This document shows positions 1-64,000 of a DNA stretch of 64,000 bases, piece after piece. A program made the translations under genes and the position numbers. The stretch spans positions 17,159 to 81,158 of the forward strand of contig JAZNCN010000012.1 in assembly GCA_045587545.1 (NCBI GenBank), given 5' to 3'. Source of the DNA: Candidatus Caccoplasma sp. Its GTDB lineage: Bacteria > Bacteroidota > Bacteroidia > Bacteroidales > G3-4614. Below the pieces are notes generated by a model that had not been told where the DNA came from, searched no databases, and saw only the letters and a list, made by a program, of their open reading frames with translations. Each line of letters opens with the position of its first letter. The stretch's first letter is position 1.

Positions 1-566
1 CACTCTCTTTGGACGTTGTACGAGAAATCAAGGAGTTTGATTTTTCAAAAAATCCTACTTTTGATTTTGCTCGAGATATGTTTCTCTTTTCGTTTTATAC
101 ACGAGGAATGGCTTTTGTTGATATGGCATACCTTAGAAAAAAGGATTTGTGCAATGGAATTTTGTCGTATCGAAGGCGCAAAACAGGACAACAATTGTTT
201 ATCAAATGGGAGAAGTGTATGCAGGAGATTGTGGATAAGTACGATACATTACACTCCGTCTATTTATTACCCATTATCAATCCATTGAGCGATATAGATG
301 AACGCAAGCAATACATCTATGTTGCTCAACGAGTAAATTTTTATCTTAAAAAGATAGGAGTAAAATTGCAATTACCTATAAATATTACGATGTATGTTGC
401 CCGTCATAGTTGGGCGAGTATTGCTAAAAGTGTAAATATCCCCGTTTCAGTTATAAGTGAGAGTTTGGGACACAATTCAGAAACGACAACACAGATTTAT
501 TTAACATCAATAGATAATACCATTATCGATAAAGCAAATAATATGATATTGGATTTTTTGGGATAA
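1..566 (+). CDS. Tyrosine site-specific recombinase/integrase, C-terminal catalytic part (5' end lies upstream of the window)
   Basis: Motifs of Bacteroidetes integrases: DMFLFSFYTRGMAFVDMAYL, YVARHSWAS, LGHNSETTTQIYL (catalytic His and Tyr). The frame is open to the window edge. Confidence 0.92.
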   Translation, partial: LSLDVVREIKEFDFSKNPTFDFARDMFLFSFYTRGMAFVDMAYLRKKDLCNGILSYRRRKTGQQLFIKWEKCMQEIVDKYDTLHSVYLLPIINPLSDIDERKQYIYVAQRVNFYLKKIGVKLQLPINITMYVARHSWASIAKSVNIPVSVISESLGHNSETTTQIYLTSIDNTIIDKANNMILDFLG

Positions 567-586
567 AGAGGAAGAAAAATGTGTTT

Positions 587-789
587 TCTCTACATAAGAG
601 AAAGTATAACAAGCGCAAATTTAATGTATTTTTTTTAACTACCATAATGTTTTATTTAATATTTTAAGAAAAAAATATATAGATAAATGAATTTTTTCTT
701 TTGTTAACTCTTCTTTTAAAAAGCAGAATAAATAGGGAGACCATTCATAATAAATATAATATATTTATATACAATCTCTTATGTAGAGA
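587..789. promoter_or_regulatory. Putative invertible promoter segment bounded by 15-bp perfect inverted repeats
   Basis: tctctacataagaga (587-601) is the exact reverse complement of tctcttatgtagaga (775-789). The match extends inward (gtata) after 2 mismatches. It starts 20 bp after the recombinase stop. Confidence 0.8.
616..623 (-). promoter_or_regulatory. Bacteroidetes sigma-ABfr -7 box (TAAATTTG) inside the invertible segment, facing away from the 869 operon
   Basis: caaattta on + reads TAAATTTG on -, matching TAnnTTTG. A TATG (near TTTG) sits at the expected -33 spacing (643-646). No + strand TAnnTTTG was seen between 602 and 868. Confidence 0.6.
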
Positions 790-868
790 GTAGAGAATAG
801 GCTCTACTATTGTTTTATGATACCGCAATATTAGGGTAATTATTATAGGTGTCTTAATTTATTAAATT

Positions 869-1540
869 ATGGTTATTTTTATTATTATTTTGTTAGTCGT
901 TGCGGCGATAATTTTCTTTAAATTAAAAAGTGATCCGAAGTGGCTTAAAGAAATTTATGAAGGGAAAGATGATGAGCAGAAGGAAGTAATTCGTTATTTC
1001 TTACGTGAGGGATGTTTGGCAAGTGTGATGAAAGATGCTGAGTATGACGAATTGCTTGCAGGAAAAATTGCGTCTATAAATCCTAAACAAAAAGCTTTAG
1101 ATAAGCACGGTTTGGATATTGAACAAGTAAATGAAATTCCTCCTGTTAATTTTGAAGGATATGTCTTTGATGATAGCGCTTATGTTAAAAAAGGAGAAGA
1201 TGACAAATGGAGAAGTTCTAAATATCAGATTTCTTGGATTTTCTTTAGCGATACCCAAGTTTATTTCTATCAATATACTTTTAACACAGATGAGCTTAGC
1301 AAACGTGAAGCAACCGATGAGTATTTCTATAAAGATATTGTAAATTTCTCAACATCTTCAACTTCGGAAGAAGTTAAACTATATGATAAATCTGGAAAAT
1401 CACAGCTTAAAACTGTTGACACTGATAAATTCCAAATGGTTGTTCCAGGAGATAAAGTCTCTTGCTCTATGACCAAAACTGCAGAAACAGATAATATTAT
1501 TAAGGCTATGAAGAATAAATTGCGTGAAAAGAAAAATTAA
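869..1540 (+). CDS. Hypothetical protein with N-terminal TM anchor; possibly PH-like beta domain
   Basis: 223-aa ORF with hydrophobic N-terminus, beta-rich C-half and a terminal helix. Its stop overlaps the next start (TAATG). Confidence 0.75.
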   Translation: MVIFIIILLVVAAIIFFKLKSDPKWLKEIYEGKDDEQKEVIRYFLREGCLASVMKDAEYDELLAGKIASINPKQKALDKHGLDIEQVNEIPPVNFEGYVFDDSAYVKKGEDDKWRSSKYQISWIFFSDTQVYFYQYTFNTDELSKREATDEYFYKDIVNFSTSSTSEEVKLYDKSGKSQLKTVDTDKFQMVVPGDKVSCSMTKTAETDNIIKAMKNKLREKKN

Positions 1541-1962
1541 TGAATGAGGAGGATATAGTTTGGCATTATTGCCATAAAAGACCATTGTATAGACCATCAA
1601 CTAATATAAAAACTCTTTTGGTCTATTTGGTTCAATTAATTTATACCTCAATCATTATTAATTTTATATTATTTCAAGCAATTGTACAACTTTGTGGAAA
1701 TATAAATTTTCTACAAAGTTGTATTTGCCTATGCATAATTATAATTCTGTTTAAATATCGTAAGCTTCTTATTCTGTTAATTGAATTATATCAACATTAT
1801 GCACCTGAGCATATTCGGCGTAAATGTATATGTATGCCAACGTGTTCGGAGTATGCAATTTGTTGTATAAGAAAATATAATTTCTTTAAAGCTATAAAAA
1901 AGATATACAATAGATTAACAAGGGAGTGTGTCGGTCAAATATATCATATAGATAATCCATAA
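1540..1962 (+). CDS. YidD-like (membrane protein insertion efficiency factor / DUF37) domain protein with 2 N-terminal TM segments
   Basis: LIELYQ...RRKCICMPTCSEYAICCIRKY...RLTREC resembles the YidD motif YQ...CRFxPTCSxYAxxAIxxxG...RIxRC. Confidence 0.7.
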   Translation: MNEEDIVWHYCHKRPLYRPSTNIKTLLVYLVQLIYTSIIINFILFQAIVQLCGNINFLQSCICLCIIIILFKYRKLLILLIELYQHYAPEHIRRKCICMPTCSEYAICCIRKYNFFKAIKKIYNRLTRECVGQIYHIDNP

Positions 1963-1966
1963 TGTT

Positions 1967-4630
1967 ATGATCTCAAGCGCTTATTTGTCAAATGATGAGT
2001 TGGTAGGAATGAAGATAATAGAGGTAACCTCTATCCCTCATTTGTCTATTATTGATAGTTTGTCTAATATTACATCAGTTGTTTCTGAATATCAGAAAGA
2101 GATGAGTAGTATGCTCTCTGAAATATATCAGTATTATAAGCTAAAGTCTTCTCAGGGAAGAAATATTGATATATGTATAGAACTTATGTGGTTGTCTTTA
2201 CCGTCTGTTAATCAGGTGTATAATGCAGATATTAAATTATATATTATAGTACGATCTATTTCTGAAAATTCAAATATAGTTAACGAAAATATAAATATAA
2301 TTAGTAAAATTATTCAAGGTACACTTGTCAGACAGAAGTATGATTTTGAGATAATTCCAATTGAAGCGTATGAAAAGAATTTATCTCAAATCAAAAAAGA
2401 AAATATTGTAGCATTAGTAAAGGACGAAAACCTTGAAAATTTACAAAATCAAATTATGCCATATTGTTTGTCCTTTGATATCTTCCCAACATGTATAGGG
2501 CAACAATTAAGTAAAATTGTAGGAATAATGAAAGATATTCCCAATAGCGCTATCTCATTCCAATTGATTCCTACTAATTATACCTATAATGAAATAAATG
2601 ATTTAAATTCAACTTCTCAGATTTTAGATACATTATATAGAGGAGTGAATGAGCAAGGCATAGGTAATATAAGCCTTTCGTTAACAGAAAAAGTTTCAAA
2701 AACATATAAATATTACTCTCAGAATAAGAATAATGCATTATTTTTATATAATATATTAGTTTGGGCAAATCAGACAGAAGCATCAAATATTGCATCTAAA
2801 ATATATGGACAATTAACACCCTCTTCCGAATTATCTGCAAATCTTAAGTTTATATCATTATCTCAGAACGACATAGATATTGATAATAACCTATACCCTT
2901 TACCATGGGCAGCCAATGAGGTTATTATAAATACTGAAAGGATATTATGGCAAGGGAGTAATTTATCAATAAATCTATATAGGCTTCCATATTTAATAAC
3001 TGCAGATGAATGCTCAGAATTTTTTAGATTACCAATAGGTAGTAATGATATTACTGCAGGTTTTAAAGTTAACGAGGCAGGAAAAACCAGTAAAACATAT
3101 TCTCAAAATATAATTAATTCAGGCGACATTGAATTAGGTATATTAAAATCATCTTCTTCTAAAGACAGTATAGGCTTATCGTTAAAAGATTTAGCTAAAC
3201 ACATGCTTGTAGTTGGCACACCGGGTTCGGGAAAAACAACCTTCTCGGTAGGATTGCTTGACCGACTTTGGAAAGAGCATCATATCCCATTCCTCGTTAT
3301 TGAGCCTGCAAAAAATGAATATAGGGCATTAGTGCAAAGTATTCCGGAGTTACAGGTCTTCACTCCTGGTAAAAATTTTATATCACCATTTGTATTCAAT
3401 CCATTTGTGCCACCTAAGAATGTAAAACTTGAAACATATAAATCAACCCTAAAAACGGCTTTCGCTGCAGGAGTTTCAATGTCTTCACCTTTGGATAAGA
3501 TTTTTGAAGATACAATAAATAATTGTTATTCAGATTTCAGATGGCTTGATACTTATACAATAGCAGATAAAGGTAAGATATTTAATATTACAGATTTTAT
3601 TAAATGTTTTCAAGAGACATTTGATGAGATTGGATATACCGGAGATGCGCGAAATATTGGTCGTGCGGGTATCGTCCGATTAAAGAGTCTTGTAAACTTG
3701 TTTGACAATTATTTCTCTATTCCCATAGAGGATATGTTGACAAAACCAACAATTATAGAGTTGGCGGCAATTGAAAATAGTGATCAGAAATCTTTGATTA
3801 TAGCCTTATTGCTTTTGTCAATACTTGTATATGTAAATGCAAATTATGTAGGAGAAGGCGGTTTGCGCAACTTTATTTTATTGGAAGAGGCTCATGTTTT
3901 ATTAGATTCTTCAAGTAATGGAGGAGAGGGTGCGGCAAATCCTGCAGCGATAGCGCAAGGATTGGTTAAGAGAATGTTAGCAGAGATTCGTTCATATGGA
4001 GTAGGTTTAGCTATTGCCGATCAATCACCACGTAAAGTAGGTATTGATATTGTCGCATTAACCGATATCAAGGTAGCATTCCGATTGGTGGAGTCTCAAG
4101 ATAAGGAGATATTGGCGAACAGTACCAGTATGACGGATGTTCAAATGGCACGTTTGGCAAAACTAAAACCGGGAGAGTGCTACTTGTTCTTCAATAAATT
4201 AGAAGAACCCGAAGAGATTATCACACCAGATTATCGCTTAGATAATAATATATCAATATCTCTTTCCGATGAAGGCATTAGAGATTTATCAACATATTGG
4301 AGAGATAAGCAGGATAAACTACGTCCATATCCCGAATGTCAATTATGTCCTTATTGCAAGGATTCTTGCAACTATAACCGACGTGTTCTTGCAAAGGAAG
4401 TGGCAAGAAGAATATTCAATAAATATATAAAATCCGGAGCAAAAGATATAGAAAAAGTTCGCTATGTATTCTCGAAAATTAATACGCTTATAATTAGTGA
4501 ACTTAATGATGAACCTTTTGATAGACCTTTGTTGTCATGTGTTAAGGTACATTTATGGAGAAAGATAAAATATGAGACTGTTATTGGAATAGCAGATGTC
4601 ACAATTCAAAAATCATTAGTTAAAGAATAA
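1967..4630 (+). CDS. HerA/FtsK-superfamily (DUF87-type) P-loop ATPase
   Basis: HMLVVGTPGSGKT (Walker A), FLVIEPAKNEY, ILLEEAH (Walker B), EIRSYGVGLAIADQSP, LAKLKPGEC. Long N-terminal extension and C-terminal CQLCPYCKDSC. Confidence 0.85.
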   Translation: MISSAYLSNDELVGMKIIEVTSIPHLSIIDSLSNITSVVSEYQKEMSSMLSEIYQYYKLKSSQGRNIDICIELMWLSLPSVNQVYNADIKLYIIVRSISENSNIVNENINIISKIIQGTLVRQKYDFEIIPIEAYEKNLSQIKKENIVALVKDENLENLQNQIMPYCLSFDIFPTCIGQQLSKIVGIMKDIPNSAISFQLIPTNYTYNEINDLNSTSQILDTLYRGVNEQGIGNISLSLTEKVSKTYKYYSQNKNNALFLYNILVWANQTEASNIASKIYGQLTPSSELSANLKFISLSQNDIDIDNNLYPLPWAANEVIINTERILWQGSNLSINLYRLPYLITADECSEFFRLPIGSNDITAGFKVNEAGKTSKTYSQNIINSGDIELGILKSSSSKDSIGLSLKDLAKHMLVVGTPGSGKTTFSVGLLDRLWKEHHIPFLVIEPAKNEYRALVQSIPELQVFTPGKNFISPFVFNPFVPPKNVKLETYKSTLKTAFAAGVSMSSPLDKIFEDTINNCYSDFRWLDTYTIADKGKIFNITDFIKCFQETFDEIGYTGDARNIGRAGIVRLKSLVNLFDNYFSIPIEDMLTKPTIIELAAIENSDQKSLIIALLLLSILVYVNANYVGEGGLRNFILLEEAHVLLDSSSNGGEGAANPAAIAQGLVKRMLAEIRSYGVGLAIADQSPRKVGIDIVALTDIKVAFRLVESQDKEILANSTSMTDVQMARLAKLKPGECYLFFNKLEEPEEIITPDYRLDNNISISLSDEGIRDLSTYWRDKQDKLRPYPECQLCPYCKDSCNYNRRVLAKEVARRIFNKYIKSGAKDIEKVRYVFSKINTLIISELNDEPFDRPLLSCVKVHLWRKIKYETVIGIADVTIQKSLVKE

Positions 4631-4644
4631 AACTATAGCTGAAT

Positions 4645-5646
4645 ATGAGTGAGGAATTTAATGATGATATGGGTAGCGTTGATGATTCTTTTGAAGATTC
4701 ATCAAGTGAAATAGAATCTGATATAGAGGACTCTGCAACCGAATCAGAATCAGAAGCCAATGAAATAGCCGAAGAGCAGGCTACTGAAATGGAGGCAGAA
4801 GCACAGGAAGCCCAAGCAGAAGCCGAAGCGGAGGCCAATGAGATTGCCGAAGAGCAGTCCACTGAAATGGAGACAGAAGCACAGGAAGCCCAAGCAGAAG
4901 CCGAAGTAGAGGCCAATGAGATTGCCGAAGAGCAGGCTGCTGAAATGGAGGCAGAAGCACAGGAAGCCCAAGCTAATGCAGAGGCAGAAGCCAATGAAAT
5001 AGCCGAGGAACAAGCTACTGAAATGGAAAATGAAGTTCAGGAAGCCCAAGCAGAAGCCGAAGCAGAGGCCAATGAGATTGCCGAAGAGCAGGCTGCTGAA
5101 ATGGAGGCAGAAGCACAGGAAGCCCAAGCAGAAGCCGAAGCGGAGGCCAATGAAATAGCGGAAGAAAATTCTGAAGAAAAGAAAGATGAAGTGTCGCAAG
5201 ATATAGATGAGAGTCAACTATCTCCGTCGGAACTTGCAGAAAAAAGTCGAGAAGAAATGGAACAAGCTCAAAAAGAAGCTGAACAATGGGCAGATGAAAA
5301 TGGAATGGAGCGATGGAGTGATGGATCATTAAGGACAGATTATGAAGAGAGTATAAAAGACGCAGAAGCAGAAAATCAGGCAGAAATGGAGGCTGAGACA
5401 CAACATCAGGCAGAAGTAGAGGCAGAAGAAAGGGCTGCACTGGAGGCAGATGTACAAGCTCAATCAGATGCTTTAAATAAAGAGTACATAGATTTAATGG
5501 ATCGGAAGCAAGCTGCATTTGATAGCGCTGTTGATGCTACTAATGCAGAAGACAGAGATCGTTTTGCTGATATCCAATATGAGATTGGAAAAGAGATGGA
5601 GCAGGTAAGGAGTAGAATTATTGAGAATAACAATAGACTTAAGTAG
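4645..5646 (+). CDS. Highly acidic Glu/Ala-rich protein with 26-aa tandem repeats (predicted long helix/coiled coil)
   Basis: 333-aa ORF in operon orientation; repeat unit EANEIAEEQATEMEAEAQEAQAEAEA. Confidence 0.8.
   Translation: MSEEFNDDMGSVDDSFEDSSSEIESDIEDSATESESEANEIAEEQATEMEAEAQEAQAEAEAEANEIAEEQSTEMETEAQEAQAEAEVEANEIAEEQAAEMEAEAQEAQANAEAEANEIAEEQATEMENEVQEAQAEAEAEANEIAEEQAAEMEAEAQEAQAEAEAEANEIAEENSEEKKDEVSQDIDESQLSPSELAEKSREEMEQAQKEAEQWADENGMERWSDGSLRTDYEESIKDAEAENQAEMEAETQHQAEVEAEERAALEADVQAQSDALNKEYIDLMDRKQAAFDSAVDATNAEDRDRFADIQYEIGKEMEQVRSRIIENNNRLK
4753..5166 (+). repeat. Intragenic 78-bp tandem repeat, 5 full copies plus a partial sixth
   Basis: Units begin ga(a/g)gccaatga at 4753, 4831, 4909, 4987, 5065 and 5143. 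Confidence 0.95.
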
Positions 5647-5648
5647 AT

Positions 5649-5792
5649 ATGGCAAAATGTAATGATGACTTGTCTGTTTCTGAACTTTATGAACAAGCTC
5701 AAGAAGATAGGGATAGAAATGCAGATACAATATATAGAATTGGAGAAGAGATAGATCGGATAAGAAAAAATATGGAAGAACGTGATAGATAG
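5649..5792 (+). CDS. Small 47-aa protein (not in ORF track), similar to the C-terminus of the upstream acidic protein
   Basis: ATG 2 nt after the previous stop; MAKCNDDLSVSELYEQAQEDRDRNADTIYRIGEEIDRIRKNMEERDR*. It has 12/21 identities to EDRDRFADIQYEIGKEMEQVR. Confidence 0.65.
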   Translation: MAKCNDDLSVSELYEQAQEDRDRNADTIYRIGEEIDRIRKNMEERDR

Positions 5793-5857
5793 AGTTGGAG
5801 GCGAAATAGAAGATTAATAGAAGAAATAAATAATATTAACTTAATTAAATTGTTATT

Positions 5858-7186
5858 ATGGGCTGGTTTGGAATAACTACAGATAAAGACCCTAAAGAAG
5901 CCGCATACAATCGTGGCGAAAAGAGTTTTAGAGATGTAATTCAAAATGAATCGCCAGGAGAACTTTTGTATGCAATCGACCCTCGTGAAGATTTTAATAC
6001 AGGAAGTACATTGATAGTACACCCTGGAGAAGTTGCTTTGTTTGAAAAAAACGGAATAATTCAAGAAGAATTTCCAAATGGAAGATATAAATTGTCAACA
6101 GAAAATTATCCGTTTATAAGCAATTTACGTAATATGTTTACGGGAGGAGTTAGCTCTTTTAATTGCAGAATACACTGGTTTAGAGATGCTGATTCAAAAG
6201 AGATTAAGTGGGGCACTCAAACTCCTATAGAGATAGAGGATAAAATATATAATCAAGAAGCAAAATTAGGTGTTGCAGCAGTTTATAAGATAAAAATTAC
6301 CAATCCTACATTGTGCCTAAAAAAACTACTTGGTAATAATATATATATCAAGAGTGAAGAAGAGATGAATGAGTATTGGGGTGGAGAGTTAGCTTCAATA
6401 ATTAGGGAAGAGTTGTATAATACTCTACGTAAATATCCGGATACTTTGTTGGATATCATCAATCAAGTTAGGACAATTTCAAAAGACCTTCGTCCTGAAA
6501 TTGACGAAGTAATATCTGAATATGGTATTCAATTAGTTAAGTTCTCTATAGTATCTATTAATATATTAGATGACTTTGTTGAAAGAATAAGAGCCAATAA
6601 AGATATATATCGTAATAAAGATATTGAATCTATGGCTGAAGCAAAGGCAAGGGTAAATATAGCTCAAGGAGATTTGGGCGTTATGGAAGTGTTGGGCGAA
6701 AATTGGGGACGTCAAAAAGCTTATGAGGTTCTTAATAATATATCGCAAAATCCAGGAGCAGGGGGAGTAGCTTCTGCTGGTGCAGGCTTAGGAATGGGAA
6801 TTAGTGCTGGTAGCGCTTTTGGAGCAATGGCGAGTCAGTTATTTTCACCATTTAATAGTCAACAGCAACCTTCTCAACAACAGCCGCAAGGCCGATTCCA
6901 ACAAAGAACGGTTAATGCGGAACAAACAAAGACAGCGACACCCCCACCGCCTCCCGTGAATCAGCAAGCCGTAGAATTTTATGTTTATGTAAATAATACA
7001 CAAATGGGTCCATACGATAAACTATCGTTGGTTAAACTTATACAGCAGGGGCAACTCACTACTGATACTTTAGTGTGGCGAGAAGGTATGAAAGAATGGA
7101 GCCCCGCTAAAAATACAGAGTTATCTGAATTATTTAATCAAGGATCTGTGCCCCCTCCAGTTCCTCCTATGCCTCCTAAATTTTAG
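5858..7186 (+). CDS. SPFH/Band-7 (YdjI/'virion core protein'-like) protein with C-terminal GYF_2 (DUF4339) domain
   Basis: GSTLIVHPGEVALFEKNG...GRYKLSTENYP...KWGT, then GAGLGMGISAG linker, then FYVYVNNTQMGPYD...LTTDTLVWREGMKEWSPA (GYF_2), plus Pro-rich tracts. Confidence 0.85.
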   Translation: MGWFGITTDKDPKEAAYNRGEKSFRDVIQNESPGELLYAIDPREDFNTGSTLIVHPGEVALFEKNGIIQEEFPNGRYKLSTENYPFISNLRNMFTGGVSSFNCRIHWFRDADSKEIKWGTQTPIEIEDKIYNQEAKLGVAAVYKIKITNPTLCLKKLLGNNIYIKSEEEMNEYWGGELASIIREELYNTLRKYPDTLLDIINQVRTISKDLRPEIDEVISEYGIQLVKFSIVSINILDDFVERIRANKDIYRNKDIESMAEAKARVNIAQGDLGVMEVLGENWGRQKAYEVLNNISQNPGAGGVASAGAGLGMGISAGSAFGAMASQLFSPFNSQQQPSQQQPQGRFQQRTVNAEQTKTATPPPPPVNQQAVEFYVYVNNTQMGPYDKLSLVKLIQQGQLTTDTLVWREGMKEWSPAKNTELSELFNQGSVPPPVPPMPPKF

Positions 7187-7192
7187 AAATTT

Positions 7193-7870
7193 ATGAAAAA
7201 GAATATATTATTTTTAGCTACGTTATCCATATTCTTGTTGGTATTTGAGATTTTATTCTTTTTACTTGGAGATAATTCTACACGAACAACCTCGTTGTGG
7301 ATTTCATATGGATTTATCCATTTTTCATATCTAATATTTGTTCTATCTGTATTTGTTAACAAAGGAGGACCTGGAGATAATGGATATGATGTCTCAACTG
7401 TTTATGTAACATGGAAATACTTTGTTTTAGAATTTATAGTAGGTCTGATTTTTATTTGGATTAATTCTGAAAGTATTGGGTGGGCTTTAACGGTTCAATT
7501 ATTATTAGCTGCTATTTCAATTGTTATTTGGTTCGTCAATCTTATGGCGAATGAACATACTGATAACTCTTTAAGGGTTCAAGAGAAAGAGTTTGCATAT
7601 ATTCAGACCTGTTCTTTAAAACTAAAAATGATATCTAATAATTTATCAGATATCGATGCAAAAAAGTTCGTAGAAAAGTGTTATGATGCAGTATGCTCAT
7701 CTCCATCACGCAGTAATGCTAATTTAGCGATGATTGAAAAAGTAATTTTAGATTCAATAGATGAATTAGAAGAAGCTGTCTATACAAATAACATAGATTT
7801 AATAAAAGATAAATCAAATAAAATTTTAAGACTAATAGCAGAAAGGAATTTAAAACTAAAATTTAAATAA
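7193..7870 (+). CDS. Membrane protein, 4 TM helices plus C-terminal helical domain
   Basis: Four hydrophobic segments in the first ~120 aa; soluble helical tail ending IAERNLKLK. Confidence 0.75.
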   Translation: MKKNILFLATLSIFLLVFEILFFLLGDNSTRTTSLWISYGFIHFSYLIFVLSVFVNKGGPGDNGYDVSTVYVTWKYFVLEFIVGLIFIWINSESIGWALTVQLLLAAISIVIWFVNLMANEHTDNSLRVQEKEFAYIQTCSLKLKMISNNLSDIDAKKFVEKCYDAVCSSPSRSNANLAMIEKVILDSIDELEEAVYTNNIDLIKDKSNKILRLIAERNLKLKFK

Positions 7871-7874
7871 AGAT

Positions 7875-8477
7875 ATGTCAGTTGAAAGTTTAAGTATAAA
7901 ATGTCCCGGTTGTGGACAACCTGTATCAACAGGACAAAATATTTGCGAATGGTGTAAAGGTCCTATAGTAATCACAACTTTTAATAGTGTTGCATCTATG
8001 CCCTTACCCGAAATTAATAAGTATGCAAATAGCTATAAAAAGGCATTGGCAGATTATCCCGACGATAAGTTGTTGAATACATCAATTGCTATGTGTTACC
8101 TTAGGTTAAAATTATATGATAAAGCCTTAGATGCTTTTGAGAAGGCAATAGAAGATAATTTTGATAATCCTGAAACTTATTTTTATGCAGCAATTTCTAT
8201 ACTTAAAGGGAAAAAAGCATTTTTGCAACAACGACAAGAGATTAATAAAATTGAGGAATATATAGATGCTGCATTAATGATTGAACCAAGGGGAATATTT
8301 TATTATTTTAAGGCATATATTAGGTATGATTATTATAAACGCAAATGCTATAATGTGTTGCCTGATTATAATGAGTTGCAGGAGCAAGCCTTTAATGCAG
8401 GATTATCAGATATTGATATTCAACAATTATTTGAATTGTTAAATGTTGAAAGGCCACAAGAGTTAAGATTGAATTAA
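7875..8477 (+). CDS. Zinc-ribbon + TPR protein
   Basis: CPGCG...CEWC, then TPR-like AMCYLRLKLYDKALDAFEKAIEDNFDNPETYFYAA. Confidence 0.8.
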   Translation: MSVESLSIKCPGCGQPVSTGQNICEWCKGPIVITTFNSVASMPLPEINKYANSYKKALADYPDDKLLNTSIAMCYLRLKLYDKALDAFEKAIEDNFDNPETYFYAAISILKGKKAFLQQRQEINKIEEYIDAALMIEPRGIFYYFKAYIRYDYYKRKCYNVLPDYNELQEQAFNAGLSDIDIQQLFELLNVERPQELRLN

Positions 8478-8511
8478 GTATGACAAAGAGGTTGAACTAA
8501 ATGTAACTTTT

Positions 8512-8615
8512 TGAAGTTCCCTCAAAACTTTGGACGTTAAACATGTTATTTATTCCTTAAAGTATTGAGCTTGGTATTATACCGGGCTCATTCTTTTTAG
8601 CTTCTTTTTTATTTA
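8512..8615 (-). mobile_element. Degenerate IS3-family remnant (OrfB C-terminus plus terminal inverted repeat)
   Basis: The minus strand reads KKLKRMSPV*YQAQYFKE*, like IS3/IS150 transposase ends (KLKGMSPVQYRAQ). It is followed by an IR-like end, tgaagttccctcaaaactttggac on +. Confidence 0.6.
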
Positions 8616-8620
8616 TAACA

Positions 8621-8683
8621 ATCACCCGTAGGGTAGCGTCAGCCAACAACTAACAGCTGACACCTAACAACTAAAAATTGATA
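8621..8683 (+). repeat. REP-like intergenic element (cccgtaggg hairpin plus caacta(a) short repeats)
   Basis: Related copies at ~10302-10356 (+), 13241-13292 (-), 20592-20645 (-) and 40968-41017 (-). Confidence 0.65.
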
Positions 8684-8752
8684 AATGGCAACTTTTTGCA
8701 ATTTAACCTTAAAAATATGTGGCAAAAGTTTTTTATTCAGAATATATTACAC

Positions 8753-8760
8753 TACCTTTG
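8753..8760 (+). promoter_or_regulatory. -7 promoter box for nhaD
   Basis: TACCTTTG matches TAnnTTTG, ~60 nt upstream of the ATG. Confidence 0.55.
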
Positions 8761-8822
8761 CATGCCAATTAAAGAAAATTTTCAGTAATTATATAATAAC
8801 ACAAACTAATTAAAATTTCATT

Positions 8823-10163
8823 ATGGAAATAGCAATTGTAATTGTCTTTATTTTGGGCTATGCGGCTATTGCATTGGAGCACCCGCTAAAAATAGACAAA
8901 ACCGCATCGGCTCTACTACTTGGAATGTTGTTGTGGACTATGTATGCAGTAGGAGTGTTGAATGGCAATGTTTTCCCCGAAGTTGATATTCATGACCTTG
9001 TAAGTTCGCATGGATCAATACGTCATCATTTGGGAGAGATCGCCGAGATTTTGTTCTTCTTGATGGGAGCAATGACCATTGTTGAACTTATTGATGTCCA
9101 CGGAGGATTCTCTGTAATTACCGACAAAATCAAAACCCGTAAGAAAATTAAATTGCTTTGGATATTGGCAATCCTAACATTCTTTATGTCTGCAGTATTG
9201 GATAACCTAACTACTTCTATTGTTATGGTGATGTTGTTGCGTAAGATAATTGCAGATCAAAAGGATCGTTGGATTTATGCAAGTATGGTAATTATTTCAG
9301 CAAATAGTGGAGGAGCTTGGAGTCCTATTGGCGATGTAACAACAATTATGCTGTGGGTAAAAGGAAATGTAACTACAGCCCCAATTATAGCATCATTATT
9401 AATTCCATCATTCATATCAATGGCTGTGCCTGTATTGTTGGCATCACGATATTTAAAAGGCGAGTTGCCACCAATCACTGCCAATGCAGAGTGCAAAAAA
9501 GAGAGCTGTGTAACATTCCGTGAGAGAAATCAAATATTTATATTGGGAGTATTGGCTCTATTGCTTGTGCCAGTATTTAAAACTTTAACTCATTTGCCTC
9601 CCTTTATAGGTGTATTGTTTACATTGAGCTTGTTGTGGATATTCTTGGAGTTGATGTATAACAAAAAATGTTTGGATAAATCACAAGAGCATCGTGTACC
9701 CAGCATATTGCAAAGAATAGATATGGCAACAATTCTATTCTTCTTAGGAATTTTGTTGGCAGTAGGAGTGTTGCAAGAGGTAGGTATTTTGAAAAACGTA
9801 GCAAACTACCTAACCGAGAATGTTGGTAATGTATATATCATAAATATTGTATTAGGAGCTTTATCATCAATAGTGGATAACGTGCCACTTGTGGCGGCAG
9901 CAATGGGTATGTACCCTATAGCAGAAGTAGGTGCGGTAGGATTTGATGCATTCTGCGTGCAAGACGGATTATTCTGGCACTTCCTTGCATACTGTGCAGG
10001 AGTAGGAGGTAGTATGTTAATTATCGGTTCTGCAGCCGGAGTAGTTGTAATGGGATTGGAGAAAATCAGTTTTGGCTGGTATCTAAAAAAAATCTCGCTA
10101 CTTGCATTGTTAGGCTACTTGGCAGGAGCTGGTTGGTTTGTATTGCAAGAGATGATATTCTAA
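8823..10163 (+). CDS. nhaD: Na+/H+ antiporter NhaD family
   Basis: Multi-TM protein with LDNLTT, ANSGGAWSPIGDVTT, VDNVPLVAA and GGSMLIIGSAAGV. Confidence 0.9.
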   Translation: MEIAIVIVFILGYAAIALEHPLKIDKTASALLLGMLLWTMYAVGVLNGNVFPEVDIHDLVSSHGSIRHHLGEIAEILFFLMGAMTIVELIDVHGGFSVITDKIKTRKKIKLLWILAILTFFMSAVLDNLTTSIVMVMLLRKIIADQKDRWIYASMVIISANSGGAWSPIGDVTTIMLWVKGNVTTAPIIASLLIPSFISMAVPVLLASRYLKGELPPITANAECKKESCVTFRERNQIFILGVLALLLVPVFKTLTHLPPFIGVLFTLSLLWIFLELMYNKKCLDKSQEHRVPSILQRIDMATILFFLGILLAVGVLQEVGILKNVANYLTENVGNVYIINIVLGALSSIVDNVPLVAAAMGMYPIAEVGAVGFDAFCVQDGLFWHFLAYCAGVGGSMLIIGSAAGVVVMGLEKISFGWYLKKISLLALLGYLAGAGWFVLQEMIF

Positions 10164-10248
10164 TAAAATAGTTGTTAGTTTTTATTTGTACGGTGCTACG
10201 CACCTCAGTTGTTACAAAATAAAAAAAAACTAACTTGAACTTAATACT

Positions 10249-10286
10249 GCAAAGGAGATATGCTTATGAGTGTATCTCCTTTTTTG
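10249..10286 (+). terminator. Rho-independent terminator after nhaD
   Basis: aaaggagatatgc-ttatga-gtgtatctcctttt stem followed by a T-run. Confidence 0.7.
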
Positions 10287-10301
10287 TGAATTTGCCCATA
10301 A

Positions 10302-10356
10302 TCTAACAACTAAAAACTACCCGTAGGGCGGCGGAGCCGACAACTAAAAACTGATA
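10302..10356 (+). repeat. REP-like element copy
   Basis: ctaacaactaaaaactacccgtagggcggcggagccgacaactaaaaactg. Confidence 0.65.
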
Positions 10357-10416
10357 GATGATTATTAAAAAACCTTATTATTTATAGTTTATAACCGATT
10401 AATGCTATTTTATTAT

Positions 10417-10424
10417 TATATTTG
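10417..10424 (+). promoter_or_regulatory. -7 promoter box for the thr operon
   Basis: TATATTTG ~57 nt upstream of the thrA ATG. Confidence 0.5.
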
Positions 10425-10480
10425 CTTTTTAAAACTTTTAAAAACATATGCACGTAAAAAGAGTGCAAGTAATATAAGAG

Positions 10481-12916
10481 ATGAAAGTATTAAAATTTGG
10501 AGGAACATCAGTAGGCACAGTTGAGAGTATCAAGTGTGTAAAAAAGATTGTTGAGGCTCGCGAAGATGAGAGCATAGTAGTAGTATCAGCATTAGGAGGC
10601 ATAACCGATAAACTTATTGAGTGTGCTAAAACTGCATCTACGGGCAATCTCGACTACACGCAAATAATGGATATAATAGCTTCTCGCCACTTTGACCAAA
10701 TAGCAGGAGCAGTTGCACCTGCCAAGCAAGAGTCTGTGCGACGCGATGTTGCAGCAATGCTCGACGAACTCGGAAATATTATGCGAGGAGTATCGTTGAT
10801 AAAAGACCTATCAGAAAAGACTCTAAACACCATATTAAGTTACGGAGAGAGATTATCTTCGCGAATAATAAGCGACATAATTGATGATGCTGTATGGTTT
10901 GACTCTCGCGAGTTTATAAAAACAAAAACACAGTTTGGTAAACATATAGTTGATTTTGACCTTACAAGCAAACTGATAAAAGAGAAGTTTGCCAAGTTGC
11001 CAAGGGTGTCGCTTGTTCCGGGATTTATATCGAGTGATATGAATACCAACGATGTAACAAACCTCGGACGCGGAGGCTCAGACTACACCGCTGCAATATT
11101 GGCATCGGAGTTGGGCGCTGATATGCTTGAGATTTGGACCGATGTTGACGGCTTTATGACAGCCGATCCTCGTACCATAAAAACTTCGTATGTAATTAAA
11201 CACCTCTCTTTTGTAGAGGCTATGGAGTTGTGTAACTTTGGAGCAAAAGTAATATACCCGCCAACAATATATCCCGTATATCACAAAAATATACCTATAG
11301 TAATTAAAAACACATTTAATCCCGAAGCTCCAGGAACACTTATAACAGAGCAGATACCTGACGGAGAATCAAAACCTATTAAGGGAATATCATCAATCAA
11401 CGACACCTGTTTGATAACCGTATCGGGATTAGGAATGGTAGGTATCATAGGAATTAACTCACGCATATTCAACGCACTCGCAAAATCGGGGATAAGCGTA
11501 TTTATGGTATCGCAAGCATCGTCGGAGAACAACACCTCGTTTGCTGTTAAAAATGCCGATGCCGATTTAGCAGTAGCAGTGCTAAACAAAGAGTTTGAGC
11601 AAGAGATAGCAATGGGCGAGATAAGTGAGGCGCAAGCCGAGCGCGACCTTGCAACCGTAGCAATCGTGGGCGAGAATATGAAACATACCCCGGGTATTGC
11701 AGGAAAACTCTTTAATATACTTGGTCGCAACGGTATAAGTGTAATAGCATGTGCGCAAGGAGCATCTGAGACAAACATTTCGTTTGTAATAGAGCATAAC
11801 AGTTTACGCAAAGCGATGAATGTAATACATGACTCTTTCTTCCTATCCGATGCTCAAGAGTTGAACCTCTTTGTAACAGGTGTGGGAACTGTTGGTCACG
11901 ACCTTTTGGAACAGATACGCTTACAACAACCCAAGTTGTTGAAAGATAAATCGTTGAAGTTGAACATATGCGGAATAGCAAACTCTCGCAAATGTATATT
12001 CTCACGTGATGGCATATCGTTAGAGAACTACATCGAGGAGTTAGAAAATTCAACACTTGCAGCATCACCGTCGGTAATTAGAGATGAGATAATAAAGATG
12101 AATATCTTTAATTCGGTATTTGTCGATTGCACTGCAAGTGAAGCAGTGGCAGGAATATATCGCGATCTATTGGAACATAATGTATCAGTGGTGGCAGCCA
12201 ACAAAGTATCTGCTTCATCGCCATATGCTAACTATGCAGCACTAAAAGAGACTGCACGTCGCAGAGATGTAAAATACCTCTTTGAGACAAATGTAGGAGC
12301 AGGACTACCCATCATCAGCACCATAAACGGATTGATGAATAGTGGAGACAAGATATTACGTATTGAGGCTGTTGTGTCGGGAACACTAAACTATATCTTT
12401 AGTACATTGAGCGAAGATGTACCATTGAGTAAAGCCATAAGAATGGCAAAAGAGGCAGGATATAGCGAGCCCGATCCACGACTTGACCTTAACGGACAAG
12501 ACGTATTACGCAAGTTGGTAATCCTTGCACGTGAGTCGGGTTATGCTGTTGAGCAAGCCGATGTAGAGAAGGAGTTGTTTATACCCGATGAGATGTTTGA
12601 AGGTTCTCTTGATGATTTCTGGCGCGATATACCAAAACTTGATGCAAAATTTGAGGCACGCCGTAGAGAGGTGGCAGCGCAAGGACGCAAATTGCGTTTT
12701 ATAGCAACACTTGATAACGGCAAAATGCACATAGGATTGAGAGCGGTTGACCAACGTCACCCATTCTATCAACTCGAAGGAAGCAACAATATAATACTTA
12801 TAACCACCGAACGCTATAAAGAGTATCCAATGATAATTAAGGGATACGGAGCGGGAGCATCGGTTACCGCAGCTGGAGTATTTGCGGATATAATAAGTAT
12901 TGCAAATATCCGTTAG
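10481..12916 (+). CDS. thrA: Bifunctional aspartate kinase / homoserine dehydrogenase I
   Basis: MKVLKFGGTSVG, LGRGGSDYTA, ACT domains, GVGTVG, ETNVGAGLPII, EPDPRLDL. Confidence 0.97.
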   Translation: MKVLKFGGTSVGTVESIKCVKKIVEAREDESIVVVSALGGITDKLIECAKTASTGNLDYTQIMDIIASRHFDQIAGAVAPAKQESVRRDVAAMLDELGNIMRGVSLIKDLSEKTLNTILSYGERLSSRIISDIIDDAVWFDSREFIKTKTQFGKHIVDFDLTSKLIKEKFAKLPRVSLVPGFISSDMNTNDVTNLGRGGSDYTAAILASELGADMLEIWTDVDGFMTADPRTIKTSYVIKHLSFVEAMELCNFGAKVIYPPTIYPVYHKNIPIVIKNTFNPEAPGTLITEQIPDGESKPIKGISSINDTCLITVSGLGMVGIIGINSRIFNALAKSGISVFMVSQASSENNTSFAVKNADADLAVAVLNKEFEQEIAMGEISEAQAERDLATVAIVGENMKHTPGIAGKLFNILGRNGISVIACAQGASETNISFVIEHNSLRKAMNVIHDSFFLSDAQELNLFVTGVGTVGHDLLEQIRLQQPKLLKDKSLKLNICGIANSRKCIFSRDGISLENYIEELENSTLAASPSVIRDEIIKMNIFNSVFVDCTASEAVAGIYRDLLEHNVSVVAANKVSASSPYANYAALKETARRRDVKYLFETNVGAGLPIISTINGLMNSGDKILRIEAVVSGTLNYIFSTLSEDVPLSKAIRMAKEAGYSEPDPRLDLNGQDVLRKLVILARESGYAVEQADVEKELFIPDEMFEGSLDDFWRDIPKLDAKFEARRREVAAQGRKLRFIATLDNGKMHIGLRAVDQRHPFYQLEGSNNIILITTERYKEYPMIIKGYGAGASVTAAGVFADIISIANIR

Positions 12917-13231
12917 AGTCGGATTGTGATAATGGTTTATCTCCTGCCTAACTTGTAGGTATCGGGTTTGCTCACATACGTTTGTATGCTCACGGCACCC
13001 TCACCAAAGTTAGTTGTATCTAAACCATTCTGACAATCCTTGAAATGAGAGAAAATATCCGTTAGAGTCGGATTGTGATAATGGCTTATCTCCTGCCTAA
13101 CTTGTAGGTATCGGGTTTGCTCACATACGTTTGTATGCTCACGGCACCCTCACCAAAGTTAGTTGTATTTAAACCATTCTGACAATCCTTGAAATGAGAG
13201 AAAATATCCGTTAGAGTCGGATTGTGATAAT
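12904..13231. repeat. 149-bp tandem repeat (2 copies plus a 30-bp third start), each holding a ~119-bp imperfect palindrome
   Basis: aaatatccgttagagtcggattgtgataat starts at 12904, 13053 and 13202. The two full copies differ at 2 positions. Confidence 0.93.
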
Positions 13232-13240
13232 AGCTACTTA

Positions 13241-13292
13241 AGTTGTTAGTTTTTAGTTTTCGGCTTCGCTACCCTACGGGTGGTTTTTAGTT
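13241..13292 (-). repeat. REP-like element copy
   Basis: Reverse complement aactaaaaaccacccgtagggtagcgaagccgaaaactaaaaactaacaact matches the 8621 and 10302 copies. Confidence 0.7.
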
Positions 13293-13349
13293 AAGTGTCT
13301 AAAAACCAACAACTAAGGCGCATAAGCGCCGCACAACTTAGGAAAGATA

Positions 13350-14558
13350 ATGAAATACATAATAATACTTGGAGACGGAATGGCTGATGAGCCAATAGAA
13401 GAGTTAGGCGGAAAAACACCTCTTCAGGCGGCTAATACGCCATCGATGGACTGGATTGCCCGAAACGGGCGATGCGGTCTGTTAAAAAGCGTCCCTGACG
13501 GGTATGCCCCGGGTAGCGAAGTGGCAAATCTTGCAATACTCGGTTATGACCTTGATAAAGTTTTTGAAGGTAGAGGCTCGTTAGAGGCAGCAAGTATGGG
13601 TGTAAAAATAGAGGACAACGAAGTTGCAATGCGTTGTAACCTCATATGTGTACAAGATGGAAAGATAAAAAATCACTCGGCAGGTCATATCTCAAATGAG
13701 GAGGCAAACGAGTTGATAAACTATATGCAACAAGAGTTGGGAGGGGGAGATATAAATCTATTCCCCGGAATATCGTATCGTCACCTTTTGAAAATTAAAA
13801 ACGGAGATAAACGCATAAAATGTACGCCACCTCACGATGTTCCGGGTACTCCATGCGCTGATGTTATGGTTCAGGCGCAAGTAGAGGAGGCACAAGCAAC
13901 AGCCGATAAGATAAATACGCTTATCAAAAAATCGCAAGAGTTGTTGCCACTCCACTCTGTAAACCAAAAACGAGTAGCAGAGGGTAAAGACCCTGCCAAC
14001 AGCCTATGGCCATGGTCTCCGGGCTATCGTCCGGCTATGGATACATTCCAACAACAATATGGAATAAAGAGCGGAGCTGTTATATCGGCAGTAGATTTGA
14101 TAAAAGGAATAGGCGTATATGCAGGACTAACCTCAATTGAGGTAGAAGGAGCGACAGGGTTGTATAATACCAACTATGAAGGTAAAGCCGAAGCTGCAAT
14201 AAAAGCGTTACGAGAGAATGACTTTTTGTTTTTGCACGTAGAGGCGAGTGATGAGGCGGGACATGAAGGAGATTATGAGTTGAAGAAGAGAACAATAGAG
14301 TATCTTGATAGTCGCATAATTTTACCAATATTGGAGGCGATGCCCACATTGGGCGATGCTCTTACAATAGCCCTATTGCCCGATCACCCAACACCTTGTC
14401 GCCTACGCACTCACACACGCGATGCAGTACCCTTTGCAATATACACTCCTGGTGTAGAGCCTGACGAAGTGGAGGAGTACAACGAGTTCAGCGTAAAACA
14501 AGGCAGTTATACAACGCTCACAGGAGCGCAATTTATAAAAGAGATATTTAAACAATAA
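13350..14558 (+). CDS. apgM: Cofactor-independent phosphoglycerate mutase family protein (ApgM-like; proposed homoserine kinase)
   Basis: ILGDGMADEP...GGKTPLQAA, GSEVANL, HVEASDEAGH, LPDHPTP. Lies between thrA and thrC. Confidence 0.88.
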   Translation: MKYIIILGDGMADEPIEELGGKTPLQAANTPSMDWIARNGRCGLLKSVPDGYAPGSEVANLAILGYDLDKVFEGRGSLEAASMGVKIEDNEVAMRCNLICVQDGKIKNHSAGHISNEEANELINYMQQELGGGDINLFPGISYRHLLKIKNGDKRIKCTPPHDVPGTPCADVMVQAQVEEAQATADKINTLIKKSQELLPLHSVNQKRVAEGKDPANSLWPWSPGYRPAMDTFQQQYGIKSGAVISAVDLIKGIGVYAGLTSIEVEGATGLYNTNYEGKAEAAIKALRENDFLFLHVEASDEAGHEGDYELKKRTIEYLDSRIILPILEAMPTLGDALTIALLPDHPTPCRLRTHTRDAVPFAIYTPGVEPDEVEEYNEFSVKQGSYTTLTGAQFIKEIFKQ

Positions 14559-14562
14559 AGCA

Positions 14563-15867
14563 ATGATATATTACAGTACTAACGGACAAGCACCCGATGC
14601 AACATTAGCCGAAGCAGTAGTAAAGGGATTGGCATCGGACAAAGGTTTGTTTATGCCAGAGAAGATAAAGACTCTACCTCAAGAGTTCTTTGATAAGATA
14701 CAAGATATGAGCTTCCAGGAGATTGCATTTGAAGTGGCAAATGCATTCTTTGGAGAAGATATAGAGCCTGAAACGCTACGTAAAATAGTATATGACACAT
14801 TATCATTTGATGCTCCTGCGGTAAAGATTGAAGAGAGCATATACTCGTTAGAGTTGTTTCATGGTCCCACGCTTGCATTCAAAGATGTGGGAGCAAGATT
14901 TATGGCACGTCTCTTAGGGCACTTTATAGCACAAGAGGGCGAAGGACGCGAAGTAAACGTATTGGTGGCAACATCGGGAGATACAGGAAGTGCTGTTGCC
15001 AACGGATTTTTGGGCGTAACAGGCATAAAAGTATATGTACTATATCCTCATGCAAAAGTAACCGAGATACAAGAGAAGCAATTTACCACACTCGGACAAA
15101 ACATAACTGCAATAGAGGTAGAGGGAACATTTGACGATTGCCAGGCATTGGTAAAATCGGCATTTATGGATAAAGAGTTAAACGAAGCGATGAAACTAAC
15201 TTCGGCAAACTCAATAAACGTAGCACGATTCTTACCTCAAGCATTCTACTACTTTTACGCATACGCACAACTCAAAAAAGCAGGCAAGGCTGATAATGTA
15301 GTATGTTGTGTGCCAAGCGGTAACTTTGGGAACATAACAGCCGGATTGTTTGGCAAACGAATGGGGTTGCCCATCAAACGTTTTATAGCAGCCAACAACC
15401 GCAACGATGTATTTTTGGAATATCTAAACACAGGCAAATACAACCCACGTCCATCGGTTGCCACAATAGCAAATGCAATGGACGTAGGCGATCCCAGTAA
15501 CTTTGCCCGAATATTGGCACTATATGAAAACTCTCACCAAGCAATAACTGCGGAAATAAGCGGAGTATCATATAACGATGAAGAGATACGTCAAACAGTA
15601 AAGGAGGCATATGCCCGTACAGGATACCTGTTAGATCCACACGGAGCATGTGGATATCGAGCATTGCGAGAAAAACTCGCTGATGGCGAAGTAGGTTTCT
15701 TCTTGGAGACAGCGCACCCAGCAAAATTCCTTAATACTGTAGAGGAGGTAATAGACGAGAAAGTGGAAATACCCGAACGTCTTCAGGCCTTTATGCGAGG
15801 TACAAAAGAGAGCGTAATGATGAAACCTAACTTTGCAGACCTTAAAACTTTTTTATTAAGTAGATAG
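14563..15867 (+). CDS. thrC: Threonine synthase
   Basis: LELFHGPTLAFKDVG (PLP Lys), ATSGDTG, SANSIN, VPSGNFGN, TAHPAKF. Confidence 0.96.
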   Translation: MIYYSTNGQAPDATLAEAVVKGLASDKGLFMPEKIKTLPQEFFDKIQDMSFQEIAFEVANAFFGEDIEPETLRKIVYDTLSFDAPAVKIEESIYSLELFHGPTLAFKDVGARFMARLLGHFIAQEGEGREVNVLVATSGDTGSAVANGFLGVTGIKVYVLYPHAKVTEIQEKQFTTLGQNITAIEVEGTFDDCQALVKSAFMDKELNEAMKLTSANSINVARFLPQAFYYFYAYAQLKKAGKADNVVCCVPSGNFGNITAGLFGKRMGLPIKRFIAANNRNDVFLEYLNTGKYNPRPSVATIANAMDVGDPSNFARILALYENSHQAITAEISGVSYNDEEIRQTVKEAYARTGYLLDPHGACGYRALREKLADGEVGFFLETAHPAKFLNTVEEVIDEKVEIPERLQAFMRGTKESVMMKPNFADLKTFLLSR

Positions 15868-15928
15868 GGAAACTCAGGTTTTTAGTTGTTAACTCATATC
15901 ATATAAATATTATTAAAGATATACTTGT

Positions 15929-15971
15929 AAAGTGAATCCCAAAGATTGGAAAAAACTTTTGGGTTCACTTT
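15929..15971. repeat. Palindrome resembling back-to-back IS3-type termini (terminator or MITE-like)
   Basis: aaagtgaatcccaaagatt...aacttttgggttcacttt. Confidence 0.5.
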
Positions 15972-16038
15972 TATCTTTATATATTCTTCTTTGTCTGATA
16001 AGGAGAGAACATACAATACCGGACAAAATAATAGAGAT

Positions 16039-16071
16039 AGACATAAAACGAATATTATTCGTTTTATGTCT
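16039..16071. terminator. Hairpin/terminator between convergent thrC and ZIP genes
   Basis: agacataaaacgaat-att-attcgttttatgtct perfect stem. Confidence 0.6.
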
Positions 16072-16104
16072 GGTTATAACAATTACGGGTTGATTTTTAT
16101 CCTT

Positions 16105-16908
16105 TTATAGCGCACCATCTAAAATCATCATAAGAGCAAATCCCAATGCAACGCCAATGGTGGCGATATTTGAGTGTTTGCCCGATTGTCCTTCGGGTAT
16201 AATCTCCTCAACAATAACATATAGCATTGCACCTCCGGCAAAGGCAAGAATAGCAGGGAAAATAGGCATAAAGCTCTCAATTATAAACATTGTTGCAATG
16301 GCGGATAGAGGTTGTACCAATCCTGTTGCCGACCCAAGAAGAAATGATTTGGTTTTGCTTACACCCATATTATTAAGCGGAGCAGATACAACAGCCCCTT
16401 CTGGTATGTTTTGTAGTGCCATTCCCACCGATAATGCTATTGCTGAAGCCGCAGTAATCATCTCTCCTCCCGATATTGCGCCACCCAATACAACACCTAT
16501 TGCCATACCCTCGGGAATATGGTGTATGGTTATGGCAAGAATAAGCATGGTGCTTTTGTGAATACCTGATGATATACCCTCAACCGAGTTTGATGATAGG
16601 TGTATATGTGGAGTAAAAGTGTCAAGCAGTAACAAAAAAAACATACCTGCAATAAAACCTAATGTAGGCGATAGCCAGGGAATGGTATCTTGTTTCTCGG
16701 CAAGATCCATGGCAGGTTGCATAAGCGACCATATAATGGCTGCAAGCATTACACCGGCAGCAAAGCCAAGCATCAGTTTTTGTGATGGAGAGTTATTATC
16801 ACTCTTTATAAGAAATACACTTGCAGCACCAACCACGCACCCTATTATGGGTATTACAAGACACAGAATAATAAGCAGTGTTGTGTTATTTGAAAAAACC
16901 TCTGACAT
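16105..16908 (-). CDS. ZIP family (GufA/ZupT-like) metal transporter
   Basis: GFAAGVMLAA, AITIHHIPEGMAIGV, QNIPEGAVVS, AFAGGAMLYVIVEEIIPE. Confidence 0.92.
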   Translation of the reverse strand: MSEVFSNNTTLLIILCLVIPIIGCVVGAASVFLIKSDNNSPSQKLMLGFAAGVMLAAIIWSLMQPAMDLAEKQDTIPWLSPTLGFIAGMFFLLLLDTFTPHIHLSSNSVEGISSGIHKSTMLILAITIHHIPEGMAIGVVLGGAISGGEMITAASAIALSVGMALQNIPEGAVVSAPLNNMGVSKTKSFLLGSATGLVQPLSAIATMFIIESFMPIFPAILAFAGGAMLYVIVEEIIPEGQSGKHSNIATIGVALGFALMMILDGAL

Positions 16909-17302
16909 ACTTTTTTAATGTGAAATAAAATTTTGATGTATACGGAGCGGCAATCAATGCTGCCATTCCACCTGCAATATTACATAAAAAATCGTAAATA
17001 TCACCATTGCGGGTATCTGTAAAAATTTCTTGACCAATTTCGGTCAATAATGCCAATACAACTATTATAGCCGAAATAATGAGTATAGCCTTTTTACGAG
17101 CTACCCAAATGAGGTCAATAAAGAGAGCCGATGTAACACCAAAATACATTATGAAATGAACAAACTTATCGGCATGTTCAAATATTAAGAATTTGGGGAC
17201 ATTTAACTCCTCTCCATTTCTAAACGACAAGTATAAGAGTAAAATAATAGCAATCATACTTAGCCTGTATTTAATTACTATATTTATAACACTCTTGAAC
17301 AT
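16886..17302 (-). CDS. VanZ family membrane protein
   Basis: DKFVHFIMYF...TEIGQEIFTDTRNGDIYDFLCNIAG. Confidence 0.85.
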   Translation of the reverse strand: MFKSVINIVIKYRLSMIAIILLLYLSFRNGEELNVPKFLIFEHADKFVHFIMYFGVTSALFIDLIWVARKKAILIISAIIVVLALLTEIGQEIFTDTRNGDIYDFLCNIAGGMAALIAAPYTSKFYFTLKKYVRGFFK

Positions 17303-17517
17303 ATCGCAGTTGCTTATAAAATGTTTTATATGATTAAAAAAACTTTTACGAAGGTACCTCTTTTTTATGGTACATTAAATAAAGGAGATAATAAATAATG
17401 TTCTTTTTAGGTGAAAAATATTTTTTTACTACATTTGTAAGGAATGTTGGACTATCTCTATATCCCATATTCTTTCATGAGAATAATTTTTAATTGAGTT
17501 CAGACAAAATAAAGAAA

Positions 17518-19173
17518 ATGAGAAAATATTTTTTACTCTTGTTGCTAATACTTATTACCCCATGTTTGCATGCACAGCAAATATGGGAAGATATTATACC
17601 TGCAGACCTTAAATGGAGTGTTAATCCAAAATTAGATGTTAAATCTGACTCATTGACTAAATTAGAGATTTGTAACTATAATAAAAATTTAGGAGAAGGA
17701 GATAATTGGGATTATGAAACAATATCAATAGATCTTTCTGCAGTAACCGATTCTACAAGAGTAAAATTCTCAATAATGAATTTGCATAACAAGGTAAATG
17801 AGAATGTTTACTATGTCTATAATGAGAAAGGCAAAAAGTTAAAGCATGAAAATTGGAAAGGCATATATTGGGGATACCATTTAACCTTTGTAGGTGACTC
17901 AATATATAAAAGATATCATCGCGACTACTACAACAGAGCAAATTATCATGTGGCTTATCGTAGCTCCTATTCCGGTGTAAATGGTTGTTGGGAGAAAGAT
18001 AAAAACATTGACACCATCAGAGTTAATATCTCCATAATTGAAGATACTCTCAGGGTGTATGAAAACCGAAAGCTATTATACAAGGCTGCAAATAGTTTCC
18101 CCGATAAATTAGAGATTATTGCAGGCTCTGCTTCACATGTTGTTGTTGATAGTTTTAAGATAGAACAGGTCTCTGTTTTTGGAAAAGTTGAGCCTTATAT
18201 AGTAGAAGGCGACAATAATTATGAAGAGGGAAACTTTTTTGAAGCGGTCGTAAACTATTCCAAGGCAATAGAGAGAGGGTATGAGGAGTATGATATATAT
18301 TTTAGAAGGGGAATGACATATATGCAAAGTCAATTATATATAAGTGCAATAGATGATTTTACCAAAGCCCTTTCATATAAAGAGTCAGAGGAGGCTTATT
18401 TTTATAGAGGAATGGCTAAGATGCAAAATCGCGATTTATCAGGATTGGCAGATTTAAAGTTAGGGGGGCTTCAAGGAGCTATTTTCTTAAAAGAGTATGA
18501 ACTTAAATTTGGTATTCAAGATATACAGCAGGTAAGCACTAAGTCGGAATATACAGGTTCGGGAACAGGCTTTTTTGTAGATTCGAGAGGCTTTATTGTA
18601 ACAAACTATCACGTAGTTGAAAATTCCTCTACAATAGATGTCTTTTTTATATTCAATGGAGAGACTAAAAAATATGCAACCAAACTTTTAGTTGCTGACA
18701 AAAATAACGATTTAGTTATACTAAAAATAGATGATCCGCAATATAAACCTATGCCGGAGATACCCTATATGATAGATTTTAAGACTCAAGAGGTGGGAAC
18801 ATCGGTTTATGCAATGGGATTTCCATCTCCGACAACTCTTGGTGAAGAGATAAAGGTTACCGACGGAATAATAAGTTCAAAAACCGGTGAGCAAGGAGAT
18901 GTTACGGTATATCAAATATCTGCACCTATTCAGCCAGGCAATAGCGGAGGTCCACTCTTTAACAAGTTGGGATATATGGTAGGTATTACAAATGCGGGTA
19001 TGCCAAAAATGGAAAATGTTGGTTATGCAATTAAATCATCATATTTAAATAGTCTGATAGAGAGTTGTCCTGAAAAGATAAAGTTGCCATCTGTCAATAA
19101 GCTTGACAATCTCTCATTGCCGGAAAAAGTAAAAATGGCATCACCCTATGTGGTTTTGATAAAGGTTCGCTAA
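17518..19173 (+). CDS. Exported TPR + trypsin-like (S1C) serine protease
   Basis: Signal peptide MRKYFLLLL...LHAQ, TPR repeats, GSGTGFF, TNYHVV, NDLVILK and IQPGNSGGPL (catalytic triad). Confidence 0.88.
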   Translation: MRKYFLLLLLILITPCLHAQQIWEDIIPADLKWSVNPKLDVKSDSLTKLEICNYNKNLGEGDNWDYETISIDLSAVTDSTRVKFSIMNLHNKVNENVYYVYNEKGKKLKHENWKGIYWGYHLTFVGDSIYKRYHRDYYNRANYHVAYRSSYSGVNGCWEKDKNIDTIRVNISIIEDTLRVYENRKLLYKAANSFPDKLEIIAGSASHVVVDSFKIEQVSVFGKVEPYIVEGDNNYEEGNFFEAVVNYSKAIERGYEEYDIYFRRGMTYMQSQLYISAIDDFTKALSYKESEEAYFYRGMAKMQNRDLSGLADLKLGGLQGAIFLKEYELKFGIQDIQQVSTKSEYTGSGTGFFVDSRGFIVTNYHVVENSSTIDVFFIFNGETKKYATKLLVADKNNDLVILKIDDPQYKPMPEIPYMIDFKTQEVGTSVYAMGFPSPTTLGEEIKVTDGIISSKTGEQGDVTVYQISAPIQPGNSGGPLFNKLGYMVGITNAGMPKMENVGYAIKSSYLNSLIESCPEKIKLPSVNKLDNLSLPEKVKMASPYVVLIKVR

Positions 19174-19250
19174 AAACATTCTTTTTTATTTATCACATAC
19201 TTTCGTTTCTTTGTTGTATCTTCGCACTTTATTAGAGAAATTTGATTGAT

Positions 19251-20594
19251 ATGGCAGAAAAAATGGAGTGGGGGCGTCTTATCTCCTCAAAAAGATTTGG
19301 ATTAGAAGATTATCACGATGAGAAACGACATAATCGAACACGTTTTCAACGCGATTATGACCGTCTGATATTCTCTGCCCCTTTTCGCCGTTTACAAAAT
19401 AAAACTCAGGTGTTTCCGCTTCCCGGTAGTGTGTTTGTTCATAACCGTCTGACACATAGTCTTGAGGTTTCAAGTGTAGGTCGTTCGTTAGGTAGTAATA
19501 TCGCGTCGTATATTGAGGAGAGTACCACAGATGTTGAACTATTGCGTAAACTGCCCGGGATACCCGATATTGTGGCAACAGCATGCCTTGCTCATGATAT
19601 GGGAAATCCCCCATTCGGACACTCTGGCGAAATGGCAATAGGTTCTTATTTCTCTGAGGGGAAAGGTCTTGGTTTGCGAGGGATAATAGGAGATAGATTA
19701 TGGAGCGACCTTTCTCGTTTTGAAGGAAATGCAAATGCATTTCGTTTGCTTACGCACGATTTTAAGGGACGTCGTAAAGGAGGCTTTGCCCTTACATATT
19801 CAACCCTTGCGTCAATAGTCAAATATCCATATGAATCGACCCTTGCAGGAGAAAAACATAAATTTGGCTTTTTTGTATCAGAGGAGGAGCACTATAAAAA
19901 GGTGGCTGCCGAACTTGGTATATTGGATAAAAGTACCGATGAGCGTGTAAAATATTGCAGACACCCATTGGTATATCTTGTTGAGGCAGCAGATGATATC
20001 TGTTATCAGATAATGGATATAGAGGACTCTCATAAACTTAAAATACTTACAACAGGGCAGACAAAAGAGTATTTGTTATCGTTTTTTGATGGAGATGAAC
20101 TTGCGCATGTCGAATCAATATTATCGATGCTTGAAGATAAAAATGAGCAGGTTGCATATCTTCGCTCATCAATTGTAGGTTTGTTGGTTGATGAGTGTTC
20201 AAAAGCCTTTATTGAGCATGAAGATGAGATATTACGAGGAGAGTGTAAATCGCCACTTATCGATTTAATTTCAGATACACCGCGTAAGGCATATCGTAAA
20301 TGTTCAGCAATGGCATACGAAAAGATATATAACTACTCGGGAGTTTTAGATATTGAGTTGGCAGGTAATCAAATCGTAACATATCTGTTGGAACGATTGG
20401 CTGATGCGGTTTTACACCCCGATAAGTCTTATTCAAAACTATTGTTGGCAAAAGTGCCGCAACAATATGATATGCAAGCCCCCGATATACCATCGCGCAT
20501 ACAGGCGGTAACCGATTATATTTCGGGTATGACTGATGTATATGCCTTGGATTTGTATCAAAAACTAAATGGAATGAGTTTGCCGGTAATTTAG
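19251..20594 (+). CDS. dgt: Deoxyguanosinetriphosphate triphosphohydrolase (dGTPase)
   Basis: FRRLQNKTQVF, HNRLTHSLEV, AHDMGNPPFGHSGE, EAADDICY, DYISGMTD. Confidence 0.93.
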   Translation: MAEKMEWGRLISSKRFGLEDYHDEKRHNRTRFQRDYDRLIFSAPFRRLQNKTQVFPLPGSVFVHNRLTHSLEVSSVGRSLGSNIASYIEESTTDVELLRKLPGIPDIVATACLAHDMGNPPFGHSGEMAIGSYFSEGKGLGLRGIIGDRLWSDLSRFEGNANAFRLLTHDFKGRRKGGFALTYSTLASIVKYPYESTLAGEKHKFGFFVSEEEHYKKVAAELGILDKSTDERVKYCRHPLVYLVEAADDICYQIMDIEDSHKLKILTTGQTKEYLLSFFDGDELAHVESILSMLEDKNEQVAYLRSSIVGLLVDECSKAFIEHEDEILRGECKSPLIDLISDTPRKAYRKCSAMAYEKIYNYSGVLDIELAGNQIVTYLLERLADAVLHPDKSYSKLLLAKVPQQYDMQAPDIPSRIQAVTDYISGMTDVYALDLYQKLNGMSLPVI

Positions 20595-20645
20595 TTGTTA
20601 GTTATCGGTTATACCGCCCCTTAGGGGCAGTTGTTAGATGTTAGA
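20592..20645 (-). repeat. REP-like element copy
   Basis: tagttgttagttatcggttataccgccccttaggggcagttgttagatgttag. Confidence 0.5.
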
Positions 20646-20647
20646 AG

Positions 20648-21877
20648 ATGAAAGAATTTATATTAACAGAGCAGGAGAGTGAACGTACTGTATTGGTGGG
20701 TTTGGTAACTCCTCAACAGAATGAGGCGAAGGTAAACGAGTATCTTGATGAACTTGCCTTCCTTGCCGACACTGCGGGAGCAGTGCCTGTAAAAAACTTT
20801 ATACAAAAGTTAGACTATCCCAATCCTGTAACCTTTGTGGGTAAAGGAAAGTTGGAGGAGATAAGAACCTATGTAGAGGAAAACGGAATAGGGTTGGTGA
20901 TATTTGATGATGAACTATCGCCCAAACAGTTGAAAAACATTGAAGAGGCATTGAAAGTTAAAATTCTTGATAGAACCTCTTTAATATTGGATATATTTGC
21001 AAAAAGAGCCCAAACTGCCCATGCAAAAACACAAGTAGAGTTGGCACAGTATCAATATTTGTTACCTCGCCTAACAAGGTTGTGGACTCACCTTGAACGT
21101 CAACGCGGAGGTATTGGTATGCGTGGACCCGGTGAAACGCAGATTGAGACCGACCGCCGTATAGTCCTTGACAAAATATCTCACCTTAAAGAGGAATTGA
21201 AACTGATTGACAAACAAAAATCGGTACAACGTAAAAACAGAGGGAAAATGGTGCGTGTGGCACTTGTGGGATATACCAACGTCGGAAAATCAACATTGAT
21301 GAATCTGTTGTGCAAATCAGATGTATTTGCCGAAAATAAACTCTTTGCAACACTTGATACAACGGTACGTAAGATGATTATCGAGAACTTGCCTTTCTTA
21401 ATGAGCGATACCGTAGGATTTATTCGCAAACTACCCACTAACCTTATCGAATCATTTAAATCAACCCTTGATGAGGTTCGCGAGGCAGATATACTTTTGC
21501 ATGTAGTGGATATATCGCACCCTGCCTTTGAGGAGCAAATTGAGGTGGTTGAAAAGACCATAGCCGATATATGTAAAGATGGTGAGCAGAAGCCGGTAAT
21601 AATTGTATTTAATAAGATAGATGCCTTCACTTACGTACAAAAAGATGAAGATGACCTTTCGCCACGCACACGCGAGAACATATCGCTTGATGAGTTGAAA
21701 GAGAGTTGGATGGCAAAAATGGGAGATAACTGCATCTTTATTTCTGCGGTGGAGCGTAGCAATATAGAGGAGTTAAAATCGTTGATGTATCAAAAAGTAA
21801 AAGAGATACACGTTAAGCGTTTTCCTTATAATGATTTCCTCTTTTATCAATACGATGAGAGTGGTGAGACCATATAG
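20648..21877 (+). CDS. hflX: GTPase HflX
   Basis: RGPGETQIETDRR, VGYTNVGKST, LFATLDTT, SDTVGFIRKLP, NKID. Confidence 0.96.
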   Translation: MKEFILTEQESERTVLVGLVTPQQNEAKVNEYLDELAFLADTAGAVPVKNFIQKLDYPNPVTFVGKGKLEEIRTYVEENGIGLVIFDDELSPKQLKNIEEALKVKILDRTSLILDIFAKRAQTAHAKTQVELAQYQYLLPRLTRLWTHLERQRGGIGMRGPGETQIETDRRIVLDKISHLKEELKLIDKQKSVQRKNRGKMVRVALVGYTNVGKSTLMNLLCKSDVFAENKLFATLDTTVRKMIIENLPFLMSDTVGFIRKLPTNLIESFKSTLDEVREADILLHVVDISHPAFEEQIEVVEKTIADICKDGEQKPVIIVFNKIDAFTYVQKDEDDLSPRTRENISLDELKESWMAKMGDNCIFISAVERSNIEELKSLMYQKVKEIHVKRFPYNDFLFYQYDESGETI

Positions 21878-21963
21878 AATTAGAAATTAGTTCGTGGCTT
21901 TGCCACAATTGGGAATTAGAATTTAAACAAAAATAACTACTAATTCCAAATTCAAATTAAACG

Positions 21964-22542
21964 ATGATAAATATAGAGACTCCTGACGGTTCAACCACAG
22001 TTCTATTACATGCCTGTTGTGCTCCGTGTTCATCAGCAATAATAGAGGCTATGTTGGCAAACGACATAACCCCTGTTATATACTTTTTTAACCCCAATAT
22101 CTATCCCCAAGAGGAGTATATAAAACGAAAAACCGAGATAGAGAATTATGCTCACCGATTAGGCTTAGAGATTGTTGATGCAGATTACGATTATGAGACA
22201 TGGCGTGAGGGAACTTACGGAATGGAGACCTTGCCAGAGAGGAGTAGCCGATGTCAATACTGCTTTAAAATGAGACTGCTGCAAACTGCACGATATGCCG
22301 CAGAGCGAGGTATAAAATATTTTACTACAACGCTTGCTTCTTCGCGATGGAAAGACTTTAATCAAATCATTGAAGCAGGACGTTATGCGACTTCACAGGT
22401 TGAAGGTGTTGAGTTTTGGGAGCAAAATTGGCGCAAGGGAGGCTTGTATGAACGTCGCAACCAACTATTAAAAATTGAGAACTTCTATAACCAACAATAT
22501 TGTGGCTGCGAGTATAGTGCAAAGAGAGTTGTAAGTTGTTAG
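21964..22542 (+). CDS. queH: Epoxyqueuosine reductase QueH (DUF208)
   Basis: LLHACCAPCS, NPNIYP, RCQYCF, QQYCGCEYS. Confidence 0.92.
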   Translation: MINIETPDGSTTVLLHACCAPCSSAIIEAMLANDITPVIYFFNPNIYPQEEYIKRKTEIENYAHRLGLEIVDADYDYETWREGTYGMETLPERSSRCQYCFKMRLLQTARYAAERGIKYFTTTLASSRWKDFNQIIEAGRYATSQVEGVEFWEQNWRKGGLYERRNQLLKIENFYNQQYCGCEYSAKRVVSC

Positions 22543-22588
22543 CTATCAGTTATTATTTATACAATTCTTAATTCAAGAAAAGCAATTG

Positions 22589-25528
22589 TTAAAATAATTT
22601 CATTGCCTCGTATGCCACATTCTGAATTTTGGGGCGGATATTCATCTTCATCAGCTCTGTATTCCATCGGTTAGGATAAACTCTGTTTGAGAGGAATATA
22701 AAAATCATATTATTCTTTTTGTCAACCCAAAAACAGGTGCCTGTATATCCGGTGTGGCCATACACTTCGGCAGGAGCATCGGGCGAGCAAGGGCTTTTAT
22801 CTTCGTTTGTTAAATCGGGTTTGTCAAATCCTAATGCGCGACGGCTGATATTGCTTTTGGTTTGTGTAAATAGTTCAATAGTCTTATCCGTAATAAAACG
22901 CTCCCCTCCATAAGTGCCACCATTAAGGAACATTTGTAATAGTTTTGCAAGGTCTCGGGCTGTACCAAACAGTCCGGCATTACCACTCACTCCGCCCATA
23001 AAGCAGGCAGTTTCGTCGTGCGGATAGCCGATCATTAACTCTTTTCGTAAGAATTTATCGTTTTCGGTTGGCATAATTTCCCACTTCTCGAATTTCTCTA
23101 ATGGTCTGAATAGTGTTCGGCTCATTCCCAATGGAGTATAAAAAAGAGAGTCGGTCAGTTTGTTAAGGTTACAACCGGCAATATTCTCCAATACCTCTTG
23201 TAAAAGTATAAAGTTCAGGTCGCTGTATTTATAACCTTGATGCTTTTTAGGTATCATTTGGAGAGTTTTGTAAATTATAGTGTCGCGCACAGCCTTTGTG
23301 CCCCATAGACGGTTGCATATTTTAACGGAATAAACACTATCTGCTGTTGTCGAAACCAAATCTTTCCGAAGTTTGGCTTGATTGTTTGCATATGTGTTCT
23401 TATCAATCTGAATAGTGTAAGGGTTTTGTCTTCTCCATGAGTATAGTTTGCCTCCGTAACTATTACTATCGGTGAAGAGATAGTTGGGATTTATTCCCGG
23501 AGGTAGTCCACTCTCGTGCCAAAGCAAATCTTTTATTTTTGTCTCTTTAAGATGAGAGGTGTCTGGCATGTTTATATAGTTACAAAGATTATCATCAATC
23601 TCTAATTTGCCCATACTATGCATATACATAATTGCTGGCATTGTAGCTGCACATTTTGTAACAGAAGCGAGGTCATATATGTCGTTTAGTGTAACCTCTC
23701 TACTATCTTTTCCGGCTCTTTTGCCAAAGGCTTTTTCATATACTATTTTGCCATCTTTGGCTATCAGTACCTGACAACCCGGGAAAGCCTCTTTATTAAG
23801 ACCCTCGGCTATTATAGTGTCAATTGCATTTAAAGCTATACTGCTCATTCCTACAATCTCTGCAGGAGCATATCCCAATCTTATGCACTCAGTGGGTATC
23901 CCATCTCCTCTCTTAAATGGTTCTGCATTTACGGGTAGTTTACCTTTTGCGCCTAAGCCGCCCATAATAATTTCTGCAGCACACTCTTGGGCAACTTTGC
24001 TATCTTCGTAAGCCATAACAACAGCTTTTGCGCCTTTTATAATTTGTGCATATTTTTTCATGTCGTAAGGCGATGTAAAGAATGCCAATATATAGTTTTT
24101 GCCTTTACTCTCGGCTTCAACTTGAGCCACTATGTTGCTCTTGCCTGAGTAAATTCCTATGATTGAGACAATCTCTTTATCTCTGGAGTTTTTATATTCT
24201 ATACCGTAGCTTTCAATTCTGTTTTTGAAATTAGAACTGTTTGTTGTCCCAAAACACTTAATCTCAATCTCTCTATTTGTCAGATTTTTTAAAGGAATAA
24301 TATCCTCATTTTTTAATAGAGTAGAGGCATTTGAATGTATCTTATATATGATTTTTTCTGATGTAGCCGATCTAATATCGTTAATCAATCCCTCTTCCGG
24401 TAATGGACTCTTATTTTTGATTACAAAAGCATATTTGTATAAAAGAATTTTTTTGACGGCACGTCGCAAAACATCTTCTGATAGTGTTCCGTCATTAATA
24501 GCTCTTTCAATACTTTTTACACACTCGCCCACATCAAGAGGCTTGAGTAAAATATGGTTGCCTGCCATCAACGCCTTTAATGCACTATTTTGAGCAGTAG
24601 CACCTTTCATCTCTAATGCATCGGTAAAAAGTAGTCCCTCAAAACCAAGTTCCCGTTTTAATAGAGAGTCCACAATTATAGGCGATAGAGAAGTGGGTAG
24701 CCCACTTATTGAGTCTAATGCCGGCATAACCAAATGTCCAACCATAATCGAAGGCATACCTGATTTTATATACTCTTTAAATGGGTATAGTTCCTCTTGC
24801 TCAAGTTGAGAAATGCTCTTGTTATTTATAGGGAGTGTTTTATGCGAATCGCTTTCAACATCGCCATGTCCCGGAAAATGCTTACCAACAGGTAAAACAC
24901 CCTCTGATAATAATCCTCTCGAGTAGGCGATGCCTAATCGAGCAACCCTTTCGGGATTATCTCCGTATGAGCGTTTACCTATAACCGGGTTAAGCGGGTT
25001 GCTGTTAACATCAATATCAGGGGCGAAATTTACATGAATGCCCATTCTTCGGCATTGGCGTCCCACCTCTTTGCCATATTGGAATGCAAGTTCTTCATTA
25101 TCTGAAGCTCCAACAGTAATGTTCATAGGAAAGCGAGGGGTATCAGTTAGACGCATAGCCAAGCCCCACTCTCCGTCAATGGTAATCATAAGAGGAATAT
25201 CCGACAGACTCTGAGCATATTCTGTCAACCTTAGATGAGATAAGGCATCTCCTTTGCTTAAAATAAAGCCTCCTACTTTATACTCTTTTATCATTTTTGC
25301 TATATGAGTACGATTGCTTTCGTCATTAGTGGTTAGTGCTCCTGCTACAAATAGTTGCCCTACGCGTTCTCTGAGGGACATATTTTTATAAACAGAGTCG
25401 CTCCATGCGTATGCTTCGTGTGGTATATATATATTGGGGCTTTTTGCTTCAGGGGCAATTTCAATGGCGGTAATAATAGGGAAAATAAGGGTTAAAACTA
25501 TAACAGCAAGTCGTTTTATATATCTCAT
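22589..25528 (-). CDS. GH3 beta-N-acetylglucosaminidase fused to a serine hydrolase (beta-lactamase/AmiE-like) domain
   Basis: DGEWGL, KHFPGHGDVESDSH and FTDALEM (GH3 NagZ); LASVTK (SxxK), YSDLNF and GHTGYTG in the C-terminal domain. Confidence 0.92.
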   Translation of the reverse strand: MRYIKRLAVIVLTLIFPIITAIEIAPEAKSPNIYIPHEAYAWSDSVYKNMSLRERVGQLFVAGALTTNDESNRTHIAKMIKEYKVGGFILSKGDALSHLRLTEYAQSLSDIPLMITIDGEWGLAMRLTDTPRFPMNITVGASDNEELAFQYGKEVGRQCRRMGIHVNFAPDIDVNSNPLNPVIGKRSYGDNPERVARLGIAYSRGLLSEGVLPVGKHFPGHGDVESDSHKTLPINNKSISQLEQEELYPFKEYIKSGMPSIMVGHLVMPALDSISGLPTSLSPIIVDSLLKRELGFEGLLFTDALEMKGATAQNSALKALMAGNHILLKPLDVGECVKSIERAINDGTLSEDVLRRAVKKILLYKYAFVIKNKSPLPEEGLINDIRSATSEKIIYKIHSNASTLLKNEDIIPLKNLTNREIEIKCFGTTNSSNFKNRIESYGIEYKNSRDKEIVSIIGIYSGKSNIVAQVEAESKGKNYILAFFTSPYDMKKYAQIIKGAKAVVMAYEDSKVAQECAAEIIMGGLGAKGKLPVNAEPFKRGDGIPTECIRLGYAPAEIVGMSSIALNAIDTIIAEGLNKEAFPGCQVLIAKDGKIVYEKAFGKRAGKDSREVTLNDIYDLASVTKCAATMPAIMYMHSMGKLEIDDNLCNYINMPDTSHLKETKIKDLLWHESGLPPGINPNYLFTDSNSYGGKLYSWRRQNPYTIQIDKNTYANNQAKLRKDLVSTTADSVYSVKICNRLWGTKAVRDTIIYKTLQMIPKKHQGYKYSDLNFILLQEVLENIAGCNLNKLTDSLFYTPLGMSRTLFRPLEKFEKWEIMPTENDKFLRKELMIGYPHDETACFMGGVSGNAGLFGTARDLAKLLQMFLNGGTYGGERFITDKTIELFTQTKSNISRRALGFDKPDLTNEDKSPCSPDAPAEVYGHTGYTGTCFWVDKKNNMIFIFLSNRVYPNRWNTELMKMNIRPKIQNVAYEAMKLF

Positions 25529-25697
25529 AAGAAGCAAAATAATAAAGGAATGTATATATATGCGAAGATAGCTTATTTATATCTATATTCAAACAATTTT
25601 TTATCTGTTTTTTTATAGGAGGAATATTAATTTTCAATAAAATTAAAAACTACCCGCAAATAGATTTGGTTTTCTTGTAAAAATTTTGTTACTTTGC

Positions 25698-25747
25698 ACC
25701 GCTTTTCGCAATCTCTGGCAAGGAGATGTGACTTGTTAAATTGCGGT
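25698..25747 (+). promoter_or_regulatory. Possible structured rplS 5' leader
   Basis: atctct-ggcaa-ggagat hairpin nested inside cgca/tgcg (or accgc/gcggt) pairing, just after a near -7 box (ttactttg). Confidence 0.35.
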
Positions 25748-25773
25748 TTACGAATATTTTAAATTATAATAAG

Positions 25774-26136
25774 ATGGATTTTATTAAAATTGCAGAAGAG
25801 GCATTTGCTTCAGGAATTGAGATGCCTTCGTTCAAAAGCGGAGACACTATCACTGTGGCATACCGTATCAAAGAGGGTAACAAAGAGCGTATCCAACAAT
25901 ATCGCGGTGTAGTTATCCGTATTTCAGGAAACGGTAATAAAAAACGTTTTACAGTACGTAAAATGTCAGACAACGTAGGAGTAGAGAGAATTTTCCCTAT
26001 GGACTCTCCTTTTATCGAGAGCATTGTTGTTAACAAATACGGTAAAGTTCGCCGTTCAAAACTTTACTACTTGCGTGCCCTTACAGGTAAAAAAGCTCGT
26101 ATTAAAGAGAGAAGAATTGTTGAGAAAAAAGCATAA
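25774..26136 (+). CDS. rplS: 50S ribosomal protein L19
   Basis: FKSGDTITVAYRIKEGNKERIQ, GVERIFP, GKVRRSKLYYLR. Confidence 0.98.
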   Translation: MDFIKIAEEAFASGIEMPSFKSGDTITVAYRIKEGNKERIQQYRGVVIRISGNGNKKRFTVRKMSDNVGVERIFPMDSPFIESIVVNKYGKVRRSKLYYLRALTGKKARIKERRIVEKKA

Positions 26137-26152
26137 TCGCTTTATCAATAAC

Positions 26153-26193
26153 AAAAAAAAGAAAGGATTGCATAAGCAGTCCTTTCTTTTTTT
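26153..26193 (+). terminator. Rho-independent terminator
   Basis: aaaaaaaagaaaggattgc-ataa-gcagtcctttcttttttt. Confidence 0.85.
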
Positions 26194-26358
26194 GCTATAC
26201 TTTCTCTTGTAAAAATATTTGATTATCAGGTGATATTTTAAATATTTTCTTTACCTTTGTACGATAATGGGTGTTTCTTCTGTGAAACCATAACTTTTAG
26301 ATTAAAAAATCTAAATATAAGTAAGATAAAAGTTCAAAACAGAATAAATAGAGTAAAT

Positions 26359-27573
26359 ATGAAAAATATATTTAAAAGACCATTTGGGATATTCGTTCTA
26401 CTAAGTATAGTGGGTTTATTGAGCTATTCGTGTAACGAAGAGGAAAATGATTTGTTGGCACCGGGTAATCCTAATCCGGAACCTTCAATATTTTGTGTCT
26501 CTGTTGGTGCAACAGAAGGTGGTTTGGTAAAAATTGATGGTGAAGATAAAGAAGAGGTCTATTTGAATAAAGGAGAAAAAATCGTATTGAGTGCAACTCC
26601 TAATGAAAATTATTTTTTTATAAATTGGACAGTAGATGGAGTAGAGGTGTCAAAAGATGAAGAATATTCGCCACAAGTGACCAAAGATGCAAAATATATA
26701 GCGAATTTTGCAAAATCAAAAATCGATATTTGGTTAAAAACAAATATACCGGAAGCTTCCACACAGATTAGAATTAATAATGAAATAGTTGACCCTATGC
26801 AGGATACCCCTTTTCAGGTTAACTATAACGATGAGGTTTCCATATCACAACGAAGAGTAAATTCAGGTTATGGATTTGTATTTTATATAATTGATGGGGA
26901 TATCGTCTCTATTAACAATACCTCTTATAAGATAGAAAATGTAACTAAAGATACAGAGATATATGTAGTATATAGAGAAACAAAAAAAGAACAGAACCAT
27001 GAATATATTGATATGGGTCTATCTGTAAAATGGGCAACATCTAATATCGGAGCATCAAAACAAGAGAATAATGGAAATTATTATGCATGGGGTGCAGTAC
27101 AGAATAAGCCTCCTTATGATAAAGAATCTTATAAGTGGTGGAATTCTGAAACAGAAAGCTATACTAAGTATTTTGTCAATTCAGAATCAGGTGAAGGAGA
27201 TAACAAAATGGTTCTTGACAGTGAAGATGATATTGCTTCATTATTGTGGAAAGGAGCGTGGAGAATACCTACGATAGAAGAGTGGAACGAACTAAAAACC
27301 AAGTGTGAATGGATTTGGACTGAAATATCAGGAGTCAAAGGTTATGTAGTTATAAATAAGAGTCGTGATAATTACATATTCCTTCCTGCTACAGGATACT
27401 ATTTTGAAAATAGCACCCATCTTATAGGTCAAGCAGGGTATTATTGGGCAAACTCTTTAAAACAAGGCTCTTCCGAAGATGCAGGCTATTTATATTTCTA
27501 TTCAGATAGACTTTTGTCTGGATATCACGAAAGATATGTGGGACACACCGTAAGAGCAGTTATTGCGCAGTAG
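26359..27573 (+). CDS. Surface lipoprotein with InlB-B/Flg_new-type repeats and C-terminal DUF1566/Fib_succ-like (CLec-like) domain
   Basis: Lipobox LSYSC followed by acidic NEEEND; ATPNENYFFINWT repeat; YIDMGLSVKWATSNIGA...YYAWG...WRIPT...GYYW...VRAV. Confidence 0.8.
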   Translation: MKNIFKRPFGIFVLLSIVGLLSYSCNEEENDLLAPGNPNPEPSIFCVSVGATEGGLVKIDGEDKEEVYLNKGEKIVLSATPNENYFFINWTVDGVEVSKDEEYSPQVTKDAKYIANFAKSKIDIWLKTNIPEASTQIRINNEIVDPMQDTPFQVNYNDEVSISQRRVNSGYGFVFYIIDGDIVSINNTSYKIENVTKDTEIYVVYRETKKEQNHEYIDMGLSVKWATSNIGASKQENNGNYYAWGAVQNKPPYDKESYKWWNSETESYTKYFVNSESGEGDNKMVLDSEDDIASLLWKGAWRIPTIEEWNELKTKCEWIWTEISGVKGYVVINKSRDNYIFLPATGYYFENSTHLIGQAGYYWANSLKQGSSEDAGYLYFYSDRLLSGYHERYVGHTVRAVIAQ

Positions 27574-27632
27574 CAAAATAATTTAAAACGCCACGGAGAT
27601 ATGTGGTTGCTATAACGGTTTTATTGATAAAT

Positions 27633-27673
27633 AAAAACGGCAAAAGAGAGAAATAATCTTTTGCCGTTTTTTT
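27633..27673. terminator. Bidirectional terminator
   Basis: aaaaacggcaaaaga...tcttttgccgttttttt between convergent genes. Confidence 0.85.
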
Positions 27674-27694
27674 GTTATTAACCAATATGGAATT

Positions 27695-28234
27695 TTAGTA
27701 ATTAGTTGCTCTTAGTCTGAAATGTGCCTTTGCGTGATCGCAAATAGGACAAATTTCTGGAGCCTCTTTACCAATTACAATATGTCCACAATTGCCACAT
27801 TCCCATATGCAATCACCATCACGAGAGAAAACAATCTTCCTTTCAATATTGTCAAGAAGTTTGCGATAACGCTCTTCGTGTTCCTTCTCAATTTTAGCAA
27901 CACCTTCAAATAAGAATGCAATGTGGTCAAATCCTTCTTCTTTTGCCTCTTTTGCAAAAGTGGCATACATATCTGTCCACTCATAGTTTTCTCCTGCAGC
28001 TGCATCGGCAAGATTAGTCGCTGTATCTGCTATGGCTCCACCATGCAAAAGTTTGAACCATATTTTGGCGTGCTCTTTCTCGTTGTTGGCTGTAGCCTCA
28101 AAAAGTTCAGCTATTTGAACATAGCCCTCTTTTTTAGCTTTAGCAGCATAATATGTGTACTTATTACGTGCTTGCGATTCTCCGGCAAACGCAGTCATAA
28201 GATTTTGCTCGGTTTTACTTCCTTTAAGTTCCAT
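27695..28234 (-). CDS. rbr: Rubrerythrin
   Basis: [37 protein letters not shown]...CPICDH. Confidence 0.95.
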
Positions 28235-28428
28235 CTCGTTTAAATTTAATTAAGGTTTTAAGATTAATTTCTTATGGCAAATTTATAAAAATATCCATTA
28301 TATTAATACAAAACCATATGAAAATGTTTAGTTAAAAAATATTACAGATATTGTATAGCTGAGAATAAAGATGTTACTTTGCAATAAATTAGTTAAGATT
28401 GCATAAAGAGCCGATAAAATTTATAAAT

Positions 28429-28974
28429 ATGAAAAAGGTATTAGTGACATTAGTATTGTGTGTAATTGCTCTTACGGCAAAAGCTCAAGCAAATGAGATG
28501 TCAGCAAGTGCACAATTTATTTTAGGAGCAGGTCAGGGAATAGCAAATCCTGGTCTTGGAGTTAAGTTTTCTTACGGAATAACAGATCCTTGGAGAGTTG
28601 CAGCATCATTTGATTATGGTTTTAAAACAGGGAAGGATATAAGTTCTTGGGATTTAAACTTTGATGCACATTATCAATTCTATTTTGGCAAAGGATTTAG
28701 GGTTTATCCATTGGCGGGATTAACATTCTTGAACTATACATGGAAAATGGATAAAACTATGTATAACATATATAAAGCTATGGCAATTGAAGAGGGAGAA
28801 AAGGTGCCTGATCGTCCCAAAGATAAAACTTTTTGTGTTGGTATGAATCTTGGAGGAGGTTTTCAATACGATATTAACGATCAGTGGGCTGTTTACTCAG
28901 AGATAAAAGGACAATTGGTTAGTAAAGATGGGTCTCGTTTTGTGTGGAGCGTAGGAGGATCATATAAATTTTAG
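28429..28974 (+). CDS. Small outer-membrane beta-barrel (porin family) protein
   Basis: Signal peptide, alternating beta strands, C-terminal YKF. Confidence 0.85.
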   Translation: MKKVLVTLVLCVIALTAKAQANEMSASAQFILGAGQGIANPGLGVKFSYGITDPWRVAASFDYGFKTGKDISSWDLNFDAHYQFYFGKGFRVYPLAGLTFLNYTWKMDKTMYNIYKAMAIEEGEKVPDRPKDKTFCVGMNLGGGFQYDINDQWAVYSEIKGQLVSKDGSRFVWSVGGSYKF

Positions 28975-28999
28975 AGTTAGTTCTGAACTTTGTAATAAT

Positions 29000-29041
29000 A
29001 AAAAAATAAGAATGGGGATCGTTCCTCATTCTTATTTTTTA
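29000..29041. terminator. Bidirectional terminator
   Basis: aaaaaataagaatgggga-tcgt-tcctcattcttatttttt. Confidence 0.85.
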
Positions 29042-29047
29042 TAATTG

Positions 29048-30307
29048 TTATCCAAGAACTAATGTCGATAAATTTTTTTTATTGTAAACTCTGTTTGCGC
29101 ATTCTAAAATATCTTTTGATGTGATACGCTCTATACGCTCAATGCTATCGTTAATAGAGCGACACTTGTTATGTCGTAACAAACTTTTACCGGCGGAAAT
29201 TGCAAGGTTTTCTCTGTTTTCTCTGCTAATTGTTAGTTGCCCTATATATTGACGTTTTGCATTTATTAATTTTGAAGATGACAACTCTTTATTGCAAAGC
29301 AGGGATAGCTGTTTGTTGATAATATCAAAGCATCTCTCAATATTCTTCTTATCAGTGCCAAAATATATTGTAAATAGCCCTGTGTCAGAGTAGTTTGTTA
29401 TGTTTGATTCTACGCTATAAACATACCCTTTCTTTTCGCGAAGGGCTATATTCAGCATACTATTCATTCCGGGACCTCCAAGAATATTGTTTAGTAGGAA
29501 TAAGTTGAATCTCTCTTTATCAAATAGGTTATGACATAATCCTCCAATTATAGCATGTGATTGGTAGTTGTCGCACTCTTTATGTGTGTTGAAACATGAA
29601 TATTTTACATCTGAGTTTCTTGATAGTTTGGGTTTATTGTTTCTAAATCCAATTGTCGCATTTTCAATAATGGATATTACCTTCTCAAATTTGGTTTTCC
29701 CTGTAAAAAAGAAAACCATATTTTCAGAAGTGTAAAACTCTTTTATAAAATCTCTGCCTTTTTGAGGCGTTATTCTTTCAAGAGAAGCTATATCGCCCAA
29801 TATGTTGTGTCCAAGAGGGTGGTTGTCAAAGATGAGGTTTTCAAACTCATCATATATATATTCAGCGGGGTTGTCAAGATATGAGTTTATTTCATCAATA
29901 ATAACCTCTTTCTCCTTTACGCTCTCTGAATCGGGTAAGTTGGAGTTTTGTATAATATCGCACATAAGAGAAACAGCACGTTTGAGATAAGGCTCAAGGT
30001 TTACAGTATATATGACTGTCTCTTCTTTGCTGGTAAAAGCATTTAACTCTCCTCCAACACTCTCCATGCAATTTAGAATATGTGATGCTTTATGATTAGT
30101 AGTGCCTTTAAAAAGCATATGCTCAACATAATGAGCTATACCCTCTTCTCCTTCAACTTCATCACGGGTCCCGGCATCAATAACAAATCCACAATACGAC
30201 ACATCAGAGTTTGCATATCTATAAACCACATTTAGTCCTGATGCTAAAGTGCACCATGTGTAATCGCTATTTGATGCAAAATTTAGGTATGAAGTTCTCG
30301 CATTCAT
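29048..30307 (-). CDS. M16 family (insulinase-like) zinc peptidase
   Basis: GIAHYVEHMLFKGT (HxxEH), GGELNAFTSKEET, LREKKGYVY. Confidence 0.93.
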   Translation of the reverse strand: MNARTSYLNFASNSDYTWCTLASGLNVVYRYANSDVSYCGFVIDAGTRDEVEGEEGIAHYVEHMLFKGTTNHKASHILNCMESVGGELNAFTSKEETVIYTVNLEPYLKRAVSLMCDIIQNSNLPDSESVKEKEVIIDEINSYLDNPAEYIYDEFENLIFDNHPLGHNILGDIASLERITPQKGRDFIKEFYTSENMVFFFTGKTKFEKVISIIENATIGFRNNKPKLSRNSDVKYSCFNTHKECDNYQSHAIIGGLCHNLFDKERFNLFLLNNILGGPGMNSMLNIALREKKGYVYSVESNITNYSDTGLFTIYFGTDKKNIERCFDIINKQLSLLCNKELSSSKLINAKRQYIGQLTISRENRENLAISAGKSLLRHNKCRSINDSIERIERITSKDILECANRVYNKKNLSTLVLG

Positions 30308-30503
30308 TTTATAAAATAAATTATTTGTGCGAAGTTACACCTCTTTCTGTTAATAAAGCAAATTTTGCTCTATAATTTCAAATTTTTATACCTGTTTCAT
30401 CTTAGAATGTAACAAAATAGTATAAAAATGCAAAATGTATATTTTTTATATGTAAAATCTTATAAAATGCTATTTGAAACAGCTATAATTTAAATAATTA
30501 TGC

Positions 30504-30511
30504 TATCTTTG
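30504..30511 (+). promoter_or_regulatory. -7 promoter box for the TonB-receptor operon
   Basis: TATCTTTG ~45 nt upstream of the ATG. Confidence 0.55.
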
Positions 30512-30555
30512 CCATAATTTACAAATTAGAATAATCACATTAATGATAAAGATAT

Positions 30556-33489
30556 ATGCTTGGGAATTATAGTAAGTATATTGTGTCGTTGATTAAGAGT
30601 ATATTTGTTGTTACTCTTTTGATAGTTTTTGCTACACCCGTAAAAGCTCAATCGCAAAAGGGATTTGTGCTATCGGGAAAGATTATTTCGTCAGAAGGTG
30701 ATGAGCCATTAGAGATGGTGTTGGTGAAGTTGTCAACATCAGCGTGGGCTATGACAAACGAAAAAGGAGAGTTTAAGATTACGGGACTTAAGCAAGGCAC
30801 ATACAAATATGAGATTGCATATTTGGGATTTGAAGATGTTGTTGGAGAGGTAACAGTTACAAAAAATATAACAGACTTTTCAATAGTAATGCGTCCTGCA
30901 GGCTTAGGTCTTGAAGAGGTTGTTGTAACCGCCGAAGAACATAAAATGGGTTCTGCTTCAACTATTGGACAAGCCGCAATTCAACACTTACAAGCAAAGA
31001 GTGTTGAAGATATGTTACAACTACTTCCCGGTCAAATAACTAAAAACCCTGATTTAACAAATGCAGGTCAAGCATCTATCCGCGAAATTGATGCAGGAAG
31101 CAATAATAATAATGCTCTTGGAACTGCAGTTATCGTAGATGGTGCACCAATGAGTAACGATGCTAATATGCAGCTATTTTCAACGGCTCGTTCAGGATCA
31201 AATTCATCAACTGCAAGTAATACGATGAACGATCAGTCAACAAGTGGAAGAGGAGTTGACTTGCGTTCAATATCTCCCGATAATATTGAATCAATAGAGG
31301 TAATTAGGGGTATCCCTTCTGCAGAGTACGGTAACTTAACTTCAGGAGCCGTAGTAATCAAAACAAAAGTCGGAACAACACCATATGAAGCAAAAGTTAA
31401 AATTGACCCCAATTCAAAACTTGTCTATATTGGTAAAGGTTTTACTATGAAGAAAAACAGAGGAGCAATTAACTTGTCGGCTGACTATACAAAATCTTAT
31501 GAAGATACCCGAAAGAAATTTAAAGGATATGATCGTATAACTGCGAATGGAGCCTATTCAAATACCTTTATGAAGGAGACTACTCCATTGAGTTTAAACC
31601 TAAAAATGTCTTATACTCGAAACATAAGTAGTCAGAAAGCAGATGAATCAATGCACCCTGATGAACTATTAGAGAATGCAAGTCAAGGCTTCCGCTTCTC
31701 TGCAGACGGAATGTGGCGTTTGAATAAATCATGGATAAGCAACTTTAACTATTCGGCATCTTTGTCATATACAAAGCAGACCGATACATATCGCCAATAT
31801 ATAGTAGGCTCCGCAGTGCCATACGCAACTACTCGTGTGCCGGGAGAATATTCAGTAGCATTCCTTGCTCCAGAATATTTATCTCAATACACAATAAACG
31901 GAGAGCCTCTTACGGCATACGTTCAGTTAAAGGCAAATAAGATGTTTTCATTTGAAAGGGGAACTAACAATATTAAAGTCGGAGCGGACTATAATTTAAG
32001 TGCAAACTATGGCGATGGAATGTTGTTTGATAATACTACCCCTCCAAAACCGGGAGACGGACAAGGAGCGCGTCCGCGTTCGTATAAATCAATACCGTCA
32101 ATGCATACAATGTCATACTTCTTTGAAAATGCAACGGAAGTAACATTTGCAGGACAAACATTAAATCTTCAAGCGGGAGTTCGTGTGAATACTCTATTCA
32201 TTGATCAACTCGCAAAACGAGGCAATATTACAACAATAGATCCTCGTATCAACTTCTCATATCAATTCTTATCACATCAAAACAATAATGTATTTGACGA
32301 TTTATCAATAGTGGGAGGTTTTGGATTGGCTTCAAAAATGCCAACAATGTCATATCTATATCCTAACCCCGCATACTTTGACTATACAAGTTACAACTCT
32401 TATGTAGCTGATGATCCGTCAAGAACACTTGCAATTATATCATCTGATGTTATTGCCAATACAGCAAATCCCAACTTAAAACCATCAACTTCTCGTAAAT
32501 TTGAGATTGGAATTTCTGGACGTATAAATAAAGTAAGAGGAACAATTACATACTTTAACGAAAGGTACAAAAATGAGTATGGATTTACATCAGTACCTCA
32601 CTATTTAAGTTATAATAAATATTATGTACCTGAGGTGGAAAATGAGACATTAATCCCAATATATGTTGAGGGTGAAGGTGTTTATTATACTACTTCTCCC
32701 GGCGGTCCCAAAGATGCTGCAGATAAGTTTACTCAAAAAAGGGTAACTACATATTCAATGCCAAGCAATACCTCAGAAACTTTTAAACAAGGTGTTGAGT
32801 ATTCATTTAATTTAGGCGAAATTAAAGCAATAAAAACTGATGTCATTGTTGATGGAGCTTGGTATTATATAAAACGCCGTTCAACAGGAGCAAGTTATAA
32901 TTACGATGACACACCTGTTGATGTAACAACCATAGGCGGCGCAACAAAATCAGGATTTAATACCTATTTGGCTGTTATGCCTACCGGAAGTGGGTCAATA
33001 AATCAACGAGTAAATACCAATATACGTCTTGTAACACACATACCTGCAATAAAATTGGTCTTTACGACAACAGCTCAGATTGTATGGTTTGAAAGTAGCA
33101 AATATATATATGAGGACAATGATGGCAACAATCACTATTATAAAACAATTGATGAACAAGGCAATGAGGTCTATTTAGTTGATCCGTTAGGCTATTATGA
33201 TAATAATGGAAATTATACCGAATGGGATAAATCAATGACTCAAAATAAGGAGTTAAGAGACTTGCCAACCAGAACGTCAAATATGTATTATTACGATACA
33301 CAAAAATATCCGATAACATGTATGCTTAACTTTAAGATGACAAAAGAGTTTAAGAAATTTGTTGAGCTATCATTTGTGGCGAATAATTTCTTGAAACTTT
33401 CAAAATTGTATCGTCAAGATAAGCGAGGCGGTTATCGAGAGATGTATTCTCCAATATATTTTGGAGCTGAGTTAAAGATAAAGATTTAG
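30556..33489 (+). CDS. TonB-dependent receptor (non-SusC type)
   Basis: CarboxypepD-like N-terminal domain, LEEVVVTAE, plug DNIESIEVIRGIPSAEYGNLTSGAV, NPNLKP, terminal FGAELKIKI. Confidence 0.92.
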   Translation: MLGNYSKYIVSLIKSIFVVTLLIVFATPVKAQSQKGFVLSGKIISSEGDEPLEMVLVKLSTSAWAMTNEKGEFKITGLKQGTYKYEIAYLGFEDVVGEVTVTKNITDFSIVMRPAGLGLEEVVVTAEEHKMGSASTIGQAAIQHLQAKSVEDMLQLLPGQITKNPDLTNAGQASIREIDAGSNNNNALGTAVIVDGAPMSNDANMQLFSTARSGSNSSTASNTMNDQSTSGRGVDLRSISPDNIESIEVIRGIPSAEYGNLTSGAVVIKTKVGTTPYEAKVKIDPNSKLVYIGKGFTMKKNRGAINLSADYTKSYEDTRKKFKGYDRITANGAYSNTFMKETTPLSLNLKMSYTRNISSQKADESMHPDELLENASQGFRFSADGMWRLNKSWISNFNYSASLSYTKQTDTYRQYIVGSAVPYATTRVPGEYSVAFLAPEYLSQYTINGEPLTAYVQLKANKMFSFERGTNNIKVGADYNLSANYGDGMLFDNTTPPKPGDGQGARPRSYKSIPSMHTMSYFFENATEVTFAGQTLNLQAGVRVNTLFIDQLAKRGNITTIDPRINFSYQFLSHQNNNVFDDLSIVGGFGLASKMPTMSYLYPNPAYFDYTSYNSYVADDPSRTLAIISSDVIANTANPNLKPSTSRKFEIGISGRINKVRGTITYFNERYKNEYGFTSVPHYLSYNKYYVPEVENETLIPIYVEGEGVYYTTSPGGPKDAADKFTQKRVTTYSMPSNTSETFKQGVEYSFNLGEIKAIKTDVIVDGAWYYIKRRSTGASYNYDDTPVDVTTIGGATKSGFNTYLAVMPTGSGSINQRVNTNIRLVTHIPAIKLVFTTTAQIVWFESSKYIYEDNDGNNHYYKTIDEQGNEVYLVDPLGYYDNNGNYTEWDKSMTQNKELRDLPTRTSNMYYYDTQKYPITCMLNFKMTKEFKKFVELSFVANNFLKLSKLYRQDKRGGYREMYSPIYFGAELKIKI

Positions 33490-33515
33490 AATTAATTTAA
33501 TGAAAAAATAATAAT

Positions 33516-34775
33516 ATGAAGTATTCTGTTATAACATCGTTAATAATATTTACATCTCTATTATTGTTCTCTTCATGTAACAAAGAAGATATAAAAATAG
33601 CAAGATATTATTCGGTAAATATTTCGTTATTACTACCCGAAGAAGAGGCTGAATATAAAGAAAAAGTAGAGCAAACAACTATAGAAATAGTAAATCAGCA
33701 AACTTCTCACAAATATGTACTAACAGGAGAATATTATCAAGATATATGGCAAACTGAGTTGCCATCTGGAGAGTATAATATATCTGCTATTTTAAAATTA
33801 GAGGAAGATAATGATTCAGAAGAATCAATATTGTCTTTCAATGGAAAAGTAAGTAGCGTAGGAATATATTCTGATAATAAAGTTTCGTTAGCGTTGAAAT
33901 CTGTAAAACCCTCACCTATAATTTTCAAGGAGATATATTATAGTATGAGTAAAACTACCACAGGAGATCAATACACTAATGACCAATTTTATGAGATATA
34001 TAACAACTCATCAAAAACCCAATATTTAGACAATTGTATATTGGCTCGCACGCAAGGATCAGGTTCGGCTGTAATACCCTGTAGGTGGGTAGATGCAAAT
34101 GGAGAGATATTAATGGAATACCCAACAGATTCATATATTGCAGCATTTGAAGGAGATGGCTCAGGTAAAAAATATCCATTAGAGCCCGGAAAAAGTGTTG
34201 TAGTTGCATATCAGGCAAAAAATCATAGAACACAAATCAATCCGAATAGTGTTGATTTGAGTAATGCTAACTATGAGGTTAATATCTCAGACTATGTTAC
34301 AAGTTATGCAAATAATCCTGCTGTGTCAGATATGTCAATTATAACAAAGAGTGGAGATATGACAATAACATTCTGGATGTTGCCATATTCGGGAACATCA
34401 GCAATTTTGGCTAAGTTTCCTGATAATATCAATCTTAAGGAATATGCGGCTGATATGGCAAATTATAAAACAATTCCATTTCAGACTGTAAATACGACTC
34501 TTTATCTTATGGTCCCTCAAGATTATGTAATGGACGGAGTGAATATTGTGGGGGTTGACCCTGCAAAACGTCAAGTTCAGTTGAGGGCTGAAGTTGATGC
34601 AGGAATGGTAACAAACTCAGCCGTGTATAATGGAAAGAGTATCAAAAGAAAAGTGAAAAGTGTTGTAAACGGAAGAGTTGTTTATCAAGATACAAATAAC
34701 TCATCAAATGACTTCTTAACAGACCAAACTCCAACACCCGGAGTTGATGCAAACGGAAATACAATAAACAAATAG
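33516..34775 (+). CDS. Lipoprotein, DUF4876-like
   Basis: Lipobox FSSC+NKED; IIFKEIYYS...DQFYEIYNNS...YLD, LEPGKSVVVA, DLSNANYE, YQDTNNSSNDF. Confidence 0.75.
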   Translation: MKYSVITSLIIFTSLLLFSSCNKEDIKIARYYSVNISLLLPEEEAEYKEKVEQTTIEIVNQQTSHKYVLTGEYYQDIWQTELPSGEYNISAILKLEEDNDSEESILSFNGKVSSVGIYSDNKVSLALKSVKPSPIIFKEIYYSMSKTTTGDQYTNDQFYEIYNNSSKTQYLDNCILARTQGSGSAVIPCRWVDANGEILMEYPTDSYIAAFEGDGSGKKYPLEPGKSVVVAYQAKNHRTQINPNSVDLSNANYEVNISDYVTSYANNPAVSDMSIITKSGDMTITFWMLPYSGTSAILAKFPDNINLKEYAADMANYKTIPFQTVNTTLYLMVPQDYVMDGVNIVGVDPAKRQVQLRAEVDAGMVTNSAVYNGKSIKRKVKSVVNGRVVYQDTNNSSNDFLTDQTPTPGVDANGNTINK

Positions 34776-34798
34776 ATAAAGAATAATAAGATTAATAT

Positions 34799-36385
34799 AT
34801 GAAAAAAATAATTTATATATCGTTTCACATAGTTTTTATATTGATATTTGCGTCTGCGGTATGTAGTGCACAAACTATCCAAGAAAAATCTGATGAAGAT
34901 ATTTTGAAAGCTACAATGCAATATAAAGACTATATGTTTTTAAATAATGGAGCATATGGCAGTCTTAACCCAACATTTATGAGAGATTTGCCTTTGGGGC
35001 AACTTGCAACATTACAAGTAAGTTATGGCGCAGGAATGGGCGATTTTCATAAACTTGATAAATCGGGAGATGTCCGCGATTTATTGGTTGAGGTTTACGG
35101 TGTAAAAAAATTAGAGAGTGTATCGTTTGAAGGCGGAATGTCATATCGCAATGGTAAAGAAAAACAACGCCGTTGGAATTCAACTCTATATCAAGCCGAA
35201 GATAATCCGTTTATACTTGCTGATTCTGTCTTTAGTAACTATACCGTAGAGCAGTTTACTCTTGATGGTCGTTTCTCTTGGGAGCCATTAGATTTGTTGC
35301 GTTTTGGAATAAATGCCCTATATGAGGTAGGTGCAACATCTGATGAACAAGATCCTCGCTTGGAGACAAAGGGTATGAGATTTACCATAAATCCGGGTAT
35401 TGATTTTAAAGTCTCGAAACACGTAAAAATAGGAGCAACAGGAGGTGTGCGTCTATTCAACGAGAATTCAAGATATAGTACAGTTGAGACAGCTATAAAC
35501 TCTTCATTCTTTGTAATGAAAGGCTTTGGATTGTCTCTTAATAACGGAGGAACATCTTATCAAAGAGAGACAAAAGGAACGGCTTGGTTTGCGGCATTGC
35601 AGGTTTATATGAATCGTCCCGGTTATACAAACTTCTTGAATGGAGGAATTGAGCAAAACAGGGAAAAAGCTATTGATGGAGGAACAACACAACAGTTTGT
35701 AGGCGGAGAGTATAGAACCCGCAAAATATTTGTAAATGATCGTTTTTCATTTGCAAAAAACAAATATGTGCACAATATCGAAGTGTTTGGAGGGTATGAC
35801 AAAGTTGAAGGAATATGGTATGACCAAAAATATATAACAAATTCAAGTGGGCAATCATATTGGGAACCTAAACTAAAATCTATAATTTATACCCAAGATT
35901 TATGGCAAACAGCGTTGAAGTATCGATTTGACGTTTTAAATGCAGGCAATACTCCATCGTGGACTGTTTCTGCTGGTGTTAAGTATGCGAATTCAGATAT
36001 TAAGAACTATCCTGATGGATATAAACAATCATATCAGAATTTAGATGCTAATATCTCTCTTTCAAAACATTTTAGTATTAAGAAAGCAGTATTATCTCTT
36101 TCTGCCTTAGGAAATTATATGGTGAATTTGGAAACAGGCCTACTTCTTGGTGATGATATTGAATTAAAGGATAAATATACTATTCCTATGTATAACTATA
36201 TAACATCAGATTCATACTCGGTACAAGGAAGGATTGAGACTAAGATACCTGTAATATCTAAACGCTTTACATCGTATGTAGGAGCATATGTCGAGGCCTC
36301 GACACAACGCTATGTGGGAGATAATAATATGTTTAGATTGACACATTTTAATAGATTTAGTGGAGGTGTAAACTATACTTTCTAA
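34799..36385 (+). CDS. Outer-membrane beta-barrel protein (DUF6850-like)
   Basis: Signal peptide, NPFILAD, DPR motif, amphipathic strands, terminal YTF. Confidence 0.7.
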   Translation: MKKIIYISFHIVFILIFASAVCSAQTIQEKSDEDILKATMQYKDYMFLNNGAYGSLNPTFMRDLPLGQLATLQVSYGAGMGDFHKLDKSGDVRDLLVEVYGVKKLESVSFEGGMSYRNGKEKQRRWNSTLYQAEDNPFILADSVFSNYTVEQFTLDGRFSWEPLDLLRFGINALYEVGATSDEQDPRLETKGMRFTINPGIDFKVSKHVKIGATGGVRLFNENSRYSTVETAINSSFFVMKGFGLSLNNGGTSYQRETKGTAWFAALQVYMNRPGYTNFLNGGIEQNREKAIDGGTTQQFVGGEYRTRKIFVNDRFSFAKNKYVHNIEVFGGYDKVEGIWYDQKYITNSSGQSYWEPKLKSIIYTQDLWQTALKYRFDVLNAGNTPSWTVSAGVKYANSDIKNYPDGYKQSYQNLDANISLSKHFSIKKAVLSLSALGNYMVNLETGLLLGDDIELKDKYTIPMYNYITSDSYSVQGRIETKIPVISKRFTSYVGAYVEASTQRYVGDNNMFRLTHFNRFSGGVNYTF

Positions 36386-36415
36386 AATTGATAAATAGTA
36401 ATTTATGACTAAATT

Positions 36416-36451
36416 TTAGCCTAATTAGACCAATTAGTCCAATTAGGCTAA
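36416..36451. repeat. Palindromic 9-mer repeat (c[c/t]aattag) hairpin
   Basis: ttagcctaattagaccaattagtccaattaggctaa. Confidence 0.55.
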
Positions 36452-36508
36452 TTTTCTAAGAATACTAAAATATTATTAATCAGATAAATAAAAAACTAAC
36501 AATATATT

Positions 36509-38689
36509 ATGAAAAACAATTTAAGATTACTATTTATCGCGTTATTAACTTTAAACGCAGTAGCATTATCAGCTGCAGAAAAGGGTTTTGCCATTGTTAT
36601 TGATCCCATAAGCTACAAAGAGGCAAAGGACGAAGTTGATGCTTATGCACAATCGGTTGAGAAACAAGGGCTGAGAACATACATAGTTGAAGATATATGG
36701 TATAATCCAGATTCAATCAGAGCAAAAATAAAGGATTTGGCAACTCAGAAAAAAGCCCCAATTGAAGGAGCTGTTTTTATTGGAGATATTCCTGTGCCTA
36801 TGATACGCGATGCCCAACACTTTACATCAGCATTCAAGGCTAAACAGGACCCTAAAAAGATGGAGTTTACATCAGTCCCTTCTGACCGTTTTTATGACGA
36901 CTTTGATTTAGAGTTTACCTTTATAGAGCAAAGTAAAGAGAAACCTAACCAATTTTACTATTCACTATCTGCACAATCAACACAAGTATGTCAGCCAGAT
37001 ATATATTCTGCGCGTATGAAAACTTGCGATAAGGGCGATAAGACCAAATACGACCGTTTGAAAGCGTACCTTAAAAAAGTTGTTGCGCAAAAGAAGGCTC
37101 CCGAGCTACTTTCGCAGATTTTCTATTTTGCAGGACAAGGATATAATTCAGATTGTGGATTGGCTCGTGTTGATGAAAAAGGTTCATATTACGAGTTATT
37201 CCCTAATCTGTTGGGTCAACCTTGGAGTCTTACATATCAAAACCATGCAGACTATGAGTTTAGCAAATATCCATTAATGAGTCAGATGCAACGCAAAGAT
37301 TTGTCGCTGGCAGTATTACATCATCATGGCTATCCTGATACCGAGTATCTTGATGATAACCCAATACCTCAAAATGCCGAACAAAATCTTGAGGCAGTTA
37401 AATCTTTCTTCCGTGCTAAGATAAACACTGCTATCCGTAGGGGTAAAGATACTCTTGAGGCAATAAACTATTATAAGAACGGTTATGATGTTCCCGAACG
37501 TTGGTTTACTTATGATGCTATATTTGGAGAGGATATAAAGAAAAAAGACTCAATATATGCCTATCAATTAGATCTTCATCTGACAGATATTGGTAAATAT
37601 AAACCGAATGCAAGAGTGGTTATTCTTGATGCTTGCTATAATGGCGCATTTTGTCACGACGAATATATCGCAGAGGAGTATATCTTTGAAGAGGGTGACT
37701 GTGTCGTAACCATTGCTAACAGTGTAAACTCCCTACAAGATAAGTGGTGCGACCGAAATATCGGAATGTTCGGATTAGGTTTGCGAGTAGGAAACTTTAT
37801 TAAATACAATCCCTATTTTGAGTCACACATTTTTGGAGATCCGACATATACGTTCACTCCTTTTGCAAAACTAGGATTTAATGTAAACGAGGCTTTATAT
37901 AGGAGCGATAGATTTTGGACAAAACAACTAAAATCGGAGTATGCGGCAATGCAATCATTTGCTATTAATGAATTGGCGCAACGTAAGGCAATCTCTTCTG
38001 CAGATATATTGGATATTTTCAAGGCATCTCCTTATCAAACAGTGCGTTTTATGGCATTAAATATACTTGCAACATACAATGATGATAATTACATCGAGTG
38101 CTTATCTTTAGGTTTAAACGATAACTATGAATTAATTCGTCGTTTTGCATCAATACAAGCAGGTAAGTGTGGCGATTTGAGATTAATACCCTCTCTTGTG
38201 TCGTTATTCTCTAAATCATCTATTGGAAAACGTGTTGATTTTCAGTTAAATATGGCGTTAGCGCTATTCCCTTACAATGAGTTGGTAGCGGAGTTCGTGA
38301 AACAAAATCCATGTAAAGATTACTATAATGCAGAGGAAGAGACCGAGAAGATTTTAAAATCGTTTGAAAATTATTCGGACAAAACATTCGAGGGCGATGT
38401 TGAGCAAATCAGCAACCCCGAAGTTTCAGCGAAGAATAAACTCAAAATAATACGTTCGTTCCGTAACCGTCCGCTTCACCCTGCGGTTAAAGATATTATT
38501 GCTGCATTTGAGACAATAACAGAACCCGATTTGCAAATAGCATTGATAGAGACAATGGGTTGGTTTAATATGTCGTATAAAAGGGTTGAGATAGCCGATT
38601 ACTTTAAGGCCGTTTCGGAGAATGATAAGTATGATAATTCAGTTAGAAACGAGGCGTTAAAAACTTATAAGCGCTTAATGGGAATATAA
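36509..38689 (+). CDS. Exported protein with gingipain/C25-like (clan CD) peptidase motifs and C-terminal HEAT-like repeats, paralog 1
   Basis: Signal peptide; FIGDIPVP, SDRFYDD, PDIYSAR, LHHHG, VILDACYNGAF, IFGDP; helical C-terminus. Confidence 0.7.
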   Translation: MKNNLRLLFIALLTLNAVALSAAEKGFAIVIDPISYKEAKDEVDAYAQSVEKQGLRTYIVEDIWYNPDSIRAKIKDLATQKKAPIEGAVFIGDIPVPMIRDAQHFTSAFKAKQDPKKMEFTSVPSDRFYDDFDLEFTFIEQSKEKPNQFYYSLSAQSTQVCQPDIYSARMKTCDKGDKTKYDRLKAYLKKVVAQKKAPELLSQIFYFAGQGYNSDCGLARVDEKGSYYELFPNLLGQPWSLTYQNHADYEFSKYPLMSQMQRKDLSLAVLHHHGYPDTEYLDDNPIPQNAEQNLEAVKSFFRAKINTAIRRGKDTLEAINYYKNGYDVPERWFTYDAIFGEDIKKKDSIYAYQLDLHLTDIGKYKPNARVVILDACYNGAFCHDEYIAEEYIFEEGDCVVTIANSVNSLQDKWCDRNIGMFGLGLRVGNFIKYNPYFESHIFGDPTYTFTPFAKLGFNVNEALYRSDRFWTKQLKSEYAAMQSFAINELAQRKAISSADILDIFKASPYQTVRFMALNILATYNDDNYIECLSLGLNDNYELIRRFASIQAGKCGDLRLIPSLVSLFSKSSIGKRVDFQLNMALALFPYNELVAEFVKQNPCKDYYNAEEETEKILKSFENYSDKTFEGDVEQISNPEVSAKNKLKIIRSFRNRPLHPAVKDIIAAFETITEPDLQIALIETMGWFNMSYKRVEIADYFKAVSENDKYDNSVRNEALKTYKRLMGI

Positions 38690-38715
38690 ACTATAAATTA
38701 TATCAATAAAATCAT

Positions 38716-38766
38716 ATAATAGATAGCAAAGATGAAATTTTATTTTTATCTTTGTTATCTATTATT
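38716..38766. terminator. AT-rich hairpin between the paralogs
   Basis: ataatagatagcaaagat...atctttgttatctattat. Confidence 0.55.
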
Positions 38767-38802
38767 TTATAAAAGAATTTAAACCCAATTAAATAGATTA
38801 AA

Positions 38803-40971
38803 ATGAAAGTGTTAAGTGTAAAAAGAGTATTGTTGCTTGCCGTGTTGTTATGCTCGGGAGTAGCAATGGCAGGAGAGAGAGGATTTGCAATAATTATTGA
38901 TAAGGCAAGTTATAAAGAGGCAAAAGCTGAAGTGGAGGCATATGCTCAGTCAATAGAAAAGCAGGGATTAAAAACATATATTGTTGAGGATATATGGTAT
39001 AACCCTGACTCAATAAAAGCAAAAATAAAAACTTTGGCAACTCAAAAAAATGCCCCTATTGAAGGTGTGGTATTTATAGGAGATATTCCTGTGCCTATGC
39101 TTTTTGACGCACAGCACTTTGCGTCAGGATTCAAGCCCAAACAATCTATGAAAAGAATGGAAAGAAGTTCGTGTCCCTCTGATCGTTTTTATGATGATTT
39201 AGATTTGGAGTTTGAGTTTATGGCACAAGATGAGAAGAAGCCAAATCTCTTTTACTATACACTACAGTCAACCTCAACACAAGTATGTGCCCCTGAATTA
39301 TATTCAGGACGAATAAAAACTTGTGACAAAGGAGATAAAACAAAATACGATCGTTTAAAAGCATACCTTAAAAAGGTTGTAGCTCAAAAAGAGAAAAACG
39401 AAACCCTTTCACAACTATTATACTTTGCAGGACATGGATATAACTCTGAGTCAATTCTTGCACGTATAGATGAGAAGATTGCATATCTTGAGCACTTCCC
39501 ATGGTTGCAACGTCAAGCAAACGGAATAGTATTTATGGATCACCTTGAAGATGAATTCAGTAAATTCCCGTTGATGACCCAAATGCAACGTCAAGACCTA
39601 TCGTTAGCAGTATTACACCATCACGGATACCCCGATGAGGAGTATTTAAATGGATTTCCTTTGCCAAAAAATGCAGCAGATGAGTTAAAATCGGCAAACA
39701 GATTCTTCCGTTCAAAAATACGTAAAGCGGTTGAAGGTGGAGAAGATAAAGATGCAGCACGTGAGCGTTGGGCAAAAAAATATGATGTTCCTATTCATTG
39801 GTTCGACTCAATATTTACACGTACATCAATCCTTGAAGACTCTCTATATAACGATAAACTTGACCTTCACATAACAGACTTAGGAAAATATAAACCAAAT
39901 GCAAAAGTGGTGATACTTGATGCTTGTTTCAATGGAGCATTTAACCACGAAGCATATATGGCAGAGGAGTATATCTTTGAAGATGGAGATTGTGTCGTAA
40001 CCATTGCTAACAGTGTAAACTCGCTACAAGATAAATGGTGCGACCGTCATATTGGAATGCTTGGTTATGGCTTGCGTGTTGGAAATATGGTAAAATATAA
40101 CCCCTATTTAGGAGCGCATATATATGGAGATCCAACATTTACTTTTGTACCAGGCGAGGAGGTATCGTTCGATGTTAACCAAGCAATATACAAAAACAAT
40201 AAGTTCTGGAAAAAACAGTTGAAAAACTCTTCTGCCGCAATAAAATGTTTTGCGATGGAGATGTTGGTTCAAAACAACGGCATAACATCGGAGGAGTTGT
40301 TAGAGGTATTCAAAACATCACCTGAGAATACCGTTCGACTTGTGGCATATATGATGCTGACAACAATGAAAGATGACAATTTTGTAGAGGCAACAGCGCT
40401 CGCTCTAAATGACTCTTATGAACTTATACAACGTTTTGGTGCTATATATGCAGGCAAGAGTGGAGATGAGAGATTAATACCCTCTTTAGTCTCTGCAGTA
40501 TCTCGCATAGCAAACGGCTCACGTGTCGATTTTCAATTACGCGGAGCTATAGAACTCTTCCCTCATGAGAAGTTGGTAGCGGAGTTCGTGAAACAAAATC
40601 CATGTAAAAACTATTACGATAAAGATAAAGAGGAGAAGCGTATAATGGCTATCTTTAATCGTTATACGAACGTTAATATGGAAAATGAGTTGAATTTGCC
40701 AAATGCTACTGTAAAAGAGAAGATAAATATGGTGCGTAATTTCCGTAACAAAAACCTACACACAGCAACAGATAAATTAATGCAGATGTTTATGTCTGAA
40801 ACTGACGAAGAACTACGATATACCATATTAGAAGCATTTGGCTGGTTTAACAACTCATACAAACGAAATGAGATAATCAACTTTTGTGAGCAGGTGTGGG
40901 CAAGCGAAGCATATAGCGATAAGCTACGCAACGAAGCTCAGAAAACAGCAAAACGATTAAGAGGGATTTAG
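38803..40971 (+). CDS. Exported C25-like/HEAT protein, paralog 2
   Basis: Collinear with paralog 1: FIGDIPVP, SDRFYDD, LHHHGYPD, VILDACFNGAF, IYGDP. Confidence 0.7.
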   Translation: MKVLSVKRVLLLAVLLCSGVAMAGERGFAIIIDKASYKEAKAEVEAYAQSIEKQGLKTYIVEDIWYNPDSIKAKIKTLATQKNAPIEGVVFIGDIPVPMLFDAQHFASGFKPKQSMKRMERSSCPSDRFYDDLDLEFEFMAQDEKKPNLFYYTLQSTSTQVCAPELYSGRIKTCDKGDKTKYDRLKAYLKKVVAQKEKNETLSQLLYFAGHGYNSESILARIDEKIAYLEHFPWLQRQANGIVFMDHLEDEFSKFPLMTQMQRQDLSLAVLHHHGYPDEEYLNGFPLPKNAADELKSANRFFRSKIRKAVEGGEDKDAARERWAKKYDVPIHWFDSIFTRTSILEDSLYNDKLDLHITDLGKYKPNAKVVILDACFNGAFNHEAYMAEEYIFEDGDCVVTIANSVNSLQDKWCDRHIGMLGYGLRVGNMVKYNPYLGAHIYGDPTFTFVPGEEVSFDVNQAIYKNNKFWKKQLKNSSAAIKCFAMEMLVQNNGITSEELLEVFKTSPENTVRLVAYMMLTTMKDDNFVEATALALNDSYELIQRFGAIYAGKSGDERLIPSLVSAVSRIANGSRVDFQLRGAIELFPHEKLVAEFVKQNPCKNYYDKDKEEKRIMAIFNRYTNVNMENELNLPNATVKEKINMVRNFRNKNLHTATDKLMQMFMSETDEELRYTILEAFGWFNNSYKRNEIINFCEQVWASEAYSDKLRNEAQKTAKRLRGI

Positions 40972-41103
40972 TTTTTACTTCTCGGTTTCGTAAACTCAAC
41001 CCTCGATGGGTAGTTGCTATTTTTTAGAAGAGAACAATAATGACCCTAAAGTCCTTATTAACTATCAACTGACAACTGAAAGCAAACAACTAATAGTTGA
41101 AAA

Positions 41104-42570
41104 ATGGAAATATTAATAGGATTGGTAATAGGAATAGTGATTATGACGCTTTTACATATCTATTTAGTAAAAGTGAAGAATGCTCTTGTAAAAAAACAAG
41201 AGGAGGAGATAGAATGTCTAAACCAATCGCTATCTCAATTGCGAGAAAAGAAGAACGAGATTGAGATAAAAAACGCAACAATTGTTACCGAGAAAGATAC
41301 TCAACAAAAGTTGTATGATGAAAAAATCAGAGAGTTACAGAGTATAAAAATAGAGCTACAAAAACTATCAGAAGAGCGTGAGAGCCTGCTAAAAACAAAT
41401 AGCTCTCTTATGGCAAATAATGAGGCAAAGTCAAAAATGCTTGCCGATAAAGAGAGTGAGATAGAGAAACGCCTTAAACAGCAAGCGGAGCAGTTTAAAC
41501 AACAAACTGAAACTTTGGAATTGCAATTTAAAGCATTATCAGAGAAACTTCTGAAAGATAAGGTTCAAGAACTTGGCGATAGTAACAAAACAAATCTGAC
41601 ACCTGTTATTGATGCTTTAAAAGAGGAGATGAAGAAGGTTGGAGCCGAGATTAAAGAGTCGCGCGAGAAGAGTGTCGCTCATAAATCGTCGTTAGATACT
41701 GCCATAAGAGATATGATGGAGCGTACCAACGAGATAGGCAACGAGGCAACAAAATTGGCAGAGGCTCTTAAAGGGAAATCAAAAACTCAAGGAATATACG
41801 GAGAATTGATATTATCTGATATATTACGTAGAAGCGGGTTAAAAGAGGGAGAGCAGTTTGAGTGTCAGGTTATGTTACGCGATGAGCATGGTAATGCCAT
41901 AGTAAACGAAGATACTCGCTCAAAAATGATTCCTGACGTGATAGTTCACTATCCTGATAAAGATTTGATAATTGACTCAAAGGTCTCGCTTACTGCCTAT
42001 TTGGAGTGGTGTAATGCCGAAACAGAAGAGGATAGGGTAGTGTCCGCAAAAAAACATATAACAAGTATCAGAAACCATATCAAGGAGATAGTTACAAAGT
42101 CGTATGCCGCCTATCGTAAAGAGGTTAAGCGCGAAACCATTGATTGTGTGGTAATGTTTATCCCTAATGAAGGAGCATTGCAATTGATGCGTGATTTAGA
42201 ACCTTCGCTTTGGTATGAGGCATACGACCAAAAAGTCATAATAACAAGTGAACTGTCGTTGTTCTCTCTTTTAAAAATGATTGAGAACTATTGGGCTCAA
42301 ATAATACAACAACGCAACCAAGATAAGATTATAAAGTCTGCCGAGAATATGCTTGAACGTCTCAGCTCGTTATATGATATGATGGACGATGTGGAGAAAG
42401 CTTTCAGAAATGTAGAGACTAAGTTTGACAATGTAAAAAGCAAGATGCTTACAGGAAAACAGAGTGTTGCTGTCTCGGCACGTCAGGTAATAGAGTCGGG
42501 AGTTAAATCTGCAAAAATGGAACAGAAGCTCTCAGACGGAGAAACTTTTATGATTGTCTCAAAAGAGTAA
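41104..42570 (+). CDS. rmuC: DNA recombination protein RmuC
   Basis: N-terminal TM and coiled coil; QGIYGELIL, PDVIVHYP, IIDSKVSL, VMFIPNEGA. Confidence 0.92.
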   Translation: MEILIGLVIGIVIMTLLHIYLVKVKNALVKKQEEEIECLNQSLSQLREKKNEIEIKNATIVTEKDTQQKLYDEKIRELQSIKIELQKLSEERESLLKTNSSLMANNEAKSKMLADKESEIEKRLKQQAEQFKQQTETLELQFKALSEKLLKDKVQELGDSNKTNLTPVIDALKEEMKKVGAEIKESREKSVAHKSSLDTAIRDMMERTNEIGNEATKLAEALKGKSKTQGIYGELILSDILRRSGLKEGEQFECQVMLRDEHGNAIVNEDTRSKMIPDVIVHYPDKDLIIDSKVSLTAYLEWCNAETEEDRVVSAKKHITSIRNHIKEIVTKSYAAYRKEVKRETIDCVVMFIPNEGALQLMRDLEPSLWYEAYDQKVIITSELSLFSLLKMIENYWAQIIQQRNQDKIIKSAENMLERLSSLYDMMDDVEKAFRNVETKFDNVKSKMLTGKQSVAVSARQVIESGVKSAKMEQKLSDGETFMIVSKE

Positions 42571-42593
42571 TACGATATAAAGATAGGGAAGAT

Positions 42594-43772
42594 ATGAAGT
42601 ACAATTTTGATGAGATGATTGATCGTCACGGAACACAATCCGTTAAGTACGATACAACTAAGGAGTTATGGGGAAGAGAAGATGTTCTTCCTTTATGGAT
42701 TGCCGATATGGACTTCAAAACGCCCTCTTTTATAACAGATGTTATAAAGGAGCGTCTATCACATGAGATATTGGGTTATCCTAAACCTCACGATGGCTAT
42801 TTTGAAGCCTTTATAAATTGGGCAGATCGTCGTTATGGTATGCAGATAAAAAAAGAGGAGATACACCATGTCCCGGGTATAGTTCCGGGTATATATATGA
42901 TGATAAATCATTTCTCAAACCCCGGTGATAAGGTTATGGTGCAACCACCCGTATATCACCCGTTTCACAATGTTATTGCCGCAACAGGACGTCAAGCCGT
43001 ACATAATTCCCTTATAATAGAGAACGGACGTTATCGAATCGATTTTGACGCAATGCGTCGCGACATAAAAGGGTGTAAAATATTTGTACTTTGTAATCCC
43101 CACAACCCGGGCGGACGTCGTTGGAGTAACGAGGAGTTAATAACTATGGCAGAGATATGTGCCGAAGAGGGAACACTCGTTTTAAGCGATGAGATACATG
43201 CCGATATGACCTATCCTCCCGCACGACACCTGCCCTTTGCAGCATCGTGCGAGAAAGCACGTAGCAACTCCATAACCTTTATGGCACCCTCAAAAACATT
43301 CAATATGCCGGGAGTAGTATCGTCTCAGATAATCATATTTAACGAAGATATACGTAATAGCGCATTCCCATATTTGGATAATAATCATATTTCAGGCGGA
43401 AATGTATTTGCTTTTGTAACAGCCGAGGCAGCATACAATCAAGGCGAAGAGTGGTTAAATCAAATGCTTTCGTATGTATTTGCCAATATGGATTATGTTA
43501 ATGACCGTCTCAATGCCGAGATGCCAAAGATAAAAGCGATGAAACCCGAAGCTTCATTCTTGATGTTCTTTGATTGCAGGGAGTTAGGCTTTGCTACACA
43601 AAAGGAGTTGGACGATTTCTTTGTCAATGAAGCGCGTTTAGCTCTTAACTCAGGCGATATGTTTGGTCCCGGAGGAGAAGGCTGGATGCGTTTTAATGCA
43701 GCATCTCCACGCGCAGTTATGGTTGAAGCGATGAATCGCTTAAAAGTTGCTTACGATAAACGAGGATTTTAA
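42594..43772 (+). CDS. PLP-dependent C-S lyase, MalY/PatB family
   Basis: LPLWIADMDF, LCNPHNPGG, SDEIHAD, APSKTFN. Confidence 0.93.
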   Translation: MKYNFDEMIDRHGTQSVKYDTTKELWGREDVLPLWIADMDFKTPSFITDVIKERLSHEILGYPKPHDGYFEAFINWADRRYGMQIKKEEIHHVPGIVPGIYMMINHFSNPGDKVMVQPPVYHPFHNVIAATGRQAVHNSLIIENGRYRIDFDAMRRDIKGCKIFVLCNPHNPGGRRWSNEELITMAEICAEEGTLVLSDEIHADMTYPPARHLPFAASCEKARSNSITFMAPSKTFNMPGVVSSQIIIFNEDIRNSAFPYLDNNHISGGNVFAFVTAEAAYNQGEEWLNQMLSYVFANMDYVNDRLNAEMPKIKAMKPEASFLMFFDCRELGFATQKELDDFFVNEARLALNSGDMFGPGGEGWMRFNAASPRAVMVEAMNRLKVAYDKRGF

Positions 43773-43797
43773 GAATTAGATTTTAATATTGAGAACA

Positions 43798-45090
43798 ATG
43801 AATACATTTTACCGTTTTATTGGCATATTATCAATATATGTATTGTTTTTCGCATTAACATCATGTGAGCAAGATAAAGAAGAGTTAATAGCTTTTAAAG
43901 TGGTAGTTAAAAGTGGAGAAGGCGGAGAAGCTACAGTATCATCAAATGAGGTGATATTGGGAGAAGAGGTTGTTCTGACGGCAACTCCTGAGAGTGGTTA
44001 TAGATTTTTAAATTGGACTTCAAACGGAGTTGAGGTTTCAAAAGATAATCCATATACATTTGCCGTAAATAATGATATTGAATTACAAGCAAACTTTGAA
44101 AAAGATATTTATAAATTAGAGGTAATTGCAGGAGAAGGAGGACGAGCGATGGTATATCCGAAGGAAGTTCTTAACGGAGAAGAGGTTACGCTCTATGCAG
44201 TACCTGAAGACGATTATAGTTTCTTGAATTGGATAATAGAAGGAGAAGATAGAAAAGAGATAATTCAGTTAAATCCATATAAATTAGTCATAACTGAAAA
44301 CCTAAAAATAAAAGCTACCTTTATAAGTTACAATGTTAAAGTAATGGCAGGCGAGGGCGGGACTGCTGTTGCGTCAAGAAGTAGAGTTGGATATAATGGA
44401 AAGGTAACTTTAACGGCAACTATGGAAGAGGGATATAGTTTTGTAAATTGGACTATGAATGGCAAGGAAGTCTCTGTCAGTAACCCTTATACAGCAACAA
44501 TAATAGAAGATAGTGAATATGTAGCTACTTTTAAAAAGTATTCAGAAAATGGATATGTATATGTCGATCTTGGATTATCTGTGAAATGGGCAACTTGTAA
44601 TTTGGGCGCAAGCTCATCAGAAGAGTATGGCGACTATTATGCTTGGGGAGAGACCGAGACTAAAGATATGTACTCAAAAAGTAATTATACATTTAGATTT
44701 GCAACATCAGGAAGTTTTGATCCTACCACCCTTCCATTATCCTCAGATGTTTCAAATATAAATATGGGAGGTAATTGGCGTATGCCTACAAAATTAGAGG
44801 TAGATGAACTTAGGAGTGAATGTGTTTGGATATGGGAAACAAAGAATAATATTTGCGGGTATACTATAAAAAGCAAAAAGAATGGGAATTTTATATTTAT
44901 TCCTGCCGCAGGTTATTTTGGGGGAGATGTTTATGGCGCTAATGGCGGAGGTTACTATTGGACAGGAAATCCTAATACGAATGATAGTTTTGGCGCTTAT
45001 TCTATATCCTTTACCGAATTTAGTAGAAACAATCGAATAAATACCGATAACAGGTATCTGGGATATACAATCCGTCCGGTTTGTGACTAA
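43798..45090 (+). CDS. Surface lipoprotein with three InlB-B/Flg_new-type repeats and C-terminal DUF1566/Fib_succ-like domain
   Basis: Lipobox LTSC+EQDKEE; three GEGG..A...V.L.A...GY.F.NW repeats; YVDLGLSVKWATCNLGA...YYAWG...WRMPT...GYYW...IRPV. Confidence 0.82.
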   Translation: MNTFYRFIGILSIYVLFFALTSCEQDKEELIAFKVVVKSGEGGEATVSSNEVILGEEVVLTATPESGYRFLNWTSNGVEVSKDNPYTFAVNNDIELQANFEKDIYKLEVIAGEGGRAMVYPKEVLNGEEVTLYAVPEDDYSFLNWIIEGEDRKEIIQLNPYKLVITENLKIKATFISYNVKVMAGEGGTAVASRSRVGYNGKVTLTATMEEGYSFVNWTMNGKEVSVSNPYTATIIEDSEYVATFKKYSENGYVYVDLGLSVKWATCNLGASSSEEYGDYYAWGETETKDMYSKSNYTFRFATSGSFDPTTLPLSSDVSNINMGGNWRMPTKLEVDELRSECVWIWETKNNICGYTIKSKKNGNFIFIPAAGYFGGDVYGANGGGYYWTGNPNTNDSFGAYSISFTEFSRNNRINTDNRYLGYTIRPVCD

Positions 45091-45239
45091 TAGTCAATCA
45101 GTTTTAGCTGAAAACAACGTTAAAAGAATTTTCTTGTCAATCCTAAATATTATTACTATAGATTATAAAAAAAGAGAGAAAGAGGAAAATCCAATATGTA
45201 TTTAGCCTCATCTCTCTTTTTTGTCATCATTATTTGACT

Positions 45240-45821
45240 TTACTTTTTATATCTTGCATTCAAAGCTTTGATAACCTCGTCTGTAATATCAATTTTTTTG
45301 GTAGCGTGTATTGTACCTGCGTTATTCAATACAATATCGTAAGCTTTACTCAAAACATCGTCAATGTAGTTTTGAACCGAATCATTAACACGAAGAAGCA
45401 TTTTTTGGTTGTTTTGTAATGCCTCTACCTCAAGTTTTTGAGCATACTCTTGAAGGTCTTGTTGCTTGTTCATAATGCGTTGATACTCTTGCTCTGCGCG
45501 CTCTTGAGTTAAGAAAGCATTGTTTTTAACTTTGCGTTGAAACTCTTCCATCTCTTTTTCCAAAGCTTTACCTCTCTCGTTAATGTTGGCACGCATTGAC
45601 TCTTGTTGTTTCAACATCTCTTCATTAAGTTCTTTAGCCAAGTTGTAGTTGCTTAGCAGAGAGTCGGCATTTATATAAGCTATTTTAATAGCAGAAGTGC
45701 CACAACTATCATTAGCAACTGTAACATTGCATGAAGAAGAATTCTCTTTACATTGAGTAAATGATGCTGCAACAATAAGACCTGCAGCAATAAGCGATAA
45801 TGTTTTGCCTAAATTTTTCAT
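45240..45821 (-). CDS. OmpH/Skp family outer-membrane chaperone
   Basis: KIAYINADSLLSNY, coiled coil, DITDEVIKALNARY. Confidence 0.88.
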   Translation of the reverse strand: MKNLGKTLSLIAAGLIVAASFTQCKENSSSCNVTVANDSCGTSAIKIAYINADSLLSNYNLAKELNEEMLKQQESMRANINERGKALEKEMEEFQRKVKNNAFLTQERAEQEYQRIMNKQQDLQEYAQKLEVEALQNNQKMLLRVNDSVQNYIDDVLSKAYDIVLNNAGTIHATKKIDITDEVIKALNARYKK

Positions 45822-45835
45822 AAATGGTTTAAATA

Positions 45836-46063
45836 TTAATTTTTTAATTCTTGTTCTTTTAAAATATCATCAAGGTTCTTTTTATCTCTATCACGCGCAT
45901 CAGTTGATACAGAACATGTAATACCACGTTGCCTCATATGTCTGCTTGAACCTATATGCCCGTTAGGAAATTTACCTCCCCTTTTGAATAAAATCTTTAC
46001 CGCCATTGCAAATATGGCAAAGGCTATAATAATAAAGGTTAAAAGCAATACAATATACCACAT
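45836..46063 (-). CDS. Small single-TM hypothetical protein
   Basis: MWYIVLL...VKILFKRGGKFPNGHIGSSRHMRQRGITC resembles a conserved Bacteroidales small protein. Confidence 0.7.
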   Translation of the reverse strand: MWYIVLLLTFIIIAFAIFAMAVKILFKRGGKFPNGHIGSSRHMRQRGITCSVSTDARDRDKKNLDDILKEQELKN

Positions 46064-46242
46064 TTTTGTTATATATTTGTATGGTACAATAAAAATATGG
46101 TCAAAAACCATATCTTTTTGACGCAAAATTTCACAACGGTTGCAAATATAATAAAAACGTGTGAATAAAGTTCTTTATTTGTAAAAAGTGAATAGATAAA
46201 AATATCAATTTTTAGGATTATTAATAATTAAAAATTACATAC

Positions 46243-47700
46243 ATGAAGATAACAGATTTAAAACCCAAAGCAATTTGGACTATTTTTGACGAAATAACAA
46301 AAGTTCCTCGCCCTTCAAAAAAAGAGGAGAAGATACGCCAATATCTAAAAGATTGGGCAGTAAAAAATGGAGTTGATGTAAAAGAGGACGAAACAGGTAA
46401 CATATTAATGAGTAAACCTGCAACCCCGGGTTGCGAAACTGCTCCTGTCCTTACTATGCAGGCACATATGGATATGGTTTGTGAGAAGAATAGTGGAGTA
46501 GAGTTTAATTTTGACACCGATTCTATAAAAACAGTGGTTGATGGCGATTGGGTAAGAGCTGAAGGAACAACTCTTGGAGCAGATAACGGAATAGGAATGG
46601 CAGGTGCAATGGCTGCTCTTGTTGATGAAAATTTAAAGCACGGACCACTTGAAGCGTTATTTACCGTAGATGAAGAGACAGGCTTAACAGGAGCATTTGC
46701 CTTGAAAGAGGGCTTTATGAAAGGGAAATATCTATTAAACCTTGACTCTGAAGACGAAGGTGAAATTTTTGTAGGTTGTGCCGGAGGAGTTGACACTATT
46801 TCAACTCTGCCATATACAACAGAAAAAGTTCCCGAAGGATACCATTTTATAAAGATATATGTTGAAGGTTTACGTGGAGGACATTCAGGTTGTGATATAC
46901 ATTTGGGACTTGGAAACTCAATAAAGATTTTGTCTCGTTTCCTTGCAAAATGGATAAGAAAAAATCCTCTATATCTTGTAAGTTTTGAAGGCGGAAACCT
47001 CCGTAATGCCATACCTCGAGAAGCATCAGCCGTAATAGCAGTCCGCAAGGAAGATAAAGAGCCTGTAACCATCGCGTTGAATATGTTTGCCTCAGAGGTG
47101 GCTGCAGAGTTAAAAGGGATTGACGATAACTTCAAGATGCGATGGGAAACAACCGATGCAGCTGATGCCATAGAAAGCAAAACCGCTACAAATCTAATAA
47201 ATGCATTGAACGCATGTATTCAAGGAGTAGTGGCAATGAGTCGCGATTTGGAAGGTTTGGTTGAAACCTCAACAAACCTCGCATCGGTTAAAATGCCTGA
47301 AGAAAATAAGATCGTAATATCAACAAGTCAACGAAGCAGTGTTGAGTCGGCAAAACATGCAACAGCATTCAGTATAGAGAGCGTATTTACACTCGCAGGA
47401 GCAACCGTAACGCATAGCGAAGGCTATCCGGGTTGGAAACCTAAAATGGATTCACATATTTTGCAATTAACAGTTGATACATACGAACAACTATTTGGTG
47501 AAAAACCTGCCATAAAAGCTATTCATGCAGGATTAGAGTGTGGGTTGTTCTTAGAGAAATATCCATATCTTGATATGGTATCATTCGGCCCTACATTACG
47601 AGGAGTACATTCACCCGATGAGAAGATGCATATACCTGCAGTAGCAAACTTTTATAAACATTTGGTTGCAATAATTGAGAAGGTAGCAGAGGAGAAGTAG
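46243..47700 (+). CDS. pepD: Aminoacyl-histidine dipeptidase (M20C)
   Basis: QAHMDMVCEK, TLGADNGIG, DEETG, NLDSE, IHAGLECG, HSPDE. Confidence 0.95.
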   Translation: MKITDLKPKAIWTIFDEITKVPRPSKKEEKIRQYLKDWAVKNGVDVKEDETGNILMSKPATPGCETAPVLTMQAHMDMVCEKNSGVEFNFDTDSIKTVVDGDWVRAEGTTLGADNGIGMAGAMAALVDENLKHGPLEALFTVDEETGLTGAFALKEGFMKGKYLLNLDSEDEGEIFVGCAGGVDTISTLPYTTEKVPEGYHFIKIYVEGLRGGHSGCDIHLGLGNSIKILSRFLAKWIRKNPLYLVSFEGGNLRNAIPREASAVIAVRKEDKEPVTIALNMFASEVAAELKGIDDNFKMRWETTDAADAIESKTATNLINALNACIQGVVAMSRDLEGLVETSTNLASVKMPEENKIVISTSQRSSVESAKHATAFSIESVFTLAGATVTHSEGYPGWKPKMDSHILQLTVDTYEQLFGEKPAIKAIHAGLECGLFLEKYPYLDMVSFGPTLRGVHSPDEKMHIPAVANFYKHLVAIIEKVAEEK

Positions 47701-47701
47701 T

Positions 47702-48019
47702 ATGATGCAAAACGAACCAACAATAGAAGAGAAGGTCGTAAAGATGCTTCGCACTGTTTACGATCCTGAAATACCCGTAAACATATATGATTTGGGTTTG
47801 ATATACCTTATCGATTTAGATGAAGATAAAAATCTAAAGGTTGAGATGACATTTACCGCACCAAACTGTCCTGCGGCAGAGTTTATACTTGAAGATGTTC
47901 GTATGAAACTTGAAGGTATAGAGGGAGTGAAAAGCCTTGATTTGCAAGTAGTCTTTGAGCCGGAATGGAATAAAGATATGATGAGTGAAGAGGCAAAACT
48001 TGACTTGGGATTTTTGTAA
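47702..48019 (+). CDS. DUF59/SufT-like Fe-S cluster assembly protein
   Basis: VYDPEIPVNIYDLGLIY, MTFTAPNCP, FEPEWNKDMMSEEAKLDLG. Confidence 0.92.
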   Translation: MMQNEPTIEEKVVKMLRTVYDPEIPVNIYDLGLIYLIDLDEDKNLKVEMTFTAPNCPAAEFILEDVRMKLEGIEGVKSLDLQVVFEPEWNKDMMSEEAKLDLGFL

Positions 48020-48063
48020 GAGAGCAGGACCATACCATGCTATATACGAAAGAGGATTGGTGT

Positions 48064-48807
48064 ATGGATAAAAAAATATATTTTATATCAGATTTGCACC
48101 TTGGAGCAAAAACTTTGGAGTCGCCACTTGAAACCGAAAAACGTGTTGTCAAGTGGTTAGACTCTGTAAAAGATTCAGCATCGGCAATATATCTTCTTGG
48201 CGATATTCTGGACTATTGGTTTGAGTATCGTTGCGTTGTGCCACGTGGTTACACTCGCTTTTTTGGAAAGATAGCAGAGTTGACAGATAGTGGGGTGGAG
48301 GTGCATTGGTTTATAGGAAACCACGATATATGGATTTTTGATTATCTGCCCAAAGAATTAGGAATAATACTTCATAAAACATCATATATAACAGAGATTT
48401 ACGGAAAACGCTTCTATATGGGGCATGGCGACGGAGAAGGCAGACGACCGCTTGGCTTCTTGTTCTTGCGCTCATTTTTCCGGAATAAGCTATGTCAAAA
48501 ACTATATTCTGCAATACACCCATGGTGGACTGTACCATTTGCTCATGGGTGGTCTTCAACGAGTCGTAAGTCGGCAGGCTGTGAACCAAAATTTGCCAAT
48601 GACGATAAAAACCCGTTAGTAGAATTTGCAGAAGAGTATAATCAAAAAGCAGAGAATAAAGTAGATTATTTTATATTCGGGCATCAACACCTGCTATTTA
48701 AGCGCCCTTTAAAAAGCGGAGGCGAGATAATCTTAACGGGCGATTGGATAAAACTATGTTCTTATGCAGAGTTTGACGGCTTTACAATAGAATTAAAACA
48801 GTTTTAG
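48064..48807 (+). CDS. lpxH: UDP-2,3-diacylglucosamine diphosphatase
   Basis: FISDLHLG, LLGDILDYWFEY, GNHD, HGDG, FGHQH, GDW. Confidence 0.88.
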   Translation: MDKKIYFISDLHLGAKTLESPLETEKRVVKWLDSVKDSASAIYLLGDILDYWFEYRCVVPRGYTRFFGKIAELTDSGVEVHWFIGNHDIWIFDYLPKELGIILHKTSYITEIYGKRFYMGHGDGEGRRPLGFLFLRSFFRNKLCQKLYSAIHPWWTVPFAHGWSSTSRKSAGCEPKFANDDKNPLVEFAEEYNQKAENKVDYFIFGHQHLLFKRPLKSGGEIILTGDWIKLCSYAEFDGFTIELKQF

Positions 48808-48850
48808 AGAACATATAAAACTTCTTAATAAAGGACTCCGTCTCTCTTCT

Positions 48851-50341
48851 TTATTTTCCGCTTTTAAATAATCTCTTTATATCAAGAGTTTTAAGATATT
48901 CGTTATCATCGCGAGCATCTTCTTTTATAAATAAGAGAATATCGTTAAGAATAATCTGAGTATCACCACGAGGAACAATATATTTGTCTCCGCGACGAAT
49001 CATCATTACTAAAATATCTTTAGGAAGATTTATATCTCTAAGAGTATTGCCTTTGACTAAGAACTCTTCGGTAACCTTTAATTCTGTCAGCTTTGCTTTA
49101 ACTTCATCTGGTAGTGCTATATCAAATCCTTTCTCAACCTCTTTTGTCGATAATCCCAATATGTTAGCAGACCATGTAACGGTAGTACCTTGTATTACAA
49201 GAGAGATAATAGTTATTAGGAATACAATATTGAACATTATATTGGCATTTTCTAACCCTTCAACCATAGGGTATGTTGCAAATATAATAGGTACTGCACC
49301 TCTCAAGCCAACCCACGACACATATGTACGAGCTTTAAGAGACAGCCTTCTGAAAGGAGCAAGGCTCGCAAAAATAGCTATCGGACGAGATATAAAAATC
49401 ATTACAAAAGCAATTATAATACCCAATAAGGTTACGTCCCATAATTCGTGAGGGTTTACAAGAAGTCCAAGAGTAAGGAACATTACTATTTGAAACAGCC
49501 ATGCAACACCGTCAAAGAACGATACAAGTGTTCTTTTGTTGTATATTTTGTTGTTTCCGACCACCAATCCTGCCAAATAAACAGCCAAATAACCGTTGCC
49601 TCCGATAAAATCGGTAAAAGCAAAAACAAAGAAAACTAAGGCAAGTAGCAGAATAGAGTATAACGATTTGTTTTTAAGATTAATTCTGTTTATTGATATT
49701 ACAGTCAAACGACCAAGTAAATAACCTGATAGAGCGCCCACAATCATTTGAGTAAAGAATTTAATGACTGCTTCGCCAAAGTTTATGTCGCCCGAACTTA
49801 TCATTCCAATAAGAACAATGGTAAGAATGTATGCCATGGGGTCGTTACTTCCACTTTCCAATTCTAATAAAGGACGCAAATTCTCTTTAAGACCTTGTTT
49901 CTTAGTGCTGAATATTGAAAACACCGATGCCGAATCGGTTGAAGACATTATAGAAGCAAGCAATAACGATTCCAAAAAAGAAAAATTAATGCCAATAAGT
50001 TGTGTAATATAGAATATAATAGCACCTGTTATTCCGGCAGTCAGCAAAACACCGATAGTGGCAAGTGTTATACCTTCAAAAGCAACAGGTTTTATATCGT
50101 CGGTTTTAGTATCCATACCACCCGAAAATAGTATAATGCTTAACGCAATCATACCAATAAATTGAGCAACTGCGGGAGAATCAAACTGAATACCTACACC
50201 ATCACTTCCAAATATCATTCCTACCACAAGAAAAAGCAATAGAGTAGGAGTTCCTAATTTTGAGCTGAATTTACTTGCAATTATACTGACAAATAAGAGT
50301 ATTGACCCGACAAGTACGATATTTTCAGTGTCTAAAATCAT
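48851..50341 (-). CDS. cvrA: K+/H+ antiporter (CvrA/NhaP2) with TrkA-C domain
   Basis: SSTDSASVFS, LELESGSNDPMA, WVGLRGAVPIIFA, IVPRGDT. Confidence 0.88.
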   Translation of the reverse strand: MILDTENIVLVGSILLFVSIIASKFSSKLGTPTLLLFLVVGMIFGSDGVGIQFDSPAVAQFIGMIALSIILFSGGMDTKTDDIKPVAFEGITLATIGVLLTAGITGAIIFYITQLIGINFSFLESLLLASIMSSTDSASVFSIFSTKKQGLKENLRPLLELESGSNDPMAYILTIVLIGMISSGDINFGEAVIKFFTQMIVGALSGYLLGRLTVISINRINLKNKSLYSILLLALVFFVFAFTDFIGGNGYLAVYLAGLVVGNNKIYNKRTLVSFFDGVAWLFQIVMFLTLGLLVNPHELWDVTLLGIIIAFVMIFISRPIAIFASLAPFRRLSLKARTYVSWVGLRGAVPIIFATYPMVEGLENANIMFNIVFLITIISLVIQGTTVTWSANILGLSTKEVEKGFDIALPDEVKAKLTELKVTEEFLVKGNTLRDINLPKDILVMMIRRGDKYIVPRGDTQIILNDILLFIKEDARDDNEYLKTLDIKRLFKSGK

Positions 50342-50388
50342 CAGTTTCGGAAGTATGGAATTAATATAAATAATTTATTGTTAATAGT

Positions 50389-51303
50389 CTATTTTTCAAG
50401 AGTAAAAGATTTTTGTCCAATTAAATCTCCATCAGCAAAAATTTCAACGCGATATGTTCCCGGATAGAGATACTCTTCAACAGTCCAGAACATCTCTACG
50501 GCAGTCTCTTCACTATCATATGCAATAAGTTTCTTAATAGAATAATTTATTTCGCTATCCTCATAATTGAAAACATCAGATCTGTTTTTTATCAAAACGT
50601 CGTTGTCGGGTTTTATAATTCTTAAATATACAAACCTTTCACCTGCTTTTGCAGTGATATTTTTTGCTATTAAGAAATTTACCTGTATATATTCTATTTT
50701 GCTTATTTTTGATGTAGCCTTAGCTTTTTTGTTTAGTCCGGATATTGATATTGCAACAGCATCAAGCTTTGAGGCCAGAGTAACTTGGTGAGATAATTCC
50801 TCTTTATCCTTTTGTAGTTGAGACGCAGTCTCTGCTACCTCTTTGTATTTAGAGCTAACCTCTTTATTTTCAGCAACTAATTTTTGATTAAGAGCATTTA
50901 AAGAGTCTATTTGTATTAAATAGCCTTTCATTACGCTTCTTAACGTACTCAACTCTTTTTTTAGTTCATCAATACGTTTGGCATCTGAAGCTTTGGTAGT
51001 TCTTAACTCTTCCAATAGACGTTGAACCTTAAGTTTTTCATTCTCAAGTTGTTTTATAAGCGAGTCGTTACGGATAAACATTTTACTACCCTCAAATTGG
51101 TCATATTCATAAGCGAGGTTTGCGTATTCTGCCTCTAATGCTCTCTTTTCCTCTTCTATTGCAATTTGGGTTTTTATATTGTTCATTTCGTTGTGTTGAG
51201 AAATTATCATATATAATGCAAATCCCAATATAAGAGCCAGACCTATGCTTACAAAAATCCAAATACCGAATTTCTCTTTTATGTTTTTAATACGTTCTTT
51301 CAT
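50389..51303 (-). CDS. Membrane-anchored coiled-coil hypothetical protein
   Basis: One N-terminal TM, long coiled coil and a C-terminal beta domain (PGTYRVEIFADG). Confidence 0.75.
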   Translation of the reverse strand: MKERIKNIKEKFGIWIFVSIGLALILGFALYMIISQHNEMNNIKTQIAIEEEKRALEAEYANLAYEYDQFEGSKMFIRNDSLIKQLENEKLKVQRLLEELRTTKASDAKRIDELKKELSTLRSVMKGYLIQIDSLNALNQKLVAENKEVSSKYKEVAETASQLQKDKEELSHQVTLASKLDAVAISISGLNKKAKATSKISKIEYIQVNFLIAKNITAKAGERFVYLRIIKPDNDVLIKNRSDVFNYEDSEINYSIKKLIAYDSEETAVEMFWTVEEYLYPGTYRVEIFADGDLIGQKSFTLEK

Positions 51304-51448
51304 GGTAAAATATGCAATAATTATTTACAAAGGTAATAAAAATAGAGTTATAAACAATCTACTTAACTCTAATTAACGCGCTAAAAAACATATTACTTTG
51401 AAAAACCAAACAAAATGGTTAACTTCGCATCTCAAACAGCTTAAATAT

Positions 51449-52042
51449 ATGATCAAGGGTGTAATTACTTTCTTTAAAAATCATCGGATTTTGCGTCATC
51501 TGCTTTATATTTTTGTAGTAACGATGCTATTATTATCTGTGGCAGTTTATATGATGGATAAATATACGCAACATGGTGTAGCCGTAACAGTTCCTGAGAT
51601 AAAAAATTTAACTGTTGAAGAGGCTATGCCGATTTTGGAGCGCTACGGATTAAATTGCCAAATAATAGATTCCTTGTATGACGGCAAATTGCGTCCCGGA
51701 ATAATAATAGAGCAGACTCCACGAGAAGGGACAACTGTAAAACAGAAAAAAGCGGTATATGTAGTTATAAATTCAAAGATGCCTCGTCAAATTCCATTTC
51801 CGGAGTTAAAAGATATATCATATAGACAAGCAACCTCTTTGTTACAGGGATTAGGCTTTCCTGCTCCACAAATAGTATATGTTCCTTCAGTTTATAAAGA
51901 TTTAGTAATAGGTGCTTCATATAAGGGGAGGACAGTATTTGCAGGTGAAAAATTTCCTATAACAACAATATTTACTCTTACCGTAGGGTGTGGCGATAAT
52001 GAATTACCGGTTGATACCCTTTCTGTTGATGTTGGAATATAA
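51449..52042 (+). CDS. PASTA-domain protein
   Basis: TM, then YTQHGVAVTVPEIKNL...IIEQTP and a second repeat FPELKDISYRQA. Confidence 0.85.
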   Translation: MIKGVITFFKNHRILRHLLYIFVVTMLLLSVAVYMMDKYTQHGVAVTVPEIKNLTVEEAMPILERYGLNCQIIDSLYDGKLRPGIIIEQTPREGTTVKQKKAVYVVINSKMPRQIPFPELKDISYRQATSLLQGLGFPAPQIVYVPSVYKDLVIGASYKGRTVFAGEKFPITTIFTLTVGCGDNELPVDTLSVDVGI

Positions 52043-52053
52043 AACAATCCTTT

Positions 52054-53115
52054 ATGATACAAGAAGCAGATAATAATCATGCAGACGAGGATTTGTCTGC
52101 ATATGAAGCCGACGAAAATGGAATGTATGAACATTTCCGTTTTGTAGCAGATAAAGGGCAAGGGTTGTTGCGCGTAGATAAATTTCTTGTAGCCCGAATG
52201 GAGGGGACATCTCGTAATAGAGTTCAGCAATCAGCCGAGGCGGGGTGTATATTAGTAAATGGCAAATCCGTAAAATCTAATTACAGAGTAAAGCCTGACG
52301 ATGTTGTAACTATTGTAATGGATCGTCCTCGCTATGAGAATGAGATAATCCCACAAGACATTCCACTTGATGTTGTTTACGAAGATAACGATGTGTTGGT
52401 AATAAACAAACCTCCGGGATTTGTTGTTCACCCGGGACATGGAAATAAAGACGGAACATTGGTTAATGCATTAGCATATTATTTTAGAAATAATCCCGAT
52501 TTTGATGTAAGCGATCCACGTCTGGGCTTGGTTCATCGTATTGATAAAGACACATCGGGCCTTTTAGTAGTTGCAAAAACACCTAATGCAAAAACATCTC
52601 TTGGCAGACAATTTCATGATAAGACAACGTTTCGTCGATACAATGCCTTGGTGTGGGGTAAAATAGAAGATGATGAAGGGACTGTCGAAGGGAACATTGG
52701 AAGAGACTTGCGCGATCGTTTACAGATGGCAGTTTTCCCGAACGGAGAGTATGGCAAGCATGCCGTAACCCATTATAAAGTATTGGAACGTTTTGGTTAT
52801 GTAACCCTTGTAGAGTGTCAATTGGAAACAGGACGAACACACCAAATAAGGGTACATATGAAACATATAGGACATATCTTATTTAATGATGCAAGATATG
52901 GAGGAACACAGATTTTAAAAGGAGTTTCAACAGCGAAATACAAACAATTTGTGCAAAACTGTTTTGATTTGTGTCCACGTCAAGCGCTACATGCTAAAAC
53001 ATTAGGGTTTACGCACCCGGTAACAGGTGAGCAGTTGCATTTTAACTCCGAACTACCGCAAGATATGCAGAGCCTCATAGAAAAATGGCGGAATTATAGT
53101 AGAGAAAAATTTTAA
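52054..53115 (+). CDS. rluD: RluA-family 23S rRNA pseudouridine synthase (RluD-like)
   Basis: S4 domain, NKPPGFVVHPG, VHRIDKDTSG, LETGRTHQIRVH. Confidence 0.92.
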   Translation: MIQEADNNHADEDLSAYEADENGMYEHFRFVADKGQGLLRVDKFLVARMEGTSRNRVQQSAEAGCILVNGKSVKSNYRVKPDDVVTIVMDRPRYENEIIPQDIPLDVVYEDNDVLVINKPPGFVVHPGHGNKDGTLVNALAYYFRNNPDFDVSDPRLGLVHRIDKDTSGLLVVAKTPNAKTSLGRQFHDKTTFRRYNALVWGKIEDDEGTVEGNIGRDLRDRLQMAVFPNGEYGKHAVTHYKVLERFGYVTLVECQLETGRTHQIRVHMKHIGHILFNDARYGGTQILKGVSTAKYKQFVQNCFDLCPRQALHAKTLGFTHPVTGEQLHFNSELPQDMQSLIEKWRNYSREKF

Positions 53116-53212
53116 AAATTATATATAAATAGTTACTTTTGTAAATATCTTATTTAAAAGAATATTTAAATCCTGGTGTAAAAGGTTTATAAATAGAGCT
53201 TTGAGAGAATAA

Positions 53213-54199
53213 ATGAAGAAAAGACGAATAGCGATAGTTGCAGGAGGATACTCATCAGAATATCCCGTATCAATAAAAAGTGCGCAGGGAATAAAAACAT
53301 TTCTTGAGAAAACACCATATGAAACCTATGTGGTGCGAATAACTCGGGATTTATGGGAGGTGGAGTTATCTGATGGAACTACATCGGAGATAGATAAAAA
53401 TGATTTCTCTTTTGTTGAAGGCTCACACATCAAACAATTTGATTTTGCATATATAACAATACATGGAGTTCCGGGAGAAAATGGAGCATTGCAGGGATAC
53501 TTTGATATGATAGGTATGCCATATTCATGTTGTGGAGTATTTGCAGCATCTTTAACAGCAAACAAATATGCATGCAATCAATATCTCGCAAAATTTGGAG
53601 TAAAAATATCTCCTGCAAAAATGATACGTCAGGGAGAGGCATATTCAGTATCAGAAATAGCAAATGAGGTAACACTGCCATGTTTTGTAAAACCGAACGA
53701 AGGAGGCTCAAGTTGTGCAACAACAAAAGTCAAAGAGGCAGAAGAACTCCAAACCGCAATAGAGAAAGCATTTACCGAAGGCGGAAATGTTATAGTTGAA
53801 AAATTTATGCAAGGGACCGAAGTTACATGTGGCTGTTACAAAACATCAGAAAAAACAGTTACATTACCAATAACAGAGGTTGTGAGCAAGAATGAATTTT
53901 TTGATTATGAGGCAAAATATACAGCTTCAAAAGTTGAAGAGATAACACCGGCAAGAATATCAGAAGAGATAGCTAATAAGATATCAGCGACAACTTCTAA
54001 AATATATGATATTATTGGAGCAAAAGGAATAATACGAGTTGATTATATTATAATAGGGGAAGAACCATACTTGTTAGAGGTTAATACTACGCCCGGAATG
54101 ACGGTTACTTCGTTTATACCGCAGCAGATACGGGCAATACAATTAGAACCGGGCGATGTTCTTTCTGAAATAATAGAAGATGCTTTGCGAACAAAATAA
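53213..54199 (+). CDS. ddl: D-alanine--D-alanine ligase
   Basis: GGYSSEYPVS, IHGVPGENG, VKPNEGGSS, FDYEAKY, EVNTTPGMT. Confidence 0.95.
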   Translation: MKKRRIAIVAGGYSSEYPVSIKSAQGIKTFLEKTPYETYVVRITRDLWEVELSDGTTSEIDKNDFSFVEGSHIKQFDFAYITIHGVPGENGALQGYFDMIGMPYSCCGVFAASLTANKYACNQYLAKFGVKISPAKMIRQGEAYSVSEIANEVTLPCFVKPNEGGSSCATTKVKEAEELQTAIEKAFTEGGNVIVEKFMQGTEVTCGCYKTSEKTVTLPITEVVSKNEFFDYEAKYTASKVEEITPARISEEIANKISATTSKIYDIIGAKGIIRVDYIIIGEEPYLLEVNTTPGMTVTSFIPQQIRAIQLEPGDVLSEIIEDALRTK

Positions 54200-54243
54200 T
54201 TGATTGTATTGATAAAACTAAAGGAAATAATAAGCTATTCAAT

Positions 54244-55377
54244 ATGGATAATTTTGAAGATATAAGACCATTTACTCCGGAAGAGGTACCGGCAGCAGTG
54301 CAAGAATTGATGAAAGAGGAGTATTTTCAAAAGGCAGCATCGCATGTCGTTCCGGATCTTAATCTTTTTTTGCAGCAGTTTGCAACAATAAAGACAACTG
54401 ATGATTTTCAAGAAAAGGCTCTCTTCCCATTGTTGAAATGGCTTATAAGTGTTGTTTCTGATACATTTGAAGGTTCAGGATTTTCTAATATAGAACTAAA
54501 TAAGGCCTACACATATGTCTCAAATCACCGAGATATACTAACTGATGCAACATTCTTGTCGTTGTTGTTAACAAAAAACGGAATTGAGTCTCCCGAAATG
54601 GCTTTAGGCGATAATCTATTGGTATATCCATGGATGAAAACATTAGTTCGTTTAACAAAAGGAATTACTGTATATCGTAATTTGCCTTTAAAAAGAACTT
54701 TACAAGAGGCGCATCGTCTTTCTGGATATATAAATTATGCTATACAAGAAAAAGGCAGTTCTGTTTGGATTGCACAACGAGAGGGAAGAGCAAAAAATTC
54801 AGATGACAGAACCCAAGAGAGTGTCCTAAAAATGCTTGTATTAGAAGGACGCGGGGATATGCGAAGCAATGTTATGGCATTAAATATAGTCCCTGTCTCA
54901 ATCTCATATGAATATGATGCATGCGACTATTTAAAGGCTCGCGAATTTCAATTAAAACGCGATAACTCAGAATTTAAAAAGAGTCCCAAAGATGACATGG
55001 ATAGTATGAAAACAGGTCTTATGTCAAGAAAAGGGAAGATAAATTTTGTAATAGCAAAACCAATTAACGAGAAAGTTGCTGCATTGCCTGAAGATATATC
55101 AAAGGCTGAATTTTATGCAGCAGTAGCAAATATTATAGACGAATCAATACACGAAGGATATGTGTTGTATCCCATAAATTATGCAGCCTACGATTTGCTG
55201 AATGGGACAGAACGTTTTGTCGAAAATTACACGGCAGAAGAGAAAGATAATTTTGCGAGGTATGTTGATGGGCAAATAGCTAAAATTCAAGATTTACCAT
55301 CTCCTGACTACAATTTCTTGCGAGAGAAGATTTTAGAGATGTATGCTAATCCCTTGAAAAATAAATTAAAAATATAA
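54244..55377 (+). CDS. Glycerol-phosphate/lysophospholipid acyltransferase family protein
   Basis: SNHRDILTD (HxxxxD), GDNL, WIAQREGRAK. Confidence 0.88.
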   Translation: MDNFEDIRPFTPEEVPAAVQELMKEEYFQKAASHVVPDLNLFLQQFATIKTTDDFQEKALFPLLKWLISVVSDTFEGSGFSNIELNKAYTYVSNHRDILTDATFLSLLLTKNGIESPEMALGDNLLVYPWMKTLVRLTKGITVYRNLPLKRTLQEAHRLSGYINYAIQEKGSSVWIAQREGRAKNSDDRTQESVLKMLVLEGRGDMRSNVMALNIVPVSISYEYDACDYLKAREFQLKRDNSEFKKSPKDDMDSMKTGLMSRKGKINFVIAKPINEKVAALPEDISKAEFYAAVANIIDESIHEGYVLYPINYAAYDLLNGTERFVENYTAEEKDNFARYVDGQIAKIQDLPSPDYNFLREKILEMYANPLKNKLKI

Positions 55378-55416
55378 TTTTTGCTAAAAGAATAGGGGCG
55401 AACAGAAGAATATAAT

Positions 55417-56028
55417 TTATAGGGAAGGTTCAGTTGAGCCTTCCCTTATAATTTCGGGATAATCAGACGTACAATCTATAATGGCAGAAGCTTCATATCC
55501 TCCAATACCTCCATCAACAATAATCTCTGCGATATTTTCATATATCTCGGCAATTAGTTCAGGATTGGTATAGTACTCCACTTCAGAGTTATTACTCCTT
55601 AAAGATGTGGTAAGAAGAGGATTTCCAAGCCTCTCAGCAATTTTAACGGGGATAGAATTAGCAGGTATTCTAACACCCACACTTTTTCTGTTTTTGTATA
55701 ATTTAGGTAGCCCTCCTGCGGTTGGAAGGATAAAAGTAAACGGACCGGGTAGATTTTTTCGTAAGATTTTAAAATAGTTATCACTTATTTTTACATATTT
55801 GCTAAGAGAACTCAAATCTGCACCAATAATTGATAAATTTGATTTTAGAGGATTTATGCCTTTAAATTCACAAATACGTTCAACGGCTCTTACATTAAGA
55901 GCATCGCACCCCATTGCATATACAGTGTCGGTCGGGTATATTATAACCGCACCATCTCGCAATTTAGAGACAATATTATCCAAATCTCGGTCGTTGGTCT
56001 CCTTCTCGTAAAGTCGTATAGTTTTCAC
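55417..56028 (-). CDS. Sua5/YciO/YrdC family protein (threonylcarbamoyl-AMP synthase-like)
   Basis: IIYPTDTVYAMGC, LPGPFTFIL, VGVRIP. Confidence 0.9.
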   Translation of the reverse strand: MKTIRLYEKETNDRDLDNIVSKLRDGAVIIYPTDTVYAMGCDALNVRAVERICEFKGINPLKSNLSIIGADLSSLSKYVKISDNYFKILRKNLPGPFTFILPTAGGLPKLYKNRKSVGVRIPANSIPVKIAERLGNPLLTTSLRSNNSEVEYYTNPELIAEIYENIAEIIVDGGIGGYEASAIIDCTSDYPEIIREGSTEPSL

Positions 56029-56037
56029 ATTAAAATC

Positions 56038-57255
56038 TTACTCAATACCATGCAGATTGTGTCCCATACGCTCCTTTTTTGTCTTCATATAGAACTCATT
56101 AAAGGGGTTGGTCTTAACCTCTATAGGTACAATTTCTGTTATTTCAATTCCATAACCTTCAAGACCGATACGCTTAACAGGGTTATTTGTCATTAATCTT
56201 AGCTTTCTTATTCCCAATTCCCTTAAAATATTGGCACCAACACCATAATCGCGTTCATCAGCCCTAAATCCTAAGTGAAGATTTGCATCAACCGTATCGT
56301 AACCGTTTTCTTGAAGTTTATAAGCTTTTATCTTGTTCATTAAGCCAATACCACGTCCCTCTTGGCTCATATAAACAATAGCCCCTTTGCCCTCTTTCTC
56401 AATAGTCTCCATGGCTTTGTGCAGTTGCTCGCCACATTCACATCGCATTGAACCAAAAATGTCTCCTGTCATACAAGAAGAGTGAACTCTGGCTAAAACC
56501 GGTTCGTCTTCGTTCCACTCACCTTTTATAAGGGCTATGTGTTCTGCTCCGTTTGAAGTTTGTCTAAAAGGAATTAATTTGAAATGTCCCCATTGAGTGG
56601 GCATCTCAACCTCTTCGCCTCTCTCTACCAACGACTCTTTCTTTAGACGATAAGCAATTAAATCTTTAATAGAGATGATTTTTAATCCCCATTTTTTTGC
56701 AACCTCTTTTAATTGAGGAAGGCGAGCCATGGTTCCGTCCTCGTTAATAATTTCTATAAGAGCTGCCGCAGGATAAAGTCCCGCAAGGCGAGCAAGATCA
56801 ACAGCTGCTTCAGTGTGTCCTGCTCTGCAGAGAACTCCACGAGAACGAGCTCTTAGAGGAGAAACGTGTCCCGGGCGCCCCAAATCAGAAGGTTTGGTTT
56901 CGGGATTTGCCAACGCTTTAATAGTCTCAGCCCGGTCAAACATAGAAACACCGGTGGTGCAACCACCACCTATTTTATCAACCATAACGGTGAAAGGGGT
57001 TTCATGAATAGATGTGTTGTTGCTAACCTGCATCGGAAGTTCAAGTTCTGTACAACGCTCTTCAGTAATAGGTGCACACAGAACGCCTCTTCCGTATGTC
57101 ATCATAAAATTGACCTTTTCTGGAGTTATCTTTTCTGCGGCAATAATAAAATCACCTTCATTCTCTCTGTCTTCGTCGTCAACTACAATAACAAACTTTC
57201 CCTCTTTAAAATCAACAAGAGCCTCTTCAATAGAATTCAACATTATATCTTCCAT
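56038..57255 (-). CDS. ribBA: Bifunctional DHBP synthase / GTP cyclohydrolase II
   Basis: [52 protein letters not shown]. Confidence 0.96.
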
Positions 57256-57259
57256 AATT

Positions 57260-59167
57260 TTAAACATTTTCCTTATACTCTTTTTCAACTAATGTTTTAA
57301 TATCTTTATTCGTTTTTCTGATAAGGGCAAATTCTCGTCTAAGGAGCTTTTGCTCATATATACCTATGAGATATACAGGAACAGATAGCGGTAAAAGTAT
57401 TGCTATAATAATTCCTAACCTTTTGTTTTTACATGGGTAGTATAAAAGTAGGTTTCTAAGAATAGGATAATCCATAAGTTTAAGAACAACGAGTCTTGAT
57501 TTTGAGTATTGAGCATATTCTACAAAATCTTCAAGGTTATCCCTTAGTTCGTCAAGCAACATTTTATTGTATCCCTTTTGCCAATATGTAATAAAACTTT
57601 GGCGCTTATTTCCGCAATCATTTTGTATATTTTCGCAGAGTTTGTCCAAAATATCAACTCTCTTCATTAGCTCATCTTCGTGCACATCTATCATAGCAAC
57701 CTCTTTCATTTCAACCTTTCTTGCAGTATGTCTGCCAAATAGCTTTCTAAAGAAGTTCATGTAGGCGTCTTTGTTGAATACTGCCGAATCATTTACAGCC
57801 TTATATGTGAAAAATATACCCAAAGGAAGTAATACGGCAGAGCTAAGCCATAAACCTTGCCAAACCTCCCAAACGCCATCTCTTGCCATTTTATATGCAG
57901 AGTTGTCAATTATATAGTAGAAAATAAACAGTATTACCGAAACAACAATTGGAGTGCCCAAGCCACCTCTGCCAATTATAGCACCAAGAGGAGCGCCAAT
58001 AAAGAAAAATATAAGGCAGGCAAAAGAGAGTGTGAATTTTTTGTGCATCTCTATTTCATGTCGGCGTATCAGATTTTTTTGCTCATTTGCCCTATAGCTT
58101 TTAAACTCATACTCTTGTTTAATAGTTCTTGCTTTGTTTAAGGCTCTGTTGGTCCAATTCTCTCGTTCTTGAACAGAAGCTGTTGAGTATGCGTTTTTTA
58201 TATCAAAATTACTTAAAGATATGGTTTGGGAAGATGGTTGGCTTGAAGATGTAGTTCTCTCTAATATATTGTAATACGACGAGGTTTTAAGCTCATTTCC
58301 TATGCTTGACCCTATGCTGTCAACAATTGATGTCATTGAATCAACAGCCTGTTTAAGTTCTGCAATATTCTTACCGACATACTTGTCAGACATTGTGCTT
58401 TCGTCAAGTCTGTTGAATCCGGCATCAAAAGGAATTAAAATCTCTTTTCTTGAAAAAGTTTCTCTTCTATATGGTACAATCGTAGAAGATGCCTCTTGAG
58501 ATTTTAAATTTTCAAAAGACTCTCCGCTCTCAAGTGTTAAAAACAGGAAATGGTTATCGTCTGTAAATTTAAGATTACCCGAATCGGCAAGAATAATCAT
58601 CGCATTCTCTGCTCCTTTTGAAATATCATATATGATAATATCATACATCATATTTTTTTTATTGTCTTTCTCTCTTACGAATATATTGTAACCTTCAATT
58701 TGGTTATAAAATACGCCTTCGGGAATTTCAAGAGCAGGAGATTTCTGCTTCATAGAGTAGAGCAGAGTCCACATTTTTACTTGAATGGTAGGTAAGAGGT
58801 TGTTTTGAAAGAAAAAAGCACCAGTCGCAATAAATATTATTGTAACAATTAGCGGACGCATAATTTTTATAAGAGAAACGCCAGATGCTTTTATTGCTAA
58901 TAATTCAAAGCGTTCACTTAAATTACCGAAAGTCATTAAAGAAGCTAACAGAATAGCCAATGGCAGAGCAAGTGGCACCATACTCATGGCGGCATAAAAA
59001 AACATCTCTGCAAGCACGCCTATCTCCAATCCTTTACCAACAAAATCCTTTATATGTTGCCATATAAATTGCATTAGTACAATAAAAAGACATATCATAA
59101 ATGTCATAAGGACAAGAGGAAGAAATGTCTTCAATATAAACAGATATAGCCTTTTTATTTTTAACAT
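57260..59167 (-). CDS. LptF/LptG family LPS export permease
   Basis: 3 N-terminal TMs, [12 protein letters not shown], periplasmic domain, [11 protein letters not shown]-terminal TMs. Confidence 0.9.
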
Positions 59168-59268
59168 ACCTCAGTTAGTAATGATTTATTGTGGCGCGAA
59201 GATAGCAAAAAATTACCATTTATCCCCTATTTTTACCTTATATATAATGTATAAATAAGAAATAAATA

Positions 59269-59652
59269 TTATGCTCCGAGTTTTTTCCTTAATATTGATA
59301 CCTGCTCATTCCATAAATTAATAAGATCGTCATGTTCCTCCCCATTGGCAAAGTCGGTAATAATAAGGGTGGTATCTTTAGTTAATTCATTAGAAGTGAT
59401 TTTAAATTCAAAGTAGTGTTTTTTGAACTCTTCGTCGTCCCATCTTAATTTCAGGGATACTCCATTCTTTATACTAATTTGGGTTGCATCTCTTTTCTCT
59501 CCATTCCATGAAAATGTATATGATTTGCCATTTATGCTTACTTTGTCGGCAAACCAAGTAGAGAGCCCGTCGGGAGTGTGTATATATTCCCAAAGCAAAG
59601 ATGCCGAAATATTATTGAAGTTGTATTCAATGGAAAAGATTGTTTCGTTCAT
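59269..59652 (-). CDS. START-like domain protein
   Basis: LWEYIHTPDGLSTWFADKV...FEFKI...LIITDFA...LWNEQ. Confidence 0.82.
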   Translation of the reverse strand: MNETIFSIEYNFNNISASLLWEYIHTPDGLSTWFADKVSINGKSYTFSWNGEKRDATQISIKNGVSLKLRWDDEEFKKHYFEFKITSNELTKDTTLIITDFANGEEHDDLINLWNEQVSILRKKLGA

Positions 59653-59824
59653 AACGGTTAGTTTGCTATAAGGTTAGAGAGATGGTTAACAATTTTATAT
59701 TTTTTGGAATTATTTTTTGTTTCTTTGCGAATATATAAATAAAAATTTTTATTTGCTAAATCTCGCTAATAATTTTTTGTCATAAATTTTTATTGTAAAA
59801 CTACCTATATATTGAAAAAATATC

Positions 59825-59832
59825 TATATTTG
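59825..59832 (+). promoter_or_regulatory. -7 promoter box upstream of susC
   Basis: TATATTTG followed by CA, ~230 nt before the ATG. Confidence 0.5.
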
Positions 59833-60062
59833 CAAACAATAATAACTTCTCTGAGGAGTGTCTTTGTTAAATAGTAATGCGTAGTTAAGTTAAATTTAAC
59901 AGGCTGTCTTTTGGGAGTTTGTGGTTTGTAATCGCTTGATAATATTGCTGTTGAGGAGCTTTTGGGTCTTGTGTCTCTATGGTGATATAGTTAGAGGATT
60001 AATCGGTTTTTTTAAGAAAACAGAATAAAATATTATTATATATTAACAACAAAAACATATTT

Positions 60063-63000
60063 ATGAGAAAAGAAAGTCTTTGTATTGAGAGATTGGCAGA
60101 GCACGTTTTTGCCTATCTAAACCCAAGCTTTTTAACAAAAGTGGGTTTGAGTCTTCTTTTTGCAGCGTTGTTGCCATTGTCAGCAAATGCTGTTCATAAA
60201 GCTGAAAAAGTTGTTGCTACATCAATTGAAAGTGTGGAGCAATCAAGCTTTGTGGTAAAAGGAACTGTAATAGACAACACCAAGGAGCCTCTTATTGGTG
60301 TTAGTGTAATTGTTGAAGGAACTTCAATTGGTACAACTACCGATCTTGATGGTAATTACGAATTGAAGATACCTGATAGCAAAAAGACACTTGTTTTTTC
60401 ATACATTGGTTACGCTGATCAGAAAATTCCTGTAAAAGGAAGAAATCAAATTGACGTAACAATGAGTGAGGACGAGCAAGTTCTTGCAGAGGTTGTCGTT
60501 ACTGCGATGGGTATTGAGCGTAAAGCAGAGTCATTGACTTATGCAACTCAACAAATCGGAGGTAAAGAGTTAACTCGTGCAAAAGAGTCAAACTTCATTA
60601 ACTCTTTGCAAGGAAAAATGGCAGGTCTTACAATTACGCCTAACTCGTCAGGAGCTGGAGGTGGTTCTTCAAAAATTATTCTTCGTGGACAAACCTCAAT
60701 GCTTGGTAATAACCAACCTTTGATTGTATTGGACGGTATTCCTTTGTCAAACGGTCTATCGGCACAAACTTCTGAAATTGCTCTTGAAGGAGGACGTGAC
60801 GGTGGAGATATCTTGTCAACAATTAACCCTGACGATATCGCAAGTATGTCAGTGCTTAAAGGACCCAATGCTGCGGCTCTTTATGGTTCTGCTGCAAACA
60901 ATGGTGTTATCATCATTAATACAAAAGGCGGTCGTGAAGGAAAGATAAGAATTGATGTGTCAAGTAATATAACACTTGAGACTCCTTTATTTACATTCGA
61001 TAAACAAACCGATTTCGCTCCAGAAATGACAGATAAAGGTCCTCTATTGAATGGTTGGGGTTCTTCTGTGTCATCTTTAACAGATGATCAACTTGCACAA
61101 TACCCATATTTGACTCGCAATGCTAAAAATCAAATTAACGATTTCTTCAAAGTAGGTCAAACATATAACAACTCAATAGCATTGAGTGGAGGTACTGAGC
61201 ATACAACATCATACTTCTCATATGGTAATACAGTTCAAAAAGGTTTGTTGGAGCGTAATAAATTCGTACGTCATAACATATTGTTTAAGGAGACATTCAA
61301 TGCATTCAACAATAAGTTGAAAATTGACCTTTCATTAAACTATATTACTCAAAAAACTGAGAACCGTCCTGTTATCGGTAAAGTATTTAATCCATTAACA
61401 GGATTGTATCGTATGCCAACTGCAGTTGATTTGCGTTACTTTAAACAAAACGTAACACATACTGCAACAGCCGATGATGATATTACATCAAAAGGAGGAG
61501 CAAACCTTATTGGTCAACAAATTCAAACATGGCCTTTGTCATTCTCAGGACAAGCATGGATAAACAACCCATACTTTATGCAACAAGCAGTAGATGATGA
61601 GGCAAATCGCGATCGTATTATGGCAAACGTAACAGCTAAATACGAAATCATCAAAGGTTTGGACTTCCAAGCTCGTGTAAGTGTTGATAAAACAATAGAC
61701 AAGAACTACAACTATCGTCAACCATCAATATGGGCAGACCAAAGCCAATATGCATTTGCTAATTACTATAGTGGAGAGAGCTCTTCTCGCGATATCTATT
61801 CAGACTATTTGTTAACTTACAACAAAGAGTTTAAGAATATATCATTCAATGCAACATTGGGATCAAGTTTCAAGAGAACAAAATCTTCAAATACATCAAT
61901 AACAAAATGGACCGACTCAACATTCGTATATCCCAATATGGCATGGCCAAGCCTTGGAAGCAACATGTCAGGTAATGCGAAAGACATTTTGTTAAGTGCA
62001 AATGCATCAGGAGTAAATACAAACTGGGAGACAGCGATCTTTGCAACAGCTCAAGTAGGATTCTGGAACAAAGCATACATCGATGCATCATTCCGTAACG
62101 ACTGGTCAAAAGCATTCCAACAATTTACAACAGATGGTGGATATAAGTCATTTGCATATTGGTCGGTTGGAGGTAATATCCTTCTTGATGAGTTGATAGC
62201 AATGCGTACAAAATTGCGTAATGTTGATCAAATGAAGATACGTGCATCATATTCAGTAGTAGGTAACTCTATTCCTCTATCAGACTACAATGCACAATCA
62301 ATTGACCCATTAACAGGAGCAATCTCTGCTCGTCCTGCATCATTTGATAATCCAAAACCAGAGACTACTGAGGGTATTGAGGTTGGATTTGATGGAGTTT
62401 TCTTCAAAAACAAATTTGACTTTGATGTAACATTCTATCAAAACACCATGTCAAATCAATATTTGAATATTACTACAGCATCAGGACAATCTAAACCTAT
62501 TAACTCAGGTAAAGTACGTAACCGAGGAGTTGAGTTTACCGGTAATTACCATATGAAATTCGGAAAAGATTTCCGTTGGACAACAGGTATTAACTTGGCA
62601 TACAACAACAATAAAATTCTTGAAACATATACACCGGCAGATGGAGGTCAAGTTGAAATCGTAATTGGAGCATCTTCTTTTGCAATTCAATCAAAATATA
62701 AAGTAGGAGGTTCATACGGAGACCTTTACGGAAAAGACTTCTTATATGACAAAGAGACAGGAAAAATCAAACTTGACTCTGAAGGCCGTCCTATGTTTGA
62801 CTCAAAATATGAGAAATATATAGGTAACACAACTGCTAAATTTACATATGGTTGGAATAACACATTCTCTTGGAAAGGTCTTTCAGTATATATGTTGATT
62901 GACGGTAAAGTAGGAGGTAAAGTTGTTTCGTTAACTGAGGCAGATTTAGATTATTTTGGACTATCACAACGTTCAGCTGACGCTCGTATGTCAGGAGAGA

Positions 63001-63350
63001 CAGTTGTATGGGACGGAGTAGAGGTTGCAGCAGTAACTCTTCCCGACGGACAAAAAGTTCCCGCACGCGCATACTATGAAGCAACCGGAACTAACCAAGC
63101 AAACTGTGTTTACGATGCTTCAAACATTCGTTTCCGTGAGATTTCAGTAGGTTATACATTCTATGATTTATTAGGAGTATCAAAGAACCTTACAATCTCA
63201 TTAGTTGGACGTAACCTTGGATTTATCTACAAAAATGCTCCTGTTGACCCAGATATCTCAATGACAGCAGGAAATAACTTTGGTGGAGTTGAGTCATACG
63301 CTCTTCCCACAACACGTAGTTACGGATTTAATATAAAAGTTACATTCTAA
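60063..63350 (+). CDS. SusC/RagA family TonB-dependent transporter
   Basis: EVVVTAMGI, NQPLIVLDGIP, INPDDIASMSVLKGPNAAALYGSAANNGVIIINTK, terminal PTTRSYGFNIKVTF. Confidence 0.95.
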   Translation: MRKESLCIERLAEHVFAYLNPSFLTKVGLSLLFAALLPLSANAVHKAEKVVATSIESVEQSSFVVKGTVIDNTKEPLIGVSVIVEGTSIGTTTDLDGNYELKIPDSKKTLVFSYIGYADQKIPVKGRNQIDVTMSEDEQVLAEVVVTAMGIERKAESLTYATQQIGGKELTRAKESNFINSLQGKMAGLTITPNSSGAGGGSSKIILRGQTSMLGNNQPLIVLDGIPLSNGLSAQTSEIALEGGRDGGDILSTINPDDIASMSVLKGPNAAALYGSAANNGVIIINTKGGREGKIRIDVSSNITLETPLFTFDKQTDFAPEMTDKGPLLNGWGSSVSSLTDDQLAQYPYLTRNAKNQINDFFKVGQTYNNSIALSGGTEHTTSYFSYGNTVQKGLLERNKFVRHNILFKETFNAFNNKLKIDLSLNYITQKTENRPVIGKVFNPLTGLYRMPTAVDLRYFKQNVTHTATADDDITSKGGANLIGQQIQTWPLSFSGQAWINNPYFMQQAVDDEANRDRIMANVTAKYEIIKGLDFQARVSVDKTIDKNYNYRQPSIWADQSQYAFANYYSGESSSRDIYSDYLLTYNKEFKNISFNATLGSSFKRTKSSNTSITKWTDSTFVYPNMAWPSLGSNMSGNAKDILLSANASGVNTNWETAIFATAQVGFWNKAYIDASFRNDWSKAFQQFTTDGGYKSFAYWSVGGNILLDELIAMRTKLRNVDQMKIRASYSVVGNSIPLSDYNAQSIDPLTGAISARPASFDNPKPETTEGIEVGFDGVFFKNKFDFDVTFYQNTMSNQYLNITTASGQSKPINSGKVRNRGVEFTGNYHMKFGKDFRWTTGINLAYNNNKILETYTPADGGQVEIVIGASSFAIQSKYKVGGSYGDLYGKDFLYDKETGKIKLDSEGRPMFDSKYEKYIGNTTAKFTYGWNNTFSWKGLSVYMLIDGKVGGKVVSLTEADLDYFGLSQRSADARMSGETVVWDGVEVAAVTLPDGQKVPARAYYEATGTNQANCVYDASNIRFREISVGYTFYDLLGVSKNLTISLVGRNLGFIYKNAPVDPDISMTAGNNFGGVESYALPTTRSYGFNIKVTF

Positions 63351-63375
63351 TGTAAAAATAAGAAAGGAATAAGAT

Positions 63376-64000
63376 ATGAAACTTATGAATAAATCAATTT
63401 CTATATTCGCAACTCTGTTTGTGGCGTTGTTCCTCTTCTCTTGTGGCGAAAAGCAAACATTGAAGATGTGGCAGATTGTCGATGATTCGCAAGACGTTAC
63501 AAACTCAGGACAAGGAACCGTTGATATAACAGTCTTAAAAGGAGAGTTGCAAACTGCTTTGAGTGACCCCAAAGGCAGTGTAGTTGCAACAAGTGCACAC
63601 GGATATCAATATAGTAATGCTAACTCTGTTGATGTATTTGCAGGATATATGACAGTAAGCCGTTCAGACTTCCAATATGGTCCTGCACTAAACAACACAT
63701 ACCAATGGCCTAACGGATATTACGGATCAGCATGTACAATGGGCCCCACAAGCGCATTGTATAATACATATACATATGCCGAGAGACTTGGAGTACCCGA
63801 ATACAAAGCAATTGCACAAATTGTATATGGTATAACAGCATTGCGTGCAGTAAACAATGCAGGTTGTGTTCCTTATGAAGATAACCGTAGATTGAAAGTA
63901 TCACGTCCTCTAAAATATTCATCACAAGAGGAGACATATAATTTGATTCTTGCCGATTTGAACGAGGCAATAAAAACTCTTAAGGATAGACAACCTAATA
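63376..64000 (+). CDS. SusD/RagB-like lipoprotein (truncated by window end; not in ORF track)
   Basis: MKLMNKSISIFATLFVALFLFSC lipobox; AIAQIV...GCVPY...YSSQEETYNLILADLNEAI is SusD-like; directly follows susC. Confidence 0.85.
   Translation, partial: MKLMNKSISIFATLFVALFLFSCGEKQTLKMWQIVDDSQDVTNSGQGTVDITVLKGELQTALSDPKGSVVATSAHGYQYSNANSVDVFAGYMTVSRSDFQYGPALNNTYQWPNGYYGSACTMGPTSALYNTYTYAERLGVPEYKAIAQIVYGITALRAVNNAGCVPYEDNRRLKVSRPLKYSSQEETYNLILADLNEAIKTLKDRQPN

Follow-up and report, generated by a model that had tools for sequence, protein, structure and literature searches.

A probable recombinase-linked invertible promoter, found OFF in the assembly, ahead of a membrane-associated operon in a ruminant-gut Bacteroidales

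Does the short, repeat-bracketed segment that follows a tyrosine recombinase gene at this locus act as a promoter switch, and is that switch still able to flip? The window (the whole stretch of DNA analysed here, 64,000 nucleotides) begins inside the recombinase gene and therefore carries only its last 187 codons. These are followed by a pair of inverted repeats and then by a seven-gene operon with every gene on the + strand (Table 1). The inverted repeats, the adjacent tyrosine recombinase and an outward-pointing promoter box that characterize Tsr-type switches are all present. We consider it likely that the locus is a live Tsr-type invertible promoter, or inverton, that was assembled OFF.

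Table 1. Coordinates of the candidate switch, its recombinase gene and the cargo operon in the window.
Feature	Position	Strand	Description
Tyrosine recombinase gene, 3' part	3-566	+	187 codons; full gene G000:C12:16513-17724, 403 aa
Left inverted repeat	core 587-601, extended to 608		core TCTCTACATAAGAGA; candidate recombinase core site
Predicted invertible segment	602-774		173 bp, AT-rich, non-coding
-7 promoter box	616-623	minus	TAAATTTG, Bacteroidota-type; 14 nt inside left repeat
Right inverted repeat	core 775-789, extended from 768		exact reverse complement of 587-601
Terminator-like hairpin and T-run in leader	789-808	+	directly past right repeat
g1	869-1540	+	N-terminal TM helix and PH-like domain, no Pfam family
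g2	1540-1962	+	two hydrophobic segments and YidD domain
g3	1967-4630	+	887-aa HerA/FtsK-like P-loop ATPase
g4	4645-5646	+	333 aa, very acidic E/A/Q-rich repeats almost throughout
g5	5858-7186	+	SPFH (Band_7_1) and GYF_2
g6	7193-7870	+	four hydrophobic segments and helical tail
g7	7875-8477	+	zinc ribbon and TPR

The original prediction described perfect 15-bp inverted repeats around 173 bp directly behind the recombinase, each with an internal dyad, and both parts of this description hold. The left repeat begins 20 nt past the recombinase stop codon. The 15-mer occurs only twice in the 2.13-Mb, 29-contig genome, at 587-601 and 775-789, and the extended arms (587-608 and 768-789) match at 91% over 22 nt, with 159 nt between them. 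Each repeat contains the dyad TCTCT-ACATA-AGAGA, which has one arm mismatch against the consensus of a switch family, TCTCTT-NNN-AAGAGA; the same dyad and asymmetric-centre layout recurs throughout that 22-member family, with centres that co-vary. Genome-wide, one such repeat is not remarkable, because perfect inverted repeats of at least 15 nt with spacers of 30-750 nt number 22 in the genome against 2-8 in five 500-bp-block shuffles of it. The weight of the pair lies in its place, a 300-bp gap, and in a consensus common to 21 other pairs; it is no chance repeat.

Promoters of Bacteroides follow the consensus TTTG ... TAnnTTTG. The sole TAnnTTTG on either strand within 64-1146 is the box at 616-623, which lies on the minus strand near the left repeat, as had been predicted. 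It reads toward the recombinase gene and away from the first operon gene, g1. By eye, no clear -33 TTTG was found in the sequence upstream of this box. On the + strand, no -7 box is present within 64-1146 or in the only sizeable gap of the operon (5647-5857), in agreement with the claim that the operon has no alternative forward promoter box. The neighboring housekeeping gene nhaD has such a box, TACCTTTG, 63 nt before its ATG. With its single box pointing away from g1 and no other -7 box ahead of the operon, the locus is in the OFF orientation, as originally proposed. The further proposal, that inversion brings the box near the right repeat and has it fire into g1, stands as geometry: in an inverted segment the box would occupy 753-760 on the + strand, 108 nt ahead of the ATG at 869. 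Only the OFF form is seen here.

These features suggest the following mechanism. The adjacent recombinase would bind the two inverted core sites, and strand exchange inside their identical asymmetric centre would flip the 173-bp segment, which carries the only promoter predicted to be able to drive the operon (869-8477). In the assembled form, the box would drive transcription leftward, across the left repeat and into the recombinase gene from its 3' end, leaving the operon OFF. In the inverted form, the predicted start of transcription lies inside the right repeat or immediately ahead of it, and the transcript would run on through the repeat into g1. A small ON subpopulation would then express a costly membrane-associated module, with the majority remaining OFF as in published Bacteroides switches. 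The leader adds a possible further element. The repeat end GTAGAGA is tandemly duplicated (783-789 and 790-796), and CTCTAC at 802-807 pairs with GTAGAGA to give the terminator-like hairpin, which could block transcription arriving from the recombinase gene or attenuate transcripts of the ON form. Folding of the leader (775-870) was not above that of shuffled sequences (z -1.1), and an Rfam search of 400-1100 returned one chance snoRNA match only (E 0.87).

The recombinase matches the Pfam families Phage_int_SAM_5 (66.7 bits) and Phage_integrase (25.0 bits, just below the 27.1 cut-off). Its nearest solved structure is the archaeal XerA (4a8e), and the alignment spans the catalytic domain. The catalytic residues of tyrosine recombinases are known, and six recombinase paralogues were compared at the corresponding positions. 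R250, K276, R350-H351, H373 and Y382 are invariant among them, as are the motifs RRKTG, ARHSWAS and GH(N/D)SExTTQIY. As we read the alignment to XerA, these invariant motifs contain the catalytic Lys, the second Arg and its His, the third His and the Tyr nucleophile. In this recombinase a Tyr takes the place of the first His of HxxR, and the first catalytic Arg is probably R250, at a position where the XerA alignment is not clean and remains ambiguous. The ORF is intact. A serine-invertase switch of the Mpi or Hin/Gin type (Mpi is a serine recombinase) was considered and ruled out, since the adjacent enzyme matches tyrosine-recombinase families only.

The switch is one of several. A genome-wide repeat scan placed five paralogous switches in the window's genome, the four others on contigs C19, C8, C5 and C29 with spacers of 139-169 nt, and TCTCTT-NNN-AAGAGA is the design common to the family. 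The C5 and C29 switches adjoin recombinase paralogues (55-60% identity), which, with the window's own contig C12, makes three of the five recombinase-adjacent. All five carry one strict TAnnTTTG each, 12-14 nt from one repeat and pointing outward through that repeat. We then searched 12 genomes of the genus for the pattern 'site, 90-220 nt, site'. Five genomes yielded 21 pairs (4, 4, 5, 1 and 7 per genome), and a reversed control pattern yielded none in any of the 12. The window's switch was missed by this search because one of its arm bases is off consensus; it brings the family to 22.

Two regularities run through this family. The first concerns the sites. In 20 of the 21 pattern pairs, the two sites are exact reverse complements of each other, the central trinucleotide included, and this trinucleotide varies between loci, so that complementarity by chance would be expected at 1/64 per locus. 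Tyrosine recombinases need identical overlap regions in both partner sites, and co-varying centres are therefore what such an enzyme would impose. They likely mark the crossover region of TCTCTT-N3-AAGAGA. A three-base centre is never self-complementary and thus gives each site a polarity. The second concerns the promoter. Of the 22 switches, 15 have an outward-pointing strict -7 box at 12-16 nt from one repeat; the chance of a box at that place is 0.009-0.02 per switch, and that of at least 15 of 22 is ~1e-21. Among the other seven, one has its box at 25 nt and six have one-mismatch boxes at the equivalent place. In several members, the box is in addition preceded by a TTTG block, ~19 nt upstream. 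Recombinases are fewer than switches (4 for 5 in the window's genome, 2 for 4 in G001 and 1 for 7 in G011), so some enzymes must act in trans. With both of its states present, the 22-member family is a compact set for learning how one to four recombinases serve several sites.

The cargo behind other family switches includes lipocalin-like lipoproteins, BspA-type LRR proteins and outer-membrane barrels. A sister switch at G000:C29:187-5037 (L058), beside a paralogous recombinase and also assembled OFF, precedes a conflict-system-like operon encoding a 518-aa HAD/NIF-like protein, two DUF488 proteins and a DuOB protein. Several further observations were made in passing. At the C19, C8, C29, L041, L044, L045 and L059 switches, a second conserved motif, TGTTTAGC(A/G)A, has one copy ~17 nt beyond one of the repeats and another within the segment; it is absent from the window's own switch. 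The copies, direct in OFF members and inverted in the ON member, may be arm-type sites for the N-terminal domain of the recombinases. At G011:C27:16318-16522 (L053), the same central trinucleotide is present in direct rather than inverted orientation, and this switch may be locked or deletion-prone. Elsewhere on C29 (G000:C29:22824-24300), a full-length recombinase paralogue has neither a switch nor the 5' part of the downstream lipoprotein gene, both of which are kept by its orthologue G007:C92, where the switch is ON. A dispersed intergenic repeat of CAACTAACAACTAA-like units occurs at ~8635-8685 of the window, at G000:C29:24455-24510 and in several other repeat pairs of the genome.

Both orientations are found within the family. 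States were called from the box, ON when it points toward the 5' end of the neighboring gene and OFF when toward the 3' end, with neighbors checked with Pfam. By this measure, the OFF state holds for 17 of the 22 switches, among them the five of the window's genome, and five are ON. The ON members are the orthologous loci G001:C54 and G011:C26, where the box faces an outer-membrane beta-barrel gene; the recombinase-adjacent G007:C92, where it faces a 129-aa gene; G011:C10; and probably G007:C44, whose box is a one-mismatch variant. The G001:C54 (L038) and G011:C26 (L052) switch sits between divergent outer-membrane beta-barrel and LPG_synthase_C (MprF-like) genes, and flipping might there toggle between two genes rather than simply turn one ON or OFF.

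One orthologous pair is in opposite states. G001:C32 and G011:C10, from two species, have collinear orthologous flanks (76% identity for the outer-membrane protein and 44% for the BspA-like LRR protein) with the promoter block at opposite ends. Only with one of them inverted do the two inner segments align, at a score of 54 (z 4.0) that none of 300 shuffles attained; without inversion they score 27 (z -0.1), a value attained by 157 of 300 shuffles. From these alignments, the opposite states of C32 and C10 are read as comparative evidence that the switch family inverts. The segment of G007:C92 likewise matches that of C19 only when inverted (z 6.0 against 1.3 uninverted). In this subfamily, a TTTAGC motif occurs once outside and once inside the segment; five OFF members have the two copies in direct orientation, whereas in G007:C92, which is ON, they are inverted, the inner copy sitting where inversion predicts. 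Contigs also end at switches in two cases (G007:C71:6-183, and G010:C184, which ends at the repeat); this fits assembly trouble at a heterogeneous site and is weak evidence.

For the window's own locus, we turned to public sequence data. The window stretch was found, whole or in part, in 18 public runs from 8 studies; the runs with an organism label are gut metagenomes, some carrying a goat or sheep label. Contigs of four runs (X1, X2, X5 and X6) were placed on window 1-2000, at a depth of 2-7. X2 contigs cross the left repeat at 292-643 and the right one at 635-912, and a single X5 contig (459-1242) spans the two together; all of these have the orientation of the window. X1 leaves 470-737 uncovered, and the X6 contig 585-735 bridges neither repeat. 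No inverted junctions or strand-changing joints occur in the contigs of the four runs at this depth, with the repeats bridged in X2 and X5 only. Because depth is 2-7 and contigs drop minority forms, these contigs neither show nor exclude an ON minority. In X2 and X5, positions 773-774 are TT instead of the AA of the window, which makes the repeat a perfect 22-mer, and the repeat is therefore maintained across strains. In all four runs, contig depth spikes to 545, with many loose ends, at 68-134 and 202-268; these are conserved recombinase stretches shared with paralogues in other community members.

A same-locus comparison within the genus was precluded, because a DNA search of 11 other species with window 1-1600 matched recombinase paralogues only. 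Outside these, four loci (L059, L060, L062 and L102, the last from a Bacteroidales MAG of dairy cattle colon) pair a g1 relative (66-68% identity) with a recombinase relative (54-67%). In each, a family switch separates the two genes and is OFF, its strict box facing the recombinase. L062 and L102 have an additional near-box, TCTATTTG, at the other end of the segment. The arrangement of switch and cargo is thus conserved, and only the OFF form is seen at window-type loci. The window segment gave no significant alignment in either orientation with the inner segments of L059, L062 and L102, which are too diverged. A similarity of the right end of L062 to the C12 promoter block was rejected after it failed a shuffle test.

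The predominance of OFF forms raises the alternative of a decayed or locked switch, of real inverton ancestry, that no longer flips, its operon being silent or expressed by read-through from the recombinase gene. It would account for the OFF form being the only one in the contigs of two of the four runs and at all four orthologous loci, and for a core with one arm mismatch against the family consensus. Decay is also known in the family, in which a switch was lost at G000:C29:22824-24014, the left site is mutated at G007:C81 and the centres are in direct orientation at G011:C27. The 15-mers at this locus are nevertheless still perfect complements, and two other samples have them as perfect 22-mers; the recombinase keeps an intact ORF and conserved motifs; and a strong OFF bias is normal in live switches of this kind, as the available text of PMC4611039 describes. 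We regard a locked switch as improbable, although it is the best of the alternatives to a live one.

The OFF orientation of the box could also have a meaning of its own. The box may chiefly damp the recombinase, as an antisense promoter, with the operon expressed from another, non-canonical promoter and its cargo not gated. The box points into the recombinase 3' end in five of the six recombinase-adjacent switches of the genus, and 20-28 nt separate stop codon and repeat in the three such switches of the window's genome. The same box is found, however, in switches without an adjacent recombinase, where it points at nothing useful when OFF; ON members aim it at gene 5' ends; and g1 is preceded by no alternative -7 box. 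As the main role of the box, antisense control is thus very unlikely, but it could coexist with a live invertible promoter. Least credible, and a poor fit to the data, is the reading of the repeats as ends of a mobile element (MITE, IS remnant or island integration site) rather than of an expression switch: the recombinase and operon do make up an accessory block, flanked by the housekeeping genes der and nhaD; window 1-1600, which spans just the recombinase end, the switch and g1, matches only recombinase paralogues in 11 other species of the genus; and the cargo has relatives across phyla. The repeats, however, enclose just 173 non-coding bp rather than the island, the two island borders are linked by no repeat of at least 11 nt, whether direct or inverted, the 15-mer is not dispersed in the genome, and the family has its promoter box at a fixed offset ahead of varied genes.

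If a live invertible promoter is the preferred reading, the nature of its cargo becomes of interest. The model of g1 has a pLDDT of 92.3, and its top VIA-align matches are almost all PH, PTB or FERM-F3 domains, with Z of 9.3-6.3, values that can reflect a common fold only; a PH-like fold is accordingly predicted from the model. Foldseek against the PDB gave nothing for g1 at E <=0.001, and the ESM Atlas gave unnamed clusters only. For g4, tblastn found no match in 57 related loci. Relatives of g1 occur with subsets of g2, g3, g5, g6 and g7 in Prevotella, Bacteroides, Clostridia, Paenibacillus, Microbacterium and others, a spread of the module from Bacteroidota to Bacillota and Actinomycetota. 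The cargo is a conserved, uncharacterised membrane-associated module.

A recombinase match is present in four of the 57 loci related to the cargo. Among the 53 recombinase-less loci, 33 were scanned for upstream repeats; 20 were dropped by hand, mostly for little upstream sequence or as distant relatives (L068, L076, L077, L081, L084, L090, L092, L093, L095, L097-L101 and L110-L115). A TCTCT..AGAGA site was found upstream in none of the 33, and unrelated 12-14 nt repeats in nine. Since the recombinase is confined to four of 57 loci and the family site is absent from the 33 scanned, the switch is a lineage-specific addition to an older module.

A search of the seven cargo proteins against PADLOC-DB 2.0 (2023) gave no complete match to a catalogued anti-phage defence system. 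The database returned partial HerA and mad8 matches for g3 (E 1e-12 to 4e-4) and a weak LeoBC match for g5 (E 0.002). PHROGs gave ATPase-type matches for g3 only, and a literature search found no paper joining any three of SPFH, HerA, YidD and anti-phage. We tentatively suggest that the switch gates a previously undescribed, widespread membrane-associated system that is OFF-biased because it is costly. This system may be a new anti-phage or anti-plasmid membrane defence, given the resemblance of such an OFF-biased, costly cargo to the defence-like DUF488/DuOB cargo of the sister switch, and the OFF-state promoter, antisense to the recombinase, may also help to set the OFF bias. This broader proposal is considerably more doubtful than the presence of the switch itself. 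Placement behind a switch flags the conserved, uncharacterised module as something preferably expressed in a subpopulation only, a useful lead to its function.

Comparison to known systems places the switch in a familiar class with unfamiliar cargo. In the fimS switch of E. coli, the tyrosine recombinases FimB and FimE are encoded beside a short invertible promoter, and recombinase expression in turn responds to how the switch is oriented. fimS has 9-bp repeats and depends on accessory proteins. Its likeness to the window's switch is one of layout; the two differ in phylum and promoter type. The cargo has a partial counterpart in the envelope-stress module PspA-YdjGHI (SamGHI) of B. subtilis, in which a soluble SPFH/Band 7 protein and zinc-ribbon and multi-pass membrane proteins are likewise encoded in one operon (PMC8581546, bioRxiv 10.1101/2021.02.15.431232). 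The resemblance of the g5, g6 and g7 trio to YdjGHI is at the domain level only. The window's operon has extra PH-like, YidD-like, HerA-like and acidic-repeat genes, and no pspA-like gene is found among its genes (869-8477).

Closer relatives of the switch are found in Bacteroides, in which invertible promoters that adjoin a recombinase and are assembled 'off' are established, according to the accessible parts of three reports (PMC4611039, bioRxiv 10.1101/521070, PMC13139388). BT4014-13 is described there with an upstream recombinase, 18-bp repeats and a near-consensus promoter assembled 'off', its inversion confirmed by PCR (bioRxiv 10.1101/521070). It has the same order as the window: recombinase, repeat-flanked 'off' promoter and intracellular conflict-type genes. 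As described, its restriction-enzyme genes respond to phage (bioRxiv 10.1101/521070), whereas the window's cargo is not a recognised defence system. BT1927, which governs the S-layer of B. thetaiotaomicron, has an adjacent recombinase and 22-bp repeats, and is ON in ~1 in 1,000 cultured cells; for a B. fragilis homologue, a single orientation accounted for 99.992% in vitro and for 92% in a stool sample (PMC4611039).

BT1927 with its seven sister loci and the B. fragilis Tsr-type switches resemble the window's switch in several respects, as far as the available descriptions go. A tyrosine recombinase likewise lies beside a short promoter segment bracketed by repeats; the repeats are imperfectly palindromic, ~17-22 bp long, and occur in several paralogous copies per genome; their OFF bias is strong, in keeping with the OFF form seen at the window's locus; and the cargo is surface or envelope associated. 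The Tsr proteins are likened to the window's recombinase by gene layout. The differences lie in detail. The consensus TCTCTT-N3-AAGAGA is unlike the published GTTAC-N7-GTAAC of BT1927-type switches (available text of PMC4611039), and the segment is 173 bp against 256-301 bp in those switches. A cytoplasmic-membrane module with an ATPase takes the place of the S-layer lipoprotein and OmpA-like protein that are described for BT1927. Large inverton catalogues exist (PMC11602134, in the part available), and these may already list the motif. The locus is most likely an additional Bacteroidales Tsr-type invertible promoter, of a kind already known, with an unusual and uncharacterised cargo. As such it broadens the range of recombinase-linked invertible promoters, known from human-gut Bacteroides, to a small-genome Bacteroidales genus from ruminant guts.
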